Source of the DNA: Escherichia coli | GTDB lineage: Bacteria > Pseudomonadota > Gammaproteobacteria > Enterobacterales > Enterobacteriaceae | Length of the DNA: 64,000 nt | NCBI RefSeq assembly: GCF_044324785.1 | Contig: NZ_CP172127.1 | Reading direction: 5' to 3' (one strand) | Shown here: one piece after another, positions 1 through 64,000 of the stretch | Position numbering within the stretch: the stretch's first letter is position 1 | How the letters are laid out: every line of letters starts with the position of its first letter | The notes under the pieces: generated by a model | Databases searched by the model: none | What the model was told of the DNA's origin: nothing | The model's input: the letters and a program-made list of their open reading frames with translations, nothing else | Translations under genes and position numbers: made by a program

Positions 1-403
1 TCGGCCAGCTGAATCAGCACGTATTCAATCGGGCTACGACCCTGGCTTACCCAGCTCATAATCGCCATCACCAGCAGGACCCAGAAAATCAGCAGGCCGA
101 TGGTTTTCAGCAGAATTAATAAACCGGCAATCCAAATGATTGGCAGGAAGGTCACCACTTTAAACAGCACGATGGCTTTAATGAAACTGAGAATATAGGC
201 AACCAGCAGCGAGGCGCTATCAATGGGTCCCATTGCCGGAATAACGCGGCGCAGTGGCCCGATAATCGGCTGCGTTACCTTCACTACAAACTGTGAGAAG
301 GGGTTGTAAAAATCACAATGAGCCCACTGCATCCAGATGCGTAATAACAGCACCATGGTATACAGCTCAATGACCGTTGAAAGCAGGAAAGTCAACGTAT
401 TCA
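1..403 (-). CDS. yggT: YggT family inner-membrane protein, 5' part only (runs off window start)
   Basis: Reverse-strand ORF starting at ATG 401-403; translation MNTLTFLLSTVIELYTMVLLLRIWMQW... is hydrophobic and lies in the expected position after yggS. Confidence 0.8.
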
Positions 404-421
404 TGGCGTTCCTTTAATTCC

Positions 422-1126
422 TTATTTTTTAGAGTAATCACGCGCACCAAAAATTGCAGTGCCGATACGAACCATCGTGCTACCTGCCGCAATGGCGGCT
501 TCCATATCGTCCGACATTCCCAGAGAGAGCGTGTCGATATGCGGGTAGCGCGTTTTCAGTCCGGCAAATGCTACAGCCATTTGGCGTGCAACTTCAAACT
601 GCCTTACATATTCTGACTCAGGCGCAGGGATTGCCATCAGCCCGCGCAGACGTAAACGCGGTAGTTCAGCGACCGCAGCTGCCAGCTCGTCCAGTTCAGC
701 CAGTTGAATCCCGGACTTACTGTTTTCATCACTAATATTAATTTGAATCAGTACGTTAAGAGGGGGAAGTTCTGCCGGGCGCTGGTCGTTCAGACGGGTA
801 GCGATGCGCAAACGGTCGATGGTATGACACCAGTCGAAATGCTCTGCCACCAGGCGGCTTTTATTAGACTGCAACGGGCCAATAAAATGCCATTCTAATC
901 CTGTTACGCCCAGTTCCTGAAAGTGGCGAATTTTATCTACCCCTTCCTGAACGTAGTTTTCACCAAATTGACGCTGCCCGGCATCAATGGCTTCTGCGAT
1001 GGCGCTCGCAGGTTTTGTTTTACTGACTGCAAGCAGCGTAATTTCTTCTGGAGAACGGCCGCAACGCGTTGCAGCCGCTGAGATTTTGTCCCGGACCTGT
1101 GCCAGGTTATGCGCAATATCGTTCAT
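422..1126 (-). CDS. yggS: PLP-homeostasis protein YggS
   Basis: 234-aa ORF MNDIAHNLAQVRDKI...; length and sequence as recalled for K-12 YggS. Confidence 0.93.
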   Translation of the reverse strand: MNDIAHNLAQVRDKISAAATRCGRSPEEITLLAVSKTKPASAIAEAIDAGQRQFGENYVQEGVDKIRHFQELGVTGLEWHFIGPLQSNKSRLVAEHFDWCHTIDRLRIATRLNDQRPAELPPLNVLIQINISDENSKSGIQLAELDELAAAVAELPRLRLRGLMAIPAPESEYVRQFEVARQMAVAFAGLKTRYPHIDTLSLGMSDDMEAAIAAGSTMVRIGTAIFGARDYSKK

Positions 1127-1143
1127 TTTCCGAGGATCTTAGT

Positions 1144-2124
1144 ATGAATATGGAAGAAATTGTGGCCCTTAGTGTAAAGCATAACGTCTCGGATCTACAC
1201 CTGTGCAGCGCCTGGCCCGCACGATGGCGTATTCGCGGGAGAATGGAAGCTGCGCCGTTTGACGCGCCGGACGTCGAAGAGCTACTGCGGGAGTGGCTGG
1301 ATGACGATCAGCGGGCAATATTGCTGGAGAATGGTCAGCTGGATTTTGCTGTGTCGCTGGCGGAAAACCAGCGATTGCGCGGCAGTGCGTTCGCACAACG
1401 GCAAGGTATTTCTCTGGCGTTACGGCTGTTACCTTCGCACTGCCCGCAGCTCGAACAGCTTGGCGCACCACCGGTATTGCCGGAATTACTCAAGAGCGAG
1501 AATGGCCTGATTCTGGTGACGGGGGCGACGGGGAGCGGCAAATCTACCACGCTGGCGGCGATGGTTGGCTATCTCAATCAACATGCCGATGCGCATATTC
1601 TGACGCTGGAAGATCCTGTGGAATATCTCTATACCAGTCAGCGATGTTTGATTCAGCAGCGGGAGATTGGTTTGCACTGTATGACTTTCGCATCGGGATT
1701 GCGGGCTGCATTGCGGGAAGATCCTGATGTGATTTTGCTCGGAGAGCTGCGTGATAGCGAGACAATCCGTCTGGCGCTGACGGCGGCAGAAACCGGGCAT
1801 CTGGTGCTGGCGACATTACACACGCGCGGCGCAGCGCAGGCAGTTGAGCGACTGGTGGATTCATTTCCTGCGCAGGAAAAAGATCCCGTGCGTAATCAAC
1901 TGGCAGGTAGTTTACGGGCAGTGTTGTCACAAAAACTGGAAGTGGATAAACAGGAAGGACGCGTGGCGCTGTTTGAATTACTGATTAACACACCCGCGGT
2001 GGGGAATTTGATTCGTGAAGGGAAAACCCACCAGTTACCGCATGTTATTCAAACCGGGCAGCAGGTGGGGATGATAACGTTTCAGCAGAGTTATCAGCAG
2101 CGGGTGAAAGAAGGGCGCTTGTGA
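1144..2124 (+). CDS. yggR: PilT-like ATPase YggR
   Basis: Start taken at MNMEEIVALSV (326 aa); Walker A GATGSGKST present; divergent from yggS. Confidence 0.9.
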   Translation: MNMEEIVALSVKHNVSDLHLCSAWPARWRIRGRMEAAPFDAPDVEELLREWLDDDQRAILLENGQLDFAVSLAENQRLRGSAFAQRQGISLALRLLPSHCPQLEQLGAPPVLPELLKSENGLILVTGATGSGKSTTLAAMVGYLNQHADAHILTLEDPVEYLYTSQRCLIQQREIGLHCMTFASGLRAALREDPDVILLGELRDSETIRLALTAAETGHLVLATLHTRGAAQAVERLVDSFPAQEKDPVRNQLAGSLRAVLSQKLEVDKQEGRVALFELLINTPAVGNLIREGKTHQLPHVIQTGQQVGMITFQQSYQQRVKEGRL

Positions 2125-2151
2125 CGTTGCTGTGTCTGATACGAATTGTAA

Positions 2152-2252
2152 ATATGCCCGATGCGCAAGCTTATCGGGCCTACAAGGGAAGCGTAACTTT
2201 GAATTCGCACTCACTGTAGGTTGGATAAGGCGTTTACGCCGCATCCAACATG
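2152..2252. repeat. REP/BIME element, two inverted REP copies
   Basis: gcccgatgcgcaagcttatcgggcctac and gtaggttggataaggcgtttacgccgcatccaac both resemble the REP consensus, in the convergent yggR/yqgF gap. Confidence 0.7.
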
Positions 2253-2297
2253 AAACAATGAGCACATTGTCAGAAATCTGTGCGCTAGTAAATCGCC

Positions 2298-2714
2298 TTA
2301 ATATCCCTGCTCGAAATAGCTTTCGAGAATAATAACCGCAGAGGCAGAGTCGACTTTGCCTTTGTTGAGCGCCCGATAGCCGCCCTGTTCAAACAGACCG
2401 GAACGTGCCTCCACGGTGCTAAGTCGCTCGTCATGGAGCTTTACTTCAACACCGAAACGACCATGAATACGGTTGGCAAATTTACGCGCTCTGGCGGTTA
2501 ACGGCTGTTCGGTGCCGTCCATATTCAGCGGCAAACCGACGATGATTTCGTCCGGCTGCCACTCTTTCAGTAAACGCTCGATAATGTTCCAGTCCGGCGT
2601 ACCGTCCTGCGCTTTAATTGCAGGCAAAGGGCGAGCGGTGCCGGTAATGCGTTGGCCGACCGCTACGCCAATGCTTTTGGTGCCGAAGTCGAAGGCGAGT
2701 AAGGTTCCACTCAT
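2298..2714 (-). CDS. ruvX: Holliday-junction resolvase-like protein RuvX (YqgF)
   Basis: Start at [20 protein letters not shown] (138 aa); overlaps yqgE stop. Confidence 0.92.
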
Positions 2715-3277
2715 CAGGCGTGTCCTGCCACACCAGGCATGGTGAGAATATCCACACCAATCAGTTTTGCCGCCTCGCGCCAGCGGTCGGCAATCGGCGT
2801 TTTGAACAGAATATTCAGATCTGCCGGGGCCGTTAGCCACGCGTTATCGAGAATTTCTTGTTCCAGTTGACCTTTCTCCCAGGAGGCATAACCCAGAGCC
2901 ACCAATACGTCAGACGGTTGTTTATCGGTGCCGAGCGTTTCCAGCACATCGCGGGAAGTGGTCATCACTGTGTTGTCTGAAATGCGAATGCTGGAAGCAA
3001 AATTGGAGGGCGGAGTATGCAAAATAAACCCGCGATCTTCAGCCAGCGGACCGCCGAGCATAACCGGTTTATCCAGACGGATTGATTCATCACGCGGCTC
3101 CGGCGTGATCTTCAGCTTTTCCAGAATCCCTTCAATTTTGAGATTTTCCAGCGGCTTGTTGACGATGATCCCCATTGCACCATTGGTATTATGTTCGCAA
3201 ATGTAGACCACGGAACGACGGAAAATCGGATCCTGGAGAGCAGGCATGGCAATAAGAAAGTGATGCTGTAAATTCAT
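2714..3277 (-). CDS. yqgE: YqgE/AlgH family protein
   Basis: Start at [12 protein letters not shown] (187 aa). Confidence 0.9.
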
Positions 3278-3385
3278 TGTCAGAGGTTCTGTTTCCTGGT
3301 TCAAAAAAGCAACAGCGCCCAGTATGCGTGGAAAGAAGGGCGCTGTCACTCAGAGTCTCAACGAGATCCTTCTCGCTAAGGTGGG

Positions 3386-4336
3386 TTACTGCTGCTGTAA
3401 ACGTGCTTCGATGGCATCCATTAACATTCCGGTGATCGACACCGGAAACTCTGCTTCAATCTCACGAATACAGGTTGGGCTGGTGACGTTAATTTCAGTC
3501 AGACGGTCGCCGATGATATCCAGACCAACAAAAATCAGCCCTTTTTCTTTCAGCGTCGGCCCAATCTGACGGGCGATTTTCCAGTCACTTTCCGTCAGCG
3601 GACGAGGTTCACCGCGACCACCGGCAGCCAGATTGCCACGGGTTTCGCCCCCCTGCGGAATACGCGCCAGGCAATACGGCACCGGCTCGCCATCCACTAC
3701 CAGCACGCGTTTGTCGCCATCTTTAATGGCTGGCAGGTAATTTTGCGCCATGCAGTAGCGAGTGCCATGCTCAGTCAGGGTTTCGGCAATCACGCCGAGG
3801 TTTGGATCACCTTCTTTCACGCGGAAAATCGACGCGCCGCCCATACCGTCCAGCGGCTTAAGAATGATGTCGCTGTGTTTTTCCCAGAAAGCTTTTAGCT
3901 GCGCTTTATTGCGTGTGACCAGCGTTTCTGGTGTTAAGTCAGAGAACCAGGCAGTGAACAGTTTTTCGTTACAATCGCGCAGGCTCTGCGGCTTGTTAAC
4001 GATCAGCGTCCCTTTATCTTCGGCACGTTCCAGAATATAGGTCGCGTAGATAAACTCGGTATCAAACGGCGGGTCTTTACGCATCAGGATCACATCGAGA
4101 TCGGCCAGCGGCAGATCCTGCTCACCCGTGAACTCGTACCATTTATCGTAGTTCTGTTCGACGCTCAAAGTACGGGTACGAGCGCGAGCCTCACCATTGA
4201 TCAAATAGAGATCGGCCATCTCCATATAGTGAAGTTCGTAACCACGACGCTGTGCTTCCAGCAACATAGCGAAACTGGAATCTTTCTTGATGTTGATGTT
4301 TGCGATGGGGTCCATCACGATGCCGAGCTTGATCAT
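3386..4336 (-). CDS. gshB: glutathione synthetase
   Basis: 316-aa ORF MIKLGIVMDPIANINIKKDSSFAMLLEAQRRGYELHY... Confidence 0.95.
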   Translation of the reverse strand: MIKLGIVMDPIANINIKKDSSFAMLLEAQRRGYELHYMEMADLYLINGEARARTRTLSVEQNYDKWYEFTGEQDLPLADLDVILMRKDPPFDTEFIYATYILERAEDKGTLIVNKPQSLRDCNEKLFTAWFSDLTPETLVTRNKAQLKAFWEKHSDIILKPLDGMGGASIFRVKEGDPNLGVIAETLTEHGTRYCMAQNYLPAIKDGDKRVLVVDGEPVPYCLARIPQGGETRGNLAAGGRGEPRPLTESDWKIARQIGPTLKEKGLIFVGLDIIGDRLTEINVTSPTCIREIEAEFPVSITGMLMDAIEARLQQQ

Positions 4337-4348
4337 TATTCTTCTCCG

Positions 4349-5080
4349 TTAGCCCAAATCGCCAAAACGCACTTGTAGCGCGGTAATGGCGGTGAGCGCA
4401 GTTGTCTCAGTACGCAAAACGCGAGGTCCCAACAGGATATCAGTAAATTGATAGCGGGCAGTCATGGCAATTTCATCTGCCGATAAACCGCCTTCCGGGC
4501 CAATCAGCAGGCGGACGCGTTCGACCGGTAACGGCAACGTATTGATGCTGTTGCTGGCGCGCGGGTGAAGATTCAGTTTCAGTCCTTCATCCTGCTCTGC
4601 ACACCAGGCTTCCAGATCCATCGCTGGACGGATTTCCGGCACCCGGTTACGGCCACACTGCTCACAGGCAGCAATTGCAATCTTCTGCCACTGCTGGAGC
4701 TTCTTGTTCAGACGTTCACTATCCAGTTTAACGCCGCAGCGCTCAGAAAAAAGTGGCGTAATGAGGCTTACACCGAGTTCGATCGATTTCTGGATAGTAA
4801 ATTCCATTTTTTCACCACGCGACATCACCTGACCGAGGTGAATATGCAGCGGAGATTCGCGATCGTCGATCTGGCCTTCCAGCACCTTCACTTCCACGCT
4901 TTTTTTGCTGGCGCTGGTAATTTCGGCGTCAAAGACCTGGTTGCTGCCGTCAAACAATTGCAGCGCCTGTCCCGGCCCCATACGCAGTACGCGCCCGATA
5001 TGGTTGGCGGCATCTTCGCAAAGCGCGATGTGAGAATGGCTGGTCAGTGGTTCAGGATGATAAATGCGGGGGATACGCAT
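4349..5080 (-). CDS. rsmE: 16S rRNA m3U1498 methyltransferase
   Basis: Start at [10 protein letters not shown] (243 aa). Confidence 0.9.
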
Positions 5081-5159
5081 AGTTAAAAATCCGCGTCGTC
5101 TCCCCACGCGGTTGTACGCGTGGGGTAGGGGTTAACAAAAAGAATCCCGCTAGTGTAGG

Positions 5160-5867
5160 TTAGCTCTTTCGCGCCTGGCAAGCGCGTTGCACATACGGGT
5201 TATGATTGCCCTGCACCTTCGCGATGCGTTCATCACGCTCGCACTCCCAGTCGGTAACTGGATACATCTTGTCCCATGCGTTGAACAGCTGCGTTTGCTG
5301 ACGAGAGAGTGTCAGGTTGTATTGGTCACGCATATAGAAGTAGGTGCGCGCAATGGCACCGCGTGCACGCGCTGGTGGCTCGGCAACTTTTTCTTTGAAA
5401 TCGACCTTCATGGCGCATTGACCGTACTGGCCTTCACCGCCATTCCACTGGCTGTACATAAAGTTGCCGCGATCGCCATTCACCTCACCGACTGACGGCT
5501 GCAGGTTATGCATATCGCTTTCCATCTTGCGATAGACCGGATCTTTGGCGCAATTTTTACGTCCACCGTCCTGCCAGCACTGGCGCTGGTGACCGAATTG
5601 CCAGGCAGGAACGACGTGTTCCCACTCTACGCGGCTGGCACGGTTTTCATTTTTTCGCACCTGATAGCCGCACGATTGCAGATCAACAACGCCTTTTTTG
5701 CCCTGCCAGTTAATTTTACATCCGCAATAAAACGTACCGGGCGCGTCAGCGTGGACTTTTACCGCCGCGGCTTTCGCTTGAGAAAAACTATTGATACCTT
5801 CGGCCAATGCCGGGCCGGAAAATGCTGCGCTCAGTACCACCGCAGCAATAGACAAATAACGGTACAT
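5160..5867 (-). CDS. endA: periplasmic endonuclease I
   Basis: Start at [22 protein letters not shown], signal peptide; 235 aa. Confidence 0.93.
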
Positions 5868-5961
5868 CACTTACTCCGTGTTAAAACGAGCCAGCAACGT
5901 AGCGAAAGTTGTTTTGGTATGCAATCAGCCAGATCAGGAAAGTTCCTGATAGTTCAGGTGG

Positions 5962-6459
5962 TTATTTCGCAACCAGCTGTTCGCCGCAGTGAACACAGCG
6001 ATAGACGGCTTCGCCACGAACTACGCGATTATGACGGCGTACGGTAAGCTGATGCTCCTGGCACTTGCAGCGGTAGGGGAAGGTGTTGCGGCGCACGGAT
6101 TGCAGTTCGAACTGATGCGTACGGCGGGCGGGAACGCCCAGCACGCTTTCCATCATCCACTTCCACTCTTTGCCATGTGGCGCTACGCGGCCGAAATGTT
6201 TCCATACCAGCAAATGTGCCAGTTCGTGCGGCACCACTTCTTCAATAAAGGCTTCACTGTTTTCCAACAGCAAAACGGGATTGAGACGAATTTCATAGCT
6301 TTCCAGCCAGGCTGTTCCGGCAGAGGTTCCGCGCTGGGTGTAAGAGAGTTTTGGCTCCGGGTAGTTACGCCCTAGCTTCAGGTTGGCCTGGGCGAGTTTT
6401 TCCCGCAGGCGACGCATAACGGCCTGTTGGATGGCGATAGGGAGACGGGATGTTTTCAT
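5962..6459 (-). CDS. sprT: SprT family zinc-metallopeptidase-like protein
   Basis: Start at [12 protein letters not shown] (165 aa); HELAH motif present. Confidence 0.88.
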
Positions 6460-6535
6460 AGCGGCAGAGGATAGAGCGAAGAAAAGATGACTGCAAGAGG
6501 TGGCTTCCTCCATGATGGGAGGAAGCCTGAGGAGA

Positions 6536-7930
6536 TTAATCGTGAGCGCCGATTTCGCGCAGTTTACGACCTTTCATCAGATTACGTTCAATATGTTCCA
6601 GCGAAACGTGTTTGGTTTCCGGTACCAGCCACAATGTCAGCAGGATAAACAGTACGTTCAGAGCAGCATACACCCAGAAGGTGTTGGCGTTACCCAGCGT
6701 GTTGAGCATGGTCAGGAACGTTGCGCCAACGATCATGTTGGCAATCCAGTTGGTGGCAGTGGAGCAGGTGATGCCAAAATCGCGGCCTTTCAGCGGCTGA
6801 ATTTCGGAGCACAGTACCCAAATCAGCGGACCGGCACTCATGGCAAAACCGACAATAAACATCAGCAGCATGGCGATGGCGAAATACTGCGCCGACGGAG
6901 AGTGGATACCGATATGCATCATTGTACCGAGTACGCCCATACCAGCAGCCATCACCAGGAAGCCCAGCGTTAGCGTTGGTTTACGTCCCCAGCGGTCAAC
7001 AAGGCCGATTGCGATAAAGGTGGCAAGTACGTTGGTCAGGCCGACAATCACTGTCCCCCACATTTGCTCGGTGGTGTTGGTATAACCCGCCAGTTCGAAG
7101 ATTTTCGGCGCGTAATACATGATGACGTTCATCCCGGTGAATTGCTGCATTACCTGCAATAGTACGCCAAGGAACACCGCGCGGCGGAAGTTGCTATTCT
7201 CTTTAAACAGCGCCCAGCCACTCTGTTTAACCTGCAAACTTTCACGGATTTCATCCAGTTCGCGTTTCGCTTCCGCGCTGGTGTCACGCAGGCGTAGCAG
7301 CACGCGTTCGGCATCAACAAAACGGCGTTTGGCGGCAAACCAACGTGGGCTGTCTGGCAGGAAGAAGACACCAATCAGCAGCAAAATTGCCGGGATGATA
7401 ATCACACCCAGCATCCAGCGCCATGCACCGGTGTAGCTGAAGGCGGTATCAGAAAGATAAGCGCCGAGGATCCCGATAGTGATCATCAACTGATACATCG
7501 AGATCATACTGCCGCGAATTTTTTCCGGCGCAATTTCAGAGAGGTACAGCGGTGCGGTATAAGAGGCCACACCCACTGCCAGCCCCAGCAAAACGCGGGA
7601 AAGAATCAGTACTTCAACGTTTGGCGCAGCAGCAGAGAACAGTGAACCGGCAACAAACAAGATTGCGCCGATCATCAGGCTCTTTTTGCGCCCGAGTTTA
7701 AAGGAGAGCCAGCCGCTGCCCACCGCACCGACTGCCGCACCGAACATCATGGAGCTTACGACCCATTCTTGCGTGTGCGAAGTAATCTGGAATTCATCTG
7801 CAATAAACGGCAGTGCGCCAGCAATTACACCGATATCCAGGCCAAAGAGTAATCCCGCCAGAGCGGCAAGGAAGCAGACGAAAAACGTCATTGCCTTGTT
7901 TGACCGCCCCTGTTTTTTAGCGTCAGGCAT
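6536..7930 (-). CDS. galP: galactose:H+ symporter (MFS)
   Basis: Start at [32 protein letters not shown] (464 aa). Confidence 0.95.
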
Positions 7931-8274
7931 GATGCCCTCCAATATGGTTATTTTTTATTGTGAATTAAGATAGGTGAGTACGACGTAAAAAGATGTGAAG
8001 CAAATCACATCAGTGTAATCGCTTACACTAACATTTATCTTAGTTATGATTTAAGTGCATGAAAATAATTGAGTTATATCATCATAGATTAAACGCTGTT
8101 ATCTGCAATTAAGACTTTACTGAAAAGAAATGTAACAACTGTGAAAACCGAATAATAATATGAAAATATTACAAATCTTTGTCTGGTGTGGTTGGTGTAA
8201 TCGGTTTCAGTAGCGATGATAATTTGCGGTAAAACGTGTTCAGGAAGAATGATGTTATTGTGCGGGCAGCTTTT

Positions 8275-8305
8275 TGCCGGATGCCGCGTGAACGCCTATC
8301 CACCG
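8275..8305. repeat. partial REP-like element
   Basis: gccggatgccgcgtgaacgcctatcc resembles the REP consensus, in the metK-galP gap. Confidence 0.45.
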
Positions 8306-8310
8306 CGGTG

Positions 8311-8343
8311 AGGTAAAAGAAAAAGGCCAGCGCGAGGCTGGCC
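8311..8343 (-). terminator. metK intrinsic terminator
   Basis: Palindrome ggccagc-gcgag-gctggcc; on the reverse strand it is followed by a T-run, about 20 nt past the metK stop. Confidence 0.75.
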
Positions 8344-8365
8344 TTTGAAAGCAGGTGAAGAAAGA

Positions 8366-9520
8366 TTACTTCAGACCGGCAGCATCGCGCAGCAGCTGCG
8401 CTTTGTCGGTTTTTTCCCACGGGAAATGTTCGCGACCAAAGTGACCGTATGCTGCGGTTTCTTTGTAGATCGGGTGCAGCAGATCCAGCATCTGAATCAG
8501 ACCGTATGGACGCAGGTCAAAGAACTCACGTACCAGCAGAGTCAGTTGTTCAGAAGGCACTTTCTCGGTACCGAAAGTTTCCACCATGATAGAGGTCGGT
8601 TCAGCCACGCCGATTGCGTAGGAAACCTGAATTTCACAACGATCGGCCAGGCCAGCAGCAACGATGTTTTTCGCGACATAACGTGCTGCGTACGCTGCGG
8701 AACGGTCCACTTTTGATGGATCTTTACCAGAGAATGCACCACCACCGTGACGTGCCATGCCGCCGTAGGTATCAACGATAATTTTACGACCAGTCAGACC
8801 GCAGTCACCCATCGGGCCACCGATAACAAAACGACCGGTCGGGTTGATGAAGAATTTGGTGGCAGAAGTCAGCCATTCAGCCGGCAGAATCGGCTTGATG
8901 ATCTCTTCCATTACCGCTTCTTGCAGCGATTTCTGGTCGATTTCTTCAGAGTGCTGAGTGGAAAGCACGACAGCATCGATACCAACGATTTTGCCGTCGT
9001 CATACTGGAAAGTCACCTGGCTTTTCGCGTCCGGGCGCAGCCACGGCAGAGTGCCGTTTTTACGCACTTCAGCCTGACGCTGTACCAGACGGTGTGCATA
9101 GGTGATAGGCGCTGGCATCAGCACGTCGGTTTCATTGGTTGCGTAGCCAAACATCAGACCCTGGTCACCCGCGCCCTGTTCCAGCGGATCGGCACGGTCA
9201 ACGCCCTGGTTGATGTCAGGAGACTGTTTGCCGATAGCGCTCAGAACCGCACAGGAGTTAGCGTCAAAGCCCATGTCGGAATGTACATAGCCAATTTCGC
9301 GAACGGTGTTACGGGTGATCTCTTCGATGTCTACCCAGGCGCTGGTGGTGATTTCGCCGCCAACTAAAACCATGCCGGTTTTTACGTAGGTTTCGCAAGC
9401 AACGCGTGCTTTCGGATCCTGTTCGAGGATCGCGTCTAAAACGGCATCAGAGATTTGGTCAGCAATTTTGTCAGGATGCCCTTCAGAGACGGACTCGGAC
9501 GTAAAAAGGTGTTTTGCCAT
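8366..9520 (-). CDS. metK: S-adenosylmethionine synthetase
   Basis: Start at [25 protein letters not shown] (384 aa). Confidence 0.97.
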
Positions 9521-9575
9521 ATTTAATATCACCTAAAGAGAATTTGGTTAGCTCAAACTGTTGTGTGGATTTTCT

Positions 9576-9827
9576 GTGGTAGCGGATCCTACCACGACTC
9601 TGCAGGTTAAAAACACTGGCAGTCTGAGTGTTAATCGGTATGGATGGATTAACATCTGGATGGCTATTTTAGGTCAGTTCTTCACCCAATTTCCACTTTT
9701 TTTTGAATCGTGTCTCATTCTGTTAAAAACGTGGCTGGAAATTTTTCCTGACAATGCTGGCATTCTGCGTATTTATCTTTTGCAATTTTCTGCCATTGTG
9801 GGGTATAAAACGCGGCGCGCGGCTTAA
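9576..9827 (+). CDS. small hypothetical ORF (83 aa from GTG) in the metK-speA divergent region; possibly the K-12 yqgD annotation
   Basis: Open frame only; K-12 annotates an 83-aa y-gene near here; no conservation evidence available. Confidence 0.2.
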
Positions 9828-10039
9828 ATAAAAAGCACACGACGTTTCTTTCGTGTTGCCACTTCCAGCCGGGTTGAAATCAGAGTTTTGGCTTGTGGGT
9901 TCGTCTTAACAGGCGGCCGTGGAGGTGATACGAAATAATGAACCGTTGTCTGCTGCTTAACCTGTCTCACCGTTCTGGTGAAGATTCGTTCCCCGCACTC
10001 TGCATCTCTGCTTTGCATACCTGCCGATGTTATACCCAT
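9824..10039 (-). CDS. yqgC: small hypothetical protein YqgC
   Basis: 71-aa ORF; length and position match the K-12 yqgC annotation between metK and speA. Confidence 0.4.
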
Positions 10040-10096
10040 CTCGGCGCTTCTCAGGATTCAAGAGCTGGTTACAGTTACTGAGGACTGAACAAGGGC

Positions 10097-10120
10097 GCTC
10101 TTGTAAAAACAAGAGTTTTC
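10097..10120 (+). terminator. terminator-like hairpin upstream of yqgB/speA
   Basis: ctcttg-taaaaa-caagag followed by ttttctcgtggtttc. Confidence 0.4.
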
Positions 10121-10174
10121 TCGTGGTTTCGCCGAACTGTCACACTTACGTTCGGTTATGTGCTTAATAATGTT

Positions 10175-10306
10175 ATGAAAAAGAAACCGGTTGCGCAGTT
10201 GGAGCGTCAGCATTCACTGCTGGAAAATCCATGTGCTTATGGGTTGTTATCGCAGTTCCAGGCTGCGATAGTCGTTAACTGTTTTACACTTAATAAAATA
10301 ATTTGA
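10175..10306 (+). CDS. yqgB: small protein YqgB (43 aa) immediately upstream of speA
   Basis: ATG 10175; translation [43 protein letters not shown]; stop 8 nt before the speA ATG. Confidence 0.65.
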
Positions 10307-10314
10307 GGTTCGCT

Positions 10315-12291
10315 ATGTCTGACGACATGTCTATGGGTTTGCCTTCGTCAGCGGGCGAACACGGTGTACTACGCTCCATGCAGGAGGTTGCAATGAGCTC
10401 CCAGGAAGCCAGCAAGATGCTGCGTACTTACAATATTGCCTGGTGGGGCAATAACTACTATGACGTTAACGAGCTGGGCCACATTAGCGTGTGCCCGGAC
10501 CCGGACGTCCCGGAAGCTCGCGTCGATCTCGCGCAGTTAGTGAAAACTCGTGAAGCACAGGGCCAGCGTCTGCCTGCACTGTTCTGTTTCCCACAGATCC
10601 TGCAGCACCGTTTGCGTTCCATTAACGCCGCGTTCAAACGAGCGCGGGAATCCTACGGCTATAACGGCGATTACTTCCTCGTTTATCCGATCAAAGTTAA
10701 CCAGCACCGCCGCGTGATTGAGTCCCTGATTCATTCGGGCGAACCGCTGGGCCTGGAGGCCGGTTCCAAAGCGGAGTTGATGGCGGTGCTGGCACATGCT
10801 GGCATGACCCGTAGCGTCATCGTCTGCAACGGTTATAAGGACCGCGAATATATCCGCCTGGCATTAATTGGCGAGAAGATGGGCCACAAGGTCTATCTGG
10901 TCATTGAGAAGATGTCAGAAATTGCCATTGTGCTGGATGAAGCAGAACGTCTGAATGTCGTTCCTCGTCTGGGCGTGCGTGCACGTCTGGCTTCGCAGGG
11001 CTCGGGTAAATGGCAGTCCTCTGGCGGGGAAAAATCGAAGTTCGGCCTGGCGGCGACTCAGGTACTGCAACTGGTTGAAACGCTGCGTGAAGCCGGGCGT
11101 CTCGACAGCCTGCAACTGCTGCACTTCCACCTCGGTTCGCAGATGGCGAATATTCGCGATATCGCGACAGGCGTTCGTGAATCCGCGCGTTTCTATGTTG
11201 AGCTGCACAAGCTGGGCGTCAATATTCAGTGCTTCGACGTCGGCGGCGGTCTGGGCGTGGACTATGAAGGCACCCGTTCGCAGTCCGACTGTTCGGTGAA
11301 CTACGGCCTCAATGAATACGCCAACAACATCATCTGGGCGATTGGTGATGCGTGTGAAGAAAATGGTCTGCCGCATCCGACGGTAATCACCGAATCGGGT
11401 CGTGCGGTGACTGCGCATCACACCGTGCTGGTGTCGAATATCATCGGCGTGGAACGTAACGAATACACGGTGCCGACCGCGCCTGCAGAAGACGCACCGC
11501 GCGCCCTGCAAAGCATGTGGGAAACCTGGCAGGAGATGCACGAACCGGGAACTCGCCGTTCTCTGCGTGAATGGTTACACGACAGCCAGATGGATCTGCA
11601 CGATATTCATATCGGCTACTCTTCCGGCACCTTTAGCCTGCAAGAACGCGCATGGGCTGAGCAGCTTTATTTGAGCATGTGCCATGAAGTGCAAAAGCAG
11701 CTGGATCCGCAAAACCGTGCTCATCGTCCGATTATCGACGAGCTGCAGGAACGTATGGCGGACAAAATGTACGTCAACTTCTCGCTGTTCCAGTCGATGC
11801 CGGATGCGTGGGGGATCGACCAGTTGTTCCCGGTTCTGCCGCTGGAAGGGCTGGATCAAGTGCCGGAACGCCGCGCTGTGCTGCTGGATATTACCTGTGA
11901 CTCTGACGGTGCTATTGATCACTATATTGATGGTGATGGTATTGCCACGACAATGCCAATGCCGGAGTACGATCCAGAGAATCCGCCGATGCTCGGTTTC
12001 TTCATGGTCGGCGCATATCAGGAGATCCTCGGCAACATGCACAACCTGTTCGGTGATACCGAAGCGGTTGACGTGTTCGTCTTCCCTGACGGCAGCGTAG
12101 AAGTAGAACTGTCTGACGAAGGCGATACCGTGGCGGATATGCTGCAATATGTACAGCTCGATCCGAAAACGTTGTTAACCCAGTTCCGTGATCAAGTGAA
12201 GAAAACCGATCTTGATGCTGAACTGCAACAACAGTTCCTTGAAGAGTTCGAGGCAGGTTTGTACGGTTATACCTATCTTGAAGATGAATAA
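10315..12291 (+). CDS. speA: biosynthetic arginine decarboxylase
   Basis: Start at [49 protein letters not shown] (658 aa). Confidence 0.96.
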
Positions 12292-12308
12292 TTAAGATTA
12301 TTCCGCTG

Positions 12309-12349
12309 GCGGGTCGATTTATTTACGTAAATCGGCCCGCTTTCTTTTT
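12309..12349 (+). terminator. speA intrinsic terminator
   Basis: 13-bp stem gcgggtcgattta / taaatcggcccgc followed by tttcttttt. Confidence 0.8.
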
Positions 12350-12436
12350 ATATATTCTTAAAAATAATTTAGCTGCTTTTCTTATTAAATAATCCCCCTA
12401 CAATCGCTGCATTAATTAAATACAGAGGGAACGGTT

Positions 12437-13168
12437 ATGAAAAAATGGAAAGTACGTAGCGCGTTGATAGCATTAGTCGTGCTGCTGACCGGTTGTTCCA
12501 GTAATGCGCAGTATAATAGCAGTACATCGGGCAATGTCGGCACCGCCTGGGGTGGGGATGTGCACTCATCGGTTCAGGGCGTATCTGCTGAGCGAGCCTG
12601 GCGCGATCCGGCAGAGATGATCGTTATTAGTTATTCGACTACTGTTCCTTCGGGCTACGACCGCGTTTATAGCATTCGTATTAACGAACTGGAATATGCT
12701 ATTCGCGATGGTAATTTTAATTCTCTACCTATTACGCGGGTTTATGATTCATCCAATAATGAACCACGCTATATTGTCCATGCCAGAATCGGAATGAATT
12801 ATCAATTATATATCCGTAATTACAGTCGTAACACCAACTACGAGATCGTTGCTACGGTTGATGGCCTGGATGTGCTGAACGGCAAGCAAGGTTCGCTGAA
12901 TAACAATGGCTATATTGTGAATGCCGGAGATTCGTTAGCGATTAAAGGATTCCGCAAAGATAAACATACCGAAGCGGCTTTTCAGTTCGCCAACGTTGCT
13001 GATTCCTACGCAGCCAATTCGGCGCAAGGCGATGTGCGTAATACCGGGGTAATCGGCTTTGCCGCCTTTGAATTACAAGGCCCGGCGCAAAACGCGATGC
13101 CACCGTGCTCTGGACAAGCCTTTCCGGCAGATAACAATGGCTATGCACCGCCACCGTGCCGGAAATAG
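12437..13168 (+). CDS. predicted lipoprotein of unknown function (243 aa); not recalled at this locus in K-12
   Basis: ORF with SD gagggaa; N-terminus MKKWKVRSALIALVVLLTGCSSN has a signal peptide and lipobox LTG-C; AT-rich upstream region; own terminator downstream. Confidence 0.7.
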   Translation: MKKWKVRSALIALVVLLTGCSSNAQYNSSTSGNVGTAWGGDVHSSVQGVSAERAWRDPAEMIVISYSTTVPSGYDRVYSIRINELEYAIRDGNFNSLPITRVYDSSNNEPRYIVHARIGMNYQLYIRNYSRNTNYEIVATVDGLDVLNGKQGSLNNNGYIVNAGDSLAIKGFRKDKHTEAAFQFANVADSYAANSAQGDVRNTGVIGFAAFELQGPAQNAMPPCSGQAFPADNNGYAPPPCRK

Positions 13169-13235
13169 CAACCTCGCTTGATGCCTCGTCCATTTAAGGC
13201 GATAATTAGCGCAAACTTGTGTTTCGCAAATCCAA

Positions 13236-13275
13236 CCCTTCCTCGTCGGGCCTAACGACGCGGAAGGGTTTTTTT
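13236..13275 (+). terminator. intrinsic terminator after the lipoprotein gene
   Basis: cccttcctcgtcg ... cgacgcggaaggg hairpin followed by ttttttt, just upstream of the speB RBS. Confidence 0.8.
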
Positions 13276-13303
13276 ATATCGACTTTGTAATAGGAGTCCA
13301 TCC

Positions 13304-14224
13304 ATGAGCACCTTAGGTCATCAATACGATAACTCACTGGTTTCCAACGCCTTTGGTTTTTTACGCCTGCCGATGAACTTCCAGCCATATGACAGCGATG
13401 CTGACTGGGTGATTACTGGCGTGCCGTTCGATATGGCCACTTCTGGTCGTGCGGGGGGACGCCACGGTCCGGCAGCGATCCGTCAGGTTTCGACGAATCT
13501 GGCCTGGGAACACAATCGCTTCCCGTGGAATTTCGACATGCGTGAGCGCCTGAATGTCGTGGACTGCGGCGATCTGGTATATGCCTTCGGCGATGCCCGT
13601 GAGATGAGCGAGAAGCTGCAGGCGCACGCCGAGAAGCTGCTGGCTGCTGGTAAGCGTATGCTCTCCTTCGGTGGTGACCACTTTGTTACGCTGCCGCTGC
13701 TGCGTGCTCATGCGAAGCATTTCGGCAAAATGGCGCTGGTACACTTTGACGCCCACACCGACACCTATGCGAACGGTTGTGAATTTGACCACGGGACCAT
13801 GTTCTATACCGCGCCGAAAGAAGGTCTGATCGACCCGAATCATTCCGTGCAGATTGGTATTCGTACTGAGTTCGATAAAGACAACGGCTTTACCGTGCTG
13901 GACGCCTGCCAGGTGAACGATCGCAGCGTGGATGACGTTATCGCTCAGGTGAAACAGATTGTAGGTGATATGCCGGTTTACCTGACTTTTGATATCGACT
14001 GTCTGGATCCTGCTTTCGCGCCGGGAACTGGTACGCCGGTGATTGGCGGCCTGACCTCTGATCGCGCCATTAAACTGGTACGCGGCCTGAAAGATCTCAA
14101 CATTGTTGGGATGGACGTAGTGGAAGTGGCTCCGGCATACGATCAGTCGGAAATCACCGCTCTGGCTGCGGCGACGCTGGCGCTGGAGATGCTGTATATT
14201 CAGGCAGCGAAAAAGGGCGAGTAA
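13304..14224 (+). CDS. speB: agmatinase
   Basis: 306-aa [38 protein letters not shown]... Confidence 0.96.
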
Positions 14225-14271
14225 GCGCCGGATAAGATGCGTTATGCGTCAAATCCGGCGTAATAAAATGC

Positions 14272-15030
14272 TTACTTAACTCCATCCGCGCTCATACGAT
14301 CGCGAATATGCTGGGCGCGTTCGGCGGATGCTGGATGGTCGTCAAACATTGAGCTTTGACGGCCTTCTTCCAGCTTCGCCAGTTTTTCAAAGCTGGTGGC
14401 AAGACCTGCCGGGCTGATGCCGCGTTGGCGCAGAAGATCGTAAGAATAATCATCGGCTTCTGCTTCCTGGCGCTGGGAGAATTGCGAATTGACTAATTTC
14501 TCGCCCAGATCACCGAGTTGTGATTGCGATAAACTGCCGACAATCCCGCCCGCAGAGGCCGCAGCTACTCGTACGGCATTTGTACCAAGTGCCACCTGCA
14601 TCCCTTTCTTCACATGGCCTAACGCTACGTGCCCCATCTCGTGACCGATCACCGCTTCGACTTCGTTATCTGTCATCATATCCATCAGCCCGCTATAGAC
14701 GCGGATACAGCCGTTAGCCATTGCAAAGGCGTTCACATCCTTCGCCATATACACTTTGTAATTCACCGGCTGACCGTTGATATTGTTGCCTAGCGCATTG
14801 GCAATAGTTGTCAGACGTTTAGCGTATTCGCTATTGGCTGGCGCAATCGTCGCCTTGCTGTCCATCTCCTGACATGCCTGATCGCTCAGGGTTTTCACCT
14901 GCGCATCACTCAAACTGTAAGCCTGAAAAGCTTCCGCTCCTGATGAGAGCAGTCCGTTGGAGTCCATATTCTGGCAACCGGTCAGTACCGTTGCCACGCT
15001 CATTGCTACCAATAAGGCGCGAATTTTCAT
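14272..15030 (-). CDS. loiP: outer-membrane metalloprotease LoiP (YggG), lipoprotein
   Basis: Start at MKIRALLVAMSVATVLTGC (252 aa); HEMGH zinc motif. Confidence 0.92.
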   Translation of the reverse strand: MKIRALLVAMSVATVLTGCQNMDSNGLLSSGAEAFQAYSLSDAQVKTLSDQACQEMDSKATIAPANSEYAKRLTTIANALGNNINGQPVNYKVYMAKDVNAFAMANGCIRVYSGLMDMMTDNEVEAVIGHEMGHVALGHVKKGMQVALGTNAVRVAAASAGGIVGSLSQSQLGDLGEKLVNSQFSQRQEAEADDYSYDLLRQRGISPAGLATSFEKLAKLEEGRQSSMFDDHPASAERAQHIRDRMSADGVK

Positions 15031-15307
15031 GTTTTCTCTTCCGCACAAGGTCAGGATTATTCTAAAAATGCGCCGTTTGCAGGTGAATCGACGCTTAGTC
15101 TCAGTATAAGGAAAAGCGCAGCGGACGGGCGAGTAGATTGCGCAACATGCGAGCATGATCCAGAGATTTCTGAAGCAGCAAAAGGATGTTCCATGTACAT
15201 GACGCGCGGCTTGCGGTAAATTGTTGGCAAATTTTCCGGCGTAGCCCAAAACGCGCTGTCGTCAAGTCGTTAAGGGCGTGCCCTTCATCATCCGATCTGG
15301 AGTCAAA

Positions 15308-17299
15308 ATGTCCTCACGTAAAGAGCTTGCCAATGCTATTCGTGCGCTGAGCATGGACGCAGTACAGAAAGCCAAATCCGGTCACCCGGGTGCCCCTATG
15401 GGTATGGCTGACATTGCCGAAGTCCTGTGGCGTGATTTCCTGAAACACAACCCGCAGAATCCGTCCTGGGCTGACCGTGACCGCTTCGTGCTGTCCAACG
15501 GCCACGGCTCCATGCTGATCTACAGCCTGCTGCACCTCACCGGTTACGATCTGCCGATGGAAGAACTGAAAAACTTCCGTCAGCTGCACTCTAAAACTCC
15601 GGGTCACCCGGAAGTGGGTTACACCGCTGGTGTGGAAACCACTACTGGTCCGCTGGGTCAGGGTATTGCCAACGCAGTCGGTATGGCGATTGCAGAAAAA
15701 ACGCTGGCGGCGCAGTTTAACCGTCCGGGCCACGACATTGTCGACCACTACACCTACGCCTTCATGGGCGACGGCTGCATGATGGAAGGCATCTCCCACG
15801 AGGTTTGCTCTCTGGCGGGTACGCTGAAGCTGGGTAAACTGATTGCGTTCTACGATGACAACGGTATCTCTATCGATGGTCACGTTGAAGGCTGGTTTAC
15901 TGACGACACCGCAATGCGTTTCGAAGCTTACGGCTGGCACGTTATTCGCGGCATCGACGGTCATGACGCGGCATCCATCAAACGCGCAGTAGAAGAAGCG
16001 CGCGCAGTGACTGACAAACCGTCCCTGCTGATGTGCAAAACCATCATCGGTTTCGGTTCACCGAACAAAGCCGGTACGCACGACTCCCACGGTGCGCCGC
16101 TGGGCGACGCTGAAATCGCCCTGACCCGCGAACAGCTGGGCTGGAAATATGCACCGTTCGAAATCCCGTCTGAAATCTATGCTCAGTGGGATGCGAAAGA
16201 AGCAGGCCAGGCGAAAGAATCCGCATGGAACGAGAAATTCGCAGCTTACGCGAAAGCTTATCCGCAGGAAGCCGCTGAATTTACCCGCCGTATGAAAGGC
16301 GAAATGCCGTCTGACTTCGACGCTAAAGCGAAAGAGTTCATCGCTAAACTGCAGGCTAACCCGGCGAAAATCGCCAGCCGTAAAGCGTCTCAGAATGCGA
16401 TTGAAGCGTTCGGTCCGCTGTTGCCGGAATTCCTCGGCGGCTCTGCTGACCTGGCACCGTCTAACCTGACCCTGTGGTCTGGTTCTAAAGCAATCAACGA
16501 AGATGCTGCGGGTAACTACATCCACTACGGTGTTCGCGAGTTCGGTATGACCGCGATTGCTAACGGTATCTCCCTGCACGGTGGCTTCCTGCCGTACACC
16601 TCCACCTTCCTGATGTTCGTGGAATACGCACGTAACGCCGTACGTATGGCTGCGCTGATGAAACAGCGTCAGGTGATGGTTTACACCCACGACTCCATCG
16701 GTCTGGGCGAAGATGGCCCGACTCACCAGCCGGTAGAGCAGGTTGCTTCTCTGCGCGTGACCCCGAACATGTCTACATGGCGTCCATGTGACCAGGTTGA
16801 ATCTGCAGTGGCATGGAAATACGGTGTTGAGCGTCAGGACGGCCCGACTGCGCTTATCCTCTCCCGTCAGAACCTGGCGCAGCAGGAGCGTACTGAAGAG
16901 CAGCTGGCAAACATCGCGCGCGGTGGTTATGTGCTGAAAGACTGTGCCGGTCAGCCGGAACTGATCTTCATCGCGACCGGTTCGGAAGTTGAACTGGCGG
17001 TTGCCGCCTACGAAAAACTGACTGCCGAAGGCGTGAAGGCGCGCGTGGTTTCCATGCCGTCTACCGACGCATTCGACAAGCAGGATGCGGCTTACCGTGA
17101 ATCCGTACTGCCGAAAGCGGTTACTGCACGCGTTGCGGTGGAAGCTGGCATTGCTGACTACTGGTACAAGTATGTTGGCCTGAACGGTGCTATCGTCGGC
17201 ATGACCACCTTCGGTGAGTCTGCCCCGGCAGAACTGCTGTTTGAAGAGTTCGGCTTCACCGTTGACAACGTTGTTGCGAAAGCAAAAGAACTGCTGTAA
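15308..17299 (+). CDS. tktA: transketolase 1
   Basis: Start at [35 protein letters not shown] (663 aa). Confidence 0.97.
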
Positions 17300-17321
17300 T
17301 CGGTAAGATGCTTTGTGAGAA

Positions 17322-17346
17322 GGGCCGCGAAAGCGGCCCTTTTTTT
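17322..17346 (+). terminator. tktA intrinsic terminator
   Basis: gggccgcgaaagcggccc followed by ttttttt; overlaps the stop codon of the convergent SPFH gene. Confidence 0.85.
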
Positions 17347-18253
17347 ACTTAGTAGAGATAAACGGAACTGTACTGCCGGGGATCATGGTATCGGGTAGCT
17401 TACCGTCCCAACGCTCAGCAGTGGTGAGGGCAACAAGTCCGGGATTATCCCGCAGAGCTTCACCGCGCAGGCGGATCGCTTCTGCTTCAGCCGCACTTTT
17501 TAAACGAATAGTTTCAGCCTCTGCCGCGCCTCTTACGCGAATAGTCTCAGCTTCTGCTTTGGCTGCCGCCAGTTTACTGTCTGCTTCTGCCTGGGCCTGA
17601 GTTACCGCTATTTGCGCCTGGATTTTCTCTGTTTCCAGATTTTGCTTACGCGTGGCAATGGCGACTTCTGCTTTCATTCGGTCTTCAATCGACTTTTCAT
17701 AAGCGTCAGAAAAATCAATATTTTCAATCTGGACCCCGTCAATTACCACTGGCCCAACAACGGCTTTGCGCATGGCATTTTGCAGATCCTGAACCAGTTT
17801 TGTACGATCCTGTACCGCGCTGATGGCGGTATATTGGCCGAAAACGTTCTCCAGTTGAGTTGGCAACTGACGGACAATCAGACGATCTTTTAATGCTTCA
17901 ATGGTGTTGTAGGTGGTATAAACCGCGCCTGCTTCTGAAGGTTTAATGTGGAAGCTGACTGATACTGTCATTTGTGCCGGTTGCTGGTCGCGGCTGTAGG
18001 CCTGTAATCCCTGATAGACCACAGCCTGATTACGCGTGGAAATTTTCTCCACGCTTTCCATAAACGGGATCTTAAAACCCAGACCCGGCTCGGCAACTTT
18101 TACGATTTTTCCGTAGCGCAGCAAAATGCCGCGTTCACCTTCATTAACGGTGTAATACGAGAGAAATGGCAGCACAACCACGGCAAGCACGCCAATGGCG
18201 ATAGCAAGAGATTTTTGTGGGCGAAATGAGGTTAATGAAACAGGTGCTTTCAT
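17345..18253 (-). CDS. SPFH/band-7 (prohibitin/HflC-like) membrane protein, 302 aa; not recalled at this locus in K-12
   Basis: Start taken at MKAPVSLTSFRPQKSLAIAIGVLAVVVLPFL, preceded by aaggaag; N-terminal TM helix, SPFH-like core, Ala/Glu-rich C-terminal repeats. Confidence 0.75.
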   Translation of the reverse strand: MKAPVSLTSFRPQKSLAIAIGVLAVVVLPFLSYYTVNEGERGILLRYGKIVKVAEPGLGFKIPFMESVEKISTRNQAVVYQGLQAYSRDQQPAQMTVSVSFHIKPSEAGAVYTTYNTIEALKDRLIVRQLPTQLENVFGQYTAISAVQDRTKLVQDLQNAMRKAVVGPVVIDGVQIENIDFSDAYEKSIEDRMKAEVAIATRKQNLETEKIQAQIAVTQAQAEADSKLAAAKAEAETIRVRGAAEAETIRLKSAAEAEAIRLRGEALRDNPGLVALTTAERWDGKLPDTMIPGSTVPFISTK

Positions 18254-18629
18254 ATGAATCTTCCTTGAGTAAAGTGGGGAATATGTCACATGAGGTAAGG
18301 AGAAAATAGCCGACAGGTGAGAATTCAGAATCTATAAAGGGGTATAGCGAAAAAACGTTGCATTAAAAAAGTATGTTTTCGGATATTCAATAAATAAATG
18401 GCGATATGCATCACAAATACAATAACTAACAAAATGTTGATTTTGTGATAAACATAACAAATACAAAGTTGACTTTAAAAATATCAATTTCATATTGTTG
18501 TTATTTAAGGTTTTATTATTTTGGTTTATGGGGTTTTTCTTCTCGCGTACCCAATTGCTTTCATTAAACCGCACGAGTATTTTATTTTTACCGCCGGACG
18601 GTACCCTAAAAATAAAATAAGGATAATTT

Positions 18630-19073
18630 ATGCGGCTTAGTGATTATTTTCCAGAATCATCAATCTCAGTTATACATTCAGCAAAAGATTGGCAGGAAGC
18701 TATCGATTTCTCGATGGCATCATTGCTGGATAAAAACTATATCAGCGAGAATTACATTCAGGCAATTAAAGATTCCACCATTAACAATGGCCCTTATTAT
18801 ATTCTCGCGCCAGGTGTGGCAATGCCTCATGCGCGACCGGAATGTGGGGCGCTTAAAACCGGGATGTCTTTGACGTTACTTAAACAAGGCGTTTATTTTC
18901 CGGGGAATGACGAACCGATTAAATTACTCATCGGGCTTTCTGCTGCCGATGCCGATTCGCACATTGGCGCTATTCAGGCGTTAAGTGAATTACTGTGCGA
19001 AGAAGAAATACTCGAACAACTCTTAACAGCATCATCAGAAAAACAATTAGCGGACATTATCAGCTGCGGATAA
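18630..19073 (+). CDS. cmtB: cryptic mannitol-type PTS enzyme IIA
   Basis: 147-aa ORF MRLSDYFPESSISVIHSAKDWQEAIDF... Confidence 0.9.
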   Translation: MRLSDYFPESSISVIHSAKDWQEAIDFSMASLLDKNYISENYIQAIKDSTINNGPYYILAPGVAMPHARPECGALKTGMSLTLLKQGVYFPGNDEPIKLLIGLSAADADSHIGAIQALSELLCEEEILEQLLTASSEKQLADIISCG

Positions 19074-19100
19074 TGACTCTCTCCTCTACAGGATAATATT

Positions 19101-20489
19101 ATGGAAAACAAGTCTGCTCGTGCAAAGGTCCAGGCTTTTGGGGGCTTTTTGACGGCAATGGTCATCCCCAATATCGGTGCTTTTATTGCCTGGGGTTTTA
19201 TTACTGCATTATTTATTCCTACTGGTTGGCTGCCGAATGAACATTTCGCCAAAATTGTCGGCCCGATGATTACCTATTTATTGCCCGTGATGATTGGTTC
19301 TACCGGTGGTCATCTGGTCGGCGGTAAACGCGGCGCGGTCATGGGCGGAATTGGTACGATTGGTGTGATCGTCGGCGCAGAGATCCCGATGTTCCTTGGC
19401 TCAATGATTATGGGGCCGCTCGGTGGGCTGGTCATAAAATATGTCGATAAGGCACTGGAAAAACGCATACCTGCTGGTTTTGAGATGGTTATCAATAACT
19501 TCTCATTAGGTATCGCGGGGATGCTCCTTTGTCTGCTGGGTTTTGAAGTGATCGGCCCGGCGGTGTTAATTGCCAATACTTTCGTCAAAGAGTGTATTGA
19601 GGCGCTGGTACATGCGGGTTATCTGCCTCTGCTGTCAGTCATCAATGAACCGGCGAAAGTGCTTTTCCTTAATAATGCGATCGATCAGGGCGTCTATTAT
19701 CCGCTGGGAATGCAACAGGCTTCGGTTAACGGTAAATCCATCTTCTTTATGGTGGCCTCTAACCCAGGTCCGGGCCTGGGGCTGCTGCTGGCGTTTACCT
19801 TGTTTGGTAAAGGGATGAGTAAACGTTCTGCGCCCGGGGCGATGATTATTCACTTCCTCGGTGGGATCCACGAACTGTATTTCCCATATGTGCTGATGAA
19901 GCCGCTGACTATTATTGCCATGATTGCGGGCGGTATGTCTGGCACCTGGATGTTTAACTTACTGGACGGTGGTCTGGTGGCTGGCCCAAGTCCGGGGTCT
20001 ATCTTTGCTTACCTGGCGCTGACGCCGAAAGGTTCGTTCCTGGCGACAATTGCCGGTGTTACGGTAGGTACCCTGGTGTCCTTTGCTATCACTTCGCTGA
20101 TACTGAAGATGGAAAAAACGGTGGAAACGGAGAGCGAAGATGAGTTTGCTCAGTCAGCCAATGCGGTTAAGGCGATGAAACAAGAGGGTGCATTCTCGTT
20201 AAGCCGGGTTAAGCGTATCGCCTTTGTTTGCGATGCGGGGATGGGCTCCAGCGCGATGGGCGCAACCACCTTCCGTAAACGTCTGGAAAAAGCGGGGCTG
20301 GCAATTGAAGTAAAACATTACGCGATAGAAAACGTGCCTGCGGATGCGGATATCGTTGTTACTCATGCCAGTCTGGAAGGGCGCGTGAAACGTGTGACGG
20401 ATAAACCGCTGATACTGATTAATAACTATATTGGCGATCCAAAACTCGACACTTTATTTAATCAATTAACCGCCGAACATAAAAACTGA
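19101..20489 (+). CDS. cmtA: cryptic mannitol-type PTS enzyme IICB
   Basis: 462-aa polytopic membrane ORF following cmtB. Confidence 0.9.
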   Translation: MENKSARAKVQAFGGFLTAMVIPNIGAFIAWGFITALFIPTGWLPNEHFAKIVGPMITYLLPVMIGSTGGHLVGGKRGAVMGGIGTIGVIVGAEIPMFLGSMIMGPLGGLVIKYVDKALEKRIPAGFEMVINNFSLGIAGMLLCLLGFEVIGPAVLIANTFVKECIEALVHAGYLPLLSVINEPAKVLFLNNAIDQGVYYPLGMQQASVNGKSIFFMVASNPGPGLGLLLAFTLFGKGMSKRSAPGAMIIHFLGGIHELYFPYVLMKPLTIIAMIAGGMSGTWMFNLLDGGLVAGPSPGSIFAYLALTPKGSFLATIAGVTVGTLVSFAITSLILKMEKTVETESEDEFAQSANAVKAMKQEGAFSLSRVKRIAFVCDAGMGSSAMGATTFRKRLEKAGLAIEVKHYAIENVPADADIVVTHASLEGRVKRVTDKPLILINNYIGDPKLDTLFNQLTAEHKN

Positions 20490-20503
20490 TTGCCGAGGTA
20501 AAA

Positions 20504-21781
20504 ATGAAAACCAAAGTTGCTGCTATTTATGGCAAGCGGGATGTCCGTCTGCGCGAATTTGAACTGCCAGAAATTACCGATAATGAACTGTTAGTGAGTG
20601 TGATTTCTGACAGCGTCTGTTTATCGACCTGGAAAGCGGCGTTACTCGGTAGTGAACATAAACGCGTACCCGACGATTTAGAAAATCATCCGGTCATTAC
20701 CGGGCATGAATGTGCCGGGGTTATTGTTGAAGTGGGTAAAAATCTCGCTGGCAAATATAAAAAAGGCCAGCGTTTTGTATTGCAACCGGCGATGGGGTTA
20801 CCAAGCGGATATTCAGCGGGCTACAGCTACGAATATTTTGGCGGTAACGCCACCTATATGATTATTCCCGAAATCGCCATTAATTTGGGCTGCGTATTAC
20901 CGTATCACGGCTCTTATTTTGCTGCGGCGTCGCTGGCAGAGCCTATGTGCTGCATTATTGGCGCTTATCATGCCAATTATCACACCACGCAATATGTTTA
21001 TGAGCATCGCATGGGCGTTAAACCTGGCGGCAATATTGCGCTGCTGGCATGTGCTGGTCCGATGGGCATTGGCGCTATCGATTACGCCATTAACGGCGGC
21101 ATACAACCGTCGCGAGTGGTGGTGGTCGATATCGACGACAAACGCCTGGCGCAGGTAGAGAAGCTGCTGCCGGTGGAACTGGCGGCCAGTAAAGGCATTG
21201 AGCTGGTGTATGTGAATACCAAAGGGATGAGCGATCCGGTCCAGACGCTGCGGGCGCTGACGGATGATGCCGGATTTGATGACGTATTTGTCTATGCAGC
21301 GGTGCCTTCAGTCGTCGAGATGGCTGATGAATTACTGGCGGAAGATGGCTGCCTGAACTTCTTTGCCGGGCCGACGGATAAAAACTTCAAAGTGCCGTTT
21401 AATTTCTACAACGTCCATTACAACAGCACGCATGTCGTCGGTACGTCCGGCGGTTCAACGGACGACATGAAAGAGGCGATTGCGCTTAGCGCCACAGGGC
21501 AGTTGCAGCCGTCGTTTATGGTGACCCATATCGGTGGGCTGGATGCGGTGCCTGATACCGTGCTCAATCTGCCGGATATCCCCGGCGGTAAAAAACTCAT
21601 TTATAACGGCGTCACCATGCCGCTCACTGCCATTGCCGATTTTGCCGAAAAAGGCAAAACCGATCCGCTGTTTAAAGAGCTGGCGCGGCTGGTTGAGGAA
21701 ACGCACGGCATCTGGAATGAGCAGGCCGAGAAATATCTGCTGGCGCAATTTGGCGTTGATATCGGGGAGGCCGCACAATGA
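20504..21781 (+). CDS. yggP: zinc-type alcohol/polyol dehydrogenase family protein YggP
   Basis: 425-aa ORF MKTKVAAIYGKRDVRLREFELPEI... Confidence 0.88.
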   Translation: MKTKVAAIYGKRDVRLREFELPEITDNELLVSVISDSVCLSTWKAALLGSEHKRVPDDLENHPVITGHECAGVIVEVGKNLAGKYKKGQRFVLQPAMGLPSGYSAGYSYEYFGGNATYMIIPEIAINLGCVLPYHGSYFAAASLAEPMCCIIGAYHANYHTTQYVYEHRMGVKPGGNIALLACAGPMGIGAIDYAINGGIQPSRVVVVDIDDKRLAQVEKLLPVELAASKGIELVYVNTKGMSDPVQTLRALTDDAGFDDVFVYAAVPSVVEMADELLAEDGCLNFFAGPTDKNFKVPFNFYNVHYNSTHVVGTSGGSTDDMKEAIALSATGQLQPSFMVTHIGGLDAVPDTVLNLPDIPGGKKLIYNGVTMPLTAIADFAEKGKTDPLFKELARLVEETHGIWNEQAEKYLLAQFGVDIGEAAQ

Positions 21782-22743
21782 TGTCCCTGGCGTGGCCATT
21801 ATTTCGCGTTACGGAACAGGCAGCGTTGGCTGCCTGGCCGCAAACCGGATGTGGCGACAAAAATAAAATTGATGGCCTGGCGGTCACCGCGATGCGCCAG
21901 GCATTAAACGACGTCGCTTTTCGTGGGCGAGTGGTTATCGGCGAGGGAGAGATTGACCATGCGCCGATGCTGTGGATTGGCGAAGAGGTGGGCAAAGGCG
22001 ATGGGCCAGAAGTCGATATCGCGGTTGACCCGATTGAAGGTACGCGGATGGTGGCGATGGGGCAGAGCAATGCGCTGGCGGTCATGGCTTTCGCCCCTCG
22101 AGATAGCCTGTTACACGCGCCCGATATGTATATGAAAAAACTGGTTGTTAATCGGCTGGCGGCGGGCGCGATTGATCTGTCCATGCCTCTGGCGGACAAC
22201 TTGCGCAACGTGGCGAAAGCGTTAGGCAAACCGCTGGACAAGCTGCGTATGGTTACGCTGGATAAACCGCGCCTGAGTGCCGCAATTGAGGAAGCAACAC
22301 AGCTGGGCGTGAAGGTTTTTGCCCTGCCGGATGGCGATGTCGCCGCCAGCGTGCTGACCTGCTGGCAGGATAATCCTTACGATGTGATGTACACCATCGG
22401 CGGTGCGCCAGAAGGCGTGATTTCTGCCTGTGCCGTTAAAGCATTAGGCGGGGATATGCAGGCCGAGCTGATTGACTTTTGTCAGGCTAAAGGGGATTAC
22501 ACGGAAAATCGGCAGATTGCAGAGCAGGAGCGCAAGCGTTGCAAGGAAATGGGCGTTGACGTTAACCGTGTGTACTCGCTCGATGAACTGGTGAGGGGGA
22601 ACGATATCCTCTTTAGCGCTACGGGCGTGACGGGCGGCGAGCTAGTGAACGGTATCCAACAGACGGCGAATGGGGTGCGGACGCAGACATTACTGATCGG
22701 CGGCGCGGACCAAACGTGTAATATAATAGACTCCCTGCATTGA
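21778..22743 (+). CDS. yggF: class II fructose-1,6-bisphosphatase (GlpX family)
   Basis: 321-aa ORF MMSLAWPLFRVTEQAALAAWPQTGCGDKNKIDGLAVTAM...; ATGA overlap with yggP stop. Confidence 0.92.
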   Translation: MMSLAWPLFRVTEQAALAAWPQTGCGDKNKIDGLAVTAMRQALNDVAFRGRVVIGEGEIDHAPMLWIGEEVGKGDGPEVDIAVDPIEGTRMVAMGQSNALAVMAFAPRDSLLHAPDMYMKKLVVNRLAAGAIDLSMPLADNLRNVAKALGKPLDKLRMVTLDKPRLSAAIEEATQLGVKVFALPDGDVAASVLTCWQDNPYDVMYTIGGAPEGVISACAVKALGGDMQAELIDFCQAKGDYTENRQIAEQERKRCKEMGVDVNRVYSLDELVRGNDILFSATGVTGGELVNGIQQTANGVRTQTLLIGGADQTCNIIDSLH

Positions 22744-22764
22744 TGGTGATCTATCGGAAGACCA

Positions 22765-23274
22765 ATGGCGACGCTGACAGAAGATGATGTGCTTGAGCAA
22801 CTGGATGCACAGGACAATTTATTTTCATTTATGAAAACTGCGCATTCTATTTTGCTCCAGGGGATACGCCAGTTTCTGCCGTCGCTGTTTGTCGATAATG
22901 ATGAAGAGATCGTCGAATATGCAGTGAAGCCGTTACTCGCCCAAAGCGGCCCGCTTGACGATATTGATGTTGCACTGCGTTTGATTTACGCGCTGGGGAA
23001 AATGGATAAATGGTTGTACGCCGATATCACGCATTTTTCCCAGTTTTGGCATTACCTGAACGAACAGGATGAAACGCCCGGATTTGCCGATGATATAACC
23101 TGGGATTTTATCAGCAACGTCAATAGCATAATCCGCAATGCGAGTCTCTATGACGCGTTGAAAGCGATGAAATTCGCCGATTTCGCCGTCTGGTCAGAGG
23201 CGCGTTTTAGCGGGATGGTCAAAACGGCGCTGACGCTGGCAGTAACGACCACCTTAAAGGAATTAACGCCGTGA
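22765..23274 (+). CDS. yggD: MtlR-like protein YggD (also named FumE)
   Basis: 169-aa ORF MATLTEDDVLEQLDAQDNLFSFMKTAHSILLQ... Confidence 0.88.
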   Translation: MATLTEDDVLEQLDAQDNLFSFMKTAHSILLQGIRQFLPSLFVDNDEEIVEYAVKPLLAQSGPLDDIDVALRLIYALGKMDKWLYADITHFSQFWHYLNEQDETPGFADDITWDFISNVNSIIRNASLYDALKAMKFADFAVWSEARFSGMVKTALTLAVTTTLKELTP

Positions 23275-23984
23275 AAATCGAACTGACGGTGAATGGACTA
23301 AAGGTACAGGCGCAGTACTCTGATGATGAAATTGAAAATGTACATAAACCGCTACTGCGTATGCTGGCGGCCTTACAGACGGTAAATCCGCAGCGGCGTA
23401 CGGTGGTTTTTCTTTGCGCTCCGCCGGGGACGGGTAAATCTACCCTAACCACCTTCTGGGAATATCTCGCGCAACAAGACCCGGAACTACCCGCTATTCA
23501 GACACTCCCGATGGATGGTTTTCACCATTACAATAGCTGGCTGGATGCGCATCAATTGCGCCCCTTCAAAGGCGCACCAGAGACATTTGACGTTGCGAAA
23601 CTGGCGGAAAATCTGCGCCAGGTCGTGGAAGGGGATTGTACGTGGCCGCAGTACGATCGACAAAAGCATGATCCTGTTGAAGATGCGTTGCACGTTACCG
23701 CACCACTCGTCATCGTCGAAGGAAACTGGCTATTACTGGATGATGAAAAGTGGCAGGAGTTGGCATCTTTCTGCGATTTTTCTATTTTTATTCATGCACC
23801 TGCTCAAATTCTGCGGGAGCGCTTGATTAGTCGTAAAATTGCGGGAGGATTATCGCGGCAAGAAGCCGAAGCTTTTTATGCCCGAACCGATGGTCCCAAT
23901 GTCGAGCGTGTGCTGGTGAATAGTCGTCAGGCCAATCTGATATTAGAGATGACCGAAGAAGGCAGATATCACTTCAAAAGCTGA
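23271..23984 (+). CDS. yggC: P-loop kinase-like protein YggC
   Basis: 237-aa ORF with Walker A PPGTGKST; overlaps yggD stop. Confidence 0.88.
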   Translation: MKIELTVNGLKVQAQYSDDEIENVHKPLLRMLAALQTVNPQRRTVVFLCAPPGTGKSTLTTFWEYLAQQDPELPAIQTLPMDGFHHYNSWLDAHQLRPFKGAPETFDVAKLAENLRQVVEGDCTWPQYDRQKHDPVEDALHVTAPLVIVEGNWLLLDDEKWQELASFCDFSIFIHAPAQILRERLISRKIAGGLSRQEAEAFYARTDGPNVERVLVNSRQANLILEMTEEGRYHFKS

Positions 23985-24131
23985 CAATTTATTCCAGTTA
24001 TTGCAGGGGTATTATCACGCCAGCCTGGAATAAAGCCCCCTACAAAAGGGGATAAAAGTGTGACGTAAGTCAGATAAATGTCTTCTTCGGCTGGACAATC
24101 ATTCCTTTTATTCCACGTTTCGCTTATCCTA

Positions 24132-24148
24132 GCTGAAGCGTTTCAGTC
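24132..24148. promoter_or_regulatory. candidate Cra (FruR) operator upstream of epd
   Basis: gctgaagcgtttcagtc is a near-palindrome resembling the Cra half-sites GCTGAA / TTCAGC, about 120 nt upstream of epd. Confidence 0.5.
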
Positions 24149-24268
24149 GATTAAATGTTCGACAATTAACCAATCAGTCGCAGTTTGCGACAGGTAAGGT
24201 TTCCCCGGACGATTTGCTGGATTACTCTGTCTGGCAAATTTGCTCAGGGAAAACCTTGCAGGAGATCT

Positions 24269-25288
24269 ATGACCGTACGCGTAGCGATAAATGGCTTCGG
24301 TCGCATCGGGCGTAATGTGGTTCGTGCTTTGTATGAATCCGGACGCCGGGCGGAAATTACCGTGGTGGCAATCAACGAACTGGCGGATGCTGCGGGCATG
24401 GCGCATTTGTTGAAATATGACACCAGCCATGGCCGTTTTGCATGGGAAGTACGACAGGAACGCGATCAACTTTTTGTTGGTGATGACGCCATCCGCGTAT
24501 TGCATGAACGTTCACTGCAATCGCTCCCCTGGCGTGAACTTGGCGTTGATGTAGTCCTCGACTGCACCGGCGTATATGGCTCCCGCGAGCATGGCGAAGC
24601 GCATATTGCCGCCGGGGCTAAAAAAGTGCTCTTTTCACATCCTGGCAGTAACGATCTCGACGCGACCGTTGTTTATGGCGTCAATCAGGATCAACTTCGT
24701 GCGGAACACCGCATCGTTTCTAACGCTTCCTGTACCACGAATTGCATAATTCCCGTCATCAAATTGTTAGATGATGCGTACGGTATTGAGTCTGGCACTG
24801 TGACCACAATTCACTCCGCCATGCATGATCAACAGGTTATTGATGCATACCATCCTGACCTGCGTCGCACTCGGGCAGCCAGTCAGTCGATCATTCCGGT
24901 CGATACTAAACTGGCCGCCGGTATCACACGATTTTTTCCGCAATTTAACGATCGCTTTGAAGCGATTGCGGTACGTGTGCCAACCATAAATGTGACGGCA
25001 ATCGATTTAAGCGTGACGGTGAAGAAACCTGTAAAAGCCAATGAAGTCAACCTGTTGCTGCAAAAAGCAGCACAAGGTGCATTTCATGGTATAGTTGACT
25101 ATACGGAATTGCCGTTGGTCTCTGTAGATTTTAACCACGATCCGCACAGTGCCATTGTCGATGGCACCCAAACCCGGGTCAGTGGCGCACACCTGATCAA
25201 AACGTTGGTCTGGTGCGATAACGAATGGGGCTTTGCTAACCGAATGCTCGACACGACGTTAGCTATGGCTACTGTTGCTTTCAGGTAA
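24269..25288 (+). CDS. epd: erythrose-4-phosphate dehydrogenase
   Basis: Start at [21 protein letters not shown] (339 aa). Confidence 0.95.
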
Positions 25289-25337
25289 GACGCAAGCAGC
25301 GTCTGCAAAACTTTTAGAATCAACGAGAGGATTCACC

Positions 25338-26501
25338 ATGTCTGTAATTAAGATGACCGATCTGGATCTTGCTGGGAAACGTGTATTTATCCGTGCGGAT
25401 CTGAACGTACCAGTAAAAGACGGGAAAGTAACCAGCGACGCGCGTATCCGTGCTTCTCTGCCGACCATCGAACTGGCCCTGAAACAAGGCGCAAAAGTGA
25501 TGGTAACTTCCCACCTGGGTCGTCCTACCGAAGGCGAGTACAACGAAGAATTCTCTCTGCTGCCGGTTGTTAACTACCTGAAAGACAAACTGTCTAACCC
25601 GGTTCGTTTGGTTAAAGATTACCTCGACGGCGTTGACGTTGCTGAAGGTGAACTGGTTGTTCTGGAAAACGTTCGCTTCAACAAAGGCGAGAAGAAAGAC
25701 GACGAAACTCTGTCCAAAAAATACGCTGCACTGTGTGACGTGTTCGTAATGGACGCATTCGGTACTGCTCACCGCGCGCAGGCTTCTACTCACGGTATCG
25801 GTAAATTTGCTGATGTTGCGTGCGCAGGCCCGCTGCTGGCAGCTGAACTGGACGCGCTGGGTAAAGCACTGAAAGAACCTGCTCGCCCGATGGTGGCTAT
25901 CGTTGGTGGTTCTAAAGTATCTACCAAACTGACCGTTCTGGACTCCCTGTCTAAAATCGCTGACCAGCTGATTGTTGGTGGTGGTATTGCTAACACCTTT
26001 ATCGCGGCACAAGGCCACGATGTGGGTAAATCCCTGTACGAAGCTGATCTGGTTGACGAAGCAAAACGTCTGCTGACCACCTGCAACATCCCGGTTCCGT
26101 CTGATGTTCGTGTAGCAACTGAGTTCTCTGAAACTGCACCGGCTACCCTGAAATCTGTTAACGATGTGAAAGCTGACGAGCAGATCCTGGATATCGGTGA
26201 TGCTTCCGCTCAGGAACTGGCTGAAATCCTGAAGAATGCGAAAACCATTCTGTGGAACGGTCCGGTTGGCGTGTTCGAATTCCCGAACTTCCGCAAAGGT
26301 ACTGAAATCGTGGCTAACGCTATCGCAGACAGCGAAGCGTTCTCCATCGCTGGCGGCGGCGACACTCTGGCAGCAATCGACCTGTTCGGCATTGCTGACA
26401 AAATCTCCTACATCTCCACTGGCGGCGGCGCATTCCTCGAATTCGTGGAAGGTAAAGTACTGCCTGCAGTAGCGATGCTCGAAGAGCGCGCTAAGAAGTA
26501 A
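25338..26501 (+). CDS. pgk: phosphoglycerate kinase
   Basis: Start at [26 protein letters not shown] (387 aa). Confidence 0.97.
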
Positions 26502-26511
26502 AAAATCACAG

Positions 26512-26545
26512 GGCAGGGAAACCTGCCCTTGTTTCAGCGCGCTTT
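26512..26545 (+). terminator. hairpin between pgk and fbaA (partial terminator/attenuator)
   Basis: agggcagg-gaaa-cctgccct followed by tgtttc. Confidence 0.5.
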
Positions 26546-26715
26546 TAGAGCACGCAATTTTTCATACTCTAAATAATTCGAGTTGCAGGAAGGCGACAAG
26601 AGAGTGAATCCCCAGGAGCTTACATAAGTAAGTGACTGGGGTGAGCGAACGCAGACGCAGCACATGCAACTTGAAGTATGACGAGTATAAGGCCCGACGA
26701 TACAGGACAAGAGAC

Positions 26716-27795
26716 ATGTCTAAGATTTTTGATTTCGTAAAACCTGGCGTAATCACTGGTGATGACGTACAGAAAGTTTTCCAGGTAGCAAAAGAAAACA
26801 ACTTCGCACTGCCAGCAGTAAACTGCGTCGGTACTGACTCCATCAACGCCGTGCTGGAAACCGCTGCTAAAGTTAAAGCGCCGGTTATCGTTCAGTTCTC
26901 CAACGGTGGTGCTTCCTTTATCGCTGGTAAAGGCGTGAAATCTGACGTTCCGCAGGGTGCTGCTATCCTGGGCGCGATCTCTGGTGCGCATCACGTTCAC
27001 CAGATGGCTGAACATTATGGTGTTCCGGTTATCCTGCACACCGACCACTGCGCGAAGAAACTGCTGCCGTGGATCGACGGTCTGCTGGACGCGGGTGAAA
27101 AACACTTCGCAGCTACCGGCAAGCCGCTGTTCTCTTCTCACATGATCGACCTGTCAGAAGAATCTCTGCAAGAGAACATCGAAATCTGCTCTAAATACCT
27201 GGAGCGCATGTCCAAAATCGGCATGACTCTGGAAATCGAACTGGGTTGCACCGGTGGTGAAGAAGACGGCGTAGACAACAGCCACATGGACGCTTCTGCA
27301 CTGTACACCCAGCCGGAAGACGTTGATTACGCATACACCGAGCTGAGCAAAATCAGCCCGCGTTTCACCATCGCTGCGTCCTTCGGTAACGTACACGGTG
27401 TTTACAAGCCGGGTAACGTGGTTCTGACTCCGACCATCCTGCGTGATTCTCAGGAATATGTTTCTAAGAAACACAACCTGCCGCACAACAGCCTGAACTT
27501 CGTATTCCACGGTGGTTCCGGTTCTACTGCTCAGGAAATCAAAGACTCCGTAAGCTACGGCGTAGTGAAAATGAACATCGATACCGATACCCAATGGGCA
27601 ACCTGGGAAGGCGTTCTGAACTACTACAAAGAAAACGAAGCTTACTTGCAAGGCCAGCTGGGCAACCCGAAAGGCGAAGATCAGCCGAACAAGAAATACT
27701 ACGATCCGCGCGTATGGCTGCGTGCCGGTCAGACTTCGATGATCGCTCGTCTGGAAAAAGCATTCCAGGAACTGAACGCGATCGACGTTCTGTAA
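26716..27795 (+). CDS. fbaA: class II fructose-bisphosphate aldolase
   Basis: Start at MSKIFDFVKPGVITGDDVQKVFQVAKENNFALPAVN (359 aa). Confidence 0.97.
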   Translation: MSKIFDFVKPGVITGDDVQKVFQVAKENNFALPAVNCVGTDSINAVLETAAKVKAPVIVQFSNGGASFIAGKGVKSDVPQGAAILGAISGAHHVHQMAEHYGVPVILHTDHCAKKLLPWIDGLLDAGEKHFAATGKPLFSSHMIDLSEESLQENIEICSKYLERMSKIGMTLEIELGCTGGEEDGVDNSHMDASALYTQPEDVDYAYTELSKISPRFTIAASFGNVHGVYKPGNVVLTPTILRDSQEYVSKKHNLPHNSLNFVFHGGSGSTAQEIKDSVSYGVVKMNIDTDTQWATWEGVLNYYKENEAYLQGQLGNPKGEDQPNKKYYDPRVWLRAGQTSMIARLEKAFQELNAIDVL

Positions 27796-27820
27796 GTCAT
27801 TCCTTTCTGCTTATCTCAAG

Positions 27821-27843
27821 GCCCGCTCTGCGGGTCTTTTTTT
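27821..27843 (+). terminator. fbaA intrinsic terminator
   Basis: cccgc-tct-gcggg followed by tcttttttt. Confidence 0.8.
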
Positions 27844-27985
27844 CGCCAAAAGCAAGGTGATACAGATGAGAAATCTGTGATCTATTTGGCAAAATTATGC
27901 TTTATTGTTTACCCTTGTCAGACTGCCCGTCATAAGGCGGCGGAGTGTATTTCTCCATTTTGAGTCAGTTGAAAAGGAATATTGA

Positions 27986-28846
<861 letters not shown>

Positions 28847-28854
28847 TCAACGCT

Positions 28855-28889
28855 GAGGCCAGATAATACTCTCTGGCCTCTCTCTTATT
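28855..28889 (+). terminator. mscS intrinsic terminator
   Basis: gaggccaga-taatactc-tctggcctc followed by tctcttatt. Confidence 0.7.
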
Positions 28890-28984
28890 AGTTATTCTGA
28901 TTGCCAATTAATATTATCAATTTCCGCTAATAACAATCCCGCGATATAGTCTCTGCATCAGATACTTAATTCGGAATATCCAAC

Positions 28985-29620
28985 GTGTTTTCTTATTACT
29001 TTCAAGGTCTTGCTCTTGGCGCAGCTATGATCCTACCGCTCGGTCCACAAAATGCTTTTGTGATGAATCAGGGCATTCGTCGTCAGTACCACATTATGAT
29101 TGCCTTACTTTGCGCTATCAGCGATTTGGTCCTGATTTGCGCCGGGATTTTTGGTGGCAGCGCGTTATTGATGCAGTCGCCGTGGTTGCTGGCGCTGGTC
29201 ACCTGGGGCGGCGTAACCTTCTTGCTGTGGTATGGTTTTGGCGCTTTTAAAACAGCGATGAGCAGTAATATTGAGTTAGCCAGTGCCGAAGTCATGAAGC
29301 AAGGCAGATGGAAAATTATCGCCACCATGTTGGCAGTGACCTGGCTGAATCCGCATGTTTACCTGGATACTTTTGTTGTACTGGGCAGCCTTGGCGGGCA
29401 ACTTGATGTGGAACCAAAACGTTGGTTTGCACTCGGGACAATTAGCGCCTCTTTCCTGTGGTTCTTTGGTCTGGCTCTTCTCGCAGCCTGGCTGGCACCG
29501 CGTCTGCGCACGGCAAAAGCACAGCGCATTATCAATCTGGTTGTGGGATGTGTTATGTGGTTTATTGCCTTGCAGCTGGCGAGAGACGGTATTGCTCATG
29601 CACAGGCCTTGTTCAGTTAG
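28985..29620 (+). CDS. argO: arginine exporter (LysE family)
   Basis: 211-aa ORF from GTG: [30 protein letters not shown]... Confidence 0.92.
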
Positions 29621-29712
29621 GCGCTATCTGATGGAAAAATAAAACAGAGGCGCTAAGCTTGCCTCCAGAGGTCCTGAATTTTAGGCAAGTCAATTAACAC
29701 GGAGAGACTAAC

Positions 29713-30453
29713 GTGAAGTTCAAAGTTATCGCCCTGGCGGCATTAATGGGTATTAGCGGGATGGCAGCGCAGGCTAACGAATTGCCGGATGGACCGCATA
29801 TTGTCACCTCCGGTACGGCAAGCGTGGATGCGGTGCCAGACATTGCCACTCTTGCGATTGAAGTCAACGTGGCCGCGAAGGATGCCGCTACTGCTAAGAA
29901 ACAGGCTGATGAGCGCGTCGCACAATACATTTCCTTCCTTGAACTCAATCAGATCGCGAAAAAAGATATCAGCTCAGCGAACTTACGCACCCAGCCAGAT
30001 TATGATTATCAGGATGGTAAAAGTATCCTGAAAGGCTACCGCGCTGTGAGAACGGTGGAAGTCACGCTCCGTCAGTTAGACAAACTGAATTCCTTGCTGG
30101 ATGGCGCGCTGAAGGCGGGTCTTAACGAAATTCGTTCTGTGTCGCTGGGCGTGGCGCAGCCGGATGCCTATAAAGACAAAGCGCGTAAGGCTGCGATTGA
30201 TAACGCGATTCATCAGGCGCAGGAACTGGCGAACGGCTTTCATCGTAAACTGGGGCCGGTATATAGCGTGCGCTACCATGTTTCCAACTATCAGCCCAGC
30301 CCAATGGTGCGGATGATGAAAGCCGATGCCGCGCCGGTGTCCGCCCAGGAAACTTACGAGCAGGCCGCTATTCAGTTTGATGATCAGGTCGATGTGGTCT
30401 TCCAGTTAGAACCTGTGGATCAACAACCCGCTAAAACACCTGCAGCACAATAA
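29713..30453 (+). CDS. yggE: periplasmic oxidative-stress defence protein YggE
   Basis: 246-aa ORF from GTG: MKFKVIALAALMGISGMAAQA with signal peptide. Confidence 0.9.
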   Translation: MKFKVIALAALMGISGMAAQANELPDGPHIVTSGTASVDAVPDIATLAIEVNVAAKDAATAKKQADERVAQYISFLELNQIAKKDISSANLRTQPDYDYQDGKSILKGYRAVRTVEVTLRQLDKLNSLLDGALKAGLNEIRSVSLGVAQPDAYKDKARKAAIDNAIHQAQELANGFHRKLGPVYSVRYHVSNYQPSPMVRMMKADAAPVSAQETYEQAAIQFDDQVDVVFQLEPVDQQPAKTPAAQ

Positions 30454-30460
30454 TACTTGT

Positions 30461-30482
30461 AGCCCGACGTATTCGTCGGGCT
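30461..30482 (+). terminator. hairpin after yggE
   Basis: agcccgacg-tatt-cgtcgggct 9-bp stem; weak U-tract. Confidence 0.45.
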
Positions 30483-30620
30483 AATGCCTTTACCCGATAT
30501 TGCCTCCTTTTTCTGTAATTTTCTGTAAAACCATGACGTAATCACCTATCTTTGCTCGCGGTTTCATCAAGGATAGGCTGACTGAAACGGTTAAGCGGAC
30601 AAGGATGCGGGGGAGGGGGG

Positions 30621-31517
30621 ATGGACATTTTTATTTCGAAAAAGATGCGCAATTTCATTTTATTAGCGCAAACCAATAATATTGCCCGGGCGGCAGAAAA
30701 AATCCATATGACGGCTTCGCCATTTGGTAAAAGCATTGCCGCGCTGGAAGAACAAATTGGCTATACGCTATTTACCCGCAAAGATAATAATATCAGCCTC
30801 AATAAAGCCGGACAGGAACTGTATCAAAAACTGTTCCCGGTTTATCAACGACTTTCTGCGATTGATAATGAAATCCATAACTCAGGGCGTCGTTCACGAG
30901 AAATTGTGATTGGCATAGATAATACTTATCCGACCATTATTTTTGATCAGTTGATTAGTCTCGGAGATAAGTATGAAGGCGTGACCGCCCAGCCAGTTGA
31001 GTTCAGCGAAAACGGCGTTATCGATAATCTTTTTGACCGCCAGTTAGATTTTATTATCTCCCCACAGCATGTATCTGCACGAGTTCAGGAACTGGAAAAC
31101 CTGACTATCAGTGAACTACCGCCGCTGCGATTGGGCTTTCTCGTTTCTCGCCGTTATGAAGAGCGACAAGAGCAAGAGCTGCTTCAGGAGCTGCCCTGGC
31201 TACAAATGCGCTTTCAGAACCGGGCCAACTTCGAAGCAATGATTGATGCGAATATGCGACCTTGTGGGATCAATCCAACCATTATTTATCGTCCCTACAG
31301 TTTTATGGCCAAAATAAGCGCCGTGGAGCGCGGACATTTTCTGACGGTGATCCCGCATTTTGCCTGGCGACTGGTGAATCCGGCAACGCTGAAATATTTT
31401 GATGCACCGCACAGGCCGATGTATATGCAGGAATATCTTTATTCAATCAGAAATCATCGTTATACCGCCACGATGCTTCAGCATATTGCTGAAGATCGTG
31501 ACGGGACGAGTCATTAA
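30621..31517 (+). CDS. ygfI: LysR-family transcriptional regulator YgfI
   Basis: 298-aa ORF with N-terminal HTH (NNIARAAEKIHMTASPFGKSIAALE). Confidence 0.88.
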   Translation: MDIFISKKMRNFILLAQTNNIARAAEKIHMTASPFGKSIAALEEQIGYTLFTRKDNNISLNKAGQELYQKLFPVYQRLSAIDNEIHNSGRRSREIVIGIDNTYPTIIFDQLISLGDKYEGVTAQPVEFSENGVIDNLFDRQLDFIISPQHVSARVQELENLTISELPPLRLGFLVSRRYEERQEQELLQELPWLQMRFQNRANFEAMIDANMRPCGINPTIIYRPYSFMAKISAVERGHFLTVIPHFAWRLVNPATLKYFDAPHRPMYMQEYLYSIRNHRYTATMLQHIAEDRDGTSH

Positions 31518-32992
31518 CCCAGCATCGAGCCGGTTGCAATTAAATTACGGTGTAAGTCGAAGACGTGGCTAAGATCGTGGTGAATATGTCCGCCGGGCGC
31601 ATTTTCCAGATAGCGATGCAGATAATCCCGATACATAGGATGTGCACAATTATCAATGATAGTGCGGGCGCGTTGAAGCGGGGAAAGACCACGCAGATCG
31701 GCAATGCCTTGTTCGGTGATGATCACTTTGACGCTGTGTTCGCTGTGATCAACATGGCTGCACATTGGCACGACGGTTGAGATCTTGCCTTCTTTAGCAA
31801 TCGACGGGGCCATAAAGATCGACAGATACGCGTTGCGTTCAAAATCACCGCTGCCACCGATGCCGTTCATCAGATCGACCCCGGCTACGTGCGTTGAGTT
31901 GGCATGCCCGTAAATATCAAACTCCAGGCCGACGTTCAGAGCGATGACGCCCAGACGACGGATGATTTCCGGGTTATTGGAAATCTCCTGCGGACGCAAC
32001 ACAATGCGGCTGGCAAAGTAATCCATATTGTCGTAAATCTTGCGCAGGGAATCGGCCGAGATTGTCAGGCTGGAGGCGCTGGCCCCGCTGATTTTGCCGG
32101 TTTCCAGTAAATGCACCACCGATTCCTGTAGCACTTCCGAATACATCATAAACGGAGGAATTTCCGGGTTTTCCCCCAGACGCGCCATTACCGCATTATT
32201 GATATTGCCCACGCCACTTTGCAGCGGCAGAAATTCCGGCGGAATACGCCCATGCGCCATTTCCTGCAACAAGAACGTGACCACGTTATCGGCAATCTGC
32301 TGGCACATGGGATTTTGCTTATCCAGCATATTACCGGCGTCGGGCAAGTTGGTTTCCACGACGGCGACAATCTTTTTCGGATCGATTTGCACATAGCGGG
32401 TACCGACGCGATCCATTGCATGGAAGATCGACACGCTATTGCGCCGCGGTGGCGCGCCAGGAATCACAATATCTGCCAGTTCTGCAACGCGCGGATCGTG
32501 ATAGTGATTGAGTTCAATGATCACTTTCTTCGCCCGCAGCAGCCAGGTCGGCGCATTACCGATCCCGCTGGTTAACCAGACTCGACCATCCGGTGCCAGT
32601 GCCGATGCTTCAATGACGGCAACATCAATGTCGCCGAAGAAACCGTAATTGACCATTTGCGCCACTTCGCTCAAATGCAGGTCAACGAAACTCACCGCGC
32701 CCTGATTGATCTTTTTACGTAAACCGGACGATGTTTGATATGGCGCACGCCAGGAAACAGCATCGGCGTCAGAAAGTACATCGTCAGCGGCGGCGCTGAT
32801 TGACGCACCCGTCAGCAGGCGAATTTGATACGGCTTTTTGGCCTCATGCTGTTCGTTAGCTCTGCGGGCAATCGCGGTGGGTAAGGCTTTCGGCGAACCC
32901 GCTGGGGTAAAGCCGCTAAATGCCACCATGTCGTTATGCTGGATAATTTCTGCCGCTTCATCGGCGGTCATCCTTGTCCACTGAGTTTCCAT
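31514..32992 (-). CDS. scpC: propionyl-CoA:succinate CoA-transferase
   Basis: 492-aa ORF METQWTRMTADEAAEIIQHNDMVAFSGF... Confidence 0.93.
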   Translation of the reverse strand: METQWTRMTADEAAEIIQHNDMVAFSGFTPAGSPKALPTAIARRANEQHEAKKPYQIRLLTGASISAAADDVLSDADAVSWRAPYQTSSGLRKKINQGAVSFVDLHLSEVAQMVNYGFFGDIDVAVIEASALAPDGRVWLTSGIGNAPTWLLRAKKVIIELNHYHDPRVAELADIVIPGAPPRRNSVSIFHAMDRVGTRYVQIDPKKIVAVVETNLPDAGNMLDKQNPMCQQIADNVVTFLLQEMAHGRIPPEFLPLQSGVGNINNAVMARLGENPEIPPFMMYSEVLQESVVHLLETGKISGASASSLTISADSLRKIYDNMDYFASRIVLRPQEISNNPEIIRRLGVIALNVGLEFDIYGHANSTHVAGVDLMNGIGGSGDFERNAYLSIFMAPSIAKEGKISTVVPMCSHVDHSEHSVKVIITEQGIADLRGLSPLQRARTIIDNCAHPMYRDYLHRYLENAPGGHIHHDLSHVFDLHRNLIATGSMLG

Positions 32993-33015
32993 TTTTACTC
33001 CTTCGTTCGCAGGGA

Positions 33016-33801
33016 TTAATGACCAACGAAATTAGGTTTACGTTTTTCGAGGAAAGCGTTCATCCCTTCCTGGTAATCTTCGCTGTCATAAACGGCGCGG
33101 CGCATCCCCTGAATACGTTCAAATTCATCGGAGTTCATGGTGTGCGCTTCGCCCAGTACACGCAGCTCTTCTTTGATAACGGCAATGGCTAACGGCGCTT
33201 TCTCAGAGATGTGGTGCGCCATTTGTAAGGTGAAATCTTCCAGTTCTTCCACTTCCACAACATGGTTGAGAATGCCGACAGCCAGCGCGCGCTGGGCTGT
33301 GATTGGCGAAGCGGTAAAAATCAGCTCTTTGACAATGTGGAAGCCCGCGTCGCGGGTCAGGTTGTGAATGCCGACCAGGTTATACGGGACGCCGAGGTTT
33401 ACAGGTGTCATTGAGAAGGTTGAGGTACTGGCGGCGATGATCAGATCGGAACTCATGATCATTTCAAATGCGCCACCCCAGACACTACCTTCCACCATCG
33501 AAATGATCGGTTTCGGGAATTTTTGGATCATGCGGGTGATTTGACGCAACGGATCATCATAGGAGAGCGGATCGCGACCGCCAGACGGTAGTTCGTGAAT
33601 ATCGTGACCTGCGGAGAAGACTTTGGATCCACTCGGCGCGCGCAAAATGATACAGCGAATTTCCGGCCGGTTGAGATCGCTTAACGCCTGCATAAGATCA
33701 TCAATAAAGACTTTACTTAAGGCATTAAGTTTTCGGCCATAGTTAAACTCAATGACCGCCACTTTGTTGATAGTGGCAACGTTCACATACTGATAAGACA
33801 T
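33016..33801 (-). CDS. scpB: methylmalonyl-CoA decarboxylase (crotonase fold)
   Basis: Start at MSYQYVNVATINKVAVIEFNYGRKLNAL (261 aa). Confidence 0.92.
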   Translation of the reverse strand: MSYQYVNVATINKVAVIEFNYGRKLNALSKVFIDDLMQALSDLNRPEIRCIILRAPSGSKVFSAGHDIHELPSGGRDPLSYDDPLRQITRMIQKFPKPIISMVEGSVWGGAFEMIMSSDLIIAASTSTFSMTPVNLGVPYNLVGIHNLTRDAGFHIVKELIFTASPITAQRALAVGILNHVVEVEELEDFTLQMAHHISEKAPLAIAVIKEELRVLGEAHTMNSDEFERIQGMRRAVYDSEDYQEGMNAFLEKRKPNFVGH

Positions 33802-33811
33802 AAAAATTCCT

Positions 33812-34807
33812 TTAATCAAAATATTGCGTCTGGATAAATTCACTGAGCTGTCGCAGGCCGGTGCGCGGTGAGAGCGTATTGTTTTTGACCGCTAAAAGCG
33901 TCTGGCGGTAATAGCGATCGAAATCTTCATTCGCGAACAGGTGATTCAGTACTTCTTCTTCGGTTTGTTTACGCAGCCATTCCACCGATTGTTGTTGCCG
34001 CACTTGTTGTAATCGACCACTGGCAGTTAGCGCGGTTTTGAAGTCGATGATGGCGTGCCAGATCTCATCGATTCCACGTTTTTCCAGTGCGCTACAAGTC
34101 AGAACCCGTGGCTGCCATTCGTCGTATTTACGTCGCAGAATATGCAGGGCACTCTCGTACATATGCCGGGCAATGGCGATATTGGTATGGTTATCGCCAT
34201 CGTCTTTGTTGATAACGATCAGATCTGCCACTTCCATCAGCCCCTTTTTAATGCCCTGCAGATCATCGCCGCCACCGGCAATTTGCAACGAGATAAAACA
34301 GTCCACCATGCGGGCGACTTCCGTTTCTGACTGCCCGACGCCAACCGTTTCGACAATCACTACGTCATAACCCGCCGCTTCGCATAACAGCATTAATTCC
34401 CGCGCTCGCTGACTGGCACCGCCCAGATGGCCGGAGGAGGGTACCGGGCGAATAAACGCCGCCTCGGCACGCGCCAGGTCATTCATGCGGGTTTTATCCC
34501 CGAGGATGCTACCGCCAGTGACCGGGCTGCTAGGATCGACCGCAATAACCGCAACCTTTAGTCCCTCACGAATCAACAACATGCCAAAGGCTTCAAGAAA
34601 GGTACTTTTCCCCGCGCCGGGTGTGCCGGTAACACCCAGTCGCAGGGCGTTACCACAGAACGGCATAATGGCATCAAGCAGCTGCGTACTTAGCGCCTGA
34701 TGACGCGGGTGACGGCTTTCCACCAGCGTCATGGCCTGGGCGAGCGTGGCACGCTCACCCTGACGTAAGCGGCGAATACTTTCTGCCAGCGTGGCTTCAT
34801 TAATCAT
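33812..34807 (-). CDS. argK: MeaB-like G-protein chaperone for methylmalonyl-CoA mutase
   Basis: 331-aa ORF with P-loop [12 protein letters not shown]. Confidence 0.92.
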
Positions 34808-36944
34808 GATGCTGGCTTATTAGATTCAGTACGTCGCGCACGCTGTCGAGCATAGGCGTACCTGGACCATAAATCGCCGCCACGCCGCGCTCTTGCAGGA
34901 AGGCGTAATCCTGCGGCGGAATGACGCCACCGGCGACTACGCAGATATCTTCGCGTCCCCATTTTTTCAGCGCTTCGACCAGTTCCGGGATCAGCGTTTT
35001 ATGGCCGGCAGCCAGTGAGGATGCGCCCACTACGTGAACATCATTTTCTACTGCCAGGCGGGCGATCTCTTCAGGTGTAGAGAACATCGGGCTTAAATCT
35101 ACGTCGAAACCGAGATCGGAATAGGCGCTGGCGATCACTTTCGCGCCGCGATCGTGCCCATCCTGGCCCATTTTGGCGATCAGAATGCGCGGGCGACGAC
35201 CATTGTCGGCAAGGAACTGCTCCGTTTGCGCAACAATGGCATCGAACTCGGTGGCCGATTTCTCAGACTGATGATAGCTTTGCGCAATCACGCCGGTAAC
35301 ACACTGGCTTGGCACCAGATAACGGTCAAATGCCGCTTCCAGCGCATCGGAAATTTCACCAAGCGTTGCGCGAACGCGAGCGGCATTAACAGCGGCAGCC
35401 AGCAGGTTTTCGTTATGCTGTGCGGCGTGAGTCAGGGCGTTCAACGTGGCGGTTACGGCGGCATCATCACGGGTGGCGCGAATGCGTTCCAGTGAAGCAA
35501 TCTGCTCGTTACGCACCATCACGTTGTCGATCTCAAGTACATCGGTTTCGTCTTCGTGATCCAGTTTGTACTTATTGACACCAACGATGACACGCTTGCC
35601 CTGGTCGATCAACGACTGTTCGCGCGCGGAGGCCTCTTCGATCATTCGTTTTGGCAGACCTGCTTCGATCGCTTTCGCCATGCCACCGGCTTCGTCGATC
35701 TGTTGGATAATGGCTCTGGCTTGTTTGACGATTTGATCGGTCAGTGATTCAACGTAATAGGATCCGGCCAGTGGATCGACGGTGCGGCAGAGTTCTGATT
35801 CTTCCTGAATGATGATCTGGGTATTGCGGGCAATGCGTGCTGAGAAATCGGTAGGCAAACCAAGCGCTTCATCAAAGGCGTTGGTATGCAGTGACTGAGT
35901 ACCGCCCAGCGTTGCAGCCAGTGCTTCAATGGTGGTGCGGATAACGTTGTTATACGGATCCTGTTCAGTCAGGCTCCAGCCTGAGGTCTGGCAGTGGGTA
36001 CGCAGCGCCAGTGATTTAGGATCCTGTGCGCCAAATCCACTGACCGCTTCGCTCCATAAAAAACGTGCCGCACGCAACATGGCGACGTTCATAAACAGAT
36101 CCATGCCGATGCCGAAGAAGAACGACAGGCGAGGAGCGAAGTCATCAATTTTCAGCCCAGCGGATATTGCTGCTTTGATGTACTCAATCCCATCGGCGAG
36201 CGTAAATGCTACCTGCTGCACGCAGTTGGCACCCGCTTCACCCATGTGGTAACCGCTGATACTGATGGTATTAAATCGCGGCATGTTGCCGGAACACCAG
36301 GCGATGATGTCGGCGATAATGCGCATTGACGGTTTTGGCGGGTAAATATAGGTGTTGCGGCAGAGGTACTCTTTGAGGATATCGTTTTGAATGGTGCCGG
36401 TCAGTTTATCAGGTGTAACACCTTGCTCTTCCGCGGCGACGATATAAAACGCCAGTACTGGTAGCACTGCGCCATTCATGGTCATCGAAACCGACATTTT
36501 ATCCAGCGGGATCTGGTCGAACAGGACTTTCATATCTTCCACGGTGTCGATAGCGACGCCCGCTTTGCCGACGTCGCCCGCCACGCGTGGGTTATCGGAG
36601 TCGTAGCCTCGGTGGGTGGCAAGGTCAAACGCAACGGAAAGACCTTTTTGCCCGGCGGCCAGGTTACGGCGATAAAAAGCGTTGGACTCTTTTGCTGTTG
36701 AAAAACCAGCATACTGACGGATGGTCCACGGTTGGGCGGTATACATAGTGGCACGCGGGCCACGAACGTAGGGAGGCAAACCAGGAAGGGTACCTGTCAC
36801 CTCCAGATTATCGAGATCGGCTTCGGTATACAGCGGCTTGATGGCGATCCCTTCCGCGGTTTGCTGAACCAGCGAGTCGACAGTTTTCTCCCGACGGCTC
36901 AATTCCTTGTTGGCAAGCTGTTGCCACTCCTGCACGTTAGACAT
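34800..36944 (-). CDS. scpA: B12-dependent methylmalonyl-CoA mutase (Sbm)
   Basis: Start at [25 protein letters not shown] (714 aa). Confidence 0.94.
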
Positions 36945-37147
36945 TATTTGCTCCGTAAAACGCAATCAAAATGAGGGTATTTGCGCCTACGGTGAGCTTT
37001 TTACGTGGGTTTGTCGCCAGCAAAAAAAATGCATTCAGACGTCGTTTTTTGCCGCCTGAGATTTGTCTATTTTGTGATGTGATTCAAGGAATACAAAAAG
37101 AAGTGAGGACAACGCCTGATATGTGCTATCAGGCATTATTTGATGGA

Positions 37148-38041
37148 TTAATCCTGACGAAGGACTTTGTGACCATAATCGAGTAACGCATCAGTGACTT
37201 TACGCATCATGCGGCTTTCAGGAGCAAAGCGGTGCCAGTAGAGCATCCGTCGTTGAAATAGCCCAGGCGTTAAGTCAATCAGTTCACCGCTGGCCAGCTC
37301 TTTCTCGATTTGCAGGTGCGGGATCATACAGCAGGTGGTGCCCTGGCGAGCAAGTTGCACGAACGCTTCTGAAGAATTAACGATATGGCACGGTACGCTG
37401 CCTGGGGGCAGATCGAAGTTTTGCTGCAAAAAGGCCTGGTGCATATCGTCAAGATGGTCAAAGGCGACCACTGGCGCTTTTAGCAGAGCCGAACGCGTTA
37501 CGCCGTTAGGGAAATATTTTTCGGCAAACGGTTTTGAGCTGACGAACAGATAGTCGAGCGCACCGAGCTTATCGACAAGACAACTCGGCAGCGCCTGATG
37601 TTGAATACTCACCGCGCCGACCACTTCGCCGCGGCGCAGACGTTCCTGAGTGCGGGTTTCATCTTCTACCTGCAAGTTGAGGCGGATAGGCGAATCAGCC
37701 AACACAGGAGCCAGCGCCGGAAGCAACCACGTCGCCAGACTGTCGGCGTTGACCGCCAGTGAAAGCAGCAGCGGAGTCGAACCGGTTTGTTCATCGCCCA
37801 GCCACTCTTCTTCCAGCAACTCCACCTGGCGTAGCAGTGCCAGCAGTTTTTGCCCTTGTTCTGTCGGGCGCGGTGGTACGGTACGCACCAACAGCGGCTG
37901 CCCGAACATATTTTCCAGTTGCTTAATGCGCTGTGAGACGGCTGATTGTGTAATGCACAGCTTTTGTGCCGCGCGCTCAAATCCTCGTTCACGTATCACC
38001 GCATCCAGTGCCTGTAATGTTCTGTAGTCCGGGCGTTTCAT
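37148..38041 (-). CDS. argP: LysR-family regulator ArgP (IciA)
   Basis: Start at [43 protein letters not shown] (297 aa). Confidence 0.93.
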
Positions 38042-38423
38042 TGCTGTTGTCTGCTCCTGGTAAATGCTTTTTCCTGCACTATGACACAATTTTGTGTCAG
38101 GTTGCATATACCGAAGCCGTCGGCGGGTAACATTTGTATTCGTGGTTAAACGCGCAGCTTAAAAGATCAGGGATTTGCGCTAATGCATTTCGCTCAGCGA
38201 GTTCGCGCCCTGGTTGTGTTGAATGGCGTGGCGTTATTGCCTCTGTTCGCACCGTGGAGCGGCATACCCAGACCGTTGTATGCTTTATTTGCCGGGCGAA
38301 AGGGGATGCCCGCCATTGCGCGATATTTTATGGATGAGTTAACCATGCGGCTTGCCAACGGGGTCTGAATCGCTTTTTTTGTATATAATGCGTGTGAAAT
38401 TTCATACCACAGGCGAAACGATC

Positions 38424-39083
38424 ATGACGCAGGATGAATTGAAAAAAGCAGTAGGATGGGCGGCACTTCAGTATGTTCAGCCCGGCACCATTGTTGGTGT
38501 AGGTACAGGTTCCACCGCCGCACACTTTATTGACGCGCTCGGTACAATGAAAGGCCAGATTGAAGGGGCCGTTTCCAGTTCAGATGCTTCCACTGAAAAA
38601 CTGAAAAGCCTCGGCATTCACGTTTTTGATCTCAACGAAGTCGACAGCCTTGGCATCTACGTTGATGGCGCAGATGAAATCAACGGCCACATGCAAATGA
38701 TCAAAGGCGGCGGCGCGGCGCTGACCCGTGAAAAAATCATTGCTTCGGTTGCGGAAAAATTTATTTGTATTGCCGACGCCTCCAAGCAGGTTGATATTCT
38801 GGGCAAATTCCCGCTGCCAGTAGAAGTTATCCCGATGGCACGTAGTGCAGTGGCGCGCCAGCTGGTGAAACTGGGCGGTCGTCCGGAATACCGTCAGGGC
38901 GTGGTGACCGATAATGGCAACGTGATCCTCGACGTCCACGGCATGGAAATCCTTGACCCGATAGCGATGGAAAACGCCATAAATGCGATTCCTGGCGTGG
39001 TGACTGTTGGCTTGTTTGCTAACCGTGGCGCGGACGTTGCGCTGATTGGTACACCTGACGGTGTCAAAACCATTGTGAAATGA
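38424..39083 (+). CDS. rpiA: ribose-5-phosphate isomerase A
   Basis: Start at [35 protein letters not shown] (219 aa). Confidence 0.95.
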
Positions 39084-39338
39084 TCTGACGGGGGAACCTC
39101 CCCCGTTAAAAAAATTCTCTTCATTAAATTTGGTGACATGTGTCACGTTTTTACCTGGCTATTGTCGATTGCTCTAAATAAACCCTCTAAACCAGCATAT
39201 TCATCCAAGAAATACCTTTGCGTGATATTTCCTCAACATCGCGACGCAAACGTTCATATTGCCGCAATATTATTTTTTGATATGTTGAAAGGCGGATGCA
39301 AATCCGCACACAACATTTCAAAAGACAGGATTGGGTAA

Positions 39339-40571
39339 ATGGCAAAGGTATCGCTGGAGAAAGACAAGATTAAGTTTCTGCTGGTAGAAGGCGTGCACCA
39401 AAAGGCGCTGGAAAGCCTTCGTGCAGCGGGTTACACCAACATCGAATTTCACAAAGGCGCGCTGGATGATGAACAATTAAAAGAATCCATCCGCGATGCC
39501 CACTTCATCGGCCTGCGATCCCGTACCCATCTGACTGAAGACGTGATCAACGCCGCAGAAAAACTGGTCGCTATTGGCTGTTTCTGTATCGGAACAAACC
39601 AGGTTGATCTGGATGCGGCGGCAAAACGCGGTATCCCGGTATTTAACGCACCGTTCTCAAATACGCGCTCTGTTGCGGAGCTGGTGATTGGCGAACTGCT
39701 GCTGCTATTGCGCGGCGTGCCGGAAGCCAATGCTAAAGCGCACCGTGGCGTGTGGAACAAACTGGCGGCGGGTTCTTTTGAAGCGCGCGGCAAAAAGCTG
39801 GGTATCATCGGCTACGGTCATATTGGTACGCAATTGGGCATTCTGGCTGAATCGCTGGGAATGTATGTTTACTTTTATGATATTGAAAATAAACTGCCGC
39901 TGGGTAACGCCACTCAGGTACAGCATCTTTCTGACCTGCTGAATATGAGCGATGTGGTGAGTCTGCATGTACCAGAGAATCCGTCCACCAAAAATATGAT
40001 GGGCGCGAAAGAAATTTCACTAATGAAGCCCGGCTCGCTGCTGATTAATGCTTCGCGCGGTACTGTGGTGGATATTCCGGCGCTGTGTGACGCGCTGGCG
40101 AGCAAACATCTGGCGGGGGCGGCAATCGACGTATTCCCGACGGAACCGGCGACCAATAGCGATCCATTTACCTCTCCGCTGTGTGAATTCGACAACGTCC
40201 TTCTGACGCCACACATTGGCGGTTCGACTCAGGAAGCGCAGGAGAATATTGGCCTGGAAGTTGCGGGTAAATTGATCAAGTATTCTGACAATGGCTCAAC
40301 GCTCTCTGCGGTGAACTTCCCGGAAGTCTCGCTGCCACTGCACGGTGGGCGTCGTCTGATGCACATCCACGAAAACCGTCCGGGCGTGCTAACTGCGCTG
40401 AACAAAATCTTCGCCGAGCAGGGCGTCAACATCGCCGCGCAATATCTACAAACTTCCGCCCAGATGGGTTATGTGGTTATTGATATTGAAGCCGACGAAG
40501 ACGTTGCCGAAAAAGCTCTGCAGGCAATGAAAGCTATTCCGGGTACCATTCGCGCCCGCCTGCTGTACTAA
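39339..40571 (+). CDS. serA: D-3-phosphoglycerate dehydrogenase
   Basis: 410-aa ORF MAKVSLEKDKIKFLLVEGVHQKALESLRAAGYTNIEFH... Confidence 0.97.
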   Translation: MAKVSLEKDKIKFLLVEGVHQKALESLRAAGYTNIEFHKGALDDEQLKESIRDAHFIGLRSRTHLTEDVINAAEKLVAIGCFCIGTNQVDLDAAAKRGIPVFNAPFSNTRSVAELVIGELLLLLRGVPEANAKAHRGVWNKLAAGSFEARGKKLGIIGYGHIGTQLGILAESLGMYVYFYDIENKLPLGNATQVQHLSDLLNMSDVVSLHVPENPSTKNMMGAKEISLMKPGSLLINASRGTVVDIPALCDALASKHLAGAAIDVFPTEPATNSDPFTSPLCEFDNVLLTPHIGGSTQEAQENIGLEVAGKLIKYSDNGSTLSAVNFPEVSLPLHGGRRLMHIHENRPGVLTALNKIFAEQGVNIAAQYLQTSAQMGYVVIDIEADEDVAEKALQAMKAIPGTIRARLLY

Positions 40572-40592
40572 TTCCCCTTCTCTGAAAATCAA

Positions 40593-40623
40593 CGGGCAGG
40601 TCACTGACTTGCCCGTTTTTTTA
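40593..40623 (+). terminator. serA intrinsic terminator
   Basis: acgggcaggtcactgacttgcccgt followed by tttttta. Confidence 0.85.
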
Positions 40624-40749
40624 TCGCTTCTCCACACCGTTGCCGCGTTGTGCATTCGGCTTTGCGAGTCTGCTCCAGAAAATAAATCAAAGTCAGATCA
40701 ATGCGTTGTGTTTATTTAATGGGGATTTACGATGGCAGGGCAGCATGGG

Positions 40750-40898
40750 GCTGTAACGGTAAAGCCCTCACCGAAGCGAGGGCTTGAAGGAGAAGGGTTA
40801 TGATGCGACTTGTCATCATACTGATTGTACTGTTACTCATAAGTTTCCCAGCTTATTAACAGTCAGTCTCAGGGGAGGAGTCATCCTCCCTTACCCTT
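40750..40898 (-). ncRNA. sibC: antisense antitoxin sRNA SibC (ends approximate)
   Basis: Reverse-strand promoter-like TTGACA (40929-40934), 17-nt spacer, TAATTT (40906-40911), just outside the ibsC stop; Sib RNAs are fully antisense to ibs ORFs; ends inferred. Confidence 0.5.
40800..40859 (+). CDS. ibsC: type I toxin IbsC (19-aa hydrophobic peptide)
   Basis: ATG 40800; translation MMRLVIILIVLLLISFPAY; SD gaaggag upstream; in the serA-ygfA gap where K-12 has sibC/ibsC. Confidence 0.75.
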   Translation: MMRLVIILIVLLLISFPAY

Positions 40899-40959
40899 AC
40901 TCACTAAATTAGGTTAAAGAATCAACGATGTCAATCAGGGCGATGCAGGTGTGTCGCCC

Positions 40960-41508
40960 TTACCACTCCCAGACTTTCGACGGTGTAACCACCGCAGGAA
41001 GTGGGATATCCCACTCTTCAACGGGGAGTTTTTCCACCAACTGACAATCATGCGCATAACCCACCGGTTGCATTTGATAGCGCTGCCAGTTTTGTAAGGT
41101 CCGATCATAAAAACCACCGCCCATTCCCAGGCGCTGACCGTACTCATCAAAGGCGACCAGCGGTGTGATCAACACGTCTAATCGGGAAAGGGGTAGCACG
41201 TCACGCACATCCAGTTTTGGCTCATGGATCTTCAACCTGTTCATCACCAGTTCGCTTTGCGGATGGTAATTCAGGAACAGCAAATTACCGGCACTAAAGG
41301 GATGCAAAACTGGAAGATATACGCGCTTACCGGCGCGCCAGAGTTGTTCTATGAGTGGCTGGGTGTCGAGTTCGCCATCAAAAGAGAGGAATACAGCGAC
41401 CGTATGCGCCATCACCACTGGGGGATACGTCATCATCCGGGTAGCGGCTTGTTGACCCATTTCCTGCTGTTGTTCCGGCGTTAACGCACGACGACGTTGC
41501 CGAATCAT
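40960..41508 (-). CDS. ygfA: 5-formyltetrahydrofolate cyclo-ligase family protein
   Basis: Start at MIRQRRRALTPEQQQEMGQQAATRMM (182 aa); an upstream in-frame ATG at 41562 would give 200 aa. Confidence 0.85.
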   Translation of the reverse strand: MIRQRRRALTPEQQQEMGQQAATRMMTYPPVVMAHTVAVFLSFDGELDTQPLIEQLWRAGKRVYLPVLHPFSAGNLLFLNYHPQSELVMNRLKIHEPKLDVRDVLPLSRLDVLITPLVAFDEYGQRLGMGGGFYDRTLQNWQRYQMQPVGYAHDCQLVEKLPVEEWDIPLPAVVTPSKVWEW

Positions 41509-41580
41509 TTTGCGGATTTCTTGTCGGGATAATGTCAGTGGGAGTTCTGGTAGTTGCGTCATGGCTGGTGCCAGATAAGA

Positions 41581-41765
41581 AGGGAATCTCCGAGATGCCG
41601 CCGCAGGCTGTAACCCTTGAACCCTTGGTTCAAGGTGAATGTGTCGTCGCAGTTTTAAGGCTTCTCGGACGGACCGAGCATGCTCACCAACCGCGGAGCG
41701 CCACATTCTTGTGGTATGAAATATCGGCTCAGGGGACTGGCCCGCTTGCGAACATCTCAGAGAAA
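41581..41765 (-). ncRNA. ssrS: 6S RNA
   Basis: Reverse complement reads ATTTCTCTGAGATGTTCGCAAGCGGGCCAGTCCCCTGAGCCGATATTTCATACCACAAGAATGTGGCGCTCCGCGGTTGGTGAGCATGCTCGG...GGAGATTCCCT, which I recognise as E. coli 6S RNA. Confidence 0.9.
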
Positions 41766-41807
41766 TTTTGTCTTCACGGTTACTCTACCACAGTAAACCG
41801 AAAAGTG

Positions 41808-42203
<396 letters not shown>

Positions 42204-42304
42204 CTATAGCTACCCTGATGAGAAGAGACAAGCCCTTTTCTGGTCCACCAGGGCCCAAAGTGGTAGCATATCATGAATATTCCTCCCTTTGACGACGAAT
42301 GCTT

Positions 42305-42883
42305 ATGTCTATACAGAACGAAATGCCTGGTTACAACGAAATGAACCAGTATCTGAACCAACAAGGGACGGGTCTGACCCCTGCTGAGATGCATGGTTTA
42401 ATCAGCGGGATGATATGTGGCGGTAACGATGACAGCTCATGGCTGCCGCTACTTCACGACCTGACGAACGAAGGCATGGCTTTCGGTCATGAGCTGGCAC
42501 AGGCACTGCGTAAAATGCACTCTGCCACCAGCGATGCCCTGCAGGATGACGGCTTCCTTTTTCAGCTTTATCTGCCTGATGGCGATGATGTCAGCGTTTT
42601 CGATCGGGCTGATGCGCTGGCAGGTTGGGTCAATCACTTCCTGCTTGGTCTTGGCGTTACGCAACCGAAGCTGGACAAAGTGACCGGCGAAACCGGTGAA
42701 GCCATCGACGATCTGCGTAACATCGCGCAGCTGGGCTACGACGAAGACGAAGATCAGGAAGAGCTTGAAATGTCGCTTGAAGAGATCATCGAATACGTTC
42801 GTGTTGCCGCGCTGTTATGCCACGACACCTTTACTCATCCGCAACCGACCGCGCCAGAAGTACAAAAACCGACTCTACACTAA
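42305..42883 (+). CDS. ygfB: UPF0149 family protein YgfB
   Basis: Start at [20 protein letters not shown] (192 aa). Confidence 0.9.
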
Positions 42884-42908
42884 AAACAAAAAACGTAAGG
42901 AGAGTGTT

Positions 42909-44234
42909 ATGAGTGAGATATCCCGGCAAGAGTTTCAGCGTCGCCGTCAGGCCCTGGTGGAGCAAATGCAACCCGGCAGCGCCGCGCTGATTTTTGCAGC
43001 ACCAGAAGTAACACGTAGCGCCGACAGCGAATACCCCTATCGTCAGAACAGTGACTTCTGGTACTTCACAGGCTTTAACGAACCGGAAGCGGTGCTGGTG
43101 CTGATTAAAAGCGACGACACTCATAACCACAGCGTTTTGTTTAACCGCGTTCGCGACCTGACGGCAGAGATCTGGTTTGGTCGTCGCTTAGGCCAGGATG
43201 CCGCGCCAGAGAAACTGGGCGTTGACCGCGCACTGGCATTCAGCGAAATTAATCAGCAACTTTATCAACTGCTTAATGGTCTGGATGTGGTTTACCACGC
43301 CCAGGGCGAATATGCGTATGCTGATGAAATCGTGAACAGTGCGCTGGAAAAACTGCGTAAAGGCTCGCGACAGAATCTCACCGCCCCGGCAACGATGATC
43401 GACTGGCGTCCCATGGTACATGAAATGCGCCTGTACAAATCACCAGAAGAGATTGCCGTACTTCGCCGCGCGGGGGAAATCACCGCCCTGGCGCATACCC
43501 GGGCGATGGAAAAATGCCGTCCGGGAATGTTCGAGTACCACCTGGAAGGCGAAATTCACCACGAATTTAACCGCCACGGCGCGCGCTATCCTTCCTATAA
43601 CACCATTGTCGGCAGCGGTGAAAACGGCTGCATTCTGCACTACACCGAAAACGAGTGTGAACTGCGTGACGGTGACCTGGTGTTGATTGACGCGGGTTGT
43701 GAATACAAAGGTTACGCTGGCGATATTACCCGCACCTTCCCGGTCAACGGCAAATTCACTCAGGCCCAGCGTGAAATCTACGACATTGTGCTGGAGTCTC
43801 TCGAAACCAGCCTGCGCCTGTATCGCCCGGGAACTTCCATTCAGGAAGTCACCGGTGAAGTGGTGCGTATCATGGTTAGCGGCCTGGTAAAACTCGGCAT
43901 CCTGAAAGGTGATGTTGATGAACTGATCGCTCAGAACGCCCATCGTCCTTTCTTTATGCATGGCCTTAGCCACTGGTTAGGACTGGATGTCCATGACGTT
44001 GGCGTTTATGGCCAGGATCGCTCGCGCATTTTGGAACCGGGCATGGTACTGACCGTAGAGCCAGGTCTGTATATCGCGCCGGATGCAGATGTGCCAGAAC
44101 AATATCGCGGTATCGGCATTCGTATTGAAGACGACATTGTGATTACCGAAACCGGCAACGAAAACCTCACCGCTAGCGTGGTGAAAAAGCCGGAAGAAAT
44201 CGAAGCGTTGATGGCAGCTGCGAGAAAGCAATGA
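42909..44234 (+). CDS. pepP: Xaa-Pro aminopeptidase P
   Basis: Start at MSEISRQEFQRRRQALVEQMQPGSAALIFAAPE (441 aa). Confidence 0.95.
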   Translation: MSEISRQEFQRRRQALVEQMQPGSAALIFAAPEVTRSADSEYPYRQNSDFWYFTGFNEPEAVLVLIKSDDTHNHSVLFNRVRDLTAEIWFGRRLGQDAAPEKLGVDRALAFSEINQQLYQLLNGLDVVYHAQGEYAYADEIVNSALEKLRKGSRQNLTAPATMIDWRPMVHEMRLYKSPEEIAVLRRAGEITALAHTRAMEKCRPGMFEYHLEGEIHHEFNRHGARYPSYNTIVGSGENGCILHYTENECELRDGDLVLIDAGCEYKGYAGDITRTFPVNGKFTQAQREIYDIVLESLETSLRLYRPGTSIQEVTGEVVRIMVSGLVKLGILKGDVDELIAQNAHRPFFMHGLSHWLGLDVHDVGVYGQDRSRILEPGMVLTVEPGLYIAPDADVPEQYRGIGIRIEDDIVITETGNENLTASVVKKPEEIEALMAAARKQ

Positions 44235-45409
44235 GCGTAATCATCGTCGGTGGCGGCATGGCGGGCGCGACGCTGGCGCTGGCTATTTCCCGGTTAAGTC
44301 ACGGGGCGCTGCCGGTACATTTGATTGAAGCGACTGCGCCAGAGTCACATGCTCATCCGGGCTTTGATGGACGAGCTATTGCGTTGGCGGCGGGCACTTG
44401 TCAGCAACTGGCGCGCATCGGCGTCTGGCAATCTCTGGCTGATTGCGCAACCGCCATCACTACCGTGCATGTCAGCGATCGTGGTCATGCCGGATTCGTC
44501 ACCCTCGCCGCAGAAGATTACCAACTGGCGGCGCTGGGGCAGGTTGTCGAATTGCACAATGTCGGGCAACGGCTGTTTGCATTGCTGCGCAAAGCACCTG
44601 GCGTAACGCTGCATTGTCCTGATCGCGTGGCTAACGTTGCCCGTACTCAGAGTCACGTTGAAGTGACGCTGGAGAGTGGCGAGACGCTGACGGGCTGCTT
44701 GCTGGTAGCCGCTGATGGCACCCATTCAGCGTTAGCCACTGTGTGCGGCGTTGACTGGCAGCAGGAGCCTTACGAACAACTGGCTGTGATTGCCAACGTT
44801 GCGACTTCCGTTGCGCACGAAGGGCGCGCTTTTGAACGCTTTACGCAACATGGCCCGCTGGCGATGTTGCCGATGTCTGACGGACGCTGTTCGCTGGTCT
44901 GGTGTCATCCACTGGAACGGCGCGAAGAGGTACTGTCTTGGAGCGACGAGAAGTTTTGCCGTGAACTCCAGTCGGCCTTTGGTTGGCGACTTGGGAAAAT
45001 TACCCACGCTGGTAAACGCAGTGCTTATCCGCTGGCGTTAACCCGCGCCGCCAGACCTATTACCCATCGTACCGTGCTGGTGGGCAATGCGGCGCAAACT
45101 CTGCACCCGATTGCCGGGCAAGGGTTCAACCTCGGTATGCGAGATGTCATGAGCCTTGCGGAAACCCTGACTCAGGCGCAGGAGCGCGGAGAAGACATGG
45201 GTGATTACGGCGTATTGTGCCGTTATCAGCAGCGTCGACAGAGCGATCGCGAAGCAACCATCGGTGTCACGGACAACCTTGTACATCTTTTTGCCAACCG
45301 TTGGACGCCGCTGGTTGTCGGGCGCAACATCGGGCTGATGGCAATGGAATTATTTACCCCGGCACGCGATGTGTTGGCGCAGCGCACCCTCGGTTGGGTC
45401 GCGCGTTGA
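44231..45409 (+). CDS. ubiH: 2-octaprenyl-6-methoxyphenol hydroxylase
   Basis: 392-aa flavin monooxygenase ORF MSVIIVGGGMAGATLALAISRLS...; ATGA overlap with pepP. Confidence 0.94.
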   Translation: MSVIIVGGGMAGATLALAISRLSHGALPVHLIEATAPESHAHPGFDGRAIALAAGTCQQLARIGVWQSLADCATAITTVHVSDRGHAGFVTLAAEDYQLAALGQVVELHNVGQRLFALLRKAPGVTLHCPDRVANVARTQSHVEVTLESGETLTGCLLVAADGTHSALATVCGVDWQQEPYEQLAVIANVATSVAHEGRAFERFTQHGPLAMLPMSDGRCSLVWCHPLERREEVLSWSDEKFCRELQSAFGWRLGKITHAGKRSAYPLALTRAARPITHRTVLVGNAAQTLHPIAGQGFNLGMRDVMSLAETLTQAQERGEDMGDYGVLCRYQQRRQSDREATIGVTDNLVHLFANRWTPLVVGRNIGLMAMELFTPARDVLAQRTLGWVAR

Positions 45410-45431
45410 AGGCGGTTTTAAGGAATAAACA

Positions 45432-46634
45432 ATGCAAAGTGTTGATGTAGCCATTGTTGGCGGCGGCATGGTGGGGCTGGCGGTTGCCTGCGGCTTGCAG
45501 GGTAGTGGCTTACGCGTTGCCGTACTGGAGCAGCGCGTACCGGAACCTCTGGCGGCGGATGCACCACCACAACTGCGCGTTTCGGCTATCAATGCCGCCA
45601 GCGAAAAATTACTCACCCGTCTTGGCGTCTGGCAGGACATTCTCTCTCGTAGGGCCAGCTGTTATCACGGTATGGAAGTGTGGGACAAAGACAGCTTTGG
45701 TCACATTTCGTTTGACGATCAAAGCATGGGCTATAGCCATCTTGGGCATATCGTTGAAAATTCAGTGATTCACTACGCGCTGTGGAACAAAGCGCAGCAG
45801 TCGTCAGATATCACTCTGTTAGCCCCCGCAGAATTACAGCAGGTCGCCTGGGGAGAAAATGAAACCTTCCTGACGCTGAAAGATGGCAGCATGTTAACGG
45901 CGCGTCTGGTGATTGGCGCGGACGGCGCTAATTCCTGGTTGCGCAACAAAGCCGATATTCCGCTGACTTTCTGGGATTATCAGCATCACGCGCTGGTAGC
46001 GACCATTCGCACGGAAGAACCGCATGATGCGGTGGCGCGGCAGGTTTTCCATGGCGAAGGCATTCTGGCCTTTTTACCGCTTAGCGATCCGCATCTTTGC
46101 TCGATTGTCTGGTCACTGTCGCCAGAGGAAGCGCAGCGGATGCAGCAGGCAAGTGAAGACGAATTTAATCGCGCGTTAAATATCGCTTTTGATAATCGCC
46201 TGGGCTTATGCAAGGTTGAGAGCGAGCGTCAGGTGTTCCCGCTGACGGGGCGTTATGCCCGCCAGTTTGCCGCACACCGTCTGGCGTTGGTGGGCGACGC
46301 CGCGCATACTATTCACCCGCTCGCGGGGCAGGGCGTTAATCTCGGCTTTATGGATGCCGCAGAGCTGATTGCCGAACTGAAACGGTTGCATCGTCAGGGT
46401 AAAGACATCGGGCAGTACATTTACCTGCGTCGCTATGAGCGTAGCCGTAAGCACAGTGCGGCGCTGATGCTGGCTGGTATGCAGGGATTTCGCGATCTGT
46501 TTTCCGGTACCAATCCGGCGAAAAAACTGCTGCGTGATATTGGTCTGAAACTGGCCGACACGCTTCCTGGCGTTAAACCACAACTTATCCGCCAGGCAAT
46601 GGGATTAAACGATTTGCCTGAATGGCTGCGTTAA
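45432..46634 (+). CDS. ubiI: 2-octaprenylphenol hydroxylase UbiI (VisC)
   Basis: 400-aa flavin monooxygenase ORF MQSVDVAIVGGGMVGLAVACGLQGSGLRVAVLEQ... Confidence 0.93.
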   Translation: MQSVDVAIVGGGMVGLAVACGLQGSGLRVAVLEQRVPEPLAADAPPQLRVSAINAASEKLLTRLGVWQDILSRRASCYHGMEVWDKDSFGHISFDDQSMGYSHLGHIVENSVIHYALWNKAQQSSDITLLAPAELQQVAWGENETFLTLKDGSMLTARLVIGADGANSWLRNKADIPLTFWDYQHHALVATIRTEEPHDAVARQVFHGEGILAFLPLSDPHLCSIVWSLSPEEAQRMQQASEDEFNRALNIAFDNRLGLCKVESERQVFPLTGRYARQFAAHRLALVGDAAHTIHPLAGQGVNLGFMDAAELIAELKRLHRQGKDIGQYIYLRRYERSRKHSAALMLAGMQGFRDLFSGTNPAKKLLRDIGLKLADTLPGVKPQLIRQAMGLNDLPEWLR

Positions 46635-46677
46635 AAATTTCTCCTCTGTTGTTTATTTGATACCCATCACACTTTCA

Positions 46678-46706
46678 TCTCCCGGTTTTTTCGCCGGGAG
46701 ATTTTC
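46678..46706 (+). terminator. ubiI intrinsic terminator
   Basis: atctcccgg-tttttt-cgccgggagat followed by tttcc. Confidence 0.75.
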
Positions 46707-47081
46707 CTCATTTGAAATAAACTAATTTCACCTCCGTTTTCGCATTATATTTTCTAATGTCACGAATTTTTGATTTAGTGTTTTTTGACATTTTTTCAGT
46801 TCTTAATATTGCTTTATTCAAATTAAGTTTCTCATCACATCATCTTTGTATAGAAACTGGAATGTTTTTTGGTTTTTTATTCTGTTGCTATTCTGGCGTT
46901 TTTTAACCATAAGCTAATGTGATGATCAATTTTACCTTATGGTTAACAGTCTGTTTCGGTGGTAAGTTCAGGCAAAAGAGAACGATTGCGTTGGGGACCG
47001 GGAGTGGCTCCGATGCTGGGTTTCGTGGTGATAATTTCGCCATGGAAAAGTTGTCAGCCCCGCTTATTCAATGAGGACAAG

Positions 47082-48176
47082 ATGGCACAACAGACTCCTT
47101 TGTACGAACAACACACGCTTTGCGGCGCTCGCATGGTGGATTTCCACGGCTGGATGATGCCGCTGCATTACGGTTCGCAAATCGACGAACATCATGCGGT
47201 ACGTACCGATGCCGGAATGTTTGATGTGTCACATATGACCATCGTCGATCTTCGCGGCAGCCGCACCCGGGAGTTTTTGCGTTATCTGCTGGCGAACGAT
47301 GTGGCGAAGCTCACCAAAAGCGGCAAAGCCCTTTACTCGGGGATGTTGAATGCCTCTGGCGGTGTGATAGATGATCTCATCGTCTACTATTTTACTGAAG
47401 ATTTCTTCCGCCTCGTTGTTAACTCCGCCACCCGCGAAAAAGACCTCTCCTGGATCACCCAACACGCTGAACCTTTCGGCATCGAAATTACCGTTCGTGA
47501 TGACCTTTCCATGATTGCCGTGCAAGGGCCGAATGCGCAGGCAAAAGCTGCCACACTGTTTAATGACGCTCAGCGTCAGGCGGTGGAAGGGATGAAACCG
47601 TTCTTTGGCGTGCAGGCGGGCGATCTGTTTATTGCCACCACTGGTTATACCGGTGAAGCGGGCTATGAAATTGCGCTGCCCAATGAAAAAGCGGCCGATT
47701 TCTGGCGTGCGCTGGTGGAAGCGGGCGTTAAGCCATGCGGCCTGGGCGCGCGTGACACGCTGCGTCTGGAAGCGGGTATGAATCTTTATGGTCAGGAGAT
47801 GGACGAAACCATCTCTCCGTTAGCCGCCAACATGGGCTGGACTATCGCTTGGGAACCGGCAGATCGTGACTTTATCGGTCGTGAAGCCCTGGAAGTGCAG
47901 CGTGAGCATGGCACAGAAAAACTGGTTGGTCTGGTGATGACCGAAAAAGGCGTGCTGCGTAATGAACTGCCGGTACGCTTTACCGATGCGCAGGGCAACC
48001 AGCATGAAGGCATTATCACCAGCGGTACTTTCTCTCCGACGCTGGGTTACAGCATTGCGCTGGCGCGCGTGCCGGAAGGTATTGGTGAAACAGCGATTGT
48101 GCAAATTCGCAACCGTGAAATGCCGGTTAAAGTGACGAAACCTGTTTTTGTGCGTAACGGTAAAGCCGTCGCGTGA
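47082..48176 (+). CDS. gcvT: glycine cleavage system T protein
   Basis: Start at [33 protein letters not shown] (364 aa). Confidence 0.96.
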
Positions 48177-48199
48177 TTTACTTTTTTGGAGATTGATTG

Positions 48200-48589
48200 A
48201 TGAGCAACGTACCAGCAGAACTGAAATACAGCAAAGAACACGAATGGCTGCGTAAAGAAGCCGACGGCACTTACACCGTTGGTATCACCGAACATGCCCA
48301 GGAGCTGTTAGGCGATATGGTGTTTGTTGACCTGCCGGAAGTGGGCGCAACGGTTAGCGCGGGCGATGACTGCGCGGTTGCCGAATCAGTAAAAGCGGCG
48401 TCAGACATTTATGCGCCAGTAAGCGGTGAAATCGTGGCGGTAAACGACGCACTGAGCGATTCCCCGGAACTGGTGAACAGCGAACCGTATGCAGGCGGCT
48501 GGATCTTTAAAATCAAAGCCAGCGATGAAAGCGAACTGGAATCACTGCTGGATGCGACCGCATACGAAGCATTGTTAGAAGACGAGTAA
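48200..48589 (+). CDS. gcvH: glycine cleavage system H protein
   Basis: Start at [20 protein letters not shown] (129 aa). Confidence 0.96.
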
Positions 48590-48707
48590 CGGCTTTATTC
48601 CTCTTCTGCGGGAGAGGATCAGGGTGAGGAACTTTTACGCCTCACCCTCACTCTCTTCGCAAGGAGAGAGGTTCACAATTCACTGCACGTTTCAGGAACC
48701 ATCGCTC

Positions 48708-51581
48708 ATGACACAGACGTTAAGCCAGCTTGAAAACAGCGGCGCTTTTATTGAACGCCATATCGGACCGGACGCCGCGCAACAGCAAGAAATGCTGAAT
48801 GCCGTTGGCGCACAATCGTTAAACGCGCTGACCGGCCAGATTGTGCCGAAAGATATTCAGCTTGCGACCCCGCCGCAGGTTGGCGCACCGGCGACCGAAT
48901 ACGCCGCGCTGGCGGAACTCAAGGCTATTGCCAGTCGCAATAAACGCTTCACGTCTTACATCGGCATGGGTTACACCGCCGTGCAGCTACCGCCGGTTAT
49001 TCTGCGTAACATGCTGGAAAATCCGGGCTGGTATACCGCGTATACTCCGTATCAACCTGAAGTCTCCCAGGGCCGCCTTGAAGCACTGCTCAACTTCCAG
49101 CAGGTAACGCTGGATTTGACCGGGCTGGATATGGCCTCTGCTTCTCTTCTGGACGAGGCCACTGCTGCCGCCGAAGCAATGGCGATGGCGAAACGCGTCA
49201 GCAAACTGAAAAATGCCAACCGCTTCTTCGTTGCTACTGACGTCCATCCGCAAACGTTGGATGTGGTACGTACTCGTGCCGAAACCTTTGGTTTTGAAGT
49301 GATTGTCGATGACGCGCAAAAAGTGCTCGACCATCAGGACGTCTTCGGCGTGCTGTTACAGCAGGTTGGCACAACCGGTGAAATCCACGACTACACTGCG
49401 CTCATCAGCGAACTGAAATCACGCAAAATTGTGGTCAGTGTCGCCGCCGATATTATGGCGCTGGTGCTGTTAACTGCGCCGGGTAAACAGGGCGCGGATA
49501 TTGTTTTTGGTTCGGCGCAACGCTTTGGCGTACCGATGGGTTACGGTGGCCCACACGCGGCATTCTTTGCGGCGAAAGACGAATACAAACGCTCAATGCC
49601 GGGCCGTATTATCGGTGTATCGAAAGATGCAGCTGGCAACACCGCTCTGCGCATGGCGATGCAGACTCGCGAGCAACATATTCGTCGTGAGAAAGCGAAC
49701 TCCAACATTTGTACTTCCCAGGTGCTGCTGGCAAACATCGCCAGCCTGTATGCCGTTTATCACGGCCCGGTTGGCCTGAAACGTATCGCTAACCGCATTC
49801 ACCGTCTGACCGATATCCTGGCGGCGGGCCTGCAACAAAAAGGTCTGAAACTGCGTCATGCGCACTATTTCGACACCTTGTGTGTGGAAGTGGCCGACAA
49901 AGCGGGCGTACTGACGCGTGCCGAAGCGGCTGAAATCAACCTGCGTAGCGATATCCTGAACGCGGTTGGGATCACCCTTGATGAAACCACCACGCGCGAA
50001 AACGTGATGCAGCTTTTCAGCGTGCTGCTGGGCGATAACCACGGGCTGGAGATCGACACGCTGGACAAAGACGTGGCTCACGACAGCCGCTCTATTCAGC
50101 CTGCGATGCTGCGCGACGACGAAATCCTCACCCATCCGGTGTTTAATCGCTACCACAGCGAAACCGAAATGATGCGCTATATGCACTCGCTGGAGCGTAA
50201 AGATCTGGCGCTGAATCAGGCGATGATCCCGCTGGGTTCCTGCACCATGAAACTGAACGCCGCCGCCGAGATGATCCCAATCACCTGGCCGGAATTTGCC
50301 GAACTGCACCCGTTCTGCCCGCCGGAACAGGCAGAAGGTTATCAGCAGATGATTGCGCAGTTGGCTGACTGGCTGGTGAAACTGACCGGTTACGACGCCG
50401 TTTGTATGCAGCCGAACTCTGGCGCACAGGGCGAATACGCGGGCCTGCTGGCGATTCGTCATTATCATGAAAGCCGCAACGAAGGGCATCGCGATATCTG
50501 CCTGATCCCTGCCTCTGCGCACGGCACTAACCCGGCTTCCGCGCATATGGCAGGCATGCAGGTGGTGGTTGTGGCGTGTGATAAAAACGGCAACATCGAT
50601 CTGACTGATCTGCGCGCGAAAGCAGAACAAGCGGGCGATAACCTCTCCTGTATCATGGTGACCTATCCTTCCACCCACGGCGTGTATGAAGAAACGATCC
50701 GTGAAGTGTGTGAAGTCGTGCATCAGTTCGGCGGTCAGGTTTACCTTGATGGCGCGAACATGAACGCCCAGGTCGGCATCACCTCACCGGGCTTTATTGG
50801 CGCGGACGTCTCGCACCTTAACCTGCATAAAACTTTCTGCATTCCGCACGGTGGCGGCGGCCCTGGTATGGGACCGATCGGCGTGAAAGCGCATCTGGCA
50901 CCGTTTGTGCCAGGTCATAGCGTGGTACAAATTGAAGGCATGTTAACCCGTCAGGGCGCGGTTTCTGCGGCACCGTTCGGTAGCGCCTCTATCCTGCCAA
51001 TCAGCTGGATGTACATCCGCATGATGGGCGCAGAAGGGCTGAAAAAAGCAAGCCAGGTGGCAATTCTTAACGCCAACTATATTGCCAGCCGCCTGCAGGA
51101 TGCCTTCCCGGTGCTGTATACCGGTCGTGACGGTCGCGTGGCGCACGAATGTATTCTCGATATTCGTCCGCTGAAAGAAGAAACCGGCATCAGCGAACTG
51201 GATATTGCCAAGCGTCTGATCGACTACGGTTTCCACGCGCCGACCATGTCATTCCCGGTGGCGGGTACGCTGATGGTTGAACCGACCGAATCCGAAAGCA
51301 AAGTGGAACTGGATCGCTTTATCGACGCGATGCTGGCTATCCGCGCAGAAATTGACCAGGTGAAAGCCGGTGTCTGGCCGCTGGAAGATAACCCGCTGGT
51401 GAACGCGCCGCACATTCAGAGCGAACTGGTCGCCGAGTGGGCGCATCCGTACAGCCGTGAAGTTGCGGTATTCCCGGCAGGCGTGGCAGACAAATACTGG
51501 CCGACAGTGAAACGTCTGGATGATGTTTACGGCGACCGTAACCTGTTCTGCTCCTGCGTACCGATTAGCGAATACCAGTAA
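48708..51581 (+). CDS. gcvP: glycine dehydrogenase (decarboxylating), P protein
   Basis: Start at [33 protein letters not shown] (957 aa). Confidence 0.96.
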
Positions 51582-51603
51582 TTCACTGATTCGACTATTT
51601 TCT

Positions 51604-51627
51604 AAAGGCGCTTCGGCGCCTTTTTAG
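51604..51627 (+). terminator. gcvP intrinsic terminator
   Basis: aaaggcgc-ttcg-gcgccttt followed by tta. Confidence 0.8.
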
Positions 51628-51744
51628 CTTGTTAATAAAGTGCGCTTTGTGTGTCGGATGAAGCGTAAATATAAACTCCTGGAGTTCAATATATGACAGG
51701 AGCGCCAGGCCTGATGAGCGGGGCGCATCAGGCACATCGGGTAA

Positions 51745-53205
<1,461 letters not shown>

Positions 53206-53222
53206 TTACAGGAAATAGTACC

Positions 53223-53534
53223 ATGCAGCCAAACGACATCACTTTTTTTCAACGTTTCCAGGATGACATTCTGGCTGGGCGTAAAACCATCACCATCCGC
53301 GACGAGTCTGAATCGCACTTCAAAACGGGTGATGTGCTTCGTGTCGGACGTTTTGAAGATGACGGTTATTTTTGCACGATTGAAGTCACCGCAACCTCAA
53401 CCGTAACGCTGGATACGCTGACGGAAAAACATGCAGAGCAGGAGAATATGACCCTGCCTGAACTGAAAAAGGTTATTGCTGACATCTATCCCGGCCAGAC
53501 ACAGTTTTATGTGATTGAATTTAAATGCCTTTAA
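53223..53534 (+). CDS. yqfB: ASCH-domain protein YqfB
   Basis: 103-aa [33 protein letters not shown]... Confidence 0.9.
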
Positions 53535-53694
53535 ATTGAACTCACGCCTGTTAGTTGAAATTTCGCATTTAATTTCATGATTTTTCGGAGATTAGTCTCA
53601 AATCAGAATTTATTTTAGCTAACAGGTGTTCACTGGAACTATTCTCAGTTACGCTGGAGAGGTATACATGTGCGTGTACGTTTCTCCGGAGTAA

Positions 53695-54357
<663 letters not shown>

Positions 54358-54392
54358 TGGGGGTACCTTTGTAGGCCTGAAAAGACACACCC

Positions 54393-54427
54393 GTGTCGCA
54401 TCAGGCGATAAATGCCTGATGCGACAC
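54393..54427. terminator. bidirectional hairpin (REP-like palindrome) between convergent yqfA and ygfZ
   Basis: gtgtcgcatcaggc-gataaat-gcctgatgcgacac, 14-bp stem. Confidence 0.6.
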
Positions 54428-54433
54428 AGAGAT

Positions 54434-55414
54434 TTACTCTTCGAGCGAATACGGCAGCGGCTCGATATGCAATGTATTCGCATCGTCACGCACGCGGAAG
54501 ATGCTGTCCGGTTCCATATCGTTATTCATGACGACCTGTACCACGACCTGACCATCTTCCAGTTTTACCGCAGCCAGCACGGTTCCGGTACGACGCCAGT
54601 TCTCGCCCATTTTCAGCTCTAAATCTTCACCAGCTTCCGGCAGTCGGCTGGCACTACCTGTCAGCAACCAGAGCGCGCGTTTGTTGGCACCACGGAATTT
54701 TGCTCGCGCCACCATCTCTTGTCCGGTATAGCAGCCTTTTTTAAAGCTGATGCCGCCCAGCGCCTGGAGGTTGGTCGCCTGTGGGATAAACTGCCCGCTG
54801 TTGGCGGCATCAATCACCGGGAAACCCGCTTCAATGTTTAATGCCAGCCACTGTTGGCTATTGTTCAGTTCCGCTTCACCGCGCAGTTTATCGGTCAGCA
54901 TATTGGCAGTAGCTTCATCGGTTACGATCAGGAAACGTTCTGCCGGGTGTTCGAACCATAGCAAAGTGGTCGCGCCTTCTTTAACTACCTGTTTTTCTTT
55001 CGAAGGCAGTTCACTAAAGATATTTGCCAGCGCGGCGCGCGCCTGAAAACCGGCAACACCAAGCAGCACACGCTCGTCGTCTGGCGCGATTGTCACTTTA
55101 GAGAACACCGCATATTTTTTCAGTTCAGTCAGCTGCGGTTCACGCACGCTGCGCCGTTCAATCCATGCAAAGCCATCGCCGTCGCGGAACAGACGTAAGT
55201 TGCTCCACATTTTGCCTTTGGCGTCGCAATGGGCGGCGAGCAGGTGCTGATCTTCTGTCATCTGGCTGACATCTGCTGTCACTTGACCCTGCATATATTT
55301 TTCGCTGTCCGCGCCAGTAATGTTGGCAAGCGCCCAGTCATCAAGCGTCATCAGCGTCAGTGGCAAACGGGCAGAAGCCGTAGGCTGACGGGGAGGAAAA
55401 GGTGTAAAAGCCAT
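54434..55414 (-). CDS. ygfZ: folate-binding Fe-S cluster repair protein YgfZ
   Basis: 326-aa [47 protein letters not shown]... Confidence 0.93.
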
Positions 55415-55644
55415 AATAGAGTCCTGAGTTGCTTAACGGCGTATTAATGACTAATGGTAAAAGAGCTATGAGGCAATGCAAGTGCTTTCACTACGCGATC
55501 TGTGCCTTCTGCGAGGCGACTTCCAAAAAAATGAAGCCCTTGAATTGTTGTGAATTAATTTCGCGATCGCGATTGTGTTTACTGATATTCCCGCAAAAGA
55601 AGTCGAAAAACACGTTACAATAGCGGGGTACTGGATTTTCGTGA

Positions 55645-56311
<667 letters not shown>

Positions 56312-56350
56312 AGATGACGGCAAAGCATATGCGCTAAGCCGTCAGTGACA

Positions 56351-56872
56351 TCAGGCGTAATGCTCTGCCATTTCGTTGAGGATTTGCTCGCACCAGTTCT
56401 GAATACGCTCGTCGCTAAGGTCATACTGATTGGTTTCGTCCAGCGCCAGGCCCACGAACAGTTGCCCGTCAGCTATCACCGGTTTCGGGCTGGTAAACTC
56501 ATATCCTTCCGTTGGCCAGTAGCCGACGAACTTCACGCCTTTGGTCGAGAGCTTTTCATGCAGCATACCGAGCGCATCGAGGAACCACTCGCCGTATCCC
56601 AGTTGATCGCCAAGCCCATACAGCGCAACAATTTTACCTTCAAGGTTCAGGTCGTCGAGCTGATCCCAGACGGCTTCCCAGTCTTCCTGGATTTCACCAA
56701 AATCCCAGGTCGGGATACCCAGAATGAGCACATCGTACTGCTCCATTAATTTCGGGGAGTCGTCCTTGAGGTTATGTAAGGTCACCAGTTCTGGGCCGAT
56801 AATATCGCGGATTTTTTCTGCCGCCATTTCGGTGTAACAGGTGCTGGAACCGTAAAAAAGACCCATATTCAT
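56351..56872 (-). CDS. fldB: flavodoxin 2
   Basis: 173-aa [29 protein letters not shown]... Confidence 0.95.
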
Positions 56873-56983
56873 AACGTAAGCTTCTCGATTCTGCTGTGGC
56901 TTTTGTGGCTAGTGTATCAGAATCGCTTTAGTCACGGCACAATAAGGCATAATGGATCAAATGAGTGACCATAAGGGGCGCAA

Positions 56984-57880
56984 GTGAAACAGGATCTGGC
57001 ACGCATCGAGCAGTTTCTTGATGCTCTGTGGCTGGAAAAAAATCTGGCTGAAAATACGTTGAACGCTTACCGTCGCGATCTGTCAATGATGGTGGAGTGG
57101 TTGCATCACCGCGGGTTGACGCTGGCGACGGTGCAAAGTGACGATTTGCAGGCATTACTGGCAGAAAGGCTGGAGGGCGGGTATAAAGCCACCAGCTCAG
57201 CGCGTTTGCTGAGTGCAGTGCGTCGATTGTTCCAGTATCTTTATCGCGAAAAGTTTCGTGAAGACGATCCCAGTGCGCATCTCGCTTCACCGAAATTGCC
57301 ACAGCGTTTGCCAAAAGATTTAAGCGAAGCGCAGGTCGAACGTTTATTACAGGCACCATTAATTGATCAGCCACTGGAGCTACGCGATAAAGCCATGCTT
57401 GAAGTGTTGTATGCTACAGGGCTGCGTGTCTCTGAACTGGTCGGGCTGACAATGAGTGATATCAGCCTGCGTCAGGGCGTAGTGCGGGTCATTGGTAAAG
57501 GCAACAAAGAGCGCCTGGTACCGTTAGGTGAAGAGGCGGTTTACTGGCTGGAAACGTATCTCGAGCATGGGCGACCGTGGTTGTTGAACGGTGTCTCTAT
57601 TGATGTGTTGTTCCCCAGCCAGCGTGCGCAGCAGATGACGCGACAGACCTTCTGGCACCGCATTAAACATTATGCCGTGCTGGCGGGTATCGACAGCGAA
57701 AAGCTGTCACCGCATGTGTTGCGTCACGCTTTTGCCACTCACTTATTAAATCATGGTGCGGATTTACGCGTGGTGCAGATGCTACTGGGCCACAGCGATC
57801 TCTCCACCACGCAAATTTATACGCATGTCGCTACCGAGCGTCTGCGGCAACTTCATCAACAGCATCACCCGCGGGCGTGA
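56984..57880 (+). CDS. xerD: site-specific tyrosine recombinase XerD
   Basis: 298-aa ORF from GTG: MKQDLARIEQFLDALWLEKNLAENTLNAYRRDL...; RHAFATHLL / HSDLSTTQIYTHV catalytic motifs. Confidence 0.96.
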   Translation: MKQDLARIEQFLDALWLEKNLAENTLNAYRRDLSMMVEWLHHRGLTLATVQSDDLQALLAERLEGGYKATSSARLLSAVRRLFQYLYREKFREDDPSAHLASPKLPQRLPKDLSEAQVERLLQAPLIDQPLELRDKAMLEVLYATGLRVSELVGLTMSDISLRQGVVRVIGKGNKERLVPLGEEAVYWLETYLEHGRPWLLNGVSIDVLFPSQRAQQMTRQTFWHRIKHYAVLAGIDSEKLSPHVLRHAFATHLLNHGADLRVVQMLLGHSDLSTTQIYTHVATERLRQLHQQHHPRA

Positions 57881-57904
57881 TGTCTGAAAAGAACGGGAAG
57901 ATTT

Positions 57905-58615
57905 ATGAAGAAAGGTTTTATGTTGTTTACTTTGTTGGCGGCGTTTTCAGGCTTTGCTCAGGCTGATGACGCGGCAATTCAACAAACGTTAGCCAAAATG
58001 GGCATCAAAAGCAGCGATATTCAGCCTGCGCCCGTAGCGGGCATGAAGACAGTTCTGACTAACAGCGGTGTGTTGTACATCACCGATGATGGTAAACATA
58101 TCATTCAGGGGCCAATGTATGACGTTAGCGGCACGGCTCCGGTCAATGTCACCAATAAGATGCTGTTAAAGCAGTTGAATGCGCTTGAAAAAGAGATGAT
58201 CGTTTATAAAGCGCCTCAGGAAAAACACGTCATCACCGTGTTTACTGATATTACCTGTGGTTACTGCCACAAACTGCATGAGCAAATGGCAGACTACAAC
58301 GCGCTGGGGATCACCGTGCGTTATCTTGCTTTCCCGCGCCAGGGGCTGGACAGCGATGCAGAGAAAGAAATGAAAGCTATCTGGTGTGCGAAAGATAAAA
58401 ACAAAGCGTTTGATGATGTGATGGCCGGTAAAAGCGTCGCACCAGCCAGTTGCGACGTGGATATTGCCGACCATTACGCACTTGGCGTCCAGCTTGGCGT
58501 TAGCGGTACTCCGGCAGTTGTGCTGAGCAATGGCACACTTGTTCCGGGTTACCAGCCGCCGAAAGACATGAAGGAATTCCTCGACGAACACCAAAAAATG
58601 ACCAGCGGTAAATAA
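57905..58615 (+). CDS. dsbC: periplasmic disulfide isomerase DsbC
   Basis: 236-aa ORF with signal peptide and CGYC active site. Confidence 0.96.
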   Translation: MKKGFMLFTLLAAFSGFAQADDAAIQQTLAKMGIKSSDIQPAPVAGMKTVLTNSGVLYITDDGKHIIQGPMYDVSGTAPVNVTNKMLLKQLNALEKEMIVYKAPQEKHVITVFTDITCGYCHKLHEQMADYNALGITVRYLAFPRQGLDSDAEKEMKAIWCAKDKNKAFDDVMAGKSVAPASCDVDIADHYALGVQLGVSGTPAVVLSNGTLVPGYQPPKDMKEFLDEHQKMTSGK

Positions 58616-58620
58616 TTCGC

Positions 58621-60354
58621 GTGAAACAACAGATACAACTTCGTCGCCGTGAAGTCGATGAAACGGCAGACTTGCCCGCGGAATTGCCTCCCTTGCTGCG
58701 CCGTTTATACGCCAGCCGGGGAGTACGCAGTGCGCAGGAACTGGAACGCAGTGTTAAAGGGATGCTGCCCTGGCAGCAACTGAGCGGCGTCGAAAAGGCC
58801 GTTGAGATCCTTTACAACGCCTTTCGCGAAGGAACGCGGATTATTGTGGTCGGTGATTTCGACGCCGACGGTGCCACCAGCACGGCTCTAAGCGTGCTGG
58901 CGATGCGCTCGCTTGGTTGCAGCAATATCGACTACCTGGTTCCAAACCGTTTCGAAGACGGTTACGGCTTAAGCCCGGAAGTGGTCGATCAGGCCCATGC
59001 CCGTGGCGCGCAGTTAATTGTCACGGTGGATAACGGTATTTCCTCCCATGCGGGGGTTGAACACGCTCGCTCGTTGGGCATCCCGGTTATTGTTACCGAT
59101 CACCATTTGCCGGGCGACACATTACCCGCAGCGGAAGCGATCATTAACCCTAACTTGCGCGACTGTAATTTCCCGTCGAAATCACTGGCAGGCGTGGGTG
59201 TGGCGTTTTATCTGATGCTGGCGCTGCGCACCTTTTTGCGCGATCAGGGCTGGTTTGATGAGCGCGGCATCGCAATTCCTAACCTGGCAGAACTGCTGGA
59301 TCTGGTCGCGCTGGGGACAGTGGCGGACGTCGTGCCGCTGGACGCCAATAACCGCATCCTCACCTGGCAGGGGATGAGTCGCATCCGTGCCGGTAAGTGC
59401 CGTCCGGGGATTAAAGCGCTGCTGGAAGTGGCAAATCGCGATGCGCAAAAACTCGCCGCCAGCGATTTAGGTTTTGCGCTGGGGCCACGTCTTAATGCCG
59501 CCGGACGACTGGATGATATGTCCGTTGGTGTGGCGCTGTTGCTGTGCGACAACATCGGCGAAGCGCGCGTGCTGGCAAATGAACTCGATGCGCTAAACCA
59601 GACGCGAAAAGAGATCGAACAAGGAATGCAGGTTGAAGCCCTGACCCTGTGCGAGAAACTGGAGCGCAGCCGTGACACGCTACCCGGTGGGCTGGCAATG
59701 TATCACCCCGAATGGCATCAGGGCGTGGTCGGCATTCTGGCTTCGCGCATTAAAGAGCGTTTTCACCGCCCGGTTATCGCTTTTGCGCCAGCGGGCGACG
59801 GTACGTTAAAAGGTTCTGGTCGCTCGATTCAGGGGCTACACATGCGCGATGCGCTGGAGCGGTTAGACACGCTCTACCCTGGCATGATGCTCAAGTTTGG
59901 CGGTCATGCGATGGCGGCTGGTTTGTCGCTGGAAGAGGATAAATTCGAACTCTTTCAACAACGGTTTGGCGAACTGGTTACTGAGTGGCTGGACCCTTCG
60001 CTATTGCAAGGCGAAGTGGTGTCAGACGGCCCGTTAAGCCCGGCCGAAATGACCATGGAAGTGGCGCAGCTGCTGCGCGATGCTGGCCCGTGGGGGCAGA
60101 TGTTCCCGGAGCCGCTGTTTGACGGTCATTTCCGTCTGCTGCAACAGCGGCTGGTGGGCGAGCGTCATTTGAAGGTGATGGTCGAACCGGTCGGCGGCGG
60201 TCCACTGCTGGATGGTATTGCTTTTAATGTCGATACCGCCCTCTGGCCGGATAACGGCGTGCGCGAAGTGCAACTGGCTTACAAGCTCGATATCAACGAG
60301 TTTCGCGGCAACCGCAGCCTGCAAATTATCATCGACAATATCTGGCCAATTTAG
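58621..60354 (+). CDS. recJ: ssDNA 5'-3' exonuclease RecJ
   Basis: 577-aa ORF from GTG: MKQQIQLRRREVDETADLPAELPPLLRRLYASRGV...; DHH motif. Confidence 0.96.
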   Translation: MKQQIQLRRREVDETADLPAELPPLLRRLYASRGVRSAQELERSVKGMLPWQQLSGVEKAVEILYNAFREGTRIIVVGDFDADGATSTALSVLAMRSLGCSNIDYLVPNRFEDGYGLSPEVVDQAHARGAQLIVTVDNGISSHAGVEHARSLGIPVIVTDHHLPGDTLPAAEAIINPNLRDCNFPSKSLAGVGVAFYLMLALRTFLRDQGWFDERGIAIPNLAELLDLVALGTVADVVPLDANNRILTWQGMSRIRAGKCRPGIKALLEVANRDAQKLAASDLGFALGPRLNAAGRLDDMSVGVALLLCDNIGEARVLANELDALNQTRKEIEQGMQVEALTLCEKLERSRDTLPGGLAMYHPEWHQGVVGILASRIKERFHRPVIAFAPAGDGTLKGSGRSIQGLHMRDALERLDTLYPGMMLKFGGHAMAAGLSLEEDKFELFQQRFGELVTEWLDPSLLQGEVVSDGPLSPAEMTMEVAQLLRDAGPWGQMFPEPLFDGHFRLLQQRLVGERHLKVMVEPVGGGPLLDGIAFNVDTALWPDNGVREVQLAYKLDINEFRGNRSLQIIIDNIWPI

Positions 60355-60444
60355 CGTCATCTTCTCTATAAAAAAGAGCGTGGATTGGGTACAATCCCGC
60401 TCTTATCACCGCATTTTGACTAGCTCAATAAAAGAAATCAGACC

Positions 60445-61543
60445 ATGTTTGAAATTAATCCGGTAAATAATCGCATTCAGGACCTCACGGAACGCTCCGA
60501 CGTTCTTAGGGGGTATCTTTGACTATGACGCCAAGAAAGAGCGTCTGGAAGAAGTAAACGCCGAGCTGGAACAGCCGGATGTCTGGAACGAACCCGAACG
60601 CGCACAGGCGCTGGGTAAAGAGCGTTCCTCCCTCGAAGCCGTTGTCGATACCCTCGACCAAATGAAACAGGGGCTGGAAGATGTTTCTGGTCTGCTGGAA
60701 CTGGCTGTAGAAGCTGACGACGAAGAAACCTTTAACGAAGCCGTTGCTGAACTCGACGCTCTGGAAGAAAAACTGGCGCAGCTTGAGTTCCGCCGTATGT
60801 TCTCTGGCGAATATGACAGCGCCGACTGCTACCTCGATATTCAGGCAGGCTCTGGCGGTACGGAAGCACAGGACTGGGCGAGCATGCTTGAGCGTATGTA
60901 TCTGCGCTGGGCAGAATCGCGTGGTTTCAAAACTGAAATCATCGAAGAGTCGGAAGGTGAAGTGGCGGGTATTAAATCCGTGACGATCAAAATCTCCGGC
61001 GATTACGCTTACGGCTGGCTGCGTACAGAAACTGGCGTTCACCGCCTGGTGCGTAAGAGCCCGTTTGACTCCGGCGGTCGTCGCCACACGTCGTTCAGCT
61101 CTGCGTTTGTTTACCCGGAAGTTGATGATGATATTGATATCGAAATCAACCCGGCGGATCTGCGCATTGACGTTTATCGCGCGTCCGGCGCGGGCGGTCA
61201 GCACGTTAACCGTACCGAATCTGCGGTGCGTATTACTCACATCCCAACTGGGATCGTGACCCAGTGCCAGAACGACCGTTCCCAGCACAAGAACAAAGAC
61301 CAGGCCATGAAGCAGATGAAAGCGAAGCTTTATGAACTGGAGATGCAGAAGAAAAATGCCGAGAAGCAGGCGATGGAAGATAACAAATCCGACATCGGCT
61401 GGGGCAGCCAGATTCGTTCTTATGTCCTTGATGACTCCCGCATTAAAGATCTGCGCACCGGGGTAGAAACCCGCAACACGCAGGCCGTGCTGGACGGCAG
61501 CCTGGATCAATTTATCGAAGCAAGTTTGAAAGCAGGGTTATGA
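60445..61543 (+). CDS. prfB: peptide chain release factor 2, made by programmed +1 frameshift (60445..60519 joined to 60521..61543)
   Basis: Frame 0 [25 protein letters not shown] stops at CTT TGA (60517-60522); the +1 frame continues [12 protein letters not shown]... to 61543 (365 aa); SD-like AGGGGG precedes the shift site. Confidence 0.95.
60507..60523 (+). promoter_or_regulatory. prfB +1 frameshift site
   Basis: cttagggggtatctttgac: internal SD-like element plus slippery CUU UGA C. Confidence 0.9.
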
Positions 61544-61552
61544 GGAACCAAC

Positions 61553-63070
61553 ATGTCTGAACAACACGCACAGGGCGCTGACGCGGTAGTCGATCTTAAC
61601 AATGAACTGAAAACGCGTCGTGAGAAGCTGGCGAACCTGCGCGAGCAGGGGATTGCCTTCCCGAACGATTTCCGTCGCGATCATACCTCTGACCAATTGC
61701 ACGCAGAATTCGACGGTAAAGAGAACGAAGAACTGGAAGCGCTGAACATCGAAGTTGCCGTTGCTGGCCGCATGATGACCCGTCGTATTATGGGTAAAGC
61801 GTCTTTCGTTACCCTGCAGGATGTGGGTGGCCGCATTCAGCTGTACGTTGCCCGTGACGATCTGCCGGAAGGCGTTTACAACGAGCAGTTCAAAAAATGG
61901 GACCTCGGCGATATCCTCGGCGCGAAAGGTAAACTGTTCAAAACCAAAACTGGCGAACTGTCTATCCACTGCACCGAGCTGCGTCTGCTGACCAAAGCAC
62001 TGCGTCCGCTGCCGGATAAATTCCACGGCTTGCAGGATCAGGAAGCGCGCTATCGTCAGCGTTATCTGGATCTCATCTCTAACGATGAATCCCGCAACAC
62101 CTTTAAAGTGCGCTCGCAGATCCTCTCTGGTATTCGCCAGTTCATGGTGAACCGCGGCTTTATGGAAGTTGAAACGCCGATGATGCAGGTGATCCCTGGC
62201 GGTGCCGCTGCGCGTCCGTTCATCACCCACCATAATGCGCTGGATCTCGACATGTACCTGCGTATCGCGCCGGAACTGTACCTCAAGCGTCTGGTGGTCG
62301 GTGGCTTCGAGCGTGTATTCGAAATCAACCGTAACTTCCGTAACGAAGGTATTTCCGTACGTCATAACCCAGAGTTCACCATGATGGAACTCTATATGGC
62401 TTACGCAGATTACAAAGATCTGATCGAGCTGACCGAATCGCTGTTCCGTACTCTGGCACAGGATATTCTCGGTAAGACGGAAGTGACCTACGGCGACGTA
62501 ACGCTGGACTTCGGTAAGCCGTTCGAAAAACTGACCATGCGTGAAGCGATCAAGAAATATCGCCCGGAAACCGACATGGCGGATCTGGACAACTTCGACT
62601 CTGCGAAAGCGATTGCTGAATCTATCGGTATCCACGTTGAGAAGAGCTGGGGTCTGGGCCGTATCGTTACCGAGATCTTCGAAGAAGTGGCAGAAGCACA
62701 TCTGATTCAGCCGACCTTCATTACTGAATATCCGGCAGAAGTTTCTCCGCTGGCGCGTCGTAACGACGTTAACCCGGAAATCACTGACCGCTTTGAGTTC
62801 TTTATCGGTGGTCGTGAAATCGGTAACGGCTTTAGCGAGCTGAATGACGCGGAAGATCAGGCGCAGCGCTTCCTGGATCAGGTTGCCGCGAAAGACGCAG
62901 GTGACGACGAAGCGATGTTCTACGATGAAGATTATGTCACCGCACTGGAACACGGCTTACCGCCGACAGCAGGTCTGGGAATTGGTATCGACCGTATGGT
63001 AATGCTGTTCACCAACAGCCATACCATCCGCGACGTTATTCTGTTCCCGGCGATGCGTCCGGTGAAATAA
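61553..63070 (+). CDS. lysS: lysyl-tRNA synthetase (constitutive)
   Basis: 505-aa [47 protein letters not shown]... Confidence 0.96.
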
Positions 63071-63089
63071 GCATTACGTTATGCTCACA

Positions 63090-63116
63090 ACCCCGGCAAA
63101 TGTCGGGGTTTTTTAT
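63090..63116. terminator. lysS terminator, probably shared with convergent idi
   Basis: ccccggca-aat-gtcgggg followed by ttttttattt. Confidence 0.75.
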
Positions 63117-63661
63117 TTAAGCTGGGCAAATGCAGATAATCGTTTTCTGGCTTCGCGATTTGTCGCCTGCATCACCATCCACGGACTGAACGCCCACGGT
63201 GTGGCATCAATACCGTGTAATACATCTGCTAAATCACACCATTGATAATCCATCACTTCATCATCGTTGATCTGTAACGCACTGGTCGTGCGTGCGGCAA
63301 ATACCGGACACACTTCATTTTCCACAATGCCATTCGGATCGGTGGCGCGGTAGCGAAAGTCAGGATAGACCAGTTCTGGTGCTGTTATTTCCACACCAAG
63401 CTCATAACGGCAACGGCGGATCACCGCGTCTTTGTTGCTTTCTCCCAGTTGTGGGTGCCCACAAACCGAGTTAGTCCACACGCCCGGCCACGCTTTTTTG
63501 CTAAGGGCGCGGCGGGTAACTAATAATTGCCCTTTGGCATTAAACAGCCAACTGGAGAACGCGAGATGTAAGAGAGTGTCTGCCGTGTGTGCGGCATACT
63601 TTTCCAACGTACCCGTGGGAACTCCCTGTGCATTCAATAAAATGACGTGTTCCGTTTGCAT
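63113..63661 (-). CDS. idi: isopentenyl-diphosphate delta-isomerase
   Basis: 182-aa [44 protein letters not shown]...; Nudix-type fold. Confidence 0.95.
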
Positions 63662-63783
63662 AATTTCTCACATGTAATTCTAATCACTCATCATTATAGA
63701 TAATTGAAGAGTGAAATGATTAACCAAGTGAGCGTTTATCGACAACCGCCCGTTTTGAGCGGATGTCGACAGGTAAAAACCAT

Positions 63784-63909
63784 TTAAAAAAGCAGCATCA
63801 TATATTTGAAGCGACTTTCAATGGCCATTGCAACACAGTCAGAAATGACAGGAATAGAGAGAGTAAAAAGCAACAACAGACTGAATATAGCGCGCATTAA
63901 AAGATTCAT
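63784..63909 (-). CDS. yqfG: small hydrophobic protein (41 aa), probably the K-12 small protein YqfG
   Basis: Reverse-strand ATG at 63907-63909 preceded by ggag; translation MNLLMRAIFSLLLLFTLSIPVISDCVAMAIESRFKYMMLLF; below the 60-aa cutoff of the ORF track. Confidence 0.45.
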   Translation of the reverse strand: MNLLMRAIFSLLLLFTLSIPVISDCVAMAIESRFKYMMLLF

Positions 63910-64000
63910 ATTATTCTCCATGCTCATTTTTCTTCAGCTTGCGCATCAGAAGCCACATACGTACTGTCCTGACTTTTAAATCTTTATCAGAGACGGATTC

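Follow-up and report, generated by a model that had tools for sequence, protein, structure and literature searches.

An intact sbm (scp) operon on the Escherichia coli chromosome, with signs of purifying selection and a single common deletion in B2 strains

The window analyzed here is a 64,000-nucleotide stretch of E. coli chromosome that is 100% identical to strain XDL, and within it four consecutive open reading frames on the minus strand fill the interval 31514-36944 exactly. They are co-directional and contiguous, and are bounded by argP and srsR. We identify the locus, with high confidence, as the chromosomal E. coli sbm/scp operon, intact and apparently coding, with enzymes assigned to a proposed cycle that takes succinate to propionate. 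The features at the locus are as follows.

30621..31517, plus strand: srsR (ygfI), LysR-family regulator, convergent neighbor of the operon (NF047842 equivalog)
31514-36944, minus strand: scpA-argK-scpB-scpC operon
31514..32992, minus strand: scpC (ygfH), propionyl-CoA:succinate CoA-transferase, 492 aa (TIGR03458, YgfH subfamily)
33016..33801, minus strand: scpB (ygfG), biotin-independent methylmalonyl-CoA decarboxylase of the crotonase fold, 261 aa (NF008506 equivalog)
33812..34807, minus strand: argK (meaB, ygfD), G3E P-loop GTPase chaperone of the mutase, 331 aa (NF006958 equivalog)
34800..36944, minus strand: scpA (sbm), adenosylcobalamin-dependent methylmalonyl-CoA mutase, 714 aa (NF006944 equivalog)
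36945..37147, minus strand: argP-scpA intergenic region, presumed to hold the operon promoter and leader; 203 bp, all identical to K-12
37114..37134, minus strand: hairpin just 3' of the argP stop codon, GCCTGATAGCACATATCAGGC, flagged by a terminator scan
37148..38041, minus strand: argP (iciA), LysR-family regulator, given as context (annotation; NF002964, 418 bits; protein identical to K-12)

The coordinates of the four reading frames agree with the RefSeq annotation of strain XDL, and a comparison of annotations gives the same gene order as in K-12 MG1655. Codon-by-codon comparison shows that scpA (2145 nt), argK (996 nt), scpB (786 nt) and scpC (1479 nt) have the same lengths as their K-12 counterparts; each begins with ATG and ends with TAA, and there are no internal stops. 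The proteins differ from K-12 by six, three, one and two amino acids, respectively, or 12 substitutions in 1798 codons, none of which falls inside the motifs checked. At the nucleotide level the genes are 97.4-99.1% identical to K-12, with 101 differences in total. A first-pass annotation, made from the sequence alone, had called all four genes intact and proposed a check against K-12; that check reveals no frameshift, stop codon or change in length, and the claim of integrity stands. The tight junctions it described are likewise borne out, in that 8 nt are shared by scpA and argK (ATGATTAA), followed by gaps of 10 nt between argK and scpB and 23 nt between scpB and scpC. Because the start codon of argK overlaps the stop codon of scpA, the arrangement suggests translational coupling. 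A mechanical search for open reading frames returned longer versions of scpA (from TTG at 36965) and scpB (from GTG at 33843), which we set aside as upstream in-frame extensions, as the ATG starts match K-12 and, in the case of scpB, the crystallized protein 1EF8 as well. The closest known system is therefore the "sleeping beauty mutase" operon of K-12 MG1655 itself (b2917-b2920), with which the window shares order, strand relations, reading-frame lengths, junctions and both neighbors, argP upstream and a convergent srsR downstream. The two differ by the 101 nucleotides and 12 amino acids within the genes, while the 203 bp upstream are identical.

All four proteins exceed the curated NCBIfam cut-offs, and these scores, together with the near-identity to K-12 and to the solved structures 2P67 (YgfD/ArgK) and 1EF8 (ScpB), confirm the functions that had first been assigned. 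ScpA reaches 1251.8 bits for NF006944, where the cut-off is 876, and matches both TIGR00641 and TIGR00640; it has the N-terminal TIM-barrel domain and the C-terminal B12 domain, in which the DxHxxG binding motif reads DGHDRG (residues 595-600). Its substitutions relative to K-12 are H27Q, Y295F, I398V, A500T, V537A and S565T, and a GGAG Shine-Dalgarno element lies 7 nt 5' of its ATG. ArgK scores 493.8 bits against 329 for NF006958, matches the E. coli YgfD structure 2P67 with E=3e-218, and carries a Walker A motif (GTPGAGKS, at residue 61) and an NKDD motif (at residue 200). The pair resembles other mutase/chaperone systems, namely human MUT/MMAA, Propionibacterium shermanii MutAB and Methylobacterium MeaB: ScpA aligns nearly end to end with the human MUT chain (8gju/2xij, E=4e-278) and with P. 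shermanii MutB (E=7e-270), MeaB and MMAA are matched by ArgK, and both proteins keep their characteristic motifs, for B12 binding and for the GTPase. E. coli ScpA and the human enzyme both consist of a single type of large subunit, and the P. shermanii enzyme is an alpha/beta heterodimer. The settings differ: ScpA belongs with ScpB and ScpC to a proposed cycle that includes decarboxylation, whereas the mutases elsewhere act with an epimerase and a carboxylase to break down propionate.

ScpB (486.8 bits, cut-off 257, for NF008506) is identical to 1EF8 at 260 of 261 residues, the sole difference being V9A. Residues H66, G110 and Y140 are present, of which H66 and Y140 are those expected of this decarboxylase. 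ScpC (754.5 bits, cut-off 658.7, for TIGR03458) bears the substitutions N11D and V277E; Glu277 is unremarkable, because 2NVV, the best solved homolog, carries Asp at that position. When ScpC is aligned with 2NVV and 2G39, two motifs prove to be conserved: SEVLQ, which contains the putative catalytic Glu, and GGSGDF. ScpC also scores above the threshold for the NCBIfam succinyl-CoA:acetate CoA-transferase model (601.8 bits versus 500), and so its range of donors and acceptors may be broader than its name implies.

Upstream of scpA, a consensus scan of the minus strand detects no sigma-70-like site, and the best match in a looser custom scan agrees at only 7 of 12 positions (TTGTAT-16-CAAAAT). 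A match at 9 of 12 positions is not credible, as it overlaps the start codon. At Rfam gathering thresholds, neither a cobalamin riboswitch nor any other family is found upstream of scpA, the matches in the window being 6S RNA and SibC elsewhere. The complete identity of this region to K-12 had led us to suspect unusual conservation, a notion that we reject because, across 5425 genomes, conservation of the 156 bp upstream does not exceed that of the first 156 bp of scpA. The hairpin GCCTGATAGCACATATCAGGC is probably the argP terminator; in strain R32_14_1F both arms are altered in a compensatory manner, to GCCTGGT...ACCAGGC. No T-run directly follows the hairpin on the minus strand, so some read-through past it into scpA is possible. 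In its native state the operon is described as silent or weakly expressed (PMC3850637).

The cycle that these enzymes would carry out goes back to Haller et al. 2000 (Biochemistry 39:4622), a study that PMC3850637 and PMC5512728 cite and that is reported to have reconstituted the three activities in the succinate-to-propionate direction. On the reactions, the weak native promoter, the reliance on external B12 and a possible stereochemical gap, we infer or follow the literature. ScpC would move CoA from propionyl-CoA to succinate, yielding succinyl-CoA and propionate; ScpA, with adenosylcobalamin, would convert succinyl-CoA to methylmalonyl-CoA, while the ArgK/MeaB GTPase would gate cofactor loading and protect the mutase; and ScpB would decarboxylate methylmalonyl-CoA to propionyl-CoA, which would re-enter the cycle. 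The net conversion would be succinate to propionate and CO2. The Wood-Werkman, or succinate, pathway of the propionibacteria takes succinyl-CoA by way of methylmalonyl-CoA to propionyl-CoA with the same chemistry, and also has a CoA-recycling CoA-transferase, but the sbm operon is without the epimerase and the biotin transcarboxylase of that pathway and has the crotonase-fold decarboxylase ScpB instead.

E. coli does not synthesize B12 de novo, and the operon needs a supply of it (PMC3850637). The reported product of ScpA is (R)-methylmalonyl-CoA. PMC5512728 reasons from methylmalonyl-CoA decarboxylases as a class that the substrate of ScpB is the (S)-form; the operon encodes no methylmalonyl-CoA epimerase. 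When the operon was over-expressed, propionate was not formed from glucose unless a methylmalonyl-CoA epimerase was added (PMC5512728). Because that addition was required, the textbook cycle may not run as drawn, and because the epimerase is reported to be missing, a strain with all four genes does not necessarily have the whole pathway.

Comparisons of the operon with K-12, O157:H7 and strain R32_14_1F give dN/dS values of 0.042-0.052, reflecting 84-105 synonymous and 12-15 nonsynonymous differences over 5.4 kb. Ratios of ~0.04-0.05 indicate that selection maintains the operon despite its "sleeping" name. Of 5426 complete E. coli genomes, 4275 cover 80% or more of the locus, a figure that is an upper bound for intact loci because such coverage suffices and pieces are joined across insertions. 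One common deletion of ~4.3 kb, with a single junction, is found in 1114 of the 5426 (20.5%), and the named carriers that we recognized (CFT073, UTI89, Nissle 1917 and others) are all classic B2 strains. A narrow literature search returned no description of this B2 deletion, which is not proof that it is unpublished. The B2 lineage has lost the operon without obvious harm. A more speculative reading, less likely than not, is that selection keeps the operon in E. coli outside B2 as a niche trait, which could serve in places rich in succinate and cobamides such as the gut, and that a single ancestral loss at a short homology marks B2; the dN/dS ratios are the evidence for selection, and the one junction common to the 1114 genomes is that for a single loss.

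Were the operon instead a cryptic relic, full-length by chance, untranscribed and heading for loss, one might expect several of the features described here: no sigma-70-like promoter was found upstream in the scans above, the literature describes the operon as silent and its B12 cofactor as one that E. coli does not make (PMC3850637), the B2 lineage has deleted it, and at least one further genome, MB51, has lost it through an IS1-associated deletion. However, neutral decay cannot be squared with dN/dS of 0.04-0.05 across 5.4 kb, and all four genes have kept their exact reading-frame lengths in phylogroups A and E and in the lineage of the window, which makes a relic improbable. Still less probable is that SrsR (YgfI) is a dedicated LysR regulator of the operon, a role implied when the first-pass annotation placed ygfI "divergent" alongside it. 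SrsR itself is well identified (635.2 bits for NF047842, cut-off 425; protein identical to K-12) and srsR adjoins the operon, and one B2 strain that bears the deletion also has a dead srsR. LysR regulators are often adjacent to their targets, and classic LysR pairs are divergent. The orientation had been misjudged, however: srsR (plus strand) converges with scpC (minus strand) at the 3' end of the operon, where their stop codons share TTAA in a 4-bp overlap, ~5.4 kb away from the scpA promoter region, and scpA itself is preceded by argP. The 10 SrsR loci obtained by genomic SELEX do not include the sbm operon, and the scp genes go unmentioned in that paper. The SrsR box TCAGATTTTGC with up to one mismatch has no match in positions 30000-38500; matches appear only at two mismatches, none of them in the region upstream of scpA. 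Finally, an O157:H7 strain has an srsR pseudogene (W193*) beside an intact sbm operon, and the B2 strain FDAARGOS_1259 has an intact srsR and a deleted operon. On the evidence of these two strains we also reject the idea that decay of srsR tracks loss of the operon.

A larger claim on our attention, though still doubtful, belongs to the explanation that the operon is intact but serves another physiological end, handling propionyl-CoA and methylmalonyl-CoA from other sources, for instance amino-acid or odd-chain breakdown, or running partly in reverse, rather than fermenting succinate to propionate. Under it the four enzymes are unchanged, and the direction of flux and the inputs are different. 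The operon boosts degradation of amino acids to propionate and permits degradation of isoleucine, and the route from glucose was impossible without the added epimerase (PMC5512728); its metabolic context has been termed "ambiguous" (PMC3850637); and the ScpC score for the succinyl-CoA:acetate CoA-transferase model points the same way. Against it, the reconstitution by Haller et al. 2000 is reported to have run from succinate to propionate, and in other engineering papers activating the operon yielded propionate or 1-propanol.

The sbm operon of this window is an ordinary one and is already known, its enzymes, structures and engineering uses having been published, and its correct identification as a textbook E. 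coli operon is in itself of little consequence. The distribution of the operon and the purifying selection on it bear on its role in nature. Conservation in most E. coli and absence from B2 strains, the probiotic Nissle 1917 included, bear on its "awakening" for propionate and odd-chain products, chassis by chassis. If the niche-trait reading is true, loss of the operon would be a metabolic marker of phylogroup B2, including CFT073, UTI89 and Nissle 1917.

Within 31514-36944, the ORF list places four successive reading frames on the minus strand, which fill the interval. Megablast of window positions 31000-38000 finds a match in 5,425 of 5,426 complete E. coli genomes, which identifies the window as E. 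coli chromosome. Six of these genomes, strain XDL among them, are ~100% identical, followed by E. coli 042 (99.3%). The gene coordinates below are the RefSeq annotation of the identical strain XDL, converted to window positions, except where Rfam is named.

Features of the operon and its surroundings
30621-31517, plus (opposite to the operon), srsR (ygfI)
31514-32992, minus, scpC
33016-33801, minus, scpB
33812-34807, minus, meaB (argK/ygfD)
34800-36944, minus, scpA
37148-38041, minus (upstream, same strand as the operon), argP
38183-38368, plus, small ORF between argP and rpiA, "hypothetical protein" in the identical strain
40784-40934, minus, SibC antitoxin RNA (Rfam)
~40800-40859, strand opposite to SibC, ibsC toxin ORF
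41583-41766, minus, 6S RNA gene ssrS (Rfam)

The arrangement is that of K-12 MG1655 (b2916-b2921), and the limits set by the first-pass annotation, 31514 and 36944, match the stop of scpC and the start of scpA exactly. Its observation of a complete four-gene sbm operon is confirmed, and its interpretation holds except for the description of ygfI as a divergent regulator. Codon-by-codon comparison with K-12 shows equal gene lengths (scpA 2145, argK 996, scpB 786 and scpC 1479 nt), an ATG start and a TAA stop in all four genes, and no internal stops in any of them. The proteins differ from those of K-12 by six substitutions in ScpA (H27Q, Y295F, I398V, A500T, V537A, S565T), three in ArgK (Y50F, T54A, V210I), one in ScpB (V9A) and two in ScpC (N11D, V277E). 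The sole non-conservative change, V277E, falls at a position occupied by Asp in the closest solved homolog, and is not a concern. The junctions are as tight as had been claimed: argK starts ahead of the scpA stop, with an 8-nt overlap in ATGATTAA, followed by gaps of 10 nt (argK-scpB) and 23 nt (scpB-scpC). Shine-Dalgarno sequences (GGAG, AAGGA, AAGGAG) precede ATG starts, and that of ScpB agrees with the crystallised protein; longer mechanical ORFs (721 aa from TTG, 275 aa from GTG) are mere upstream in-frame extensions.

All four proteins exceed curated NCBIfam cut-offs: ScpA as methylmalonyl-CoA mutase (NF006944, 1251.8 bits against 876), ArgK as MeaB GTPase (NF006958, 493.8 against 329), ScpB as methylmalonyl-CoA decarboxylase (NF008506, 486.8 against 257) and ScpC as YgfH-type succinate CoA-transferase (TIGR03458, 754.5 against 658.7). 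Alignments of ScpA to human MUT (E=4e-278) and to P. shermanii MutB span nearly all of ScpA, which contains the B12 ligand motif DGHDRG (residues 595-600). ArgK matches the E. coli YgfD structure 2P67 and has the Walker A GTPGAGKS and NKDD motifs; ScpB shares 260 of its 261 residues with 1EF8 and retains H66, G110 and Y140. In ScpC, whose closest solved relatives are 2NVV and AarC-type succinyl-CoA:acetate CoA-transferases, the SEVLQ and GGSGDF motifs are present. ScpC (31517-32992) also passes a newer NCBIfam equivalog, succinyl-CoA:acetate CoA-transferase ScpC (601.8 bits against 500), a name already used in some RefSeq genomes. Since both models pass and RefSeq names vary, the annotated substrate pair is not consistent across databases.

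The orientation of ygfI is where the first-pass annotation fails. srsR ends at 31517 on the plus strand and scpC at 31514 on the minus strand, so that the two genes are convergent, their TAA stops overlapping at 31514-31517 in a shared palindromic TTAA. This overlap leaves no intergenic room for terminators, and each transcript must therefore extend into its neighbour in antisense. Within srsR, at 31318-31333, the scan flags a hairpin resembling a terminator on both strands; it could end the operon transcript, yet may be chance, with 14 such sites detected where 9.2 are expected. Nor did we find evidence for SrsR as regulator of the operon: the SrsR target study (PMC9181523) never mentions the scp genes, no SrsR box TCAGATTTTGC with up to one mismatch occurs within 30000-38500, and the state of the operon is not tracked by srsR decay. 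An O157:H7 genome has a premature stop in srsR (L006 608-1504; W193*, TGG to TAG) and an intact operon, and a B2 genome with a deleted operon has an intact srsR. The B2-type strain AGR4587 carries W193* plus S92* (L003 2108-3004), which suggests recombination or recurrent mutation for the same stop in two distant lineages; srsR is intact in the window (codon 193, 31197-31199).

The scpA promoter region is adjoined not by srsR but by argP, which shares the operon's strand. Between argP and scpA lies a 203-bp spacer that does not differ from that of K-12; it begins, directly 3' of the argP stop, with a hairpin at 37114-37134 (GCCTGATAGCACATATCAGGC). Both arms are altered compensatorily in strain R32_14_1F (GCCTGGT...ACCAGGC), which supports a conserved structure; this is probably the argP terminator, with no T-run after it on the operon strand. 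A consensus scan detected no sigma-70-like promoter on the operon strand of the spacer, a relaxed scan upstream of scpA gave at best 7/12 matches, and Rfam showed no riboswitch in the spacer. Unusual conservation of the spacer was rejected: at least 99% identity is seen for the 156 bp upstream of scpA in 4,237 of ~5,425 genomes, and for the first 156 bp of scpA in 4,944. Beyond argP, the ORF at 38183-38368 corresponds to K-12 pseudogene yqfE, is labelled a "LysR substrate-binding domain-containing" fragment in other strains, and is probably what is left of another LysR gene.

In 4,275 of the 5,426 complete genomes, the 5.4-kb operon is present at a single site with at least 80% of its length; this is an upper bound on intact copies, as point mutations and insertions may be among them. 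One identical deletion junction is common to 1,114 genomes (20.5%). It removes ~31668-35925 in window positions, from scpA codon ~340 as far as the final ~50 codons of scpC; carriers also lack a further 54-63 bp near 35965-36027, and their operon remnants are annotated as partial pseudogenes. Short homologies are found at both joints, TCAATG.T.GTGCGG and GGATCCTGT (positions 3130-3180 in each of two deletion loci, L003 and L004). Named carriers include CFT073, UTI89, Nissle 1917, S88, APEC O1, IHE3034, UM146, NU14, ATCC 25922, type strain DSM 30083 and O127:H6, all of which we take to be phylogroup B2. Given the one shared junction and the phylogroup of the named strains, the deletion appears to go back to one ancestral event in B2. 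A narrow literature search found no published description of it. The remaining 37 genomes have other lesions, including one genome without any match. In strain MB51 (L005 5070-6001), the locus was lost independently, by an IS1-associated deletion: IS1A abuts a truncated scpA, and srsR, scpC, scpB, argK and the greater part of scpA are missing. The operon in the window is a known one, at the location and in the condition usual for a non-B2 E. coli.

In the mechanism of Haller et al. 2000 (Biochemistry 39:4622), as relayed by citing papers including PMC5512728, ScpC would convert succinate to succinyl-CoA with propionyl-CoA as CoA donor, ScpA with adenosylcobalamin, aided by the MeaB-type GTPase ArgK, would rearrange succinyl-CoA to methylmalonyl-CoA, and ScpB would decarboxylate the latter to propionyl-CoA, for a net conversion of succinate to propionate and CO2. 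A complete operon does not necessarily mean a complete pathway, because E. coli does not synthesise B12 and, without a supply of cobalamin, its mutase stays in the apo form (PMC3850637), the operon is natively expressed at a very low level, in line with the poor expression claimed at first pass (PMC3850637), and the pathway has been argued to be incomplete, propionate from glucose being seen only with added methylmalonyl-CoA epimerase (PMC5512728).

Nei-Gojobori counts, four genes pooled (scpA, argK, scpB, scpC)
Window vs K-12: synonymous 89, nonsynonymous 12, pN/pS 0.042
Window vs O157:H7: synonymous 84, nonsynonymous 14, pN/pS 0.052
Window vs R32_14_1F: synonymous 105, nonsynonymous 15, pN/pS 0.043

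These ratios indicate strong purifying selection on the four genes. Such selection would hardly be expected on genes that never come into use, and it argues against the operon being a dead relic.

What the first reader, a model, noticed from the sequence alone, without database searches (positions are those of the whole stretch)
40740..40935. ibsC/sibC type I toxin-antitoxin locus in the serA-ygfA gap
A 19-codon ORF (MMRLVIILIVLLLISFPAY) with a good SD lies on the forward strand, and a sigma70-like promoter (TTGACA, 17-nt spacer, TAATTT) on the opposite strand is placed to drive an antisense RNA across it. This matches the known Ibs toxin / Sib antitoxin architecture. The ORF track missed it because of its size.
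Basis: partly seen in the sequence, partly recalled or inferred. Interest (0 to 1): 0.4.

Follow-up and report, generated by a model that had tools for sequence, protein, structure and literature searches.

The report
Known E. coli ibsC/sibC toxin-antitoxin locus

Summary
The observation and the interpretation both hold. A 19-codon ORF (MMRLVIILIVLLLISFPAY) lies at 40800-40859 (+), with an AAGGAG Shine-Dalgarno 7 nt upstream. On the minus strand, TTGACA-17 nt-TAATTT (40934-40906) sits 7 nt upstream of the position that aligns with the annotated K-12 SibC 5' end.

- **Rfam:** SIB_RNA (RF00113) matches 40784-40934 (-) at 136.5 bits, against a gathering score of 56.
- **K-12 comparison:** the annotated 141-nt K-12 sibC maps to 40758-40898 (-) at 136/141 identity, in the same place between serA and fau (ygfA).
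- **Distribution:** the region occurs in 5,425 of 5,426 complete E. coli genomes, and PGAP names the identical peptide IbsC.
- **Structure:** the predicted SibC fold reproduces the published architecture, and paralogue covariation supports it.

The one feature of mild interest is allelic. The window differs from K-12 by a three-base change (AGC to CCA, 40848-40850). This makes IbsC S17P and changes SibC nucleotides 49-51 from GCU to UGG. Han et al. 2010 mutated exactly this triplet, in the TRD1 recognition loop, to retarget SibC to ibsD. The proline allele is common in E. coli, not rare. TRD2 is unchanged, and non-cognate paralogues remain mismatched at TRD1. Verdict: already known, low interest.

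The parts
40800..40859 (+). ibsC coding sequence: 19 codons plus stop, MMRLVIILIVLLLISFPAY. It matches K-12 IbsC at 18 of 19 residues (S17P).
   Evidence: PGAP annotates the identical CDS as ibsC in strain N3.
40787..40792 (+). Shine-Dalgarno AAGGAG for ibsC, 7 nt upstream of the ATG
   Evidence: Lies inside the target of SibC TRD2.
40740..40898 (+). ibsC mRNA as defined in K-12 (159 nt): the +1 lies 18 nt outside the SibC 3' end. The 3' end is the in-vitro construct boundary, not a mapped end.
   Evidence: Transferred from Han et al. 2010 (PMC2943612). The window is identical to K-12 over 40665-40847. Folds at -63.1 kcal/mol, z = -5.0.
40706..40733 (+). Putative weak ibsC promoter, TTGTGT-16 nt-TACGAT, ending 6 nt before the transferred +1
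   Evidence: Read from the sequence. This is inference: the paper's figure with the promoter boxes was not available as text, and the scanner did not call the site.
40758..40898 (-). sibC antitoxin RNA, 141 nt, with +1 = A at 40898. It is antisense to the whole ibsC ORF and its ribosome-binding site.
   Evidence: 136/141 identical to annotated K-12 sibC b4446. Folds at -55.3 kcal/mol, z = -4.9.
40906..40934 (-). sibC promoter: -35 TTGACA (40934-40929), 17-nt spacer, -10 TAATTT (40911-40906)
   Evidence: One spacer base differs from K-12, at 40915.
40784..40934 (-). Rfam SIB_RNA (RF00113) match. It includes 36 nt of promoter DNA and omits most of the terminator hairpin.
   Evidence: 136.5 bits, gathering score 56, E = 5.4e-28, full model length.
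40831..40853 (-). SibC TRD1 (nt +46 to +68; P5 loop at 40844-40851). It pairs within the ibsC ORF and contains the allelic triplet at 40848-40850 (SibC 49-51, UGG here, GCU in K-12).
   Evidence: Coordinates. TRD definition from PMC2943612.
40784..40800 (-). SibC TRD2 (nt +99 to +115, including single-stranded J1/7). It pairs with the ibsC SD and start codon and is identical to K-12.
   Evidence: PMC2943612.
40762..40785 (-). SibC terminator hairpin (P7), followed by a UACC tail
   Evidence: Compensatory changes occur across paralogues at five of its pairs.

Best explanation
The region is the chromosomal type I toxin-antitoxin locus ibsC/sibC of Escherichia coli.

- **Toxin side:** the plus strand carries a weakly transcribed mRNA of about 160 nt. 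Its only product is IbsC, a 19-residue hydrophobic inner-membrane peptide. When over-made, IbsC depolarises the membrane and stops growth.
- **Antitoxin side:** the minus strand carries a strong promoter that produces the 141-nt SibC RNA. SibC is perfectly complementary to the ibsC ribosome-binding site and the entire ORF.
- **Recognition:** SibC finds the mRNA through two independent exposed elements. TRD1 (the P5 loop) pairs inside the ORF, and TRD2 (the single-stranded J1/7) pairs with the SD and start codon. Pairing then spreads, translation initiation is blocked, and the duplex is degraded, with RNase III cleaving it.
- **What is shown here:** sequence identity, synteny, the covariance-model match, the fold and the covariation.
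- **What is taken from K-12 experiments:** transcription, toxicity, repression, TRD function, RNase III cleavage and NAD-capping of the +1A transcript.
- **What is inferred for this strain:** that all of this transfers to the window's allele (IbsC S17P, SibC 49-51 UGG).
For: - Rfam SIB_RNA match at 136.5 bits against a gathering score of 56.
- 436/450 identity to the K-12 serA-fau intergenic region, with annotated sibC and ibsC mapping onto 40758-40898 (-) and 40800-40859 (+).
- Identical synteny.
- Present in 5,425 of 5,426 complete E. coli genomes and annotated ibsC by PGAP.
- The SibC minimum-free-energy fold reproduces published P1, P2, P5, P6, J1/7 and P7, with z = -4.9.
- 10 of 42 consensus pairs keep pairing through changes on both sides across 11 Sib sequences.
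- The promoter pattern is unique in the window, with 0.03 expected.
- Mechanism from the literature: PMC2943612, review PMC8309996, PMC12956327, PMC4447067.
- The C-terminus SFPAY of the window peptide is the same as in K-12 IbsB, and IbsE also has P17.
Against: - No expression data exist for the source strain.
- The generic promoter scanner called neither promoter.
- The S17P peptide itself has not been tested for toxicity in anything I could read, and mutagenesis work reports that C-terminal residues matter for IbsC toxicity.
- The profile-HMM check of the peptide could not be run, because 19 residues is below the tool's minimum.
Confidence: 0.96

Rival explanations
1. The locus is ibsC/sibC by descent, but the proline allele encodes an attenuated or inactive toxin, so only the RNA pair persists.
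For: Residue 17 differs from the experimentally studied K-12 IbsC. Mutagenesis summarised in PMC8309996 says residues 6-19, including the C-terminus, are needed for toxicity.
Against: - Proline at position 17 is native to K-12 IbsB (SFPAY, the same C-terminus) and to IbsE, which is annotated as a toxic peptide.
- The exact 65-nt allele is intact in 939 genomes, and P17 also occurs in other lineages such as O157 and 2013C-3264.
- Hydrophobicity is unchanged: GRAVY 2.40 against 2.44.
- Position 17 varies freely among paralogues: S, P, Q, A, H.
Confidence: 0.03
2. A chance short ORF and chance promoter-like hexamers in an intergenic spacer, with no function.
For: Short ORFs are abundant by chance, and the promoter scanner found nothing.
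Against: - The covariance-model match has E = 5e-28.
- The region is near-universally conserved in E. coli.
- Paralogues show covariation.
- The exact promoter pattern is expected 0.03 times per window.
- The orthologous K-12 locus has been characterised experimentally.
Confidence: 0.005
3. SibC in this lineage has altered target specificity, cross-reacting with ibsD/ibsE or failing on foreign ibsC alleles, because its TRD1 triplet is UGG rather than GCU.
For: The changed bases are exactly G49-C50-U51, which Han et al. altered to UGC to let SibC pair with ibsD. The window's UGG is one base from SibD's UGC.
Against: - Against K-12 ibsD the contiguous match through TRD1 rises only from 12 to 14 nt.
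- Against the ibsD-like and ibsE-like copies of a strain identical at this locus it is 10-11 nt. The engineered retargeting needed a 22-bp helix.
- TRD2 is identical to K-12, and either TRD alone suffices for repression.
- Toxin and antitoxin are encoded by the same base pairs, so cognate pairing is automatically preserved.
Confidence: 0.02

Closest known systems
E. coli K-12 sibC (b4446) / ibsC (b4665)
   Same: - Same chromosomal site between serA and fau (ygfA).
- Same 141-nt RNA length and ends by alignment, and the same promoter hexamers and +1A.
- Same SD, identical TRD2, identical terminator, and 18 of 19 peptide residues.
- Same ibsC upstream region.
   Different: - Three adjacent bases at 40848-40850 give IbsC S17P and SibC 49-51 GCU to UGG, in the TRD1 loop.
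- Two bases in the P2 loop (40881-40882, UUGC to UGAC).
- One base in the sibC promoter spacer (40915).
- All variant RNA positions lie in predicted loops.
Paralogous pairs sibD/ibsD, sibE/ibsE, sibA/ibsA and sibB/ibsB (the former QUAD repeats)
   Same: Same architecture, the same structure with compensatory changes, and the same peptide pattern MM(K/R)..II....L..SF.AY.
   Different: They share only 60-75% RNA identity with the window copy, sit at different chromosomal sites as tandem pairs, and diverge at TRD1 and TRD2, which is what confers cognate specificity.
Other chromosomal type I toxin-antitoxin systems (hok/sok, ldr/rdl, tisB/istR-1, shoB/ohsC, zorO/orzO)
   Same: A small hydrophobic membrane toxin is repressed by an antisense RNA that blocks translation and triggers mRNA decay.
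   Different: In Ibs/Sib the antitoxin spans the entire functional mRNA (TIR plus ORF). In the others it covers only a 5' or 3' segment or is encoded in trans. There is no sequence similarity to them.

Membership tests
Sib RNA (Rfam RF00113, SIB_RNA) | Scores at or above the curated gathering threshold of the covariance model over its full length | tested here: met
   136.5 bits against 56, model positions 1-147 of 147, E = 5.4e-28
Sib RNA (Rfam RF00113, SIB_RNA) | RNA of about 140 nt encoded antisense to, and spanning, a complete ibs ORF and its ribosome-binding site | tested here: met
   40758-40898 (-) fully covers SD 40787-40792 and ORF 40800-40859 (+)
Sib RNA (Rfam RF00113, SIB_RNA) | Conserved secondary structure: P1 closing stem, P2, P5 loop, P6, single-stranded J1/7, terminator | tested here: met
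   The MFE fold matches the published domains with z = -4.9. 10 of 42 pairs have compensatory changes across 11 sequences.
Sib RNA (Rfam RF00113, SIB_RNA) | Abundant, constitutively made transcript from its own promoter | not testable with these tools
   The promoter sequence is conserved. Expression is shown only for K-12 in the literature.
sibC/ibsC orthologue specifically, as opposed to another Sib paralogue | Location between serA and fau (ygfA), and highest identity to K-12 sibC | tested here: met
   Synteny rpiA-serA-[locus]-fau-ssrS-zapA. 96.5% identity to SibC against 60-75% to SibA, B, D and E.
Ibs toxin family | 18-19-residue, highly hydrophobic peptide with the family pattern, preceded by an SD | tested here: met
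   MMRLVIILIVLLLISFPAY has GRAVY 2.40 and matches IbsC at 18 of 19 residues. PGAP names the identical protein WP_071525914.1 IbsC.
Ibs toxin family | Match to a curated protein-family profile (Pfam or NCBIfam) | not tested
Ibs toxin family | Over-expression causes membrane depolarisation and growth arrest | not testable with these tools
   Shown for K-12 IbsC (S17) according to PMC8309996. Not shown for the P17 allele.
Type I toxin-antitoxin system | The antitoxin is an RNA that base-pairs with the toxin mRNA and represses its expression | tested here: inconclusive
   Complementarity is perfect by construction, and TRD2 and the SD target are identical to K-12. Repression itself is known only from K-12 experiments.

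The most novel reading that the evidence does not exclude
Natural E. coli lineages carry different 'keys' at this locus, and these may have functional consequences.

- The TRD1 loop triplet varies (UGG/Pro17 here, GCU/Ser17 in K-12, and other states in paralogues).
- The roughly 75 nt holding the ibsC promoter exists as sharply different haplotypes.

If these differences matter, lineages would differ in basal toxin expression. With TRD2 compromised, they would also differ in which SibC can silence which ibsC. That would amount to diversifying selection on a chromosomal type I toxin-antitoxin recognition loop.
Probability: 0.1. Interest if true: 0.3.

Novelty: already known. Interest (0 to 1): 0.07.

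Why it matters
It matters little beyond correct annotation. The locus shows that a reader working from raw sequence can recover a 19-codon gene and its antisense RNA, both of which ORF-length filters miss. PGAP annotated only the CDS, not the sRNA, in the strain N3 record examined. The modest scientific point is that the window's difference from K-12 falls exactly on the experimentally defined specificity triplet of SibC TRD1, which is also codon 17 of the toxin. This illustrates how a cis-encoded pair can change its recognition loop without ever breaking cognate pairing.

Tried and rejected
- **Generic promoter/terminator scan:** it found neither the sibC nor the ibsC promoter, nor the SibC terminator. 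I explained this by the scanner's thresholds (-10 matches 3 of 6; only three U after the hairpin) rather than treating it as negative evidence, and checked the exact promoter pattern against shuffles instead.
- **Rare or novel allele:** rejected. The exact 65-nt allele is in 939 of 5,422 genomes, and Pro17 also occurs in other lineages.
- **Cross-talk with ibsD/ibsE from the TRD1 change:** rejected. Contiguous matches stay at 10-14 nt.
- **Gene conversion from a paralogue as the source of CCA:** not supported. No K-12 or N3 paralogue carries CCA at codon 17; they have CCC, CCG, CAG, GCA and CAC.
- **Further Sib copies in the window:** none at the gathering threshold.

Full report
**Observation.**
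- The ORF ATGATGCGA...GCTTATTAA occupies 40800-40859 on the plus strand and encodes MMRLVIILIVLLLISFPAY.
- An AAGGAG Shine-Dalgarno lies at 40787-40792, 7 nt upstream of the ATG.
- The mechanical ORF lister has a 20-aa floor. It returned only out-of-frame ORFs over these bases, so the gene is invisible to length-filtered ORF calling.
- On the minus strand, TTGACA (40934-40929), a 17-nt spacer and TAATTT (40911-40906) are present.
- That exact pattern occurs once in the window, against 0.03 expected from dinucleotide-preserving shuffles.
- The generic promoter scanner reported no site, because TAATTT matches TATAAT at only three positions. I treat this as a threshold effect.

**Identity.** Several independent lines agree.
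- Rfam's SIB_RNA model (RF00113) matches 40784-40934 (-) over its full length at 136.5 bits, against a gathering score of 56, with E = 5.4e-28. The only other Rfam hit in the window is 6S RNA at 41583-41766 (-).
- The 386-nt intergenic region has a match in 5,425 of 5,426 complete E. coli genomes. It is 100% identical in six of the listed records, and PGAP annotates the CDS under it as 'type I toxin-antitoxin system toxin IbsC'.
- The gene order is rpiA, serA, [locus], fau (ygfA), ssrS, zapA, ygfB, pepP. This is the K-12 order, inverted.
- Aligned to K-12 MG1655, the region is 436/450 identical.
- The annotated 141-nt sibC (b4446) maps to window 40758-40898 (-) at 136/141 identity, and ibsC (b4665) maps to 40800-40859 (+).
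- The SibC 5' end falls on the A at 40898, 7 nt downstream of the -10 hexamer.
- The window copy is 96.5% identical to SibC but only 60-75% identical to SibA, B, D and E, so it is the sibC orthologue and not another paralogue.

**Rfam boundaries.** The Rfam hit does not coincide with the RNA. It includes 36 nt of promoter DNA (40899-40934) and omits most of the terminator hairpin (40758-40783).

**Structure.**
- The 141-nt RNA folds at -55.3 kcal/mol, against -35.5 +/- 4.0 for shuffles (z = -4.9).
- The fold has a closing stem (nt 1-6 with 101-106), a 5' hairpin (9-26), a long hairpin with an 8-nt loop at 48-55, a hairpin at 79-100, a single-stranded stretch at 107-113, and a terminator hairpin at 114-137.
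- These correspond to P1, P2, P5, P6, J1/7 and P7 as described by Han et al. 2010 (PMC2943612).
- I aligned 11 Sib sequences: the window, four other E. coli sibC alleles, the four other K-12 paralogues, and two paralogues of strain N3. In that alignment, 10 of 42 consensus pairs retain pairing through changes on both sides, concentrated in the terminator, P2 and the P4/P5 stem.
- The complementary 159-nt ibsC mRNA segment is also strongly structured (z = -5.0).

**Mechanism (from K-12 experiments, transferred by inference).**
- Sib RNAs are about 140-nt antitoxins, and each is antisense to an 18-19-residue hydrophobic Ibs toxin. Ibs over-production damages the envelope and is lethal, and Sib expression represses it (citing Fozo et al. 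2008).
- IbsC depolarises the membrane within minutes and induces the psp operon (PMC8309996).
- SibC recognises ibsC mRNA through two independent domains. TRD1 (+46 to +68, P5 loop) targets the ORF. TRD2 (+99 to +115, J1/7) targets the translation-initiation region.
- Pairing then spreads, RNase III cleaves the duplex, and the mRNA is degraded.
- The ibsC +1 lies 18 nt outside the SibC 3' end, which is window position 40740. The window is identical to K-12 from 40665 to 40847, so this transfer is safe.
- A weak TTGTGT-16 nt-TACGAT promoter ending 6 nt upstream of 40740 is my reading of the sequence. I could not verify it against the paper's figure.
- In window coordinates TRD1 is 40831-40853 and TRD2 is 40784-40800. 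TRD2 covers the SD and the first base of the ATG.
- Further published facts apply to sibC. Sigma-S RNA polymerase binds its promoter region, with temperature-dependent effects (PMC4447067).
- ppGpp and DksA enhance sibC transcription, and a large share of SibC is NAD-capped, which depends on the +1A (PMC12956327). The window retains +1A.
- A 2025 preprint reports that Salmonella IbsA inhibits the Fo sector of ATP synthase. Whether this applies to IbsC is unknown.

**Differences from K-12.** There are three sites within the locus.
1. 40848-40850, CCA here and AGC in K-12. This is IbsC S17P and SibC nt 49-51 UGG instead of GCU.
2. 40881-40882, which changes the P2 loop from UUGC to UGAC.
3. 40915, one base in the sibC promoter spacer.

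All the RNA changes fall in predicted loops.

**The TRD1 triplet.** The first site is exactly the G49-C50-U51 triplet that Han et al. changed to UGC to let SibC pair with ibsD. I therefore tested whether the allele erodes discrimination between paralogues.
- Against K-12 ibsD, the longest contiguous match through TRD1 rises only from 12 to 14 nt.
- Against the ibsD-like and ibsE-like genes of strain N3, whose ibsC locus is identical to the window, it is 10-11 nt. The engineered switch needed a 22-bp helix.
- TRD2 is unchanged, and either TRD alone suffices for repression.

**Allele frequency.**
- The exact 65-nt sequence around the triplet is in 939 of 5,422 genomes.
- Sampling the identity classes showed Pro17 also in the 98.5% and 96.9% classes (2013C-3264 and O157), and Ser17 in the 95.4% and 93.8% classes (K-12 and EC28).
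- From the evenly spaced ranking, Pro17 is probably the majority state. This estimate is approximate, because it rests on one representative per class.
- Codon 17 is the most variable Ibs position across paralogues: S, P, Q, A, H. K-12 IbsB ends in the same SFPAY as the window peptide.

**Verdict.** This is the already known ibsC/sibC type I toxin-antitoxin locus, carrying a common natural allele. Nothing here is surprising to a specialist. The only point worth recording is that allelic variation sits on the defined specificity loop. Interest is low.

Noticed in passing
window 40665-40739: The roughly 75 nt upstream of the ibsC +1, which hold the toxin's weak promoter, exist as sharply different haplotypes in E. 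coli. O157 AR-0429 and 2013C-3264 differ from the window at 15-19 of 76 aligned columns here, but at only 2-4 of 159 in the transcribed core. The window has the K-12 type.
   Followed up: partly
window 40737-40747; locus L007: Strain EC28 carries a third haplotype. It rewrites the first ~8 nt of the ibsC mRNA 5' overhang, the part SibC does not cover, and so changes the predicted 5' hairpin of the toxin mRNA.
   Followed up: no
window 40848-40850 (ibsC codon 17 / SibC nt 49-51): This triplet is the hypervariable spot of the whole Ibs/Sib family: S, P, Q, A and H across alleles and paralogues. It coincides with the TRD1 loop bases shown experimentally to set cognate specificity. In K-12 the ibsC mRNA loop reads UUUCAGCG, which contains a YUNR (UUCA). 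In the window it reads UUUCCCAG, which does not. The SibC loop keeps a YUNR in both.
   Followed up: partly
window 40784-40934 versus 40758-40898: The Rfam RF00113 model boundaries are offset from the real SibC RNA. The model includes the -35 and -10 promoter DNA and lacks most of the terminator hairpin, so Rfam-derived coordinates misplace both ends of the gene.
   Followed up: yes
window 41583-41766 (-): 6S RNA (ssrS) at 139.8 bits, upstream of fau and in the same orientation as sibC. The ssrS-fau unit ends 26 nt before the sibC -35.
   Followed up: no
window 40936-40959 (-): The hairpin GGGCGA-N10-TCGCCC overlaps the fau stop codon and directly abuts the sibC -35 hexamer. It may be the end of the ssrS-fau transcript, but it has no U-tract.
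   Followed up: no
locus L001 and window 40758-40898: In the RefSeq (PGAP) record of strain N3 that I examined, ibsC is annotated as a CDS but no sibC ncRNA feature appears. The curated K-12 record has both.
   Followed up: no
E. coli collection searches: One Sib/Ibs-like match lies on a plasmid. One of 5,426 complete genomes has no match to the locus, and four lack the core 65-mer.
   Followed up: no
locus L010 514-573 and 890-949: In strain N3 the two Ibs genes between hldE and yqiK encode MMKLVIILIVLLLVSFQAY and MMKLIIILIVLLLISFHAY. Neither is identical to K-12 IbsD or IbsE, and PGAP names them only 'Ibs family toxin'.
   Followed up: partly

What the first reader, a model, noticed from the sequence alone, without database searches (positions are those of the whole stretch)
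40960..41765. 6S RNA immediately upstream of ygfA on the same strand
The 6S RNA 3' end (about 41581) lies only about 20-70 nt from the candidate ygfA start codons (41562 or 41508), consistent with the known ssrS-ygfA co-transcription. Which ygfA start is used is ambiguous from sequence alone.
Basis: partly seen in the sequence, partly recalled or inferred. Interest (0 to 1): 0.25.

Follow-up and report, generated by a model that had tools for sequence, protein, structure and literature searches.

The report
E. coli 6S RNA–fau (ygfA) operon
This is the well-known E. coli gene for 6S RNA followed 20 bases later by the folate-recycling gene fau (ygfA) on the same strand; it is ordinary, and cross-species comparison indicates the first of the two candidate start codons is the real one.

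Summary
Rfam's 6S model (RF00013) gives one full-length hit on the minus strand at 41766..41583 (139.8 bits against a 46.4 cut-off). It is 100% identical to E. coli K-12 ssrS. The downstream ORF, with its stop at 40960, is 5-formyltetrahydrofolate cyclo-ligase (fau/ygfA). Published work already describes the ssrS-ygfA dual-function transcript and Rho-dependent termination inside ygfA, so this is already known.

The start-codon ambiguity is real, and public annotations disagree. PGAP aa (ATG1) and the curated K-12 record aa (ATG2). Comparison of 65 distinct enterobacterial loci favours ATG1:
- ATG1 is present in 65/65 sequences; the ATG2 codon is ATG in only 16/65.
- The interval between them has no stop codons and only a 6-nt indel.
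- The interval shows third-position variability typical of coding sequence.
- It encodes an invariant [RK]xx[IL]R motif.
- The curated family models and four solved homologues align from residues 12-14, upstream of ATG2.

Neither ATG has a Shine-Dalgarno sequence. No experimental start-site data could be retrieved. Interest is low.

The parts
41583..41766 (-). ssrS, the mature 6S RNA (184 nt by the Rfam and PGAP ends; the K-12 record annotates 183 nt, ending 1 nt earlier)
   Evidence: RF00013 full-length hit at 139.8 bits. It is 100% identical to K-12 ssrS over 184 nt (L002). PGAP annotates an ssrS ncRNA at the same place in the identical strain XDL.
41723..41742 (-). 6S nucleotides 25-44, the template for product RNA (pRNA) synthesis
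   Evidence: The sequence is GGCCAGTCCCCTGAGCCGAT, and its complement is AUCGGCUCAGGGGACUGGCC. That this is the published E. coli pRNA sequence is recalled from the literature, not tested here.
41782..41811 (-). Proximal promoter-like site (P1): ATGACA, 18-nt spacer with TG, then TAGAGT. The implied start is about 41775, roughly 9 nt before the mature 5' end.
   Evidence: Promoter scan. The hexamers are at least 90% conserved in 61 distinct enterobacterial upstream sequences. The published P1 position is recalled from Kim and Lee 2004. [quoted passage not shown]
41998..42026 (-). Distal promoter-like site (candidate P2) inside zapA: TTGCAA, 17-nt spacer, then TAGAGT. The implied start is about 41990, roughly 224 nt before the mature 5' end.
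   Evidence: Read from the sequence. It scores 8 of 12, which is below the scan threshold. It lies in about 25 consecutive columns that are at least 90% conserved, third codon positions of zapA included. Assigning it to P2 is an inference from the recalled published position.
41808..42137 (-). zapA, the upstream gene on the same strand
   Evidence: ORF of 109 aa. Pfam ZapA PF05164 at 74.5 bits. Annotated as zapA.
41563..41582 (-). 20-nt pyrimidine-rich spacer between the 6S 3' end and ATG1
   Evidence: The sequence is CTTCTTATCTGGCACCAGCC. In 62 loci the spacer is 14-24 nt, with lengths that do not preserve frame, and it is 74% pyrimidine. The first 8 nt are 92% pyrimidine with no G. There is no Shine-Dalgarno pairing: -1.5 kcal/mol against a background mean of -2.4.
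41560..41562 (-). ATG1, the conserved and most likely start codon of fau (200-aa product)
   Evidence: ATG in 65/65 distinct enterobacterial sequences. PGAP uses this start. In four Pasteurellaceae loci the only usable in-frame ATG lies 12-15 nt after 6S.
41506..41508 (-). ATG2, the start annotated in K-12 (182-aa product); here most likely the internal Met19 codon
   Evidence: This is the K-12 b2912 start. The codon is ATG in only 16/65 sequences and is otherwise CTG, TTA, CTA, GTT, ATC, CAC and others.
41503..41582 (-). C-rich, G-poor stretch: a candidate Rho loading (rut) region that overlaps the start of fau
   Evidence: C is 32.5% and G is 13.8%, giving C/G = 2.36. This is the most skewed segment of the gene; the later 100-nt bins give 0.79-1.41. 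Rho-dependent termination within ygfA is stated in PMC3299989. The exact termination site is not available here.
40960..41562 (-). fau (ygfA), 5-formyltetrahydrofolate cyclo-ligase: long form, 200 aa plus stop
   Evidence: PF01812 at 162.3 bits over profile positions 1-186. TIGR02727 at 179.1 bits over 1-182, and NF007661 at 444.6 bits. Solved homologues 1ydm, 2jcb, 1sou and 3hxt match. It differs from K-12 Fau at 3 residues.

Best explanation
This is the standard E. coli ssrS-fau (ygfA) dual-function transcription unit.

How it works. Transcription starts at two tandem promoters upstream of 6S: a proximal one about 9 nt before the mature 5' end, and a distal one inside zapA. It runs through the 184-nt 6S RNA and into fau. 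Most transcripts are stopped by Rho in the first ~100 nt after 6S, which is a C-rich, G-poor stretch. They are then trimmed to mature 6S by RNase E/G at the 5' end and by exonucleases at the 3' end. Mature 6S binds sigma-70 RNA polymerase as an open-promoter mimic and is released when the polymerase copies nucleotides ~44 to 25 into a short product RNA. Transcripts that escape Rho carry fau, whose product recycles the inhibitory by-product 5-formyltetrahydrofolate.

The start codon. Fau is most likely translated from ATG1 (41562), 20 nt after the 6S 3' end, without a Shine-Dalgarno sequence, giving a 200-aa protein. ATG2 (41508), the start in the K-12 annotation, is most likely just the codon for Met19.

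Basis of each step. Shown here: the identity, ends and strand of 6S; the identity of fau; the conservation pattern that favours ATG1; the promoter-like sites; and the C/G skew. Taken from the literature: co-transcription, Rho termination, processing and 6S function. Inferred: ribosomes starting at ATG1 would cover the Rho loading region, so that translation of fau and 3'-end formation of 6S compete.
For: 6S RNA:
- RF00013 full-length hit at 139.8 bits on the minus strand, the only 6S hit in the window.
- 100% identical to K-12 ssrS.

fau:
- PF01812, TIGR02727 and NF007661 all score far above their cut-offs.

Linkage:
- 6S lies directly upstream of fau in 65/65 enterobacterial loci, 14-24 nt away in 62 of them.
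- The same holds in 4 Pasteurellaceae loci, at 12-15 nt.
- No promoter-like or terminator-like site lies between 6S and fau.
- Co-transcription, Rho termination within ygfA and two tandem promoters are stated in PMC2848244, PMC3299989 and PMC12152304.

ATG1 as the start:
- ATG1 is present in 65/65 sequences and ATG2 in 16/65.
- No sequence has a stop codon between them, and the interval is always 48 or 54 nt.
- Column entropy by codon position in the interval is 0.64/0.41/1.15 bits, against 0.51/0.43/1.46 in undisputed coding sequence.
- [RK]xx[IL]Rx directly precedes the ATG2 codon in 65/65 sequences.
- The long form fills Pfam positions 1-186 and TIGR02727 positions 1-182. The short form starts at profile position 8 and loses about 8 bits in each.
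- The N-termini of solved homologues align to residues 12-14 of the long form. R13 pairs with human K10 and Aquifex K3, and R17 pairs with an Arg in all four homologues.
- K-12 itself has ATG1 and the same 18 N-terminal residues.

Rho loading region:
- C/G = 2.36 in the first 80 nt after 6S.

Function of ygfA:
- The E. coli deletion mutant accumulates 5-formyltetrahydrofolate (PMC3223725).
Against: - No experimental start-site evidence was retrieved. The held supplements of three initiation-site studies have no row for ygfA, fau or b2912.
- The curated K-12 record uses ATG2, and the curators may have had reasons not visible here.
- ATG1 has no Shine-Dalgarno sequence.
- In a thermodynamic fold of the precursor, the ATG1 leader is less open than the ATG2 leader: 0.43 against 0.71 mean unpaired probability, and the ATG1 codon itself is at 0.22.
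- Conservation shows that the ancestral gene starts at ATG1. It does not rule out additional initiation at ATG2 in Escherichia, Salmonella and some Citrobacter and Pseudocitrobacter, where that ATG exists.
- The exact Rho termination site and the promoter positions could not be read from the primary papers, which are not held.
Confidence: 0.85

Rival explanations
1. Fau starts only at ATG2 (41508), as in the curated K-12 annotation and the 182-aa product. The 74 nt after 6S would then be an untranslated leader.
For: K-12 b2912 is annotated this way. The leader of ATG2 is predicted to be more open than that of ATG1.
Against: - The ATG2 codon is not a start codon in 37/65 related sequences. It is ATG in 16 and CTG in 12; the rest are TTA, CTA, GTT, ATC, CAC and others.
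- The supposed leader is kept in frame, has no stops, and varies mainly at third codon positions.
- It encodes an invariant basic motif that aligns with the first helix of solved homologues.
- The short form loses the first 7 positions of both family profiles.
- ATG2 has no Shine-Dalgarno sequence either.
Confidence: 0.05
2. Both ATGs are used in E. coli. This would give a full-length 200-aa enzyme and a shorter 182-aa form that lacks the first part of helix 1.
For: Both are ATG codons in frame, and neither has a Shine-Dalgarno sequence that would give it clear priority. ATG2 is retained in all Escherichia sequences, in Salmonella and in some Citrobacter and Pseudocitrobacter sequences, and its leader is predicted to be open.
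Against: Met at that position is lost in most genera with no sign of a compensating start, so a second isoform is not a conserved feature. No data on protein isoforms were found.
Confidence: 0.1
3. fau is expressed from a promoter of its own, and its adjacency to 6S is only positional.
For: Three loci (L029, L036 and L049, of the Klebsiella/Enterobacter type) carry a 99-125 nt insert between 6S and fau. The inserts share TGTATTA(A/C)ACT, which resembles an extended -10 element. So a separate promoter may exist in some lineages.
Against: In this window only 20 nt separate 6S from ATG1, and no promoter-like site was found there. Co-transcription is reported for E. coli. The tight spacing is conserved from Enterobacteriaceae to Pasteurellaceae.
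Confidence: 0.03

Closest known systems
E. coli K-12 ssrS-fau (ygfA) dual-function transcription unit (b2911-b2912)
   Same: The 6S sequence is identical over 184 nt. The gene order is the same (pepP, ygfB | zapA, ssrS, fau, sibC/ibsC | serA). The spacer and the 18 N-terminal codons are identical.
   Different: Fau has three amino-acid differences (R161H, Q163K, M164T in long-form numbering) and IbsC has one (P17S). The K-12 record annotates the shorter 182-aa Fau and a 183-nt 6S.
6S RNA family, Rfam RF00013
   Same: Full-length match to the consensus closing stem, central bubble and terminal stem, with only two non-standard pairs flagged.
   Different: Nothing notable; this sequence is the founding member of the family.
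5-formyltetrahydrofolate cyclo-ligase (MTHFS) family: PF01812, TIGR02727; solved homologues 1ydm, 2jcb, 1sou, 3hxt
   Same: Full-length profile match and alignment to solved structures from residues 12-14 to about residue 197.
   Different: About 11 extra, poorly conserved N-terminal residues (MTQLPELPLTL) precede the domain. No E. coli structure was found among solved chains.

Membership tests
6S RNA (RF00013) | Covariance-model score at or above the curated gathering score, over the full model | tested here: met
   139.8 bits against 46.4, model positions 1-187 of 187, minus strand.
6S RNA (RF00013) | Long, interrupted hairpin with a large central bubble (an open-promoter mimic) | tested here: met
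   The cmscan alignment follows the consensus structure line, with two non-standard pairs flagged.
6S RNA (RF00013) | Binds sigma-70 RNA polymerase holoenzyme and serves as template for pRNA | not testable with these tools
   The sequence is 100% identical to K-12 6S, for which this is published (PMC3299989, PMC1874619). The template region 41742..41723 is present.
ssrS-ygfA dual-function operon | 6S RNA gene directly upstream of a 5-formyltetrahydrofolate cyclo-ligase gene on the same strand | tested here: met
   6S at 41766..41583 and fau at 41562..40960, both on the minus strand. The same arrangement is found in 65 enterobacterial and 4 Pasteurellaceae loci.
ssrS-ygfA dual-function operon | No intrinsic terminator or promoter between the two genes | tested here: met
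   The consensus scan finds none between 41582 and 41563. The only terminator-like site (41133..41118) is inside fau, and one site is below the count expected by chance. The scan is simple, so this is weak evidence.
ssrS-ygfA dual-function operon | A transcript that spans both genes | not testable with these tools
   Stated in the literature (PMC2848244; PMC3299989).
Rho-dependent terminator downstream of ssrS | C-rich, G-poor, weakly structured RNA upstream of the termination point | tested here: met
   C is 32.5% and G is 13.8% in 41582..41503, the strongest skew in the gene.
Rho-dependent terminator downstream of ssrS | Termination that depends on Rho (sensitive to bicyclomycin) | not testable with these tools
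   Chae et al. 2011, as cited in PMC3299989. The primary paper is not held.
5-formyltetrahydrofolate cyclo-ligase (PF01812 / TIGR02727 / NF007661) | Profile score above the curated cut-off, over the full domain | tested here: met
   PF01812 at 162.3 against 27, TIGR02727 at 179.1 against 84.9, NF007661 at 444.6 against 343.
5-formyltetrahydrofolate cyclo-ligase (PF01812 / TIGR02727 / NF007661) | ATP-dependent conversion of 5-formyl-THF to 5,10-methenyl-THF | not testable with these tools
Sib/Ibs type I toxin-antitoxin (RF00113), a neighbour and not part of the finding | Sib RNA model hit with a small hydrophobic Ibs ORF on the opposite strand | tested here: met
   136.5 bits against 56 at 40934..40784. 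The 19-aa ORF MMRLVIILIVLLLISFPAY lies at 40800..40859 on the plus strand. It is annotated ibsC.

The most novel reading that the evidence does not exclude
The most novel reading not excluded is a translation-gated switch. ATG1 has no Shine-Dalgarno sequence and is held at a conserved 12-24 nt from the 6S closing stem, inside the pyrimidine-rich, G-poor stretch that Rho would load on. A ribosome that initiates at ATG1 would block Rho and let the transcript continue into fau. Failure to initiate would expose the site and commit the transcript to becoming 6S RNA. The tight spacing would then be selected for, setting the 6S:Fau ratio according to translational capacity. A lesser variant is that Escherichia and Salmonella also make an 18-residue-shorter Fau from ATG2.
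Probability: 0.25. Interest if true: 0.35.

Novelty: already known. Interest (0 to 1): 0.1.

Why it matters
It matters little for discovery. The ssrS-ygfA unit has been described since the 1980s, and its Rho-dependent termination has been known since 2011. The practical point concerns annotation. The reference K-12 record (b2912, 182 aa) and PGAP annotations of other E. coli strains (200 aa) disagree, and the comparative evidence here supports the 200-aa form. The short form lacks two invariant basic residues of the first helix. Anyone who expresses, tags or deletes fau, or who designs ssrS deletions meant not to disturb fau, should treat 41562 (20 nt after 6S) as the start of the coding sequence.

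Tried and rejected
- Primary papers. Chae et al. 2011 (PMC3012964) and Lee et al. 2013 (PMC3887979) are not held. The exact Rho termination site and the promoter coordinates therefore rest on secondary citations and on recall.
- Start-site datasets. The retapamulin Ribo-seq preprint has no held supplements. The TRAINSPOTTER and INRI-seq supplements contain no ygfA, fau or b2912 rows. A full-text search for ygfA with 'start codon' and 'ribosome profiling' found nothing.
- ATP-contact residues. I tried to document the role of the human MTHFS residues that align with R13 and R17. The search matched Arg145 instead, so no functional claim about them is made beyond conservation.
- Shine-Dalgarno strength does not discriminate: both ATGs are weaker than the background.
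- The 248-aa ORF from ATG 41706 was rejected because it runs through the 6S gene. The 108-aa plus-strand ORF at 41532..41858 was rejected because it is antisense to 6S; no family search was run on it.
- The terminator-like hairpin at 41133..41118 was rejected as chance. It lies in the codons for the conserved RLGMGGGFY motif, and one site is below the count found in shuffled sequence.
- The Colwellia locus L062 has no 6S hit at gathering score within 1.2 kb upstream of its fau homologue, so linkage was not confirmed there.

Full report
**What is there**

The window is E. coli. The 1.6-kb segment around the finding occurs in 5425 of 5426 complete RefSeq E. coli genomes, and five strains match at 100% identity. 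On the minus strand the order is:
- zapA, 42137..41808
- 6S RNA, 41766..41583
- fau/ygfA, ORF ending at 40960
- the SibC small RNA, 40934..40784, with the tiny toxin gene ibsC opposite it

serA follows on the plus strand.

The Rfam 6S model gives one full-length hit at 139.8 bits, against a gathering score of 46.4, on the minus strand. It is the only 6S hit in the 64-kb window, and it is 100% identical to K-12 ssrS. The two ATGs are exactly at 41562 and 41508, which is 20 and 74 nt after the 6S 3' end.

**What it is**

This is the textbook ssrS-ygfA arrangement. Open papers state three things:
- 6S RNA is transcribed together with ygfA, and the bicistronic arrangement is conserved in gamma-proteobacteria (PMC2848244; PMC4064990).
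[quoted passage not shown] 2011).
- Transcription starts at two tandem promoters, and maturation uses RNase E/G and exonucleases (PMC12152304).

The sequence fits each of these:
- An extended -10 promoter-like site (ATGACA-18-TGnTAGAGT, 41811..41782) would start transcription about 9 nt before the mature 5' end, and it is conserved across genera.
- A second site, TTGCAA-17-TAGAGT, lies inside zapA (42026..41998). It sits in about 25 near-invariant columns, third codon positions included, and would start about 224 nt upstream. That these match the published P1 and P2 positions is from my recollection of Kim and Lee 2004.
- No promoter-like or terminator-like site separates 6S from fau.
- The first 80 nt after 6S are the most C-rich and G-poor part of the gene (C/G = 2.36), as expected for a Rho loading region.

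Fau matches PF01812, TIGR02727 and NF007661 far above their cut-offs. [quoted passage not shown]

**The start codon**

PGAP annotates 200 aa from ATG1 in the identical strain XDL. The curated K-12 record annotates 182 aa from ATG2. K-12 has ATG1 and the same 18 codons, so the disagreement is one of curation, not of sequence.

I fetched fau loci from one genome per species and aligned the segment from the 6S 3' end into fau in 65 distinct enterobacterial sequences. The results:
- ATG1 is present in 65/65 sequences.
- The ATG2 codon is ATG in 16/65. Elsewhere it is CTG (12), TTA (6), CTA (5), GTT (5), ATC, CTC, CAC and others.
- The interval between the two is always 48 or 54 nt and never contains a stop codon.
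- Its column entropy by codon position is 0.64/0.41/1.15 bits. That is the coding pattern, and it compares with 0.51/0.43/1.46 in the next 30 codons.
- The 6S-to-ATG1 spacer takes lengths of 14, 17, 18, 19, 20, 21, 22, 23 or 24 nt, so the frame is not kept upstream of ATG1.
- The residues just before the ATG2 codon form an invariant [RK]xx[IL]Rx motif in 65/65 sequences.

The family models and solved structures agree with this. The Pfam and TIGR02727 profiles start at residue 13 of the long form. The short form begins at profile position 8 and scores about 8 bits less in each. Four solved homologues align from their own N-termini to residues 12-14 of the long form, with R17 matched by Arg in all four. 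In four Pasteurellaceae loci, 6S is followed 12-15 nt later by the only usable in-frame ATG, again upstream of the same helix.

I conclude that ATG1 (41562) is the conserved start and that ATG2 most likely encodes Met19.

**Caveats**

- Neither ATG has a Shine-Dalgarno sequence.
- In a predicted fold of the precursor, the ATG2 leader is more open than the ATG1 leader, 0.71 against 0.43 unpaired.
- I could retrieve no experimental start-site data for this gene.
- Additional use of ATG2 in E. coli is not excluded.

**Mechanism, with shown and inferred steps kept apart**

- Shown here: the identity, ends and strand of 6S; the identity of fau; the linkage across 69 loci; the conservation pattern favouring ATG1; the promoter-like sites; the C/G skew.
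- From the literature: co-transcription, Rho termination, processing, RNA polymerase binding by 6S, and Fau function.
- Inferred: ATG1 lies inside the presumed Rho loading region, so ribosomes initiating there would hinder Rho. Fau translation and 6S 3'-end formation would then compete on each transcript. The conserved short, pyrimidine-rich spacer (74% pyrimidine; the first 8 nt have no G) is compatible with this but does not prove it.

**Verdict**

The feature is already known and of low interest. The one useful output is comparative support for the 200-aa Fau start, against the K-12 reference annotation.

Noticed in passing
window 40784..40934 (-) and 40800..40859 (+): A SibC antitoxin RNA (RF00113, 136.5 bits) lies directly downstream of fau, with the 19-aa toxin gene ibsC on the opposite strand. 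IbsC here ends in FPAY, whereas K-12 has FSAY.
   Followed up: partly
L029 1099..1200, L036 1076..1200, L049 55..153: In Klebsiella spallanzanii, Enterobacter sp. 10-1 and an uncultured Klebsiella, the 6S-to-fau spacer is 99-125 nt instead of 14-24 nt. The inserts share TGTATTA(A/C)ACT, which resembles an extended -10 element and may be a dedicated fau promoter in that lineage.
   Followed up: no
window 41980..42030 (-), inside zapA: About 25 consecutive columns are at least 90% conserved across 61 enterobacterial sequences, third codon positions included. They surround a TTGCAA-17-TAGAGT promoter-like site, so there is more constraint here than zapA coding alone would explain. This fits a distal ssrS promoter embedded in zapA.
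   Followed up: partly
L002 (K-12 NC_000913.3) 2188..2790, against window 40960..41562: The K-12 reference annotates fau as 182 aa and 6S as 183 nt. PGAP annotates 200 aa and 184 nt for the same sequence in other strains. Fau in this window differs from K-12 at R161H, Q163K and M164T, three changes clustered within 4 residues.
   Followed up: yes
window 41118..41133 (-): This is the only terminator-like hairpin in the region (CGCCTGGGAATGGGCG followed by a T-run). It lies inside fau, in the codons for the conserved RLGMGGGFY motif, and one site is below the count expected by chance, so it is probably coincidental.
   Followed up: partly
L062 (Colwellia demingiae): No 6S hit at gathering score was found within 1.2 kb upstream of the fau homologue, unlike the Enterobacteriaceae and Pasteurellaceae loci.
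   Followed up: no

Follow-up and report, generated by a model that had tools for sequence, protein, structure and literature searches.

The window, by which we mean the whole 64,000-nucleotide stretch of Escherichia coli DNA that was analysed, carries an allele of the gcvP-bglA interval without ygfF, and this allele is common and very probably old and derived from a single deletion of about 0.9-1.0 kb. The same site was found to hold ygfF in Citrobacter, Superficieibacter, Metakosakonia, Klebsiella and an unclassified Escherichia, and the ygfF-less state was observed in about 43% of complete E. coli genomes.

The gcvP-bglA interval in the window and in K-12

Both genes that border the interval were located from the open reading frame list and from the RefSeq annotation of E. 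coli strain XDL (NZ_CP043033.1) mapped onto the window.

48708-51581, plus strand: gcvP, glycine decarboxylase (957 aa), intact
51745-53178, minus strand: bglA, 6-phospho-beta-glucosidase A, intact and convergent with gcvP

The amino acid sequences of GcvP (over 957 aa) and BglA are 99.7% and 99.0% identical to those of K-12 respectively. The gcvP stop codon ends at position 51581 and the bglA stop codon occupies 51745-51747, which leaves an intergenic gap of 163 bp (51582-51744). A 1163-bp probe from the window was found to be 100% identical to strain XDL, where the RefSeq annotation has no feature between gcvP and bglA. In K-12 MG1655 bglA (b2901) is followed by ygfF (b2902, 744 bp) and then by gcvP (b2903), with ygfF running in the same direction as gcvP, and the gap between gcvP and bglA is 1066 bp, a net difference of 903 bp from the window. 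Pairwise alignment of the two shows identity from gcvP through the terminator (up to ...GGCGCCTTTTTAG) which resumes at the bglA stop codon, and between these identical flanks there are 117 nt in the window versus about 1020 nt in K-12.

An earlier sequence-only reading of the window had placed the two convergent genes 163 bp apart, had put ygfF between bglA and gcvP in K-12 and had proposed an indel relative to K-12. The distance was exact to the base and the other two statements were borne out by the alignment, in which the K-12 gene lies in this interval and not elsewhere and the two gaps differ in length. K-12 ygfF occupies exactly the interval of the window and nothing of the gene is left there. 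A tblastn search of the 64-kb window with K-12 YgfF gave no match at E<1e-5, and comparison of the 117-nt spacer with K-12 ygfF and with the spacers upstream and downstream of it revealed no ygfF remnant above shuffled sequences (z of -1.2 to 1.5).

Frequency of the alleles in E. coli

Alleles were counted by searches against 5426 complete E. coli genomes. The DNA of K-12 ygfF was found in 3057 of them, always on the chromosome and, except in four genomes, at a single place. The 117-nt spacer of the window (S1) occurs in 423 genomes and a second short spacer (S2) in 1927, including O157:H7, O55:H7, CFT073, 536 and BEN2908. Genomes with ygfF, S1 or S2 make up 5407 of the 5426, and a further 17 carry an AT-rich insert (the T allele) at the locus. 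When ygfF and the S1 spacer were concatenated into one query, 3480 genomes were matched, which is exactly 3057 + 423; the two sets are thus disjoint at megablast sensitivity, and no S1 genome carries ygfF anywhere.

The two short spacers can be aligned over their whole length, have their junctions in common and show 86% identity. Since they are colinear and share a junction, they are best read as one event that has diverged since. An assembly artefact was ruled out by the occurrence of the short junction in 2350 independent complete genomes, and the ygfF-less allele is a widespread polymorphism, not a peculiarity of this strain. As far as titles and abstracts tell, none of the listed papers that mention ygfF appears to address its distribution.

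Direction of the change

The arrangement gcvP→ygfF→←bglA was observed in Citrobacter werkmanii, Superficieibacter electus, Metakosakonia massiliensis and a genome whose YgfF protein is labelled 'unclassified Escherichia', where YgfF is 83%, 79%, 85% and 97% identical in amino acid sequence to that of K-12 respectively. Klebsiella variicola also has gcvP→ygfF (YgfF 83% identical to K-12), with other genes beyond. The search of genome contigs with the GcvP C-terminus returned mostly distant taxa, with six useful Enterobacterales loci among the matches listed; the E. albertii contig reaches 321 bp past gcvP, and E. fergusonii, E. marmotae and Salmonella lie outside the comparison. The earlier reading had left the choice between a deletion here and a gain in K-12, and the conserved adjacency of gcvP and ygfF in other genera and in the unclassified Escherichia settles it: the absence is derived, by deletion.

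In addition, nucleotide differences between the ygfF alleles of E. coli reach 7%, which is near their distance to the allele of the unclassified Escherichia, and diversity of this extent implies that the gene is old in E. coli. The divergence from Citrobacter is 25% for ygfF versus 15% for the flanks, so the gene has evolved about 1.7 times faster than its neighbours. Judged from synteny and divergence, ygfF is ancestral for the family and old in Escherichia, and the state of the window is a loss. No insertion sequence, integrase or tRNA, as would be expected beside an inserted gene, was found near the K-12 ygfF segment; a boxC repeat and a REP-like hairpin are all that flanks it.

Decay of ygfF was also encountered in Enterobacter sp. 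Bisph1, where the gcvP-bglA gap is 284 bp (L009:6904-7187) and holds an internally deleted ygfF in which the first ~14 codons (MAVALVTGSSRGIG) are joined to the last ~30 codons. This is an independent internal deletion; Bisph1 keeps pieces of ygfF whereas the window keeps none.

The gcvP terminator

The gap was said by the sequence-only reading to hold the gcvP terminator together with a REP-like palindrome, and both were recognised on closer analysis. The first is a stem-loop followed by a T run.

51604-51625, plus strand: intrinsic terminator of gcvP, AAAGGCGC, loop TTCG, GCGCCTTT, then TTTTT

The hairpin starts 23 nt past the gcvP stop codon, and its stem-loop (51604-51623) has an 8-bp stem, a TTCG loop and a predicted RNA fold of -12.7 kcal/mol. 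By sequence and predicted fold it has the GC-rich stem-loop, the T run and the position just past a stop codon which characterise a Rho-independent terminator. The consensus promoter and terminator scan did not call it, probably because A/T pairing prolongs the stem into the run of T. The terminator was found to be common to all alleles at the locus, namely those of K-12, O157, B2, E. albertii and the unclassified Escherichia.

The REP-like hairpin and the BIME-1 remnant

The spacer between the terminator and bglA can be divided into the following parts, none of which was assigned a strand.

51628-51706: decayed left part of a BIME-1, from a multiple alignment that included the E. albertii spacer and, in reverse complement, the N96 BIME-1
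within 51628-51706: conserved box TGTTAATAAAGTGCGCTTTGTG, from the multiple alignment
51654-51666: y-REP remnant GTCGGATGAAGCG, from the multiple alignment
51686-51695: L-linker remnant TTCAATATAT, from the multiple alignment
51707-51734: z1-type REP remnant AGGCCTGATGAGCGGGGCGCATCAGGCA, from pattern search, folds and comparison with related REPs
51735-51744: 10-nt tail CATCGGGTAA, adjoining the bglA stop codon

REPs have been defined as extragenic palindromic hairpins of 30-40 nt with a GTAG 5' of the hairpin foot, and mismatches in their stem are needed for binding of TnpA-REP (PMC3333891). In BIME-1, one z1 and one y REP lie in inverse orientation and are separated by a long L linker (PMC3333891). 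The palindrome GCCTGATGAGCGGGGCGCATCAGGC at 51709-51733 is the sole such site in the 64-kb window, where 0.03 would be expected by chance, and it folds with about -15 to -16 kcal/mol on either strand. The whole hairpin (51707-51734) lies between two stop codons and has an 8-bp stem plus two inner pairs, as a REP hairpin would. CCAG is found in the window in place of the GTAG before GCCTGATG, and the GCCTGATG/CATCAGGC stem is perfect, whereas the REP copies of E. albertii and N96 have the usual A/G stem mismatch (CTGATAAG...CATCAG). The window hairpin is identical to the E. albertii REP at 22 of 24 positions and to the GTAG-bearing z-type REP of the N96 BIME-1 at 24 of 28, and the colinear spacers of N96 and E. 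albertii indicate that its ancestor was a canonical REP in this orthologous position. A hairpin that has lost both GTAG and the stem mismatch is a decaying remnant, of z1 type, for which 'REP-like' was an apt description. A z1 consensus, allowing up to three mismatches, gave no match in the window; the identification of the REP thus rests on the REPs of related loci and of the window. Canonical GTAG-bearing REPs occur elsewhere in the window as a REP pair at 54371-54425 (the trhA-ygfZ gap) and a z-type REP near 2170 (window 2143-2183, minus strand), with GTAGGCC present there and at 54371.

Beyond the hairpin, what remains of the BIME-1 is about 13 nt of the y REP and about 10 nt of the linker, in an order and spacing that agree with N96; the element is incomplete. 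The multiple alignment shows that the short spacer is colinear with the E. albertii spacer after the gcvP terminator and, once this is reverse-complemented, with the intact BIME-1 which lies between gcvP and ygfF in N96 and in the unclassified Escherichia. The intact element consists of a z-type REP with CTAC/GTAG, an L-type linker and a y REP. The spacer of the window therefore resembles the REP and BIME-1 elements of E. coli in being extragenic and between convergent genes, in its 28-nt palindrome with z1-type arms (GCCTGAT.../...ATCAGGC) and in having y and L remnants in the right order, but differs from them in the CCAG, in the missing mismatch bubble and in the truncation of its y REP and linker.

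In the K-12 gcvP-ygfF spacer (L001:7903-8168), and at the same position in most ygfF-bearing alleles, a boxC-type repeat (CCCCTCGCCCCTTTGGGGAGAGGGTTAGGGTGAGGGG...) was found in place of the BIME remnant. The repeat of K-12 has been described as two 'HPGQ' G-quadruplex-hairpin elements (PMC5100583). It takes the same position as the BIME-1 remnant of the window, just past the gcvP terminator, but is unrelated in sequence: the window has no boxC repeat and K-12 has no BIME there. In the ygfF-bearing strain N96 (L088:668-900) the terminator hairpin occurs twice, and in the unclassified Escherichia (L092:2096-2500, GCA_004323655.1) three times, with the intact BIME-1 between copies; the terminator and the BIME form a tandemly duplicated unit in both, where BIME-1 is inverted relative to the remnant of the window.

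A proposed deletion junction and history

The tails next to the bglA stop codon are CATCGGGTAA in S1 and CATCGGCTAA in S2. In ygfF-bearing alleles the hairpin between ygfF and bglA is followed by CATCAGCTAA (unclassified Escherichia) or CATCAGATAA (AST240), and by its sequence the 10-nt tail of the window appears to be homologous to these. The arms before the tails are also alike, with GCATCAGGCA in the z1 REP (about 51725-51734) and GCATCCGGCA in the downstream hairpin. Local alignments of arm plus tail matched 17 of 20 positions for the window and 18 of 20 for the O157-type short allele, with z of 4.6 to 7.5 against shuffled sequences. In E. albertii the REP is followed by CAGTTTGTTAG, a motif found upstream of ygfF in K-12.

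These observations suggest the following history. The ancestral arrangement of the Enterobacteriaceae would have been gcvP, ygfF and a convergent bglA. In the ancestor of Escherichia, ygfF would have had a BIME-1 (y REP, L linker and z1 REP) on its gcvP side, after the terminator, and a REP-like hairpin on its other side, before the stop codon of bglA. A single deletion, about 0.9-1.0 kb long, may then have joined the similar right arms of the z1 REP (GCATCAGGCA) and of the downstream hairpin (GCATCCGGCA). With it ygfF would have gone, together with its leader and the hairpin downstream, while the gcvP terminator, a BIME-1 in decay and, adjoining bglA, the 10-nt tail would have stayed. As in other deletions between short repeats or REPs in enterobacterial genomes, the junction would lie in a shared 10-nt arm, GCATC(A/C)GGCA, but the junction of the window differs in having been reconstructed from related alleles.

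Deletion between the right arms of the two hairpins that bracket ygfF is the simplest history that we could infer, and we give this step about an even chance. The reason is that the undeleted parent was not found: no allele was observed to hold both ygfF and a BIME-1 in the orientation of the window, which counts against our main explanation. The parent had to be pieced together, its left side from E. albertii and its right side from the unclassified Escherichia and AST240. Other observations also weigh against it. BIME-1 is inverted in N96 and the unclassified Escherichia and is replaced by the boxC/HPGQ repeat in K-12. The similarity of the tails is partly that of generic REP arms, and only the 10 nt beyond the arm are specific to the locus. 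Furthermore, the 86% identity of S1 and S2 is far lower than that of the flanking genes, which needs great age, fast decay or gene conversion.

Other alleles and the flanking sequence

In the T allele, ygfF is replaced by an AT-rich insert of about 1.3 kb with a gene for an outer-membrane-type protein of the Phenol_MetA_deg family (PF13557). In E. coli SWHEFF_68 (NZ_CP055022.1, L096:5830-7224) this gene is interrupted at codon 46 by an in-frame TAG, which separates the signal peptide from the rest, and the RefSeq annotation is limited to the 249 aa downstream, under the name 'transporter'. In E. albertii NBRC 107761 (L008:2616-2787), the 321 bp available past gcvP are 74% similar to the start of the T insert, and E. 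albertii probably has the T allele as well. In E. coli HH97 (NZ_CP116409.1, L091:1766-2601) the ygfF region consists of 836 bp of garbled, G+C-enriched sequence that is recognisable only in its last 47 bp, which looks like a local assembly or consensus error and not biology.

The last 780 nt of bglA (window 51745-52524) were found to be unusually diverse, with 94.5-98.6% identity among E. coli strains, and the last codons of the gene vary with the allele class (TTAAAGCTT, TTACAGATT and TTAAATCTT). The similarity of the flanks does not track the presence of ygfF, as the flanks of AST240 are closest to the window-type short allele. Sequence variation of this kind suggests frequent recombination at the bglA 3' region. 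At Rfam gathering thresholds the whole window gave two matches, 6S RNA (ssrS, 139.8 bits) at 41583-41766 and a Sib antitoxin RNA (136.5 bits) at 40784-40934, both on the minus strand and both as expected for this chromosomal neighbourhood; no other family was matched.

Alternative readings of the short allele

The strongest competitor to deletion from a ygfF-bearing ancestor, though an unlikely one, holds that the short interval is ancestral in E. coli, so that the window would show the species-ancestral state, and that phylogroups A and B1 and Shigella regained ygfF from another Escherichia lineage, by homologous recombination in the conserved flanks, gcvP and bglA. CFT073, 536, O157:H7 and O55:H7, which are described in the literature as B2 and E strains, all have the short interval, and these two groups usually take a basal position relative to A/B1. 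Divergence between the short alleles is itself deep, at 86% identity, and E. albertii has a homologous spacer with no ygfF within the 321 bp available. The region is also mosaic, the gcvP and bglA flanks of the ygfF-bearing AST240 being closest to the window-type short allele. Against this reading, four further genera and the unclassified Escherichia have ygfF at this site and in this orientation, which makes its absence derived at some level in any case. The diversity of ygfF within E. coli (up to 7%) is what its faster rate would lead one to expect and fits a long residence, and the short allele has a tail that comes from a ygfF-bearing one.

The distribution is nevertheless awkward for the single deletion that we favour. 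With ygfF presumably in A/B1 and missing from B2, E and others, a single loss on a clean tree does not fit unless recombination or ancestral polymorphism is invoked. As the flanks are mosaic, A/B1 could have regained ygfF by recombination after an early loss; if they did, the reading of the window would be unchanged.

We consider it less probable still that the interval is a long-lived recombination hot spot with at least four deeply diverged and mutually exclusive allele classes that are kept by balancing or niche-specific selection on YgfF and not by neutral loss. The classes would be ygfF with boxC, ygfF with BIME-1, an empty interval with a BIME remnant (in two subtypes) and the AT-rich insert with the outer-membrane protein gene. 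REP-type hairpins would in that case serve as breakpoints of repeated replacement.

That the gap is functional in itself, encoding either a small protein of 16 codons (ATG at 51694) or a small RNA derived from the 3'-UTR, is very improbable. The 117-nt spacer folds better than its shuffles (z = -2.5 and -2.9), an ATG-initiated frame of that length is present and the S1 spacer is 100% conserved in most of its 423 carriers. However, the stability of the folding comes from the REP and terminator hairpins, which have already been accounted for, and conservation in the 423 genomes reflects their close relatedness. The ATG and its frame are missing from the S2 type (1927 genomes), and the small ORF was rejected as not conserved there. 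Rfam at E <= 1 matched no family over the gap, and a promoter consensus scan of the gap showed no promoter-like site.

An origin from the T allele, by deletion of the AT-rich insert and not of ygfF, is the least credible of all: the first ~40 nt past the terminator are nearly identical in the T and short alleles and the linker remnant TTCAATATAT is common to both, but next to the bglA stop codon the T allele reads GTTACCCGCCGACTGGCGGGTAAC ACGCAGGAG, which has no relation to the window tail, and this tail matches ygfF-bearing alleles instead, and the E. coli T allele is devoid of the z1 REP that the short alleles have kept.

Function of the interval and biological meaning

The 163 bp most likely serve only as a 3' region which the two convergent transcription units have in common. 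Transcripts of gcvTHP are predicted to end at the terminator, and the REP hairpin, perhaps together with the terminator read backwards, may end or stabilise the bglA transcripts, of which the z1-type REP remnant probably forms the 3' hairpin.

YgfF is an oxidoreductase of the SDR family for which the only reported activity is that of a glucose 1-dehydrogenase in vitro (PMC10645960), and its gene is one of the still poorly understood 'y-genes'. What was found is real, yet it is a presence/absence polymorphism of an ordinary kind, with a REP/BIME scar, and involves no new system, element or mechanism. The locus serves as an example of REP/BIME elements that indicate where a small deletion began and ended and that decay afterwards. 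For the organism, the window belongs to a strain without this short-chain dehydrogenase, and the gene is dispensable, as it is missing from ~43% of complete E. coli genomes, among them those of important pathogens (O157:H7, CFT073 and 536). This is a caveat for treating the gene content of K-12 as the norm of the species and for studying the function of YgfF.

Follow-up and report, generated by a model that had tools for sequence, protein, structure and literature searches.

Canonical programmed +1 frameshift site in the prfB gene of a 64-kb Escherichia coli window

The prfB gene in the window (the whole 64-kb stretch of Escherichia coli DNA analyzed here) is almost certainly a chromosomal E. 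coli prfB of the Ala246 type, with the canonical autoregulatory programmed +1 frameshift. All of the features that define such a site at the sequence level were found, that is, a release factor 2 (RF2) host gene, a short ORF0, the slippery CUU U, the UGA stop, the C that follows it, a Shine-Dalgarno (SD)-like element and an ORF in the +1 frame, and no result speaks against the reading of the site as a programmed frameshift. The first-pass annotation had called it the classic prfB recoding site, which is borne out by the joined CDS in RefSeq, by the need for a shift in 81 of 110 prfB loci among the matches listed, and by a +1 shift in codon periodicity at the site. The anatomy of the site, the identity of the product, the conservation of the elements, the frame switch in the substitutions and the strength of the SD-like pairing come from the analysis itself; ribosome pausing, the E-site effect, autoregulation and an efficiency of ~50% come from published experiments in E. 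coli (PMC12421855; PMC10798248).

As shown in Table 1, the site lies at the very start of the gene. A scripted frame check found 25 sense codons from the ATG at 60445, the last of which is CTT (60517-60519), followed by TGA (60520-60522) and C (60523). The region 60445-60525, which extends from the prfB start codon through 2 nt beyond the context C, reads ATG TTT GAA ... CTT AGG GGG TAT CTT TGA C. The earlier claim that a UGA within CUU UGA C breaks the RF2 frame after codon 25 is therefore exact in its coordinates, and no continuous single-frame ORF exists for prfB in the window. The SD-like AGGGGG, which had been said to precede CUU UGA C, is found at 60508-60513, 3 nt 5′ of the CUU, with the single codon TAT between them. 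The other 340 codons had been placed in the +1 frame, and this frame is indeed open from GAC (60521) to TGA (61541-61543), with 1,023 nt that make up 340 sense codons plus the stop and with no internal stops, so that the joined product has 365 aa. Even when up to 2 mismatches are tolerated, the 64-kb window contains a single occurrence of the 16-mer AGGGGGTATCTTTGAC, compared to 0.01 expected from shuffles. The heptamer CTTTGAC is not rare (14 in the window vs 8.55 expected); what is significant is thus the complete arrangement, placed as it is in an RF2 gene, and not the bare heptamer.

Table 1. Coordinates of the prfB frameshift site and of the downstream features in the window.
Feature	Coordinates	Strand	Basis
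prfB ORF0, codons 1-25 of RF2, frame 0 (ATG ... CTT Leu25)	60445..60519	+	aligns to residues 1-25 of solved E. coli RF2
Internal Shine-Dalgarno-like element AGGGGG	60508..60513	+	sequence, duplex energy, cross-species conservation
3-nt spacer UAU (Tyr24), the E-site codon with CUU in the P site	60514..60516	+	
Slippery sequence CUU U, proposed tRNA-Leu re-pairing CUU to UUU	60517..60520	+	mechanism from PMC12421855
In-frame RF2-specific stop UGA with 3′ context base C (weak stop)	60520..60523	+	
prfB ORF1, codons 26-365 of RF2, +1 frame, stop UGA 61541-61543	60521..61543	+	SPF at residues 205-207, GGQ at residues 250-252
lysS (lysine-tRNA ligase)	61553..63070	+	ORF, Pfam tRNA-synt_2, RefSeq annotation of the ortholog
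Terminator-like hairpin and T-run after lysS	63089..63120	+	consensus scan only

An alternative is that the UGA is recoded in frame, either by stop-codon readthrough or by selenocysteine insertion, since UGA is the selenocysteine codon and is prone to readthrough, especially before C. In-frame readthrough is refuted by the sequence, in which frame 0 is unreadable past the UGA because another TGA stands two codons further on (60526-60528), with more stops beyond. In addition, the frame-0 translation has no similarity to RF2, RF2 homology goes on only in the +1 frame, and Rfam shows no SECIS or other element, with no family at the site (59800-62000 at E ≤ 1, and the whole window at gathering thresholds). 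We therefore regard in-frame recoding as practically impossible. For the frameshift itself, this Rfam negative is uninformative either way, because no curated RNA family covers the prfB element.

The joined translation, whose alignment to RF2 the first-pass annotation had proposed as a check, matches RF2 from end to end. It scores 525.9 bits with the NCBIfam prfB model TIGR00020 (cutoff 370); neither the RF1 nor the RF-H models reach theirs. Both the Pfam PCRF and RF-1 domains are present, as are the RF2 tripeptide SPF and the GGQ (Table 1), and residues 1-365 align to E. coli RF2 in PDB 1gqe and to many ribosome complexes. The junction ...RGYL/DYDAK... (the slash marks the change of frame) is the same in the window product and in 1gqe. 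Judged by these matches, the host gene is a class-I release factor 2, and not RF1 or RF-H.

The ORF listing, which presents the view of a naive gene caller, contains exactly a 25-aa ORF (60445-60522) and a 293-aa ORF (60662-61543) that begins at Met73, and could be read as two genes, namely a 25-codon leader peptide and a truncated RF2 of 293 aa translated from an internal start such as the ATG at 60662. We consider such an arrangement very improbable. At codon 26 the +1 frame is already open and homologous to RF2, instead of only from Met73 onward; solved RF2 aligns with residues 26-72 as well as with residues 1-25, and the profile matches start at residue 12 for TIGR00020 and at residue 31 for PCRF. 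Moreover, the +1 frame has an upstream stop at 60464 and no suitably placed start for this N-terminus between 60464 and 60521, and thus it has no independent entry. The earlier statement that prfB is neither a pseudogene nor two ORFs agrees with RefSeq, where the orthologous CDS is a two-piece join; in the closest genome it is annotated as "peptide chain release factor 2, programmed frameshift".

The pairing potential of the SD-like element was computed from duplex energies with the 3′ tail of 16S rRNA; because the 16S rRNA gene lies outside the window, the standard E. coli 16S tail was used. The 10-mers over AGGGGG gave -10.7 to -11.7 kcal/mol, compared to an operon mean of -2.14 (sd 2.16), and the AGGGGG pairing ranked near 40 among the 63,990 10-mers in the window. 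Far weaker pairing than at AGGGGG was computed where translation of prfB (-1.3 kcal/mol) and of lysS (-6.3 kcal/mol) is initiated. The computed duplex strength supports the pairing step of the proposed mechanism. It was also observed that the prfB initiation region (60425-60444) has essentially no Shine-Dalgarno sequence, and that the internal SD-like element of ~-11 kcal/mol is located 65 nt downstream. RNA folding of 60480-60580 did not indicate a stimulatory structure (z = -1.82; 13 of 200 shuffles fold equally well), which is no objection because the prfB mechanism needs none.

According to the proposed mechanism, translation would start at the ATG at 60445 and proceed for 25 codons, and the ribosome would then pause, its P site occupied by peptidyl-tRNA-Leu on CUU and its A site by the weak stop UGA-C (60520-60523). 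Abundant RF2 would recognize the UGA and release the 25-residue peptide. When RF2 is scarce, the pause would be longer; AGGGGG would pair with the anti-SD of 16S rRNA and destabilize the E-site tRNA, tRNA-Leu would slip from CUU to UUU, and GAC (Asp26) would enter the A site, after which translation of 340 codons in the +1 frame would yield the 365-aa RF2. RF2 synthesis would be self-limiting because the product competes with its own frameshift. The site in the window has the same sequence as in E. coli genomes generally, and hence we infer with strong support that shifting in the window strain would be of high efficiency and responsive to RF2.

The conservation of the slippery and SD-like elements, which was also among the checks proposed earlier, was investigated across bacteria with a DNA-pattern scan of GTDB species genomes. 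As its anchor, the scan used the RF2-specific motif HRLVRxSPFDxxxRRHT, which lies ~520 nt 3′ of the site, so that prfB loci were chosen without reference to the site itself. Among the 120 matches listed, 110 had enough upstream DNA; this sample spans many phyla and includes many MAGs, and the frameshift type was assigned by a heuristic. Among these matches, 81 of 110 loci (74%) needed a shift at the corresponding position, and 29 loci had a single continuous frame. All 81 frameshift-type loci among the matches listed have CTT before the stop, 80 of them have TGA as the stop (TAA in 1, TAG in 0), 78 have C after the stop, and a GGRGG-like sequence is found at -11 to -7 with the same 3-nt spacer. 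Among the matches listed, the spacer codon is most often TAT (35/81), and 57 loci are exactly 173 codons from the anchor, which is the E. coli distance. The sole TAA site among the matches listed, CTTTAAC, belongs to an Oscillospiraceae MAG (JAISZG010000026.1; L023:~762) and is consistent with the published absence of TAG, since RF2 also recognizes TAA (PMC12421855). Our sample is in agreement with a published survey in which 64% of 12,753 genomes had the site, with the consensus AGGGGG-N3-CTTTGAC and never TAG (PMC12421855).

The frame used on each side of the site was examined from the entropy at each position of the 57 loci with equal spacing. The results show that the frame-0 wobble position is the most variable 5′ of the motif (1.89 bits vs 1.66 and 1.31), and that the +1-frame wobble position is the most variable 3′ of the motif (1.72 bits vs 1.34 and 1.08). 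The wobble periodicity jumps by +1 at the site, which shows that selection reads frame 0 before it and frame +1 after it. Within the motif, the wobble positions have 0 to 0.9 bits; by this measure of sequence variability, the signal nucleotides themselves are additionally constrained.

Within the species, 5,400 of 5,425 complete E. coli genomes carry the 81 nt of the site region without a single difference. As controls, two other 81-nt windows of prfB, one of which encodes the GGQ region, were identical in 177 and 311 genomes; with two windows only, scored against the alleles of the window itself, this comparison is indicative only. Compared to the nearest genome, the window prfB has five differences, and all five are synonymous and fall at third positions in the +1 frame. 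These results bear on whether the frame break is accidental, i.e., whether this prfB is a pseudogene with a 1-nt insertion or carries a sequencing error. An indel would likewise interrupt the frame of an essential gene after 25 codons, and two E. coli records with a 1-nt deletion lack the break, so single-base changes either occur here or are mis-called. However, an accidental break would not be expected to be shared by nearly all complete E. coli genomes, nor to lie in a full AGGGGG-N3-CTTTGAC motif that recurs in unrelated prfB loci. The synonymous differences and clear codon periodicity downstream indicate purifying selection, and RF2 is essential with no second copy found (one place per genome). 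An accidental break is thus scarcely credible, and the programmed frameshift remains the preferred reading.

The two records that lack the break, NZ_CP031355.1 (E. coli O145 RM8995-C1; L002:1301-2398) and NZ_CP029973.1 (dog isolate 51008369SK1), have G4 instead of G5 in the SD-like run, 2 of 5,425 E. coli genomes. In both, ORF0 and ORF1 are fused into one frame of 365 codons (...RGIFDYD...). Annotation was inspected for the O145 record, which lists prfB as a plain CDS without a frameshift. Single-nucleotide deletions are a documented route to lost prfB autoregulation in Pseudomonas (PMC13245932). For the G4 records, a natural loss of autoregulation and a homopolymer assembly error are just as plausible as each other.

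It is doubtful that the near-invariance of the first 81 nt of prfB in E. coli reflects constraint beyond the known motif. If it does, a feature of the mRNA or the nascent peptide in codons 1-20 might tune frameshifting or aid initiation that is poor in SD pairing. Since the wobble positions 5′ of the motif are free across phyla (1.89 bits), any such constraint would be lineage-specific, or the pattern is partly due to chance. Two allelic differences were also noted. The Tyr27 codon (60526), just 3′ of the site, is TAT in the window and appears to be TAC in ~4,400 of 5,425 E. coli genomes, so that the window carries a synonymous minority allele. RF2 of the window has Ala246 (61180-61182), as does that of E. 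coli B and of most bacteria, in contrast to the K-12-specific Thr246, which weakens RF2 (PMC5373646); the strain is therefore not K-12.

The gene also has its usual surroundings. Of 5,426 complete E. coli genomes, 5,425 match the 1.3-kb region, with 95-99.6% identity and a single copy in each. One genome has no match to the prfB region, and in one other assembly prfB is on a plasmid-labelled replicon; these are probably an assembly gap and a replicon mislabelling, respectively. The gene order in the closest genome is xerD-dsbC-recJ-prfB-lysS-idi, and the neighbors in the window are alike, with recJ and lysS, and with a NUDIX-family protein in the position that idi has in that genome. The ATG of lysS (61553) starts 9 nt after the prfB stop, and prfB and lysS are likely co-transcribed. 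The lysS SD, GAGGA, overlaps the prfB stop (61541-61557), which is itself an RF2-specific UGA; the spacing and this overlap suggest tight operon linkage or translational coupling. The hairpin after lysS (Table 1) is the only plus-strand terminator-like site detected downstream of prfB by the consensus scan. A scan with the sigma-70 consensus gave no match upstream of prfB, and thus did not locate the promoter; the sole match is inside prfB, and the match count is under the shuffle expectation.

Several other features were observed in and around the gene. Between recJ and prfB, an inverted repeat (60376-60404), AAGAGCG-GGATTGGGTACAATCC-CGCTCTT, is flagged as terminator-like on the minus strand only, where no gene converges, and could serve to terminate recJ or act as a regulatory hairpin. 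A 334-aa antisense ORF (60506-61510, minus strand) covers nearly all of prfB, but it has no Pfam match and lies over a strongly codon-biased gene, and it is most likely a shadow ORF. Elsewhere in the window, Rfam identified at gathering level the 6S/SsrS RNA (41583-41766, minus strand; 139.8 bits) and a Sib antitoxin RNA (40784-40934, minus strand; 136.5 bits). No tRNA genes were found in the 64-kb window.

Taken together, these results show that the prfB site in the window is a textbook feature that is already known, and that the first-pass annotation interpreted it correctly. Its value is for annotation, in that prfB should be entered as one joined CDS with ribosomal slippage instead of a pseudogene or separate ORFs of 25 and 293 aa. 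It also serves as a positive control, as a genuine recoding site was recovered with exact coordinates from raw sequence. With respect to biology, nothing is added beyond what was known in 1985-86 and re-surveyed in 2025 in >12,000 genomes.

The +1 frameshift of E. coli prfB was described by Craigen et al. (1985) and Craigen & Caskey (1986), as cited in PMC10798248. The window shares with that system the 25-codon ORF0, AGGGGG, the UAU spacer, CUU U, UGA-C, the 340 codons in the +1 frame, the 365-aa product and the recJ-prfB-lysS context, and there is no difference at the site. With the prfB sites of other bacteria, it shares the CTTTGAC core, an RF2-specific stop, SD-like purines 3 nt upstream and a position near codon 25. 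In other lineages, the SD-like hexamer varies (CGGAGG, AGGAGG, CGGGGG), as does the spacer codon, and in some Bacillota-like loci the SD-like element is weak (e.g., GGTGAT). The in-frame prfB alleles, found in Actinomycetota and others and as single-nt deletions in experimentally evolved P. fluorescens (PMC13245932), encode the same protein family with a homologous N-terminal region; in those alleles the motif is lost and the gene is one continuous ORF, whereas prfB in the window keeps both the motif and the frame break.

Follow-up and report, generated by a model that had tools for sequence, protein, structure and literature searches.

Near the end of a 64,000-nt stretch of Escherichia coli DNA, which we refer to as the window, a 41-codon open reading frame lies on the reverse strand between uacT and idi. 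The locus raises the question of whether so short a frame is a gene and, if it is, what its product does beside a urate permease. The original prediction had described it as an unlisted small hydrophobic protein with the length of YqfG of E. coli K-12.

Translation of the window gave the peptide MNLLMRAIFSLLLLFTLSIPVISDCVAMAIESRFKYMMLLF (41 aa), and both the peptide and its coordinates were exactly as claimed (Table 1). The ORF had gone unlisted solely because 41 aa falls under the cut-off of the ORF track, as had been stated. All 41 residues are identical to those of the CDS annotated as yqfG (WP_001050745.1, "yqfG: protein YqfG" in RefSeq), and the yqfG CDS of two annotated RefSeq records mapped to this interval with base-exact ends, so the suggested identity was correct in sequence (100%) and in position. 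Comparison with annotated E. coli regions showed the gene flanked by uacT and idi, with all three on one strand. An exact-sequence look-up returned "MULTISPECIES: protein YqfG [Enterobacteriaceae]" on at least 1000 contigs. By megablast, the region 63400..64000 was present in 5401 of 5426 complete E. coli genomes; the full-length matches listed each carried annotated idi, yqfG ("protein YqfG") and uacT, and mostly "protein YqfH" as well, and the DNA flanking yqfG was 97-99.8% identical to that of other E. coli. It is virtually certain that the ORF is yqfG, a real and already annotated gene. Hemm and colleagues reportedly detected YqfG in 2008 as a chromosomally tagged protein. As a gene it is already known, and the copy in the window agrees with it in sequence, locus and hydrophobic helix; the ORF itself is a rediscovery of an annotated E. 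coli gene that was missed through a length threshold. Nothing differs from the K-12 YqfG described as an RseP class I substrate, which is the same gene with 100% identity over 41 aa; the RseP work in PMC4597795 and PMC10470546 was done on this protein. No family in Pfam or NCBIfam matched YqfG or YqfH. An Rfam scan of 63500..64000 gave a single match, to an Enterococcus sRNA model, at the chance-level score of 20 bits against a gathering score of 100.

Table 1. Positions of genes, signals and peptide segments around yqfG, in coordinates of the window.
Feature	Position	Strand	Remarks
lysS	61553..63070	(+)	Convergent with idi
Canonical intrinsic terminator	63089..63110	(+)	AACCCCGGCAAATGTCGGGGTT then TTTTATTT
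idi	63113..63661	(-)	Downstream of yqfG, beyond the hairpin and the idi promoter region
Perfect TATAAT	63693..63698	(-)	32 nt ahead of the idi ATG
Listed sigma-70 promoter	63745..63716	(-)	TTGTCG-18-AATCAT
YqfH frame	63716..63787	(+)	23 aa, MINQVSVYRQPPVLSGCRQVKTI
Stem-loop	63737..63771	(-)	13 nt past the yqfG stop; no U-tract
Antisense ORF	63763..63900	(+)	45 aa, MSTGKNHLKKQHH…
yqfG CDS	63784..63909	(-)	41 codons plus TAA at 63784..63786; ATG at 63907..63909
Most conserved family core	63808..63858	(-)	Codons 18-34 (SIPVISDCVAMAIESRF), from family alignments
Predicted transmembrane core	63841..63891	(-)	Codons 7-23 (AIFSLLLLFTLSIPVIS), conserved R6 before it; from hydropathy
uacT 3' end (urate/H+ symporter)	63911..64000	(-)	Runs off the window end; TAA stop at 63911..63913; annotation transfer
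Shine-Dalgarno-like GGAG	63916..63919	(-)	6-nt spacer AATAAT to the yqfG ATG; inside the last uacT codons

The start site was examined together with the length of the frame. A GGAG had been noted about 8 nt upstream, which is a fair description of the motif found in the window, and a purine-rich equivalent (GGTG, AGGA or GGAGG) occupied the corresponding place, within the last uacT codons, in all 11 orthologous loci. Read mechanically, the ORF runs to 47 aa through in-frame upstream ATGs at 63927 and 63921 (MSMENN-). We rejected the 47-aa form as the true product, as these ATGs have no Shine-Dalgarno sequence and are absent in Klebsiella indica; the published mutagenesis numbering (Ile-8, Leu-12, Phe-15; PMC4597795) fits the 41-aa form. 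Length by itself says little. Of the 25 ORFs of 20 aa or more that overlap 62500..64000, about a dozen are 41 aa or longer, so the length of this ORF is not above chance, and it is conservation that makes yqfG real.

We measured conservation at 80 loci anchored on Idi, one genome per species, and searched each for a YqfG-like frame with tblastn. The frame was found in 11 of 11 idi loci with uacT upstream, at 54-98% identity, and in 0 of 69 loci without uacT. The uacT-bearing loci comprise five Escherichia lineages (including E. albertii and E. whittamii), five Citrobacter lineages and Klebsiella indica, and in every one the ORF was intact, initiated with ATG and 40-41 codons long. Loss of the reading frame in related genomes had been named as the observation that would count against the prediction; we found the frame kept instead in Escherichia, Citrobacter, Klebsiella, Enterobacter and others. 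Nei-Gojobori dN/dS values against the window were 0.03-0.13 within Escherichia and for Citrobacter sp. MGH106, and 0.2-0.4 for the C. amalonaticus group and Citrobacter sp. R56, while dS was saturated for K. indica. The variable alignment columns were distributed 22/11/35 over codon positions 1/2/3, and both other sense frames contained stops. On the opposite strand the mirror frame is open too, with a weaker signal, as expected from coinciding wobble positions. Natural yqfG variants carry indels of +2, +4 and -3 codons, all of which preserve the frame, and a few rare alleles lose the stop through a change of TAA to AAA or through slippage in a T6 run. Because the frame is intact, dN/dS is low, third positions vary in excess and indels keep the frame, we read yqfG as a selected peptide and not a chance ORF. 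On these sequence comparisons the gene is genuinely coding and under purifying selection, which indirectly favors its endogenous translation.

Other readings of the same DNA fared less well. We rejected the 45-aa antisense ORF as coding, since it is open only by mirroring the codon phase of yqfG. It overlaps nearly all of yqfG and is open in several species, and its seemingly low pN/pS is a by-product of the wobble coincidence. A leader peptide for idi was also rejected, for the frame is never present in idi loci that lack uacT. The same applied to a Hok-like type I toxin, given that yqfG would be an operon-distal cistron coupled to a permease and that the antisense ORF across it lacks conservation. 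Antisense RNAs control the Hok toxins, whereas YqfG, encoded by the probable distal cistron of a permease operon, is not known to be toxic.

RefSeq places a second small frame at the locus, "protein YqfH", which is antisense to the 3' end of yqfG and spans the hairpin downstream of it. YqfH was reported via chromosomal tagging (VanOrsdel et al. 2018, PMC6001520). Its frame is not conserved within Escherichia, with a frameshift in E. coli SCPM-O-B-8794 and premature stops in Escherichia sp. E1V33 and E. whittamii; the stop is lost in E. albertii, and the frame is unrecognizable in Citrobacter and Klebsiella.

A word-seeded search found YqfG in Escherichia and Shigella only. A profile search of 1.84 billion representative proteins returned 25 matches at E <= 1e-3, all of them 21-80 aa long. 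The distant members are 38-42 aa in length and 25-56% identical, and come from Klebsiella michiganensis/oxytoca/pasteurii, K. aerogenes, Enterobacter, Citrobacter, Salmonella enterica subsp. diarizonae and Apirhabdus/Erwinia, where all are labelled "hypothetical protein". The family architecture consists of a basic residue, a hydrophobic helix and the core (A/S)-(I/L/V)-P-x5-I-(A/T)-x-(G/A)-x-x-(S/G)-R-F, and P20, R33 and F34 are invariant in 14 divergent members. When the neighborhoods of eight distant members were examined, seven lay immediately after a gene for a 481-490-aa Xan_ur_permease (PF00860), and the eighth, on a contig of 966 nt, followed a 45-codon fragment with the same permease C-terminus. 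The junctions between permease and small ORF ranged from a 1-nt overlap to a 4-nt gap (-1 to +4 nt). Three of the seven permeases were 85-90% identical to UacT and four were only about 42% identical; across all the linked permeases compared, the class close to UacT spanned 81-90%. The gene beyond the small ORF varied, being tyrosine-phosphatase-like (Y_phosphatase3), a molybdopterin oxidoreductase, xdhC/yqeC, a sigma-54 activator or, in E. coli, idi. The E. coli NCS2 paralogs XanQ, which is 26% identical to UacT, and GhxQ have neither the permease tail motif described below nor a coupled small ORF.

These comparisons bear on the most skeptical account of the locus, in which translation in cis is all that matters, for example by protecting the 3' end of the uacT mRNA or preventing Rho termination, while the peptide is functionless or, at the extreme, the frame is a chance one. 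The many chance ORFs of similar length nearby and the absence of a matching Pfam or NCBIfam model would agree with that account. It is nevertheless hard to reconcile with selection at the amino-acid level (dN/dS of about 0.1, and the three invariant residues persisting at 25-55% overall identity), with indel variants that stay in frame and a length held at 38-42 aa, or with a downstream context so variable that there is no conserved cis target. We consider it highly improbable.

YqfG is strongly hydrophobic (GRAVY 1.44), with the best 15-residue window at residues 8-22 (mean Kyte-Doolittle 2.56). Its only charges are R6 and D24/E31/R33/K35, which flank a single hydrophobic core. An AF2 model built from the 14-sequence family alignment was one continuous helix over residues 3-40 with pLDDT 88; it is featureless and adds only that the peptide is helical. 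The single transmembrane helix proposed at the outset fits the hydropathy, the all-helical model and the published membrane integration and RseP cleavage.

In PMC4597795 (eLife 2015) YqfG appears as a small membrane protein with no assigned function; its type II (N-in/C-out) orientation comes solely from TMHMM, and Hemm et al. 2008 (Mol Microbiol 70:1487) is cited for the original identification. In the eLife study HA-MBP-YqfG was integrally membrane-associated, and wild-type RseP, but not the E23Q mutant, turned it into a slightly smaller fragment, the cleavage occurring "presumably within its TM". The helix-destabilizing substitutions I8P and L12P in YqfG gave allele-specific suppression of RseP loop mutants, and the authors left the physiological significance of the cleavage for future study (PMC4597795). 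RseP is an S2P intramembrane protease, and YqfG was later placed among its "class I" substrates, being cleaved by RseP expressed from a plasmid or from the chromosome, as a 3xFLAG fusion, and by the purified protease in vitro (PMC10470546, mBio 2023, Table 1); by the authors' own caveat, all RseP assays were on N-terminally tagged, plasmid-expressed YqfG. The small membrane proteins YkgR, YshB, Blr, HokB and HokE from the same work resemble YqfG in size, in having a single transmembrane helix and in class I cleavage in four assay formats, but their sequences are unrelated to it.

The same features could be taken to describe a signal-peptide-like precursor, in which R6 and the hydrophobic core export a C-terminal peptide of about 18 aa (DCVAMAIESRFKYMMLLF) to the periplasmic face and RseP clears the remnant. 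The C-terminal half is indeed the most conserved part of the protein, and the V-I-S that precedes D24 in E. coli would satisfy the -3/-1 rule. We looked for a conserved signal peptidase I site in the family alignment and found none. Members from Escherichia and Citrobacter have S at position -1, and those from Klebsiella and Enterobacter have Q or D (…VQQ before A, …IQD before A), residues that signal peptidase I does not accept, so that the family shares no cleavage site. HA-MBP-YqfG moreover accumulates at the expected full-length size in a delta-rseP strain (PMC4597795), and AF2 gives one continuous helix. A precursor of this kind is quite improbable.

UacT-type permeases carry a cytoplasmic C-terminal extension of about 35 aa that ends in R-T-[VM]-R-M-W-L-L-[LM]-R-K. 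Permeases with an overall identity of only about 42% share this tail motif, which XanQ and GhxQ lack. A protein search with the last 56 aa of UacT yielded nothing but gene fragments. We used it to run the association between permease and small ORF in reverse, scanning metagenome contigs for the back-translated motif and scoring the DNA past the permease stop with an HMM of the family. The scan yielded at least 120 loci, 119 of them testable, and among the matches listed the small ORF was present at 111 of the 119. At 104 of the 119 loci listed an HMM-positive ORF stood at the junction, nearly always at -1 to +3 nt; two were scored from a later start (+9 or +14), and one was at chance level (E = 0.41). 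Five more had an ORF starting about 80 nt downstream, behind a hairpin, one carried a stop-loss allele and one a frameshifted allele on a contig of 1x coverage. The remaining eight loci listed had no such ORF within 400 nt.

The eight loci that lack the ORF fall into three permease lineages, drawn from both classes of permease; past the permease gene these lineages show rearranged DNA or a canonical terminator. The small ORF is therefore dispensable at least in those three lineages, and since the tail motif is kept there, the role of the tail must be separate from YqfG. We accordingly rejected a specific dependence of the tail motif on YqfG: tail-bearing permeases without YqfG exist. The five contigs in which the ORF begins some 80 nt past the permease stop show in turn that tight translational coupling is not universal. 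Judged by gene neighborhood, the association of YqfG with the permease is strong, old (it spans permeases of 42% identity) and permease-specific, and it is not absolute.

The clusters with the 42%-class permease, from Enterobacter and Klebsiella (L086, L087, L090 and L093), have a gene for a molybdopterin oxidoreductase of about 715 aa, beginning MKKVTTVCPYCA…, about 11-27 nt past the small ORF. Annotation sometimes divides this gene into pieces of 139 aa and about 560 aa, which would agree with an in-frame stop, for instance a selenocysteine codon, or with an artefact of assembly or gene calling.

In the 11 idi-anchored loci the junction between uacT and yqfG was invariant, consisting of the stop, one nucleotide and the yqfG ATG, though the stop itself varied among TAA, TGA and TAG. 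Upstream, a 435-nt intergenic region separates E. coli uacT from the divergent ygfT, and nothing lies between uacT and yqfG. Re-initiation on yqfG is possible because its ATG lies 1 nt past the uacT stop and its Shine-Dalgarno sequence inside the uacT 3' end. The layout implies, but does not prove, a bicistronic uacT-yqfG unit with termination-reinitiation coupling, in which yqfG would be the distal gene.

The stem-loop behind yqfG had a minimum free energy of -24.1 kcal/mol (z = -4.9), and none of 200 shuffled sequences was as stable. A hairpin followed yqfG in 12 of 12 species, with compensatory changes in 4 of 10 pairs and an entirely different sequence in K. indica. A consensus promoter/terminator scan called neither this hairpin nor the idi promoter. 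As it has no U-tract and was not called by the scan, we read it as a 3'-end or stabilizer structure and not as a proven intrinsic terminator, and it is likely to form the 3'-end or terminator structure of the uacT-yqfG transcript.

A constitutive sigma-70 promoter is listed between yqfG and idi (Shimada et al. 2014, PMC3946193). When mapped to the window, its TTGTCG (-35) element overlaps the 3' arm of the hairpin. The perfect TATAAT ahead of idi is a second candidate promoter element for that gene.

Taking these data together, we propose that YqfG serves the UacT-type urate permease as a dedicated accessory partner whose translation is coupled to that of the permease, possibly a stabilizer, an assembly aid or a modulator of activity, and we give this proposal an even chance of being right. 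A related version, which we hold a shade more tentatively, at somewhat under even, would make YqfG and its Enterobacterales relatives of about 40 aa a small-protein subunit or modulator that is dedicated to UacT-type NCS2/NAT permeases and co-translated with them; IP-x5-IA-x-G-x-ESRF would be the contact, and RseP would set the abundance of YqfG. The evidence lies in genome context: the contrast between 11 of 11 and 0 of 69 idi loci, the seven of eight distant members, the 111 of 119 tail-motif loci listed, and the variability of the other neighbors. Gene adjacency speaks for co-expression and co-inheritance, not for physical interaction.

The mechanism we envisage would run as follows. The gene yqfG would be the distal cistron of a uacT-yqfG transcript whose 3' end may be marked by the conserved hairpin. 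Ribosomes that finish UacT would re-initiate on yqfG, so that the two proteins would arise side by side at the membrane. Contact with the permease could then fall to the conserved C-terminal half of the peptide, on the side near the periplasm (IP-x5-IA-x-G-x-ESRF), and RseP, by cutting within the transmembrane helix, might remove YqfG that is unassembled or in excess. Among the papers available for searching, none mentions YqfG together with UacT. UacT (YgfU) is said by Papakostas and Frillingos (2012) to be an active urate transporter when expressed from plasmid constructs, with no reported need for YqfG.

It also stands to consider that YqfG is a real membrane protein whose target is something other than UacT, such as the nearby urate and purine catabolic machinery (YgfT/YgfS-type Fe-S oxidoreductases, molybdoenzymes), another membrane component or a general membrane role, and that it merely rides on the permease transcript. 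Clusters with the permease and the small ORF also hold ygfT/ygfS-like, ygfK/ssnA-like and molybdopterin oxidoreductase genes, which belong to anaerobic urate degradation (PMC12507026), and the three permease lineages that do without the small ORF fit a target elsewhere. The permease is, however, the only constant neighbor, while the other cluster genes come and go or switch side by taxon. The gene that follows yqfG in E. coli, idi, is unrelated, and in most lineages the small ORF starts within a few nucleotides of the permease stop. We regard a target other than UacT as less likely.

A partnership of YqfG with UacT would have precedents among other transporters. Small-protein partners encoded with or near their targets include KdpF for KdpABC, AcrZ for AcrB, MgtS for MgtA and PitA, SgrT for PtsG and MntS for MntP. 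Each of these peptides is, like YqfG, a single helix of under 50 aa, and YqfG has a gene that is conserved beside a transporter gene and probably co-translated with it, as for such partners. They share no sequence similarity with YqfG, whose target would be a secondary transporter of the NCS2/NAT family. We know of no small-protein partner for this family, and if the proposal is true YqfG would be, to our knowledge, the first described for an NCS2 transporter.

What is new at this locus is the membership of YqfG in a small family of Enterobacterales proteins whose genes are tied to those for urate-type NCS2 permeases. For a decade the protein has served as a model RseP substrate without an assigned function, and its strict genomic coupling to urate permeases gives it a concrete and testable candidate function. 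Genes around uacT specify the pathway, elucidated only recently, by which gut bacteria degrade urate anaerobically (PMC12507026), and a true partnership would make YqfG an overlooked component of a gut-bacterial locus for urate uptake and degradation. Several groups reportedly seek to reduce uric acid with probiotic E. coli that overexpress YgfU/UacT, and any effect of YqfG on UacT stability or activity would be relevant to such designs.

Two further observations concern the genes downstream. The canonical intrinsic terminator on the forward strand lies in the 42-nt gap between the end of lysS at 63070 and the end of idi at 63113, and presumably serves lysS. None of the GTDB Escherichia representatives retrieved (L003-L007) has an Idi more than 93% identical to that of the window, whereas UacT is 98-99% identical in most of those loci and 93.8% in L003; the 601-nt region around yqfG is at least 99% identical in only 248 of the 5401 E. 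coli genomes that have it. With so low an Idi identity beside a mostly well-kept UacT, and so few matches at 99% or above, idi appears unusually variable or mosaic compared with its neighbors.
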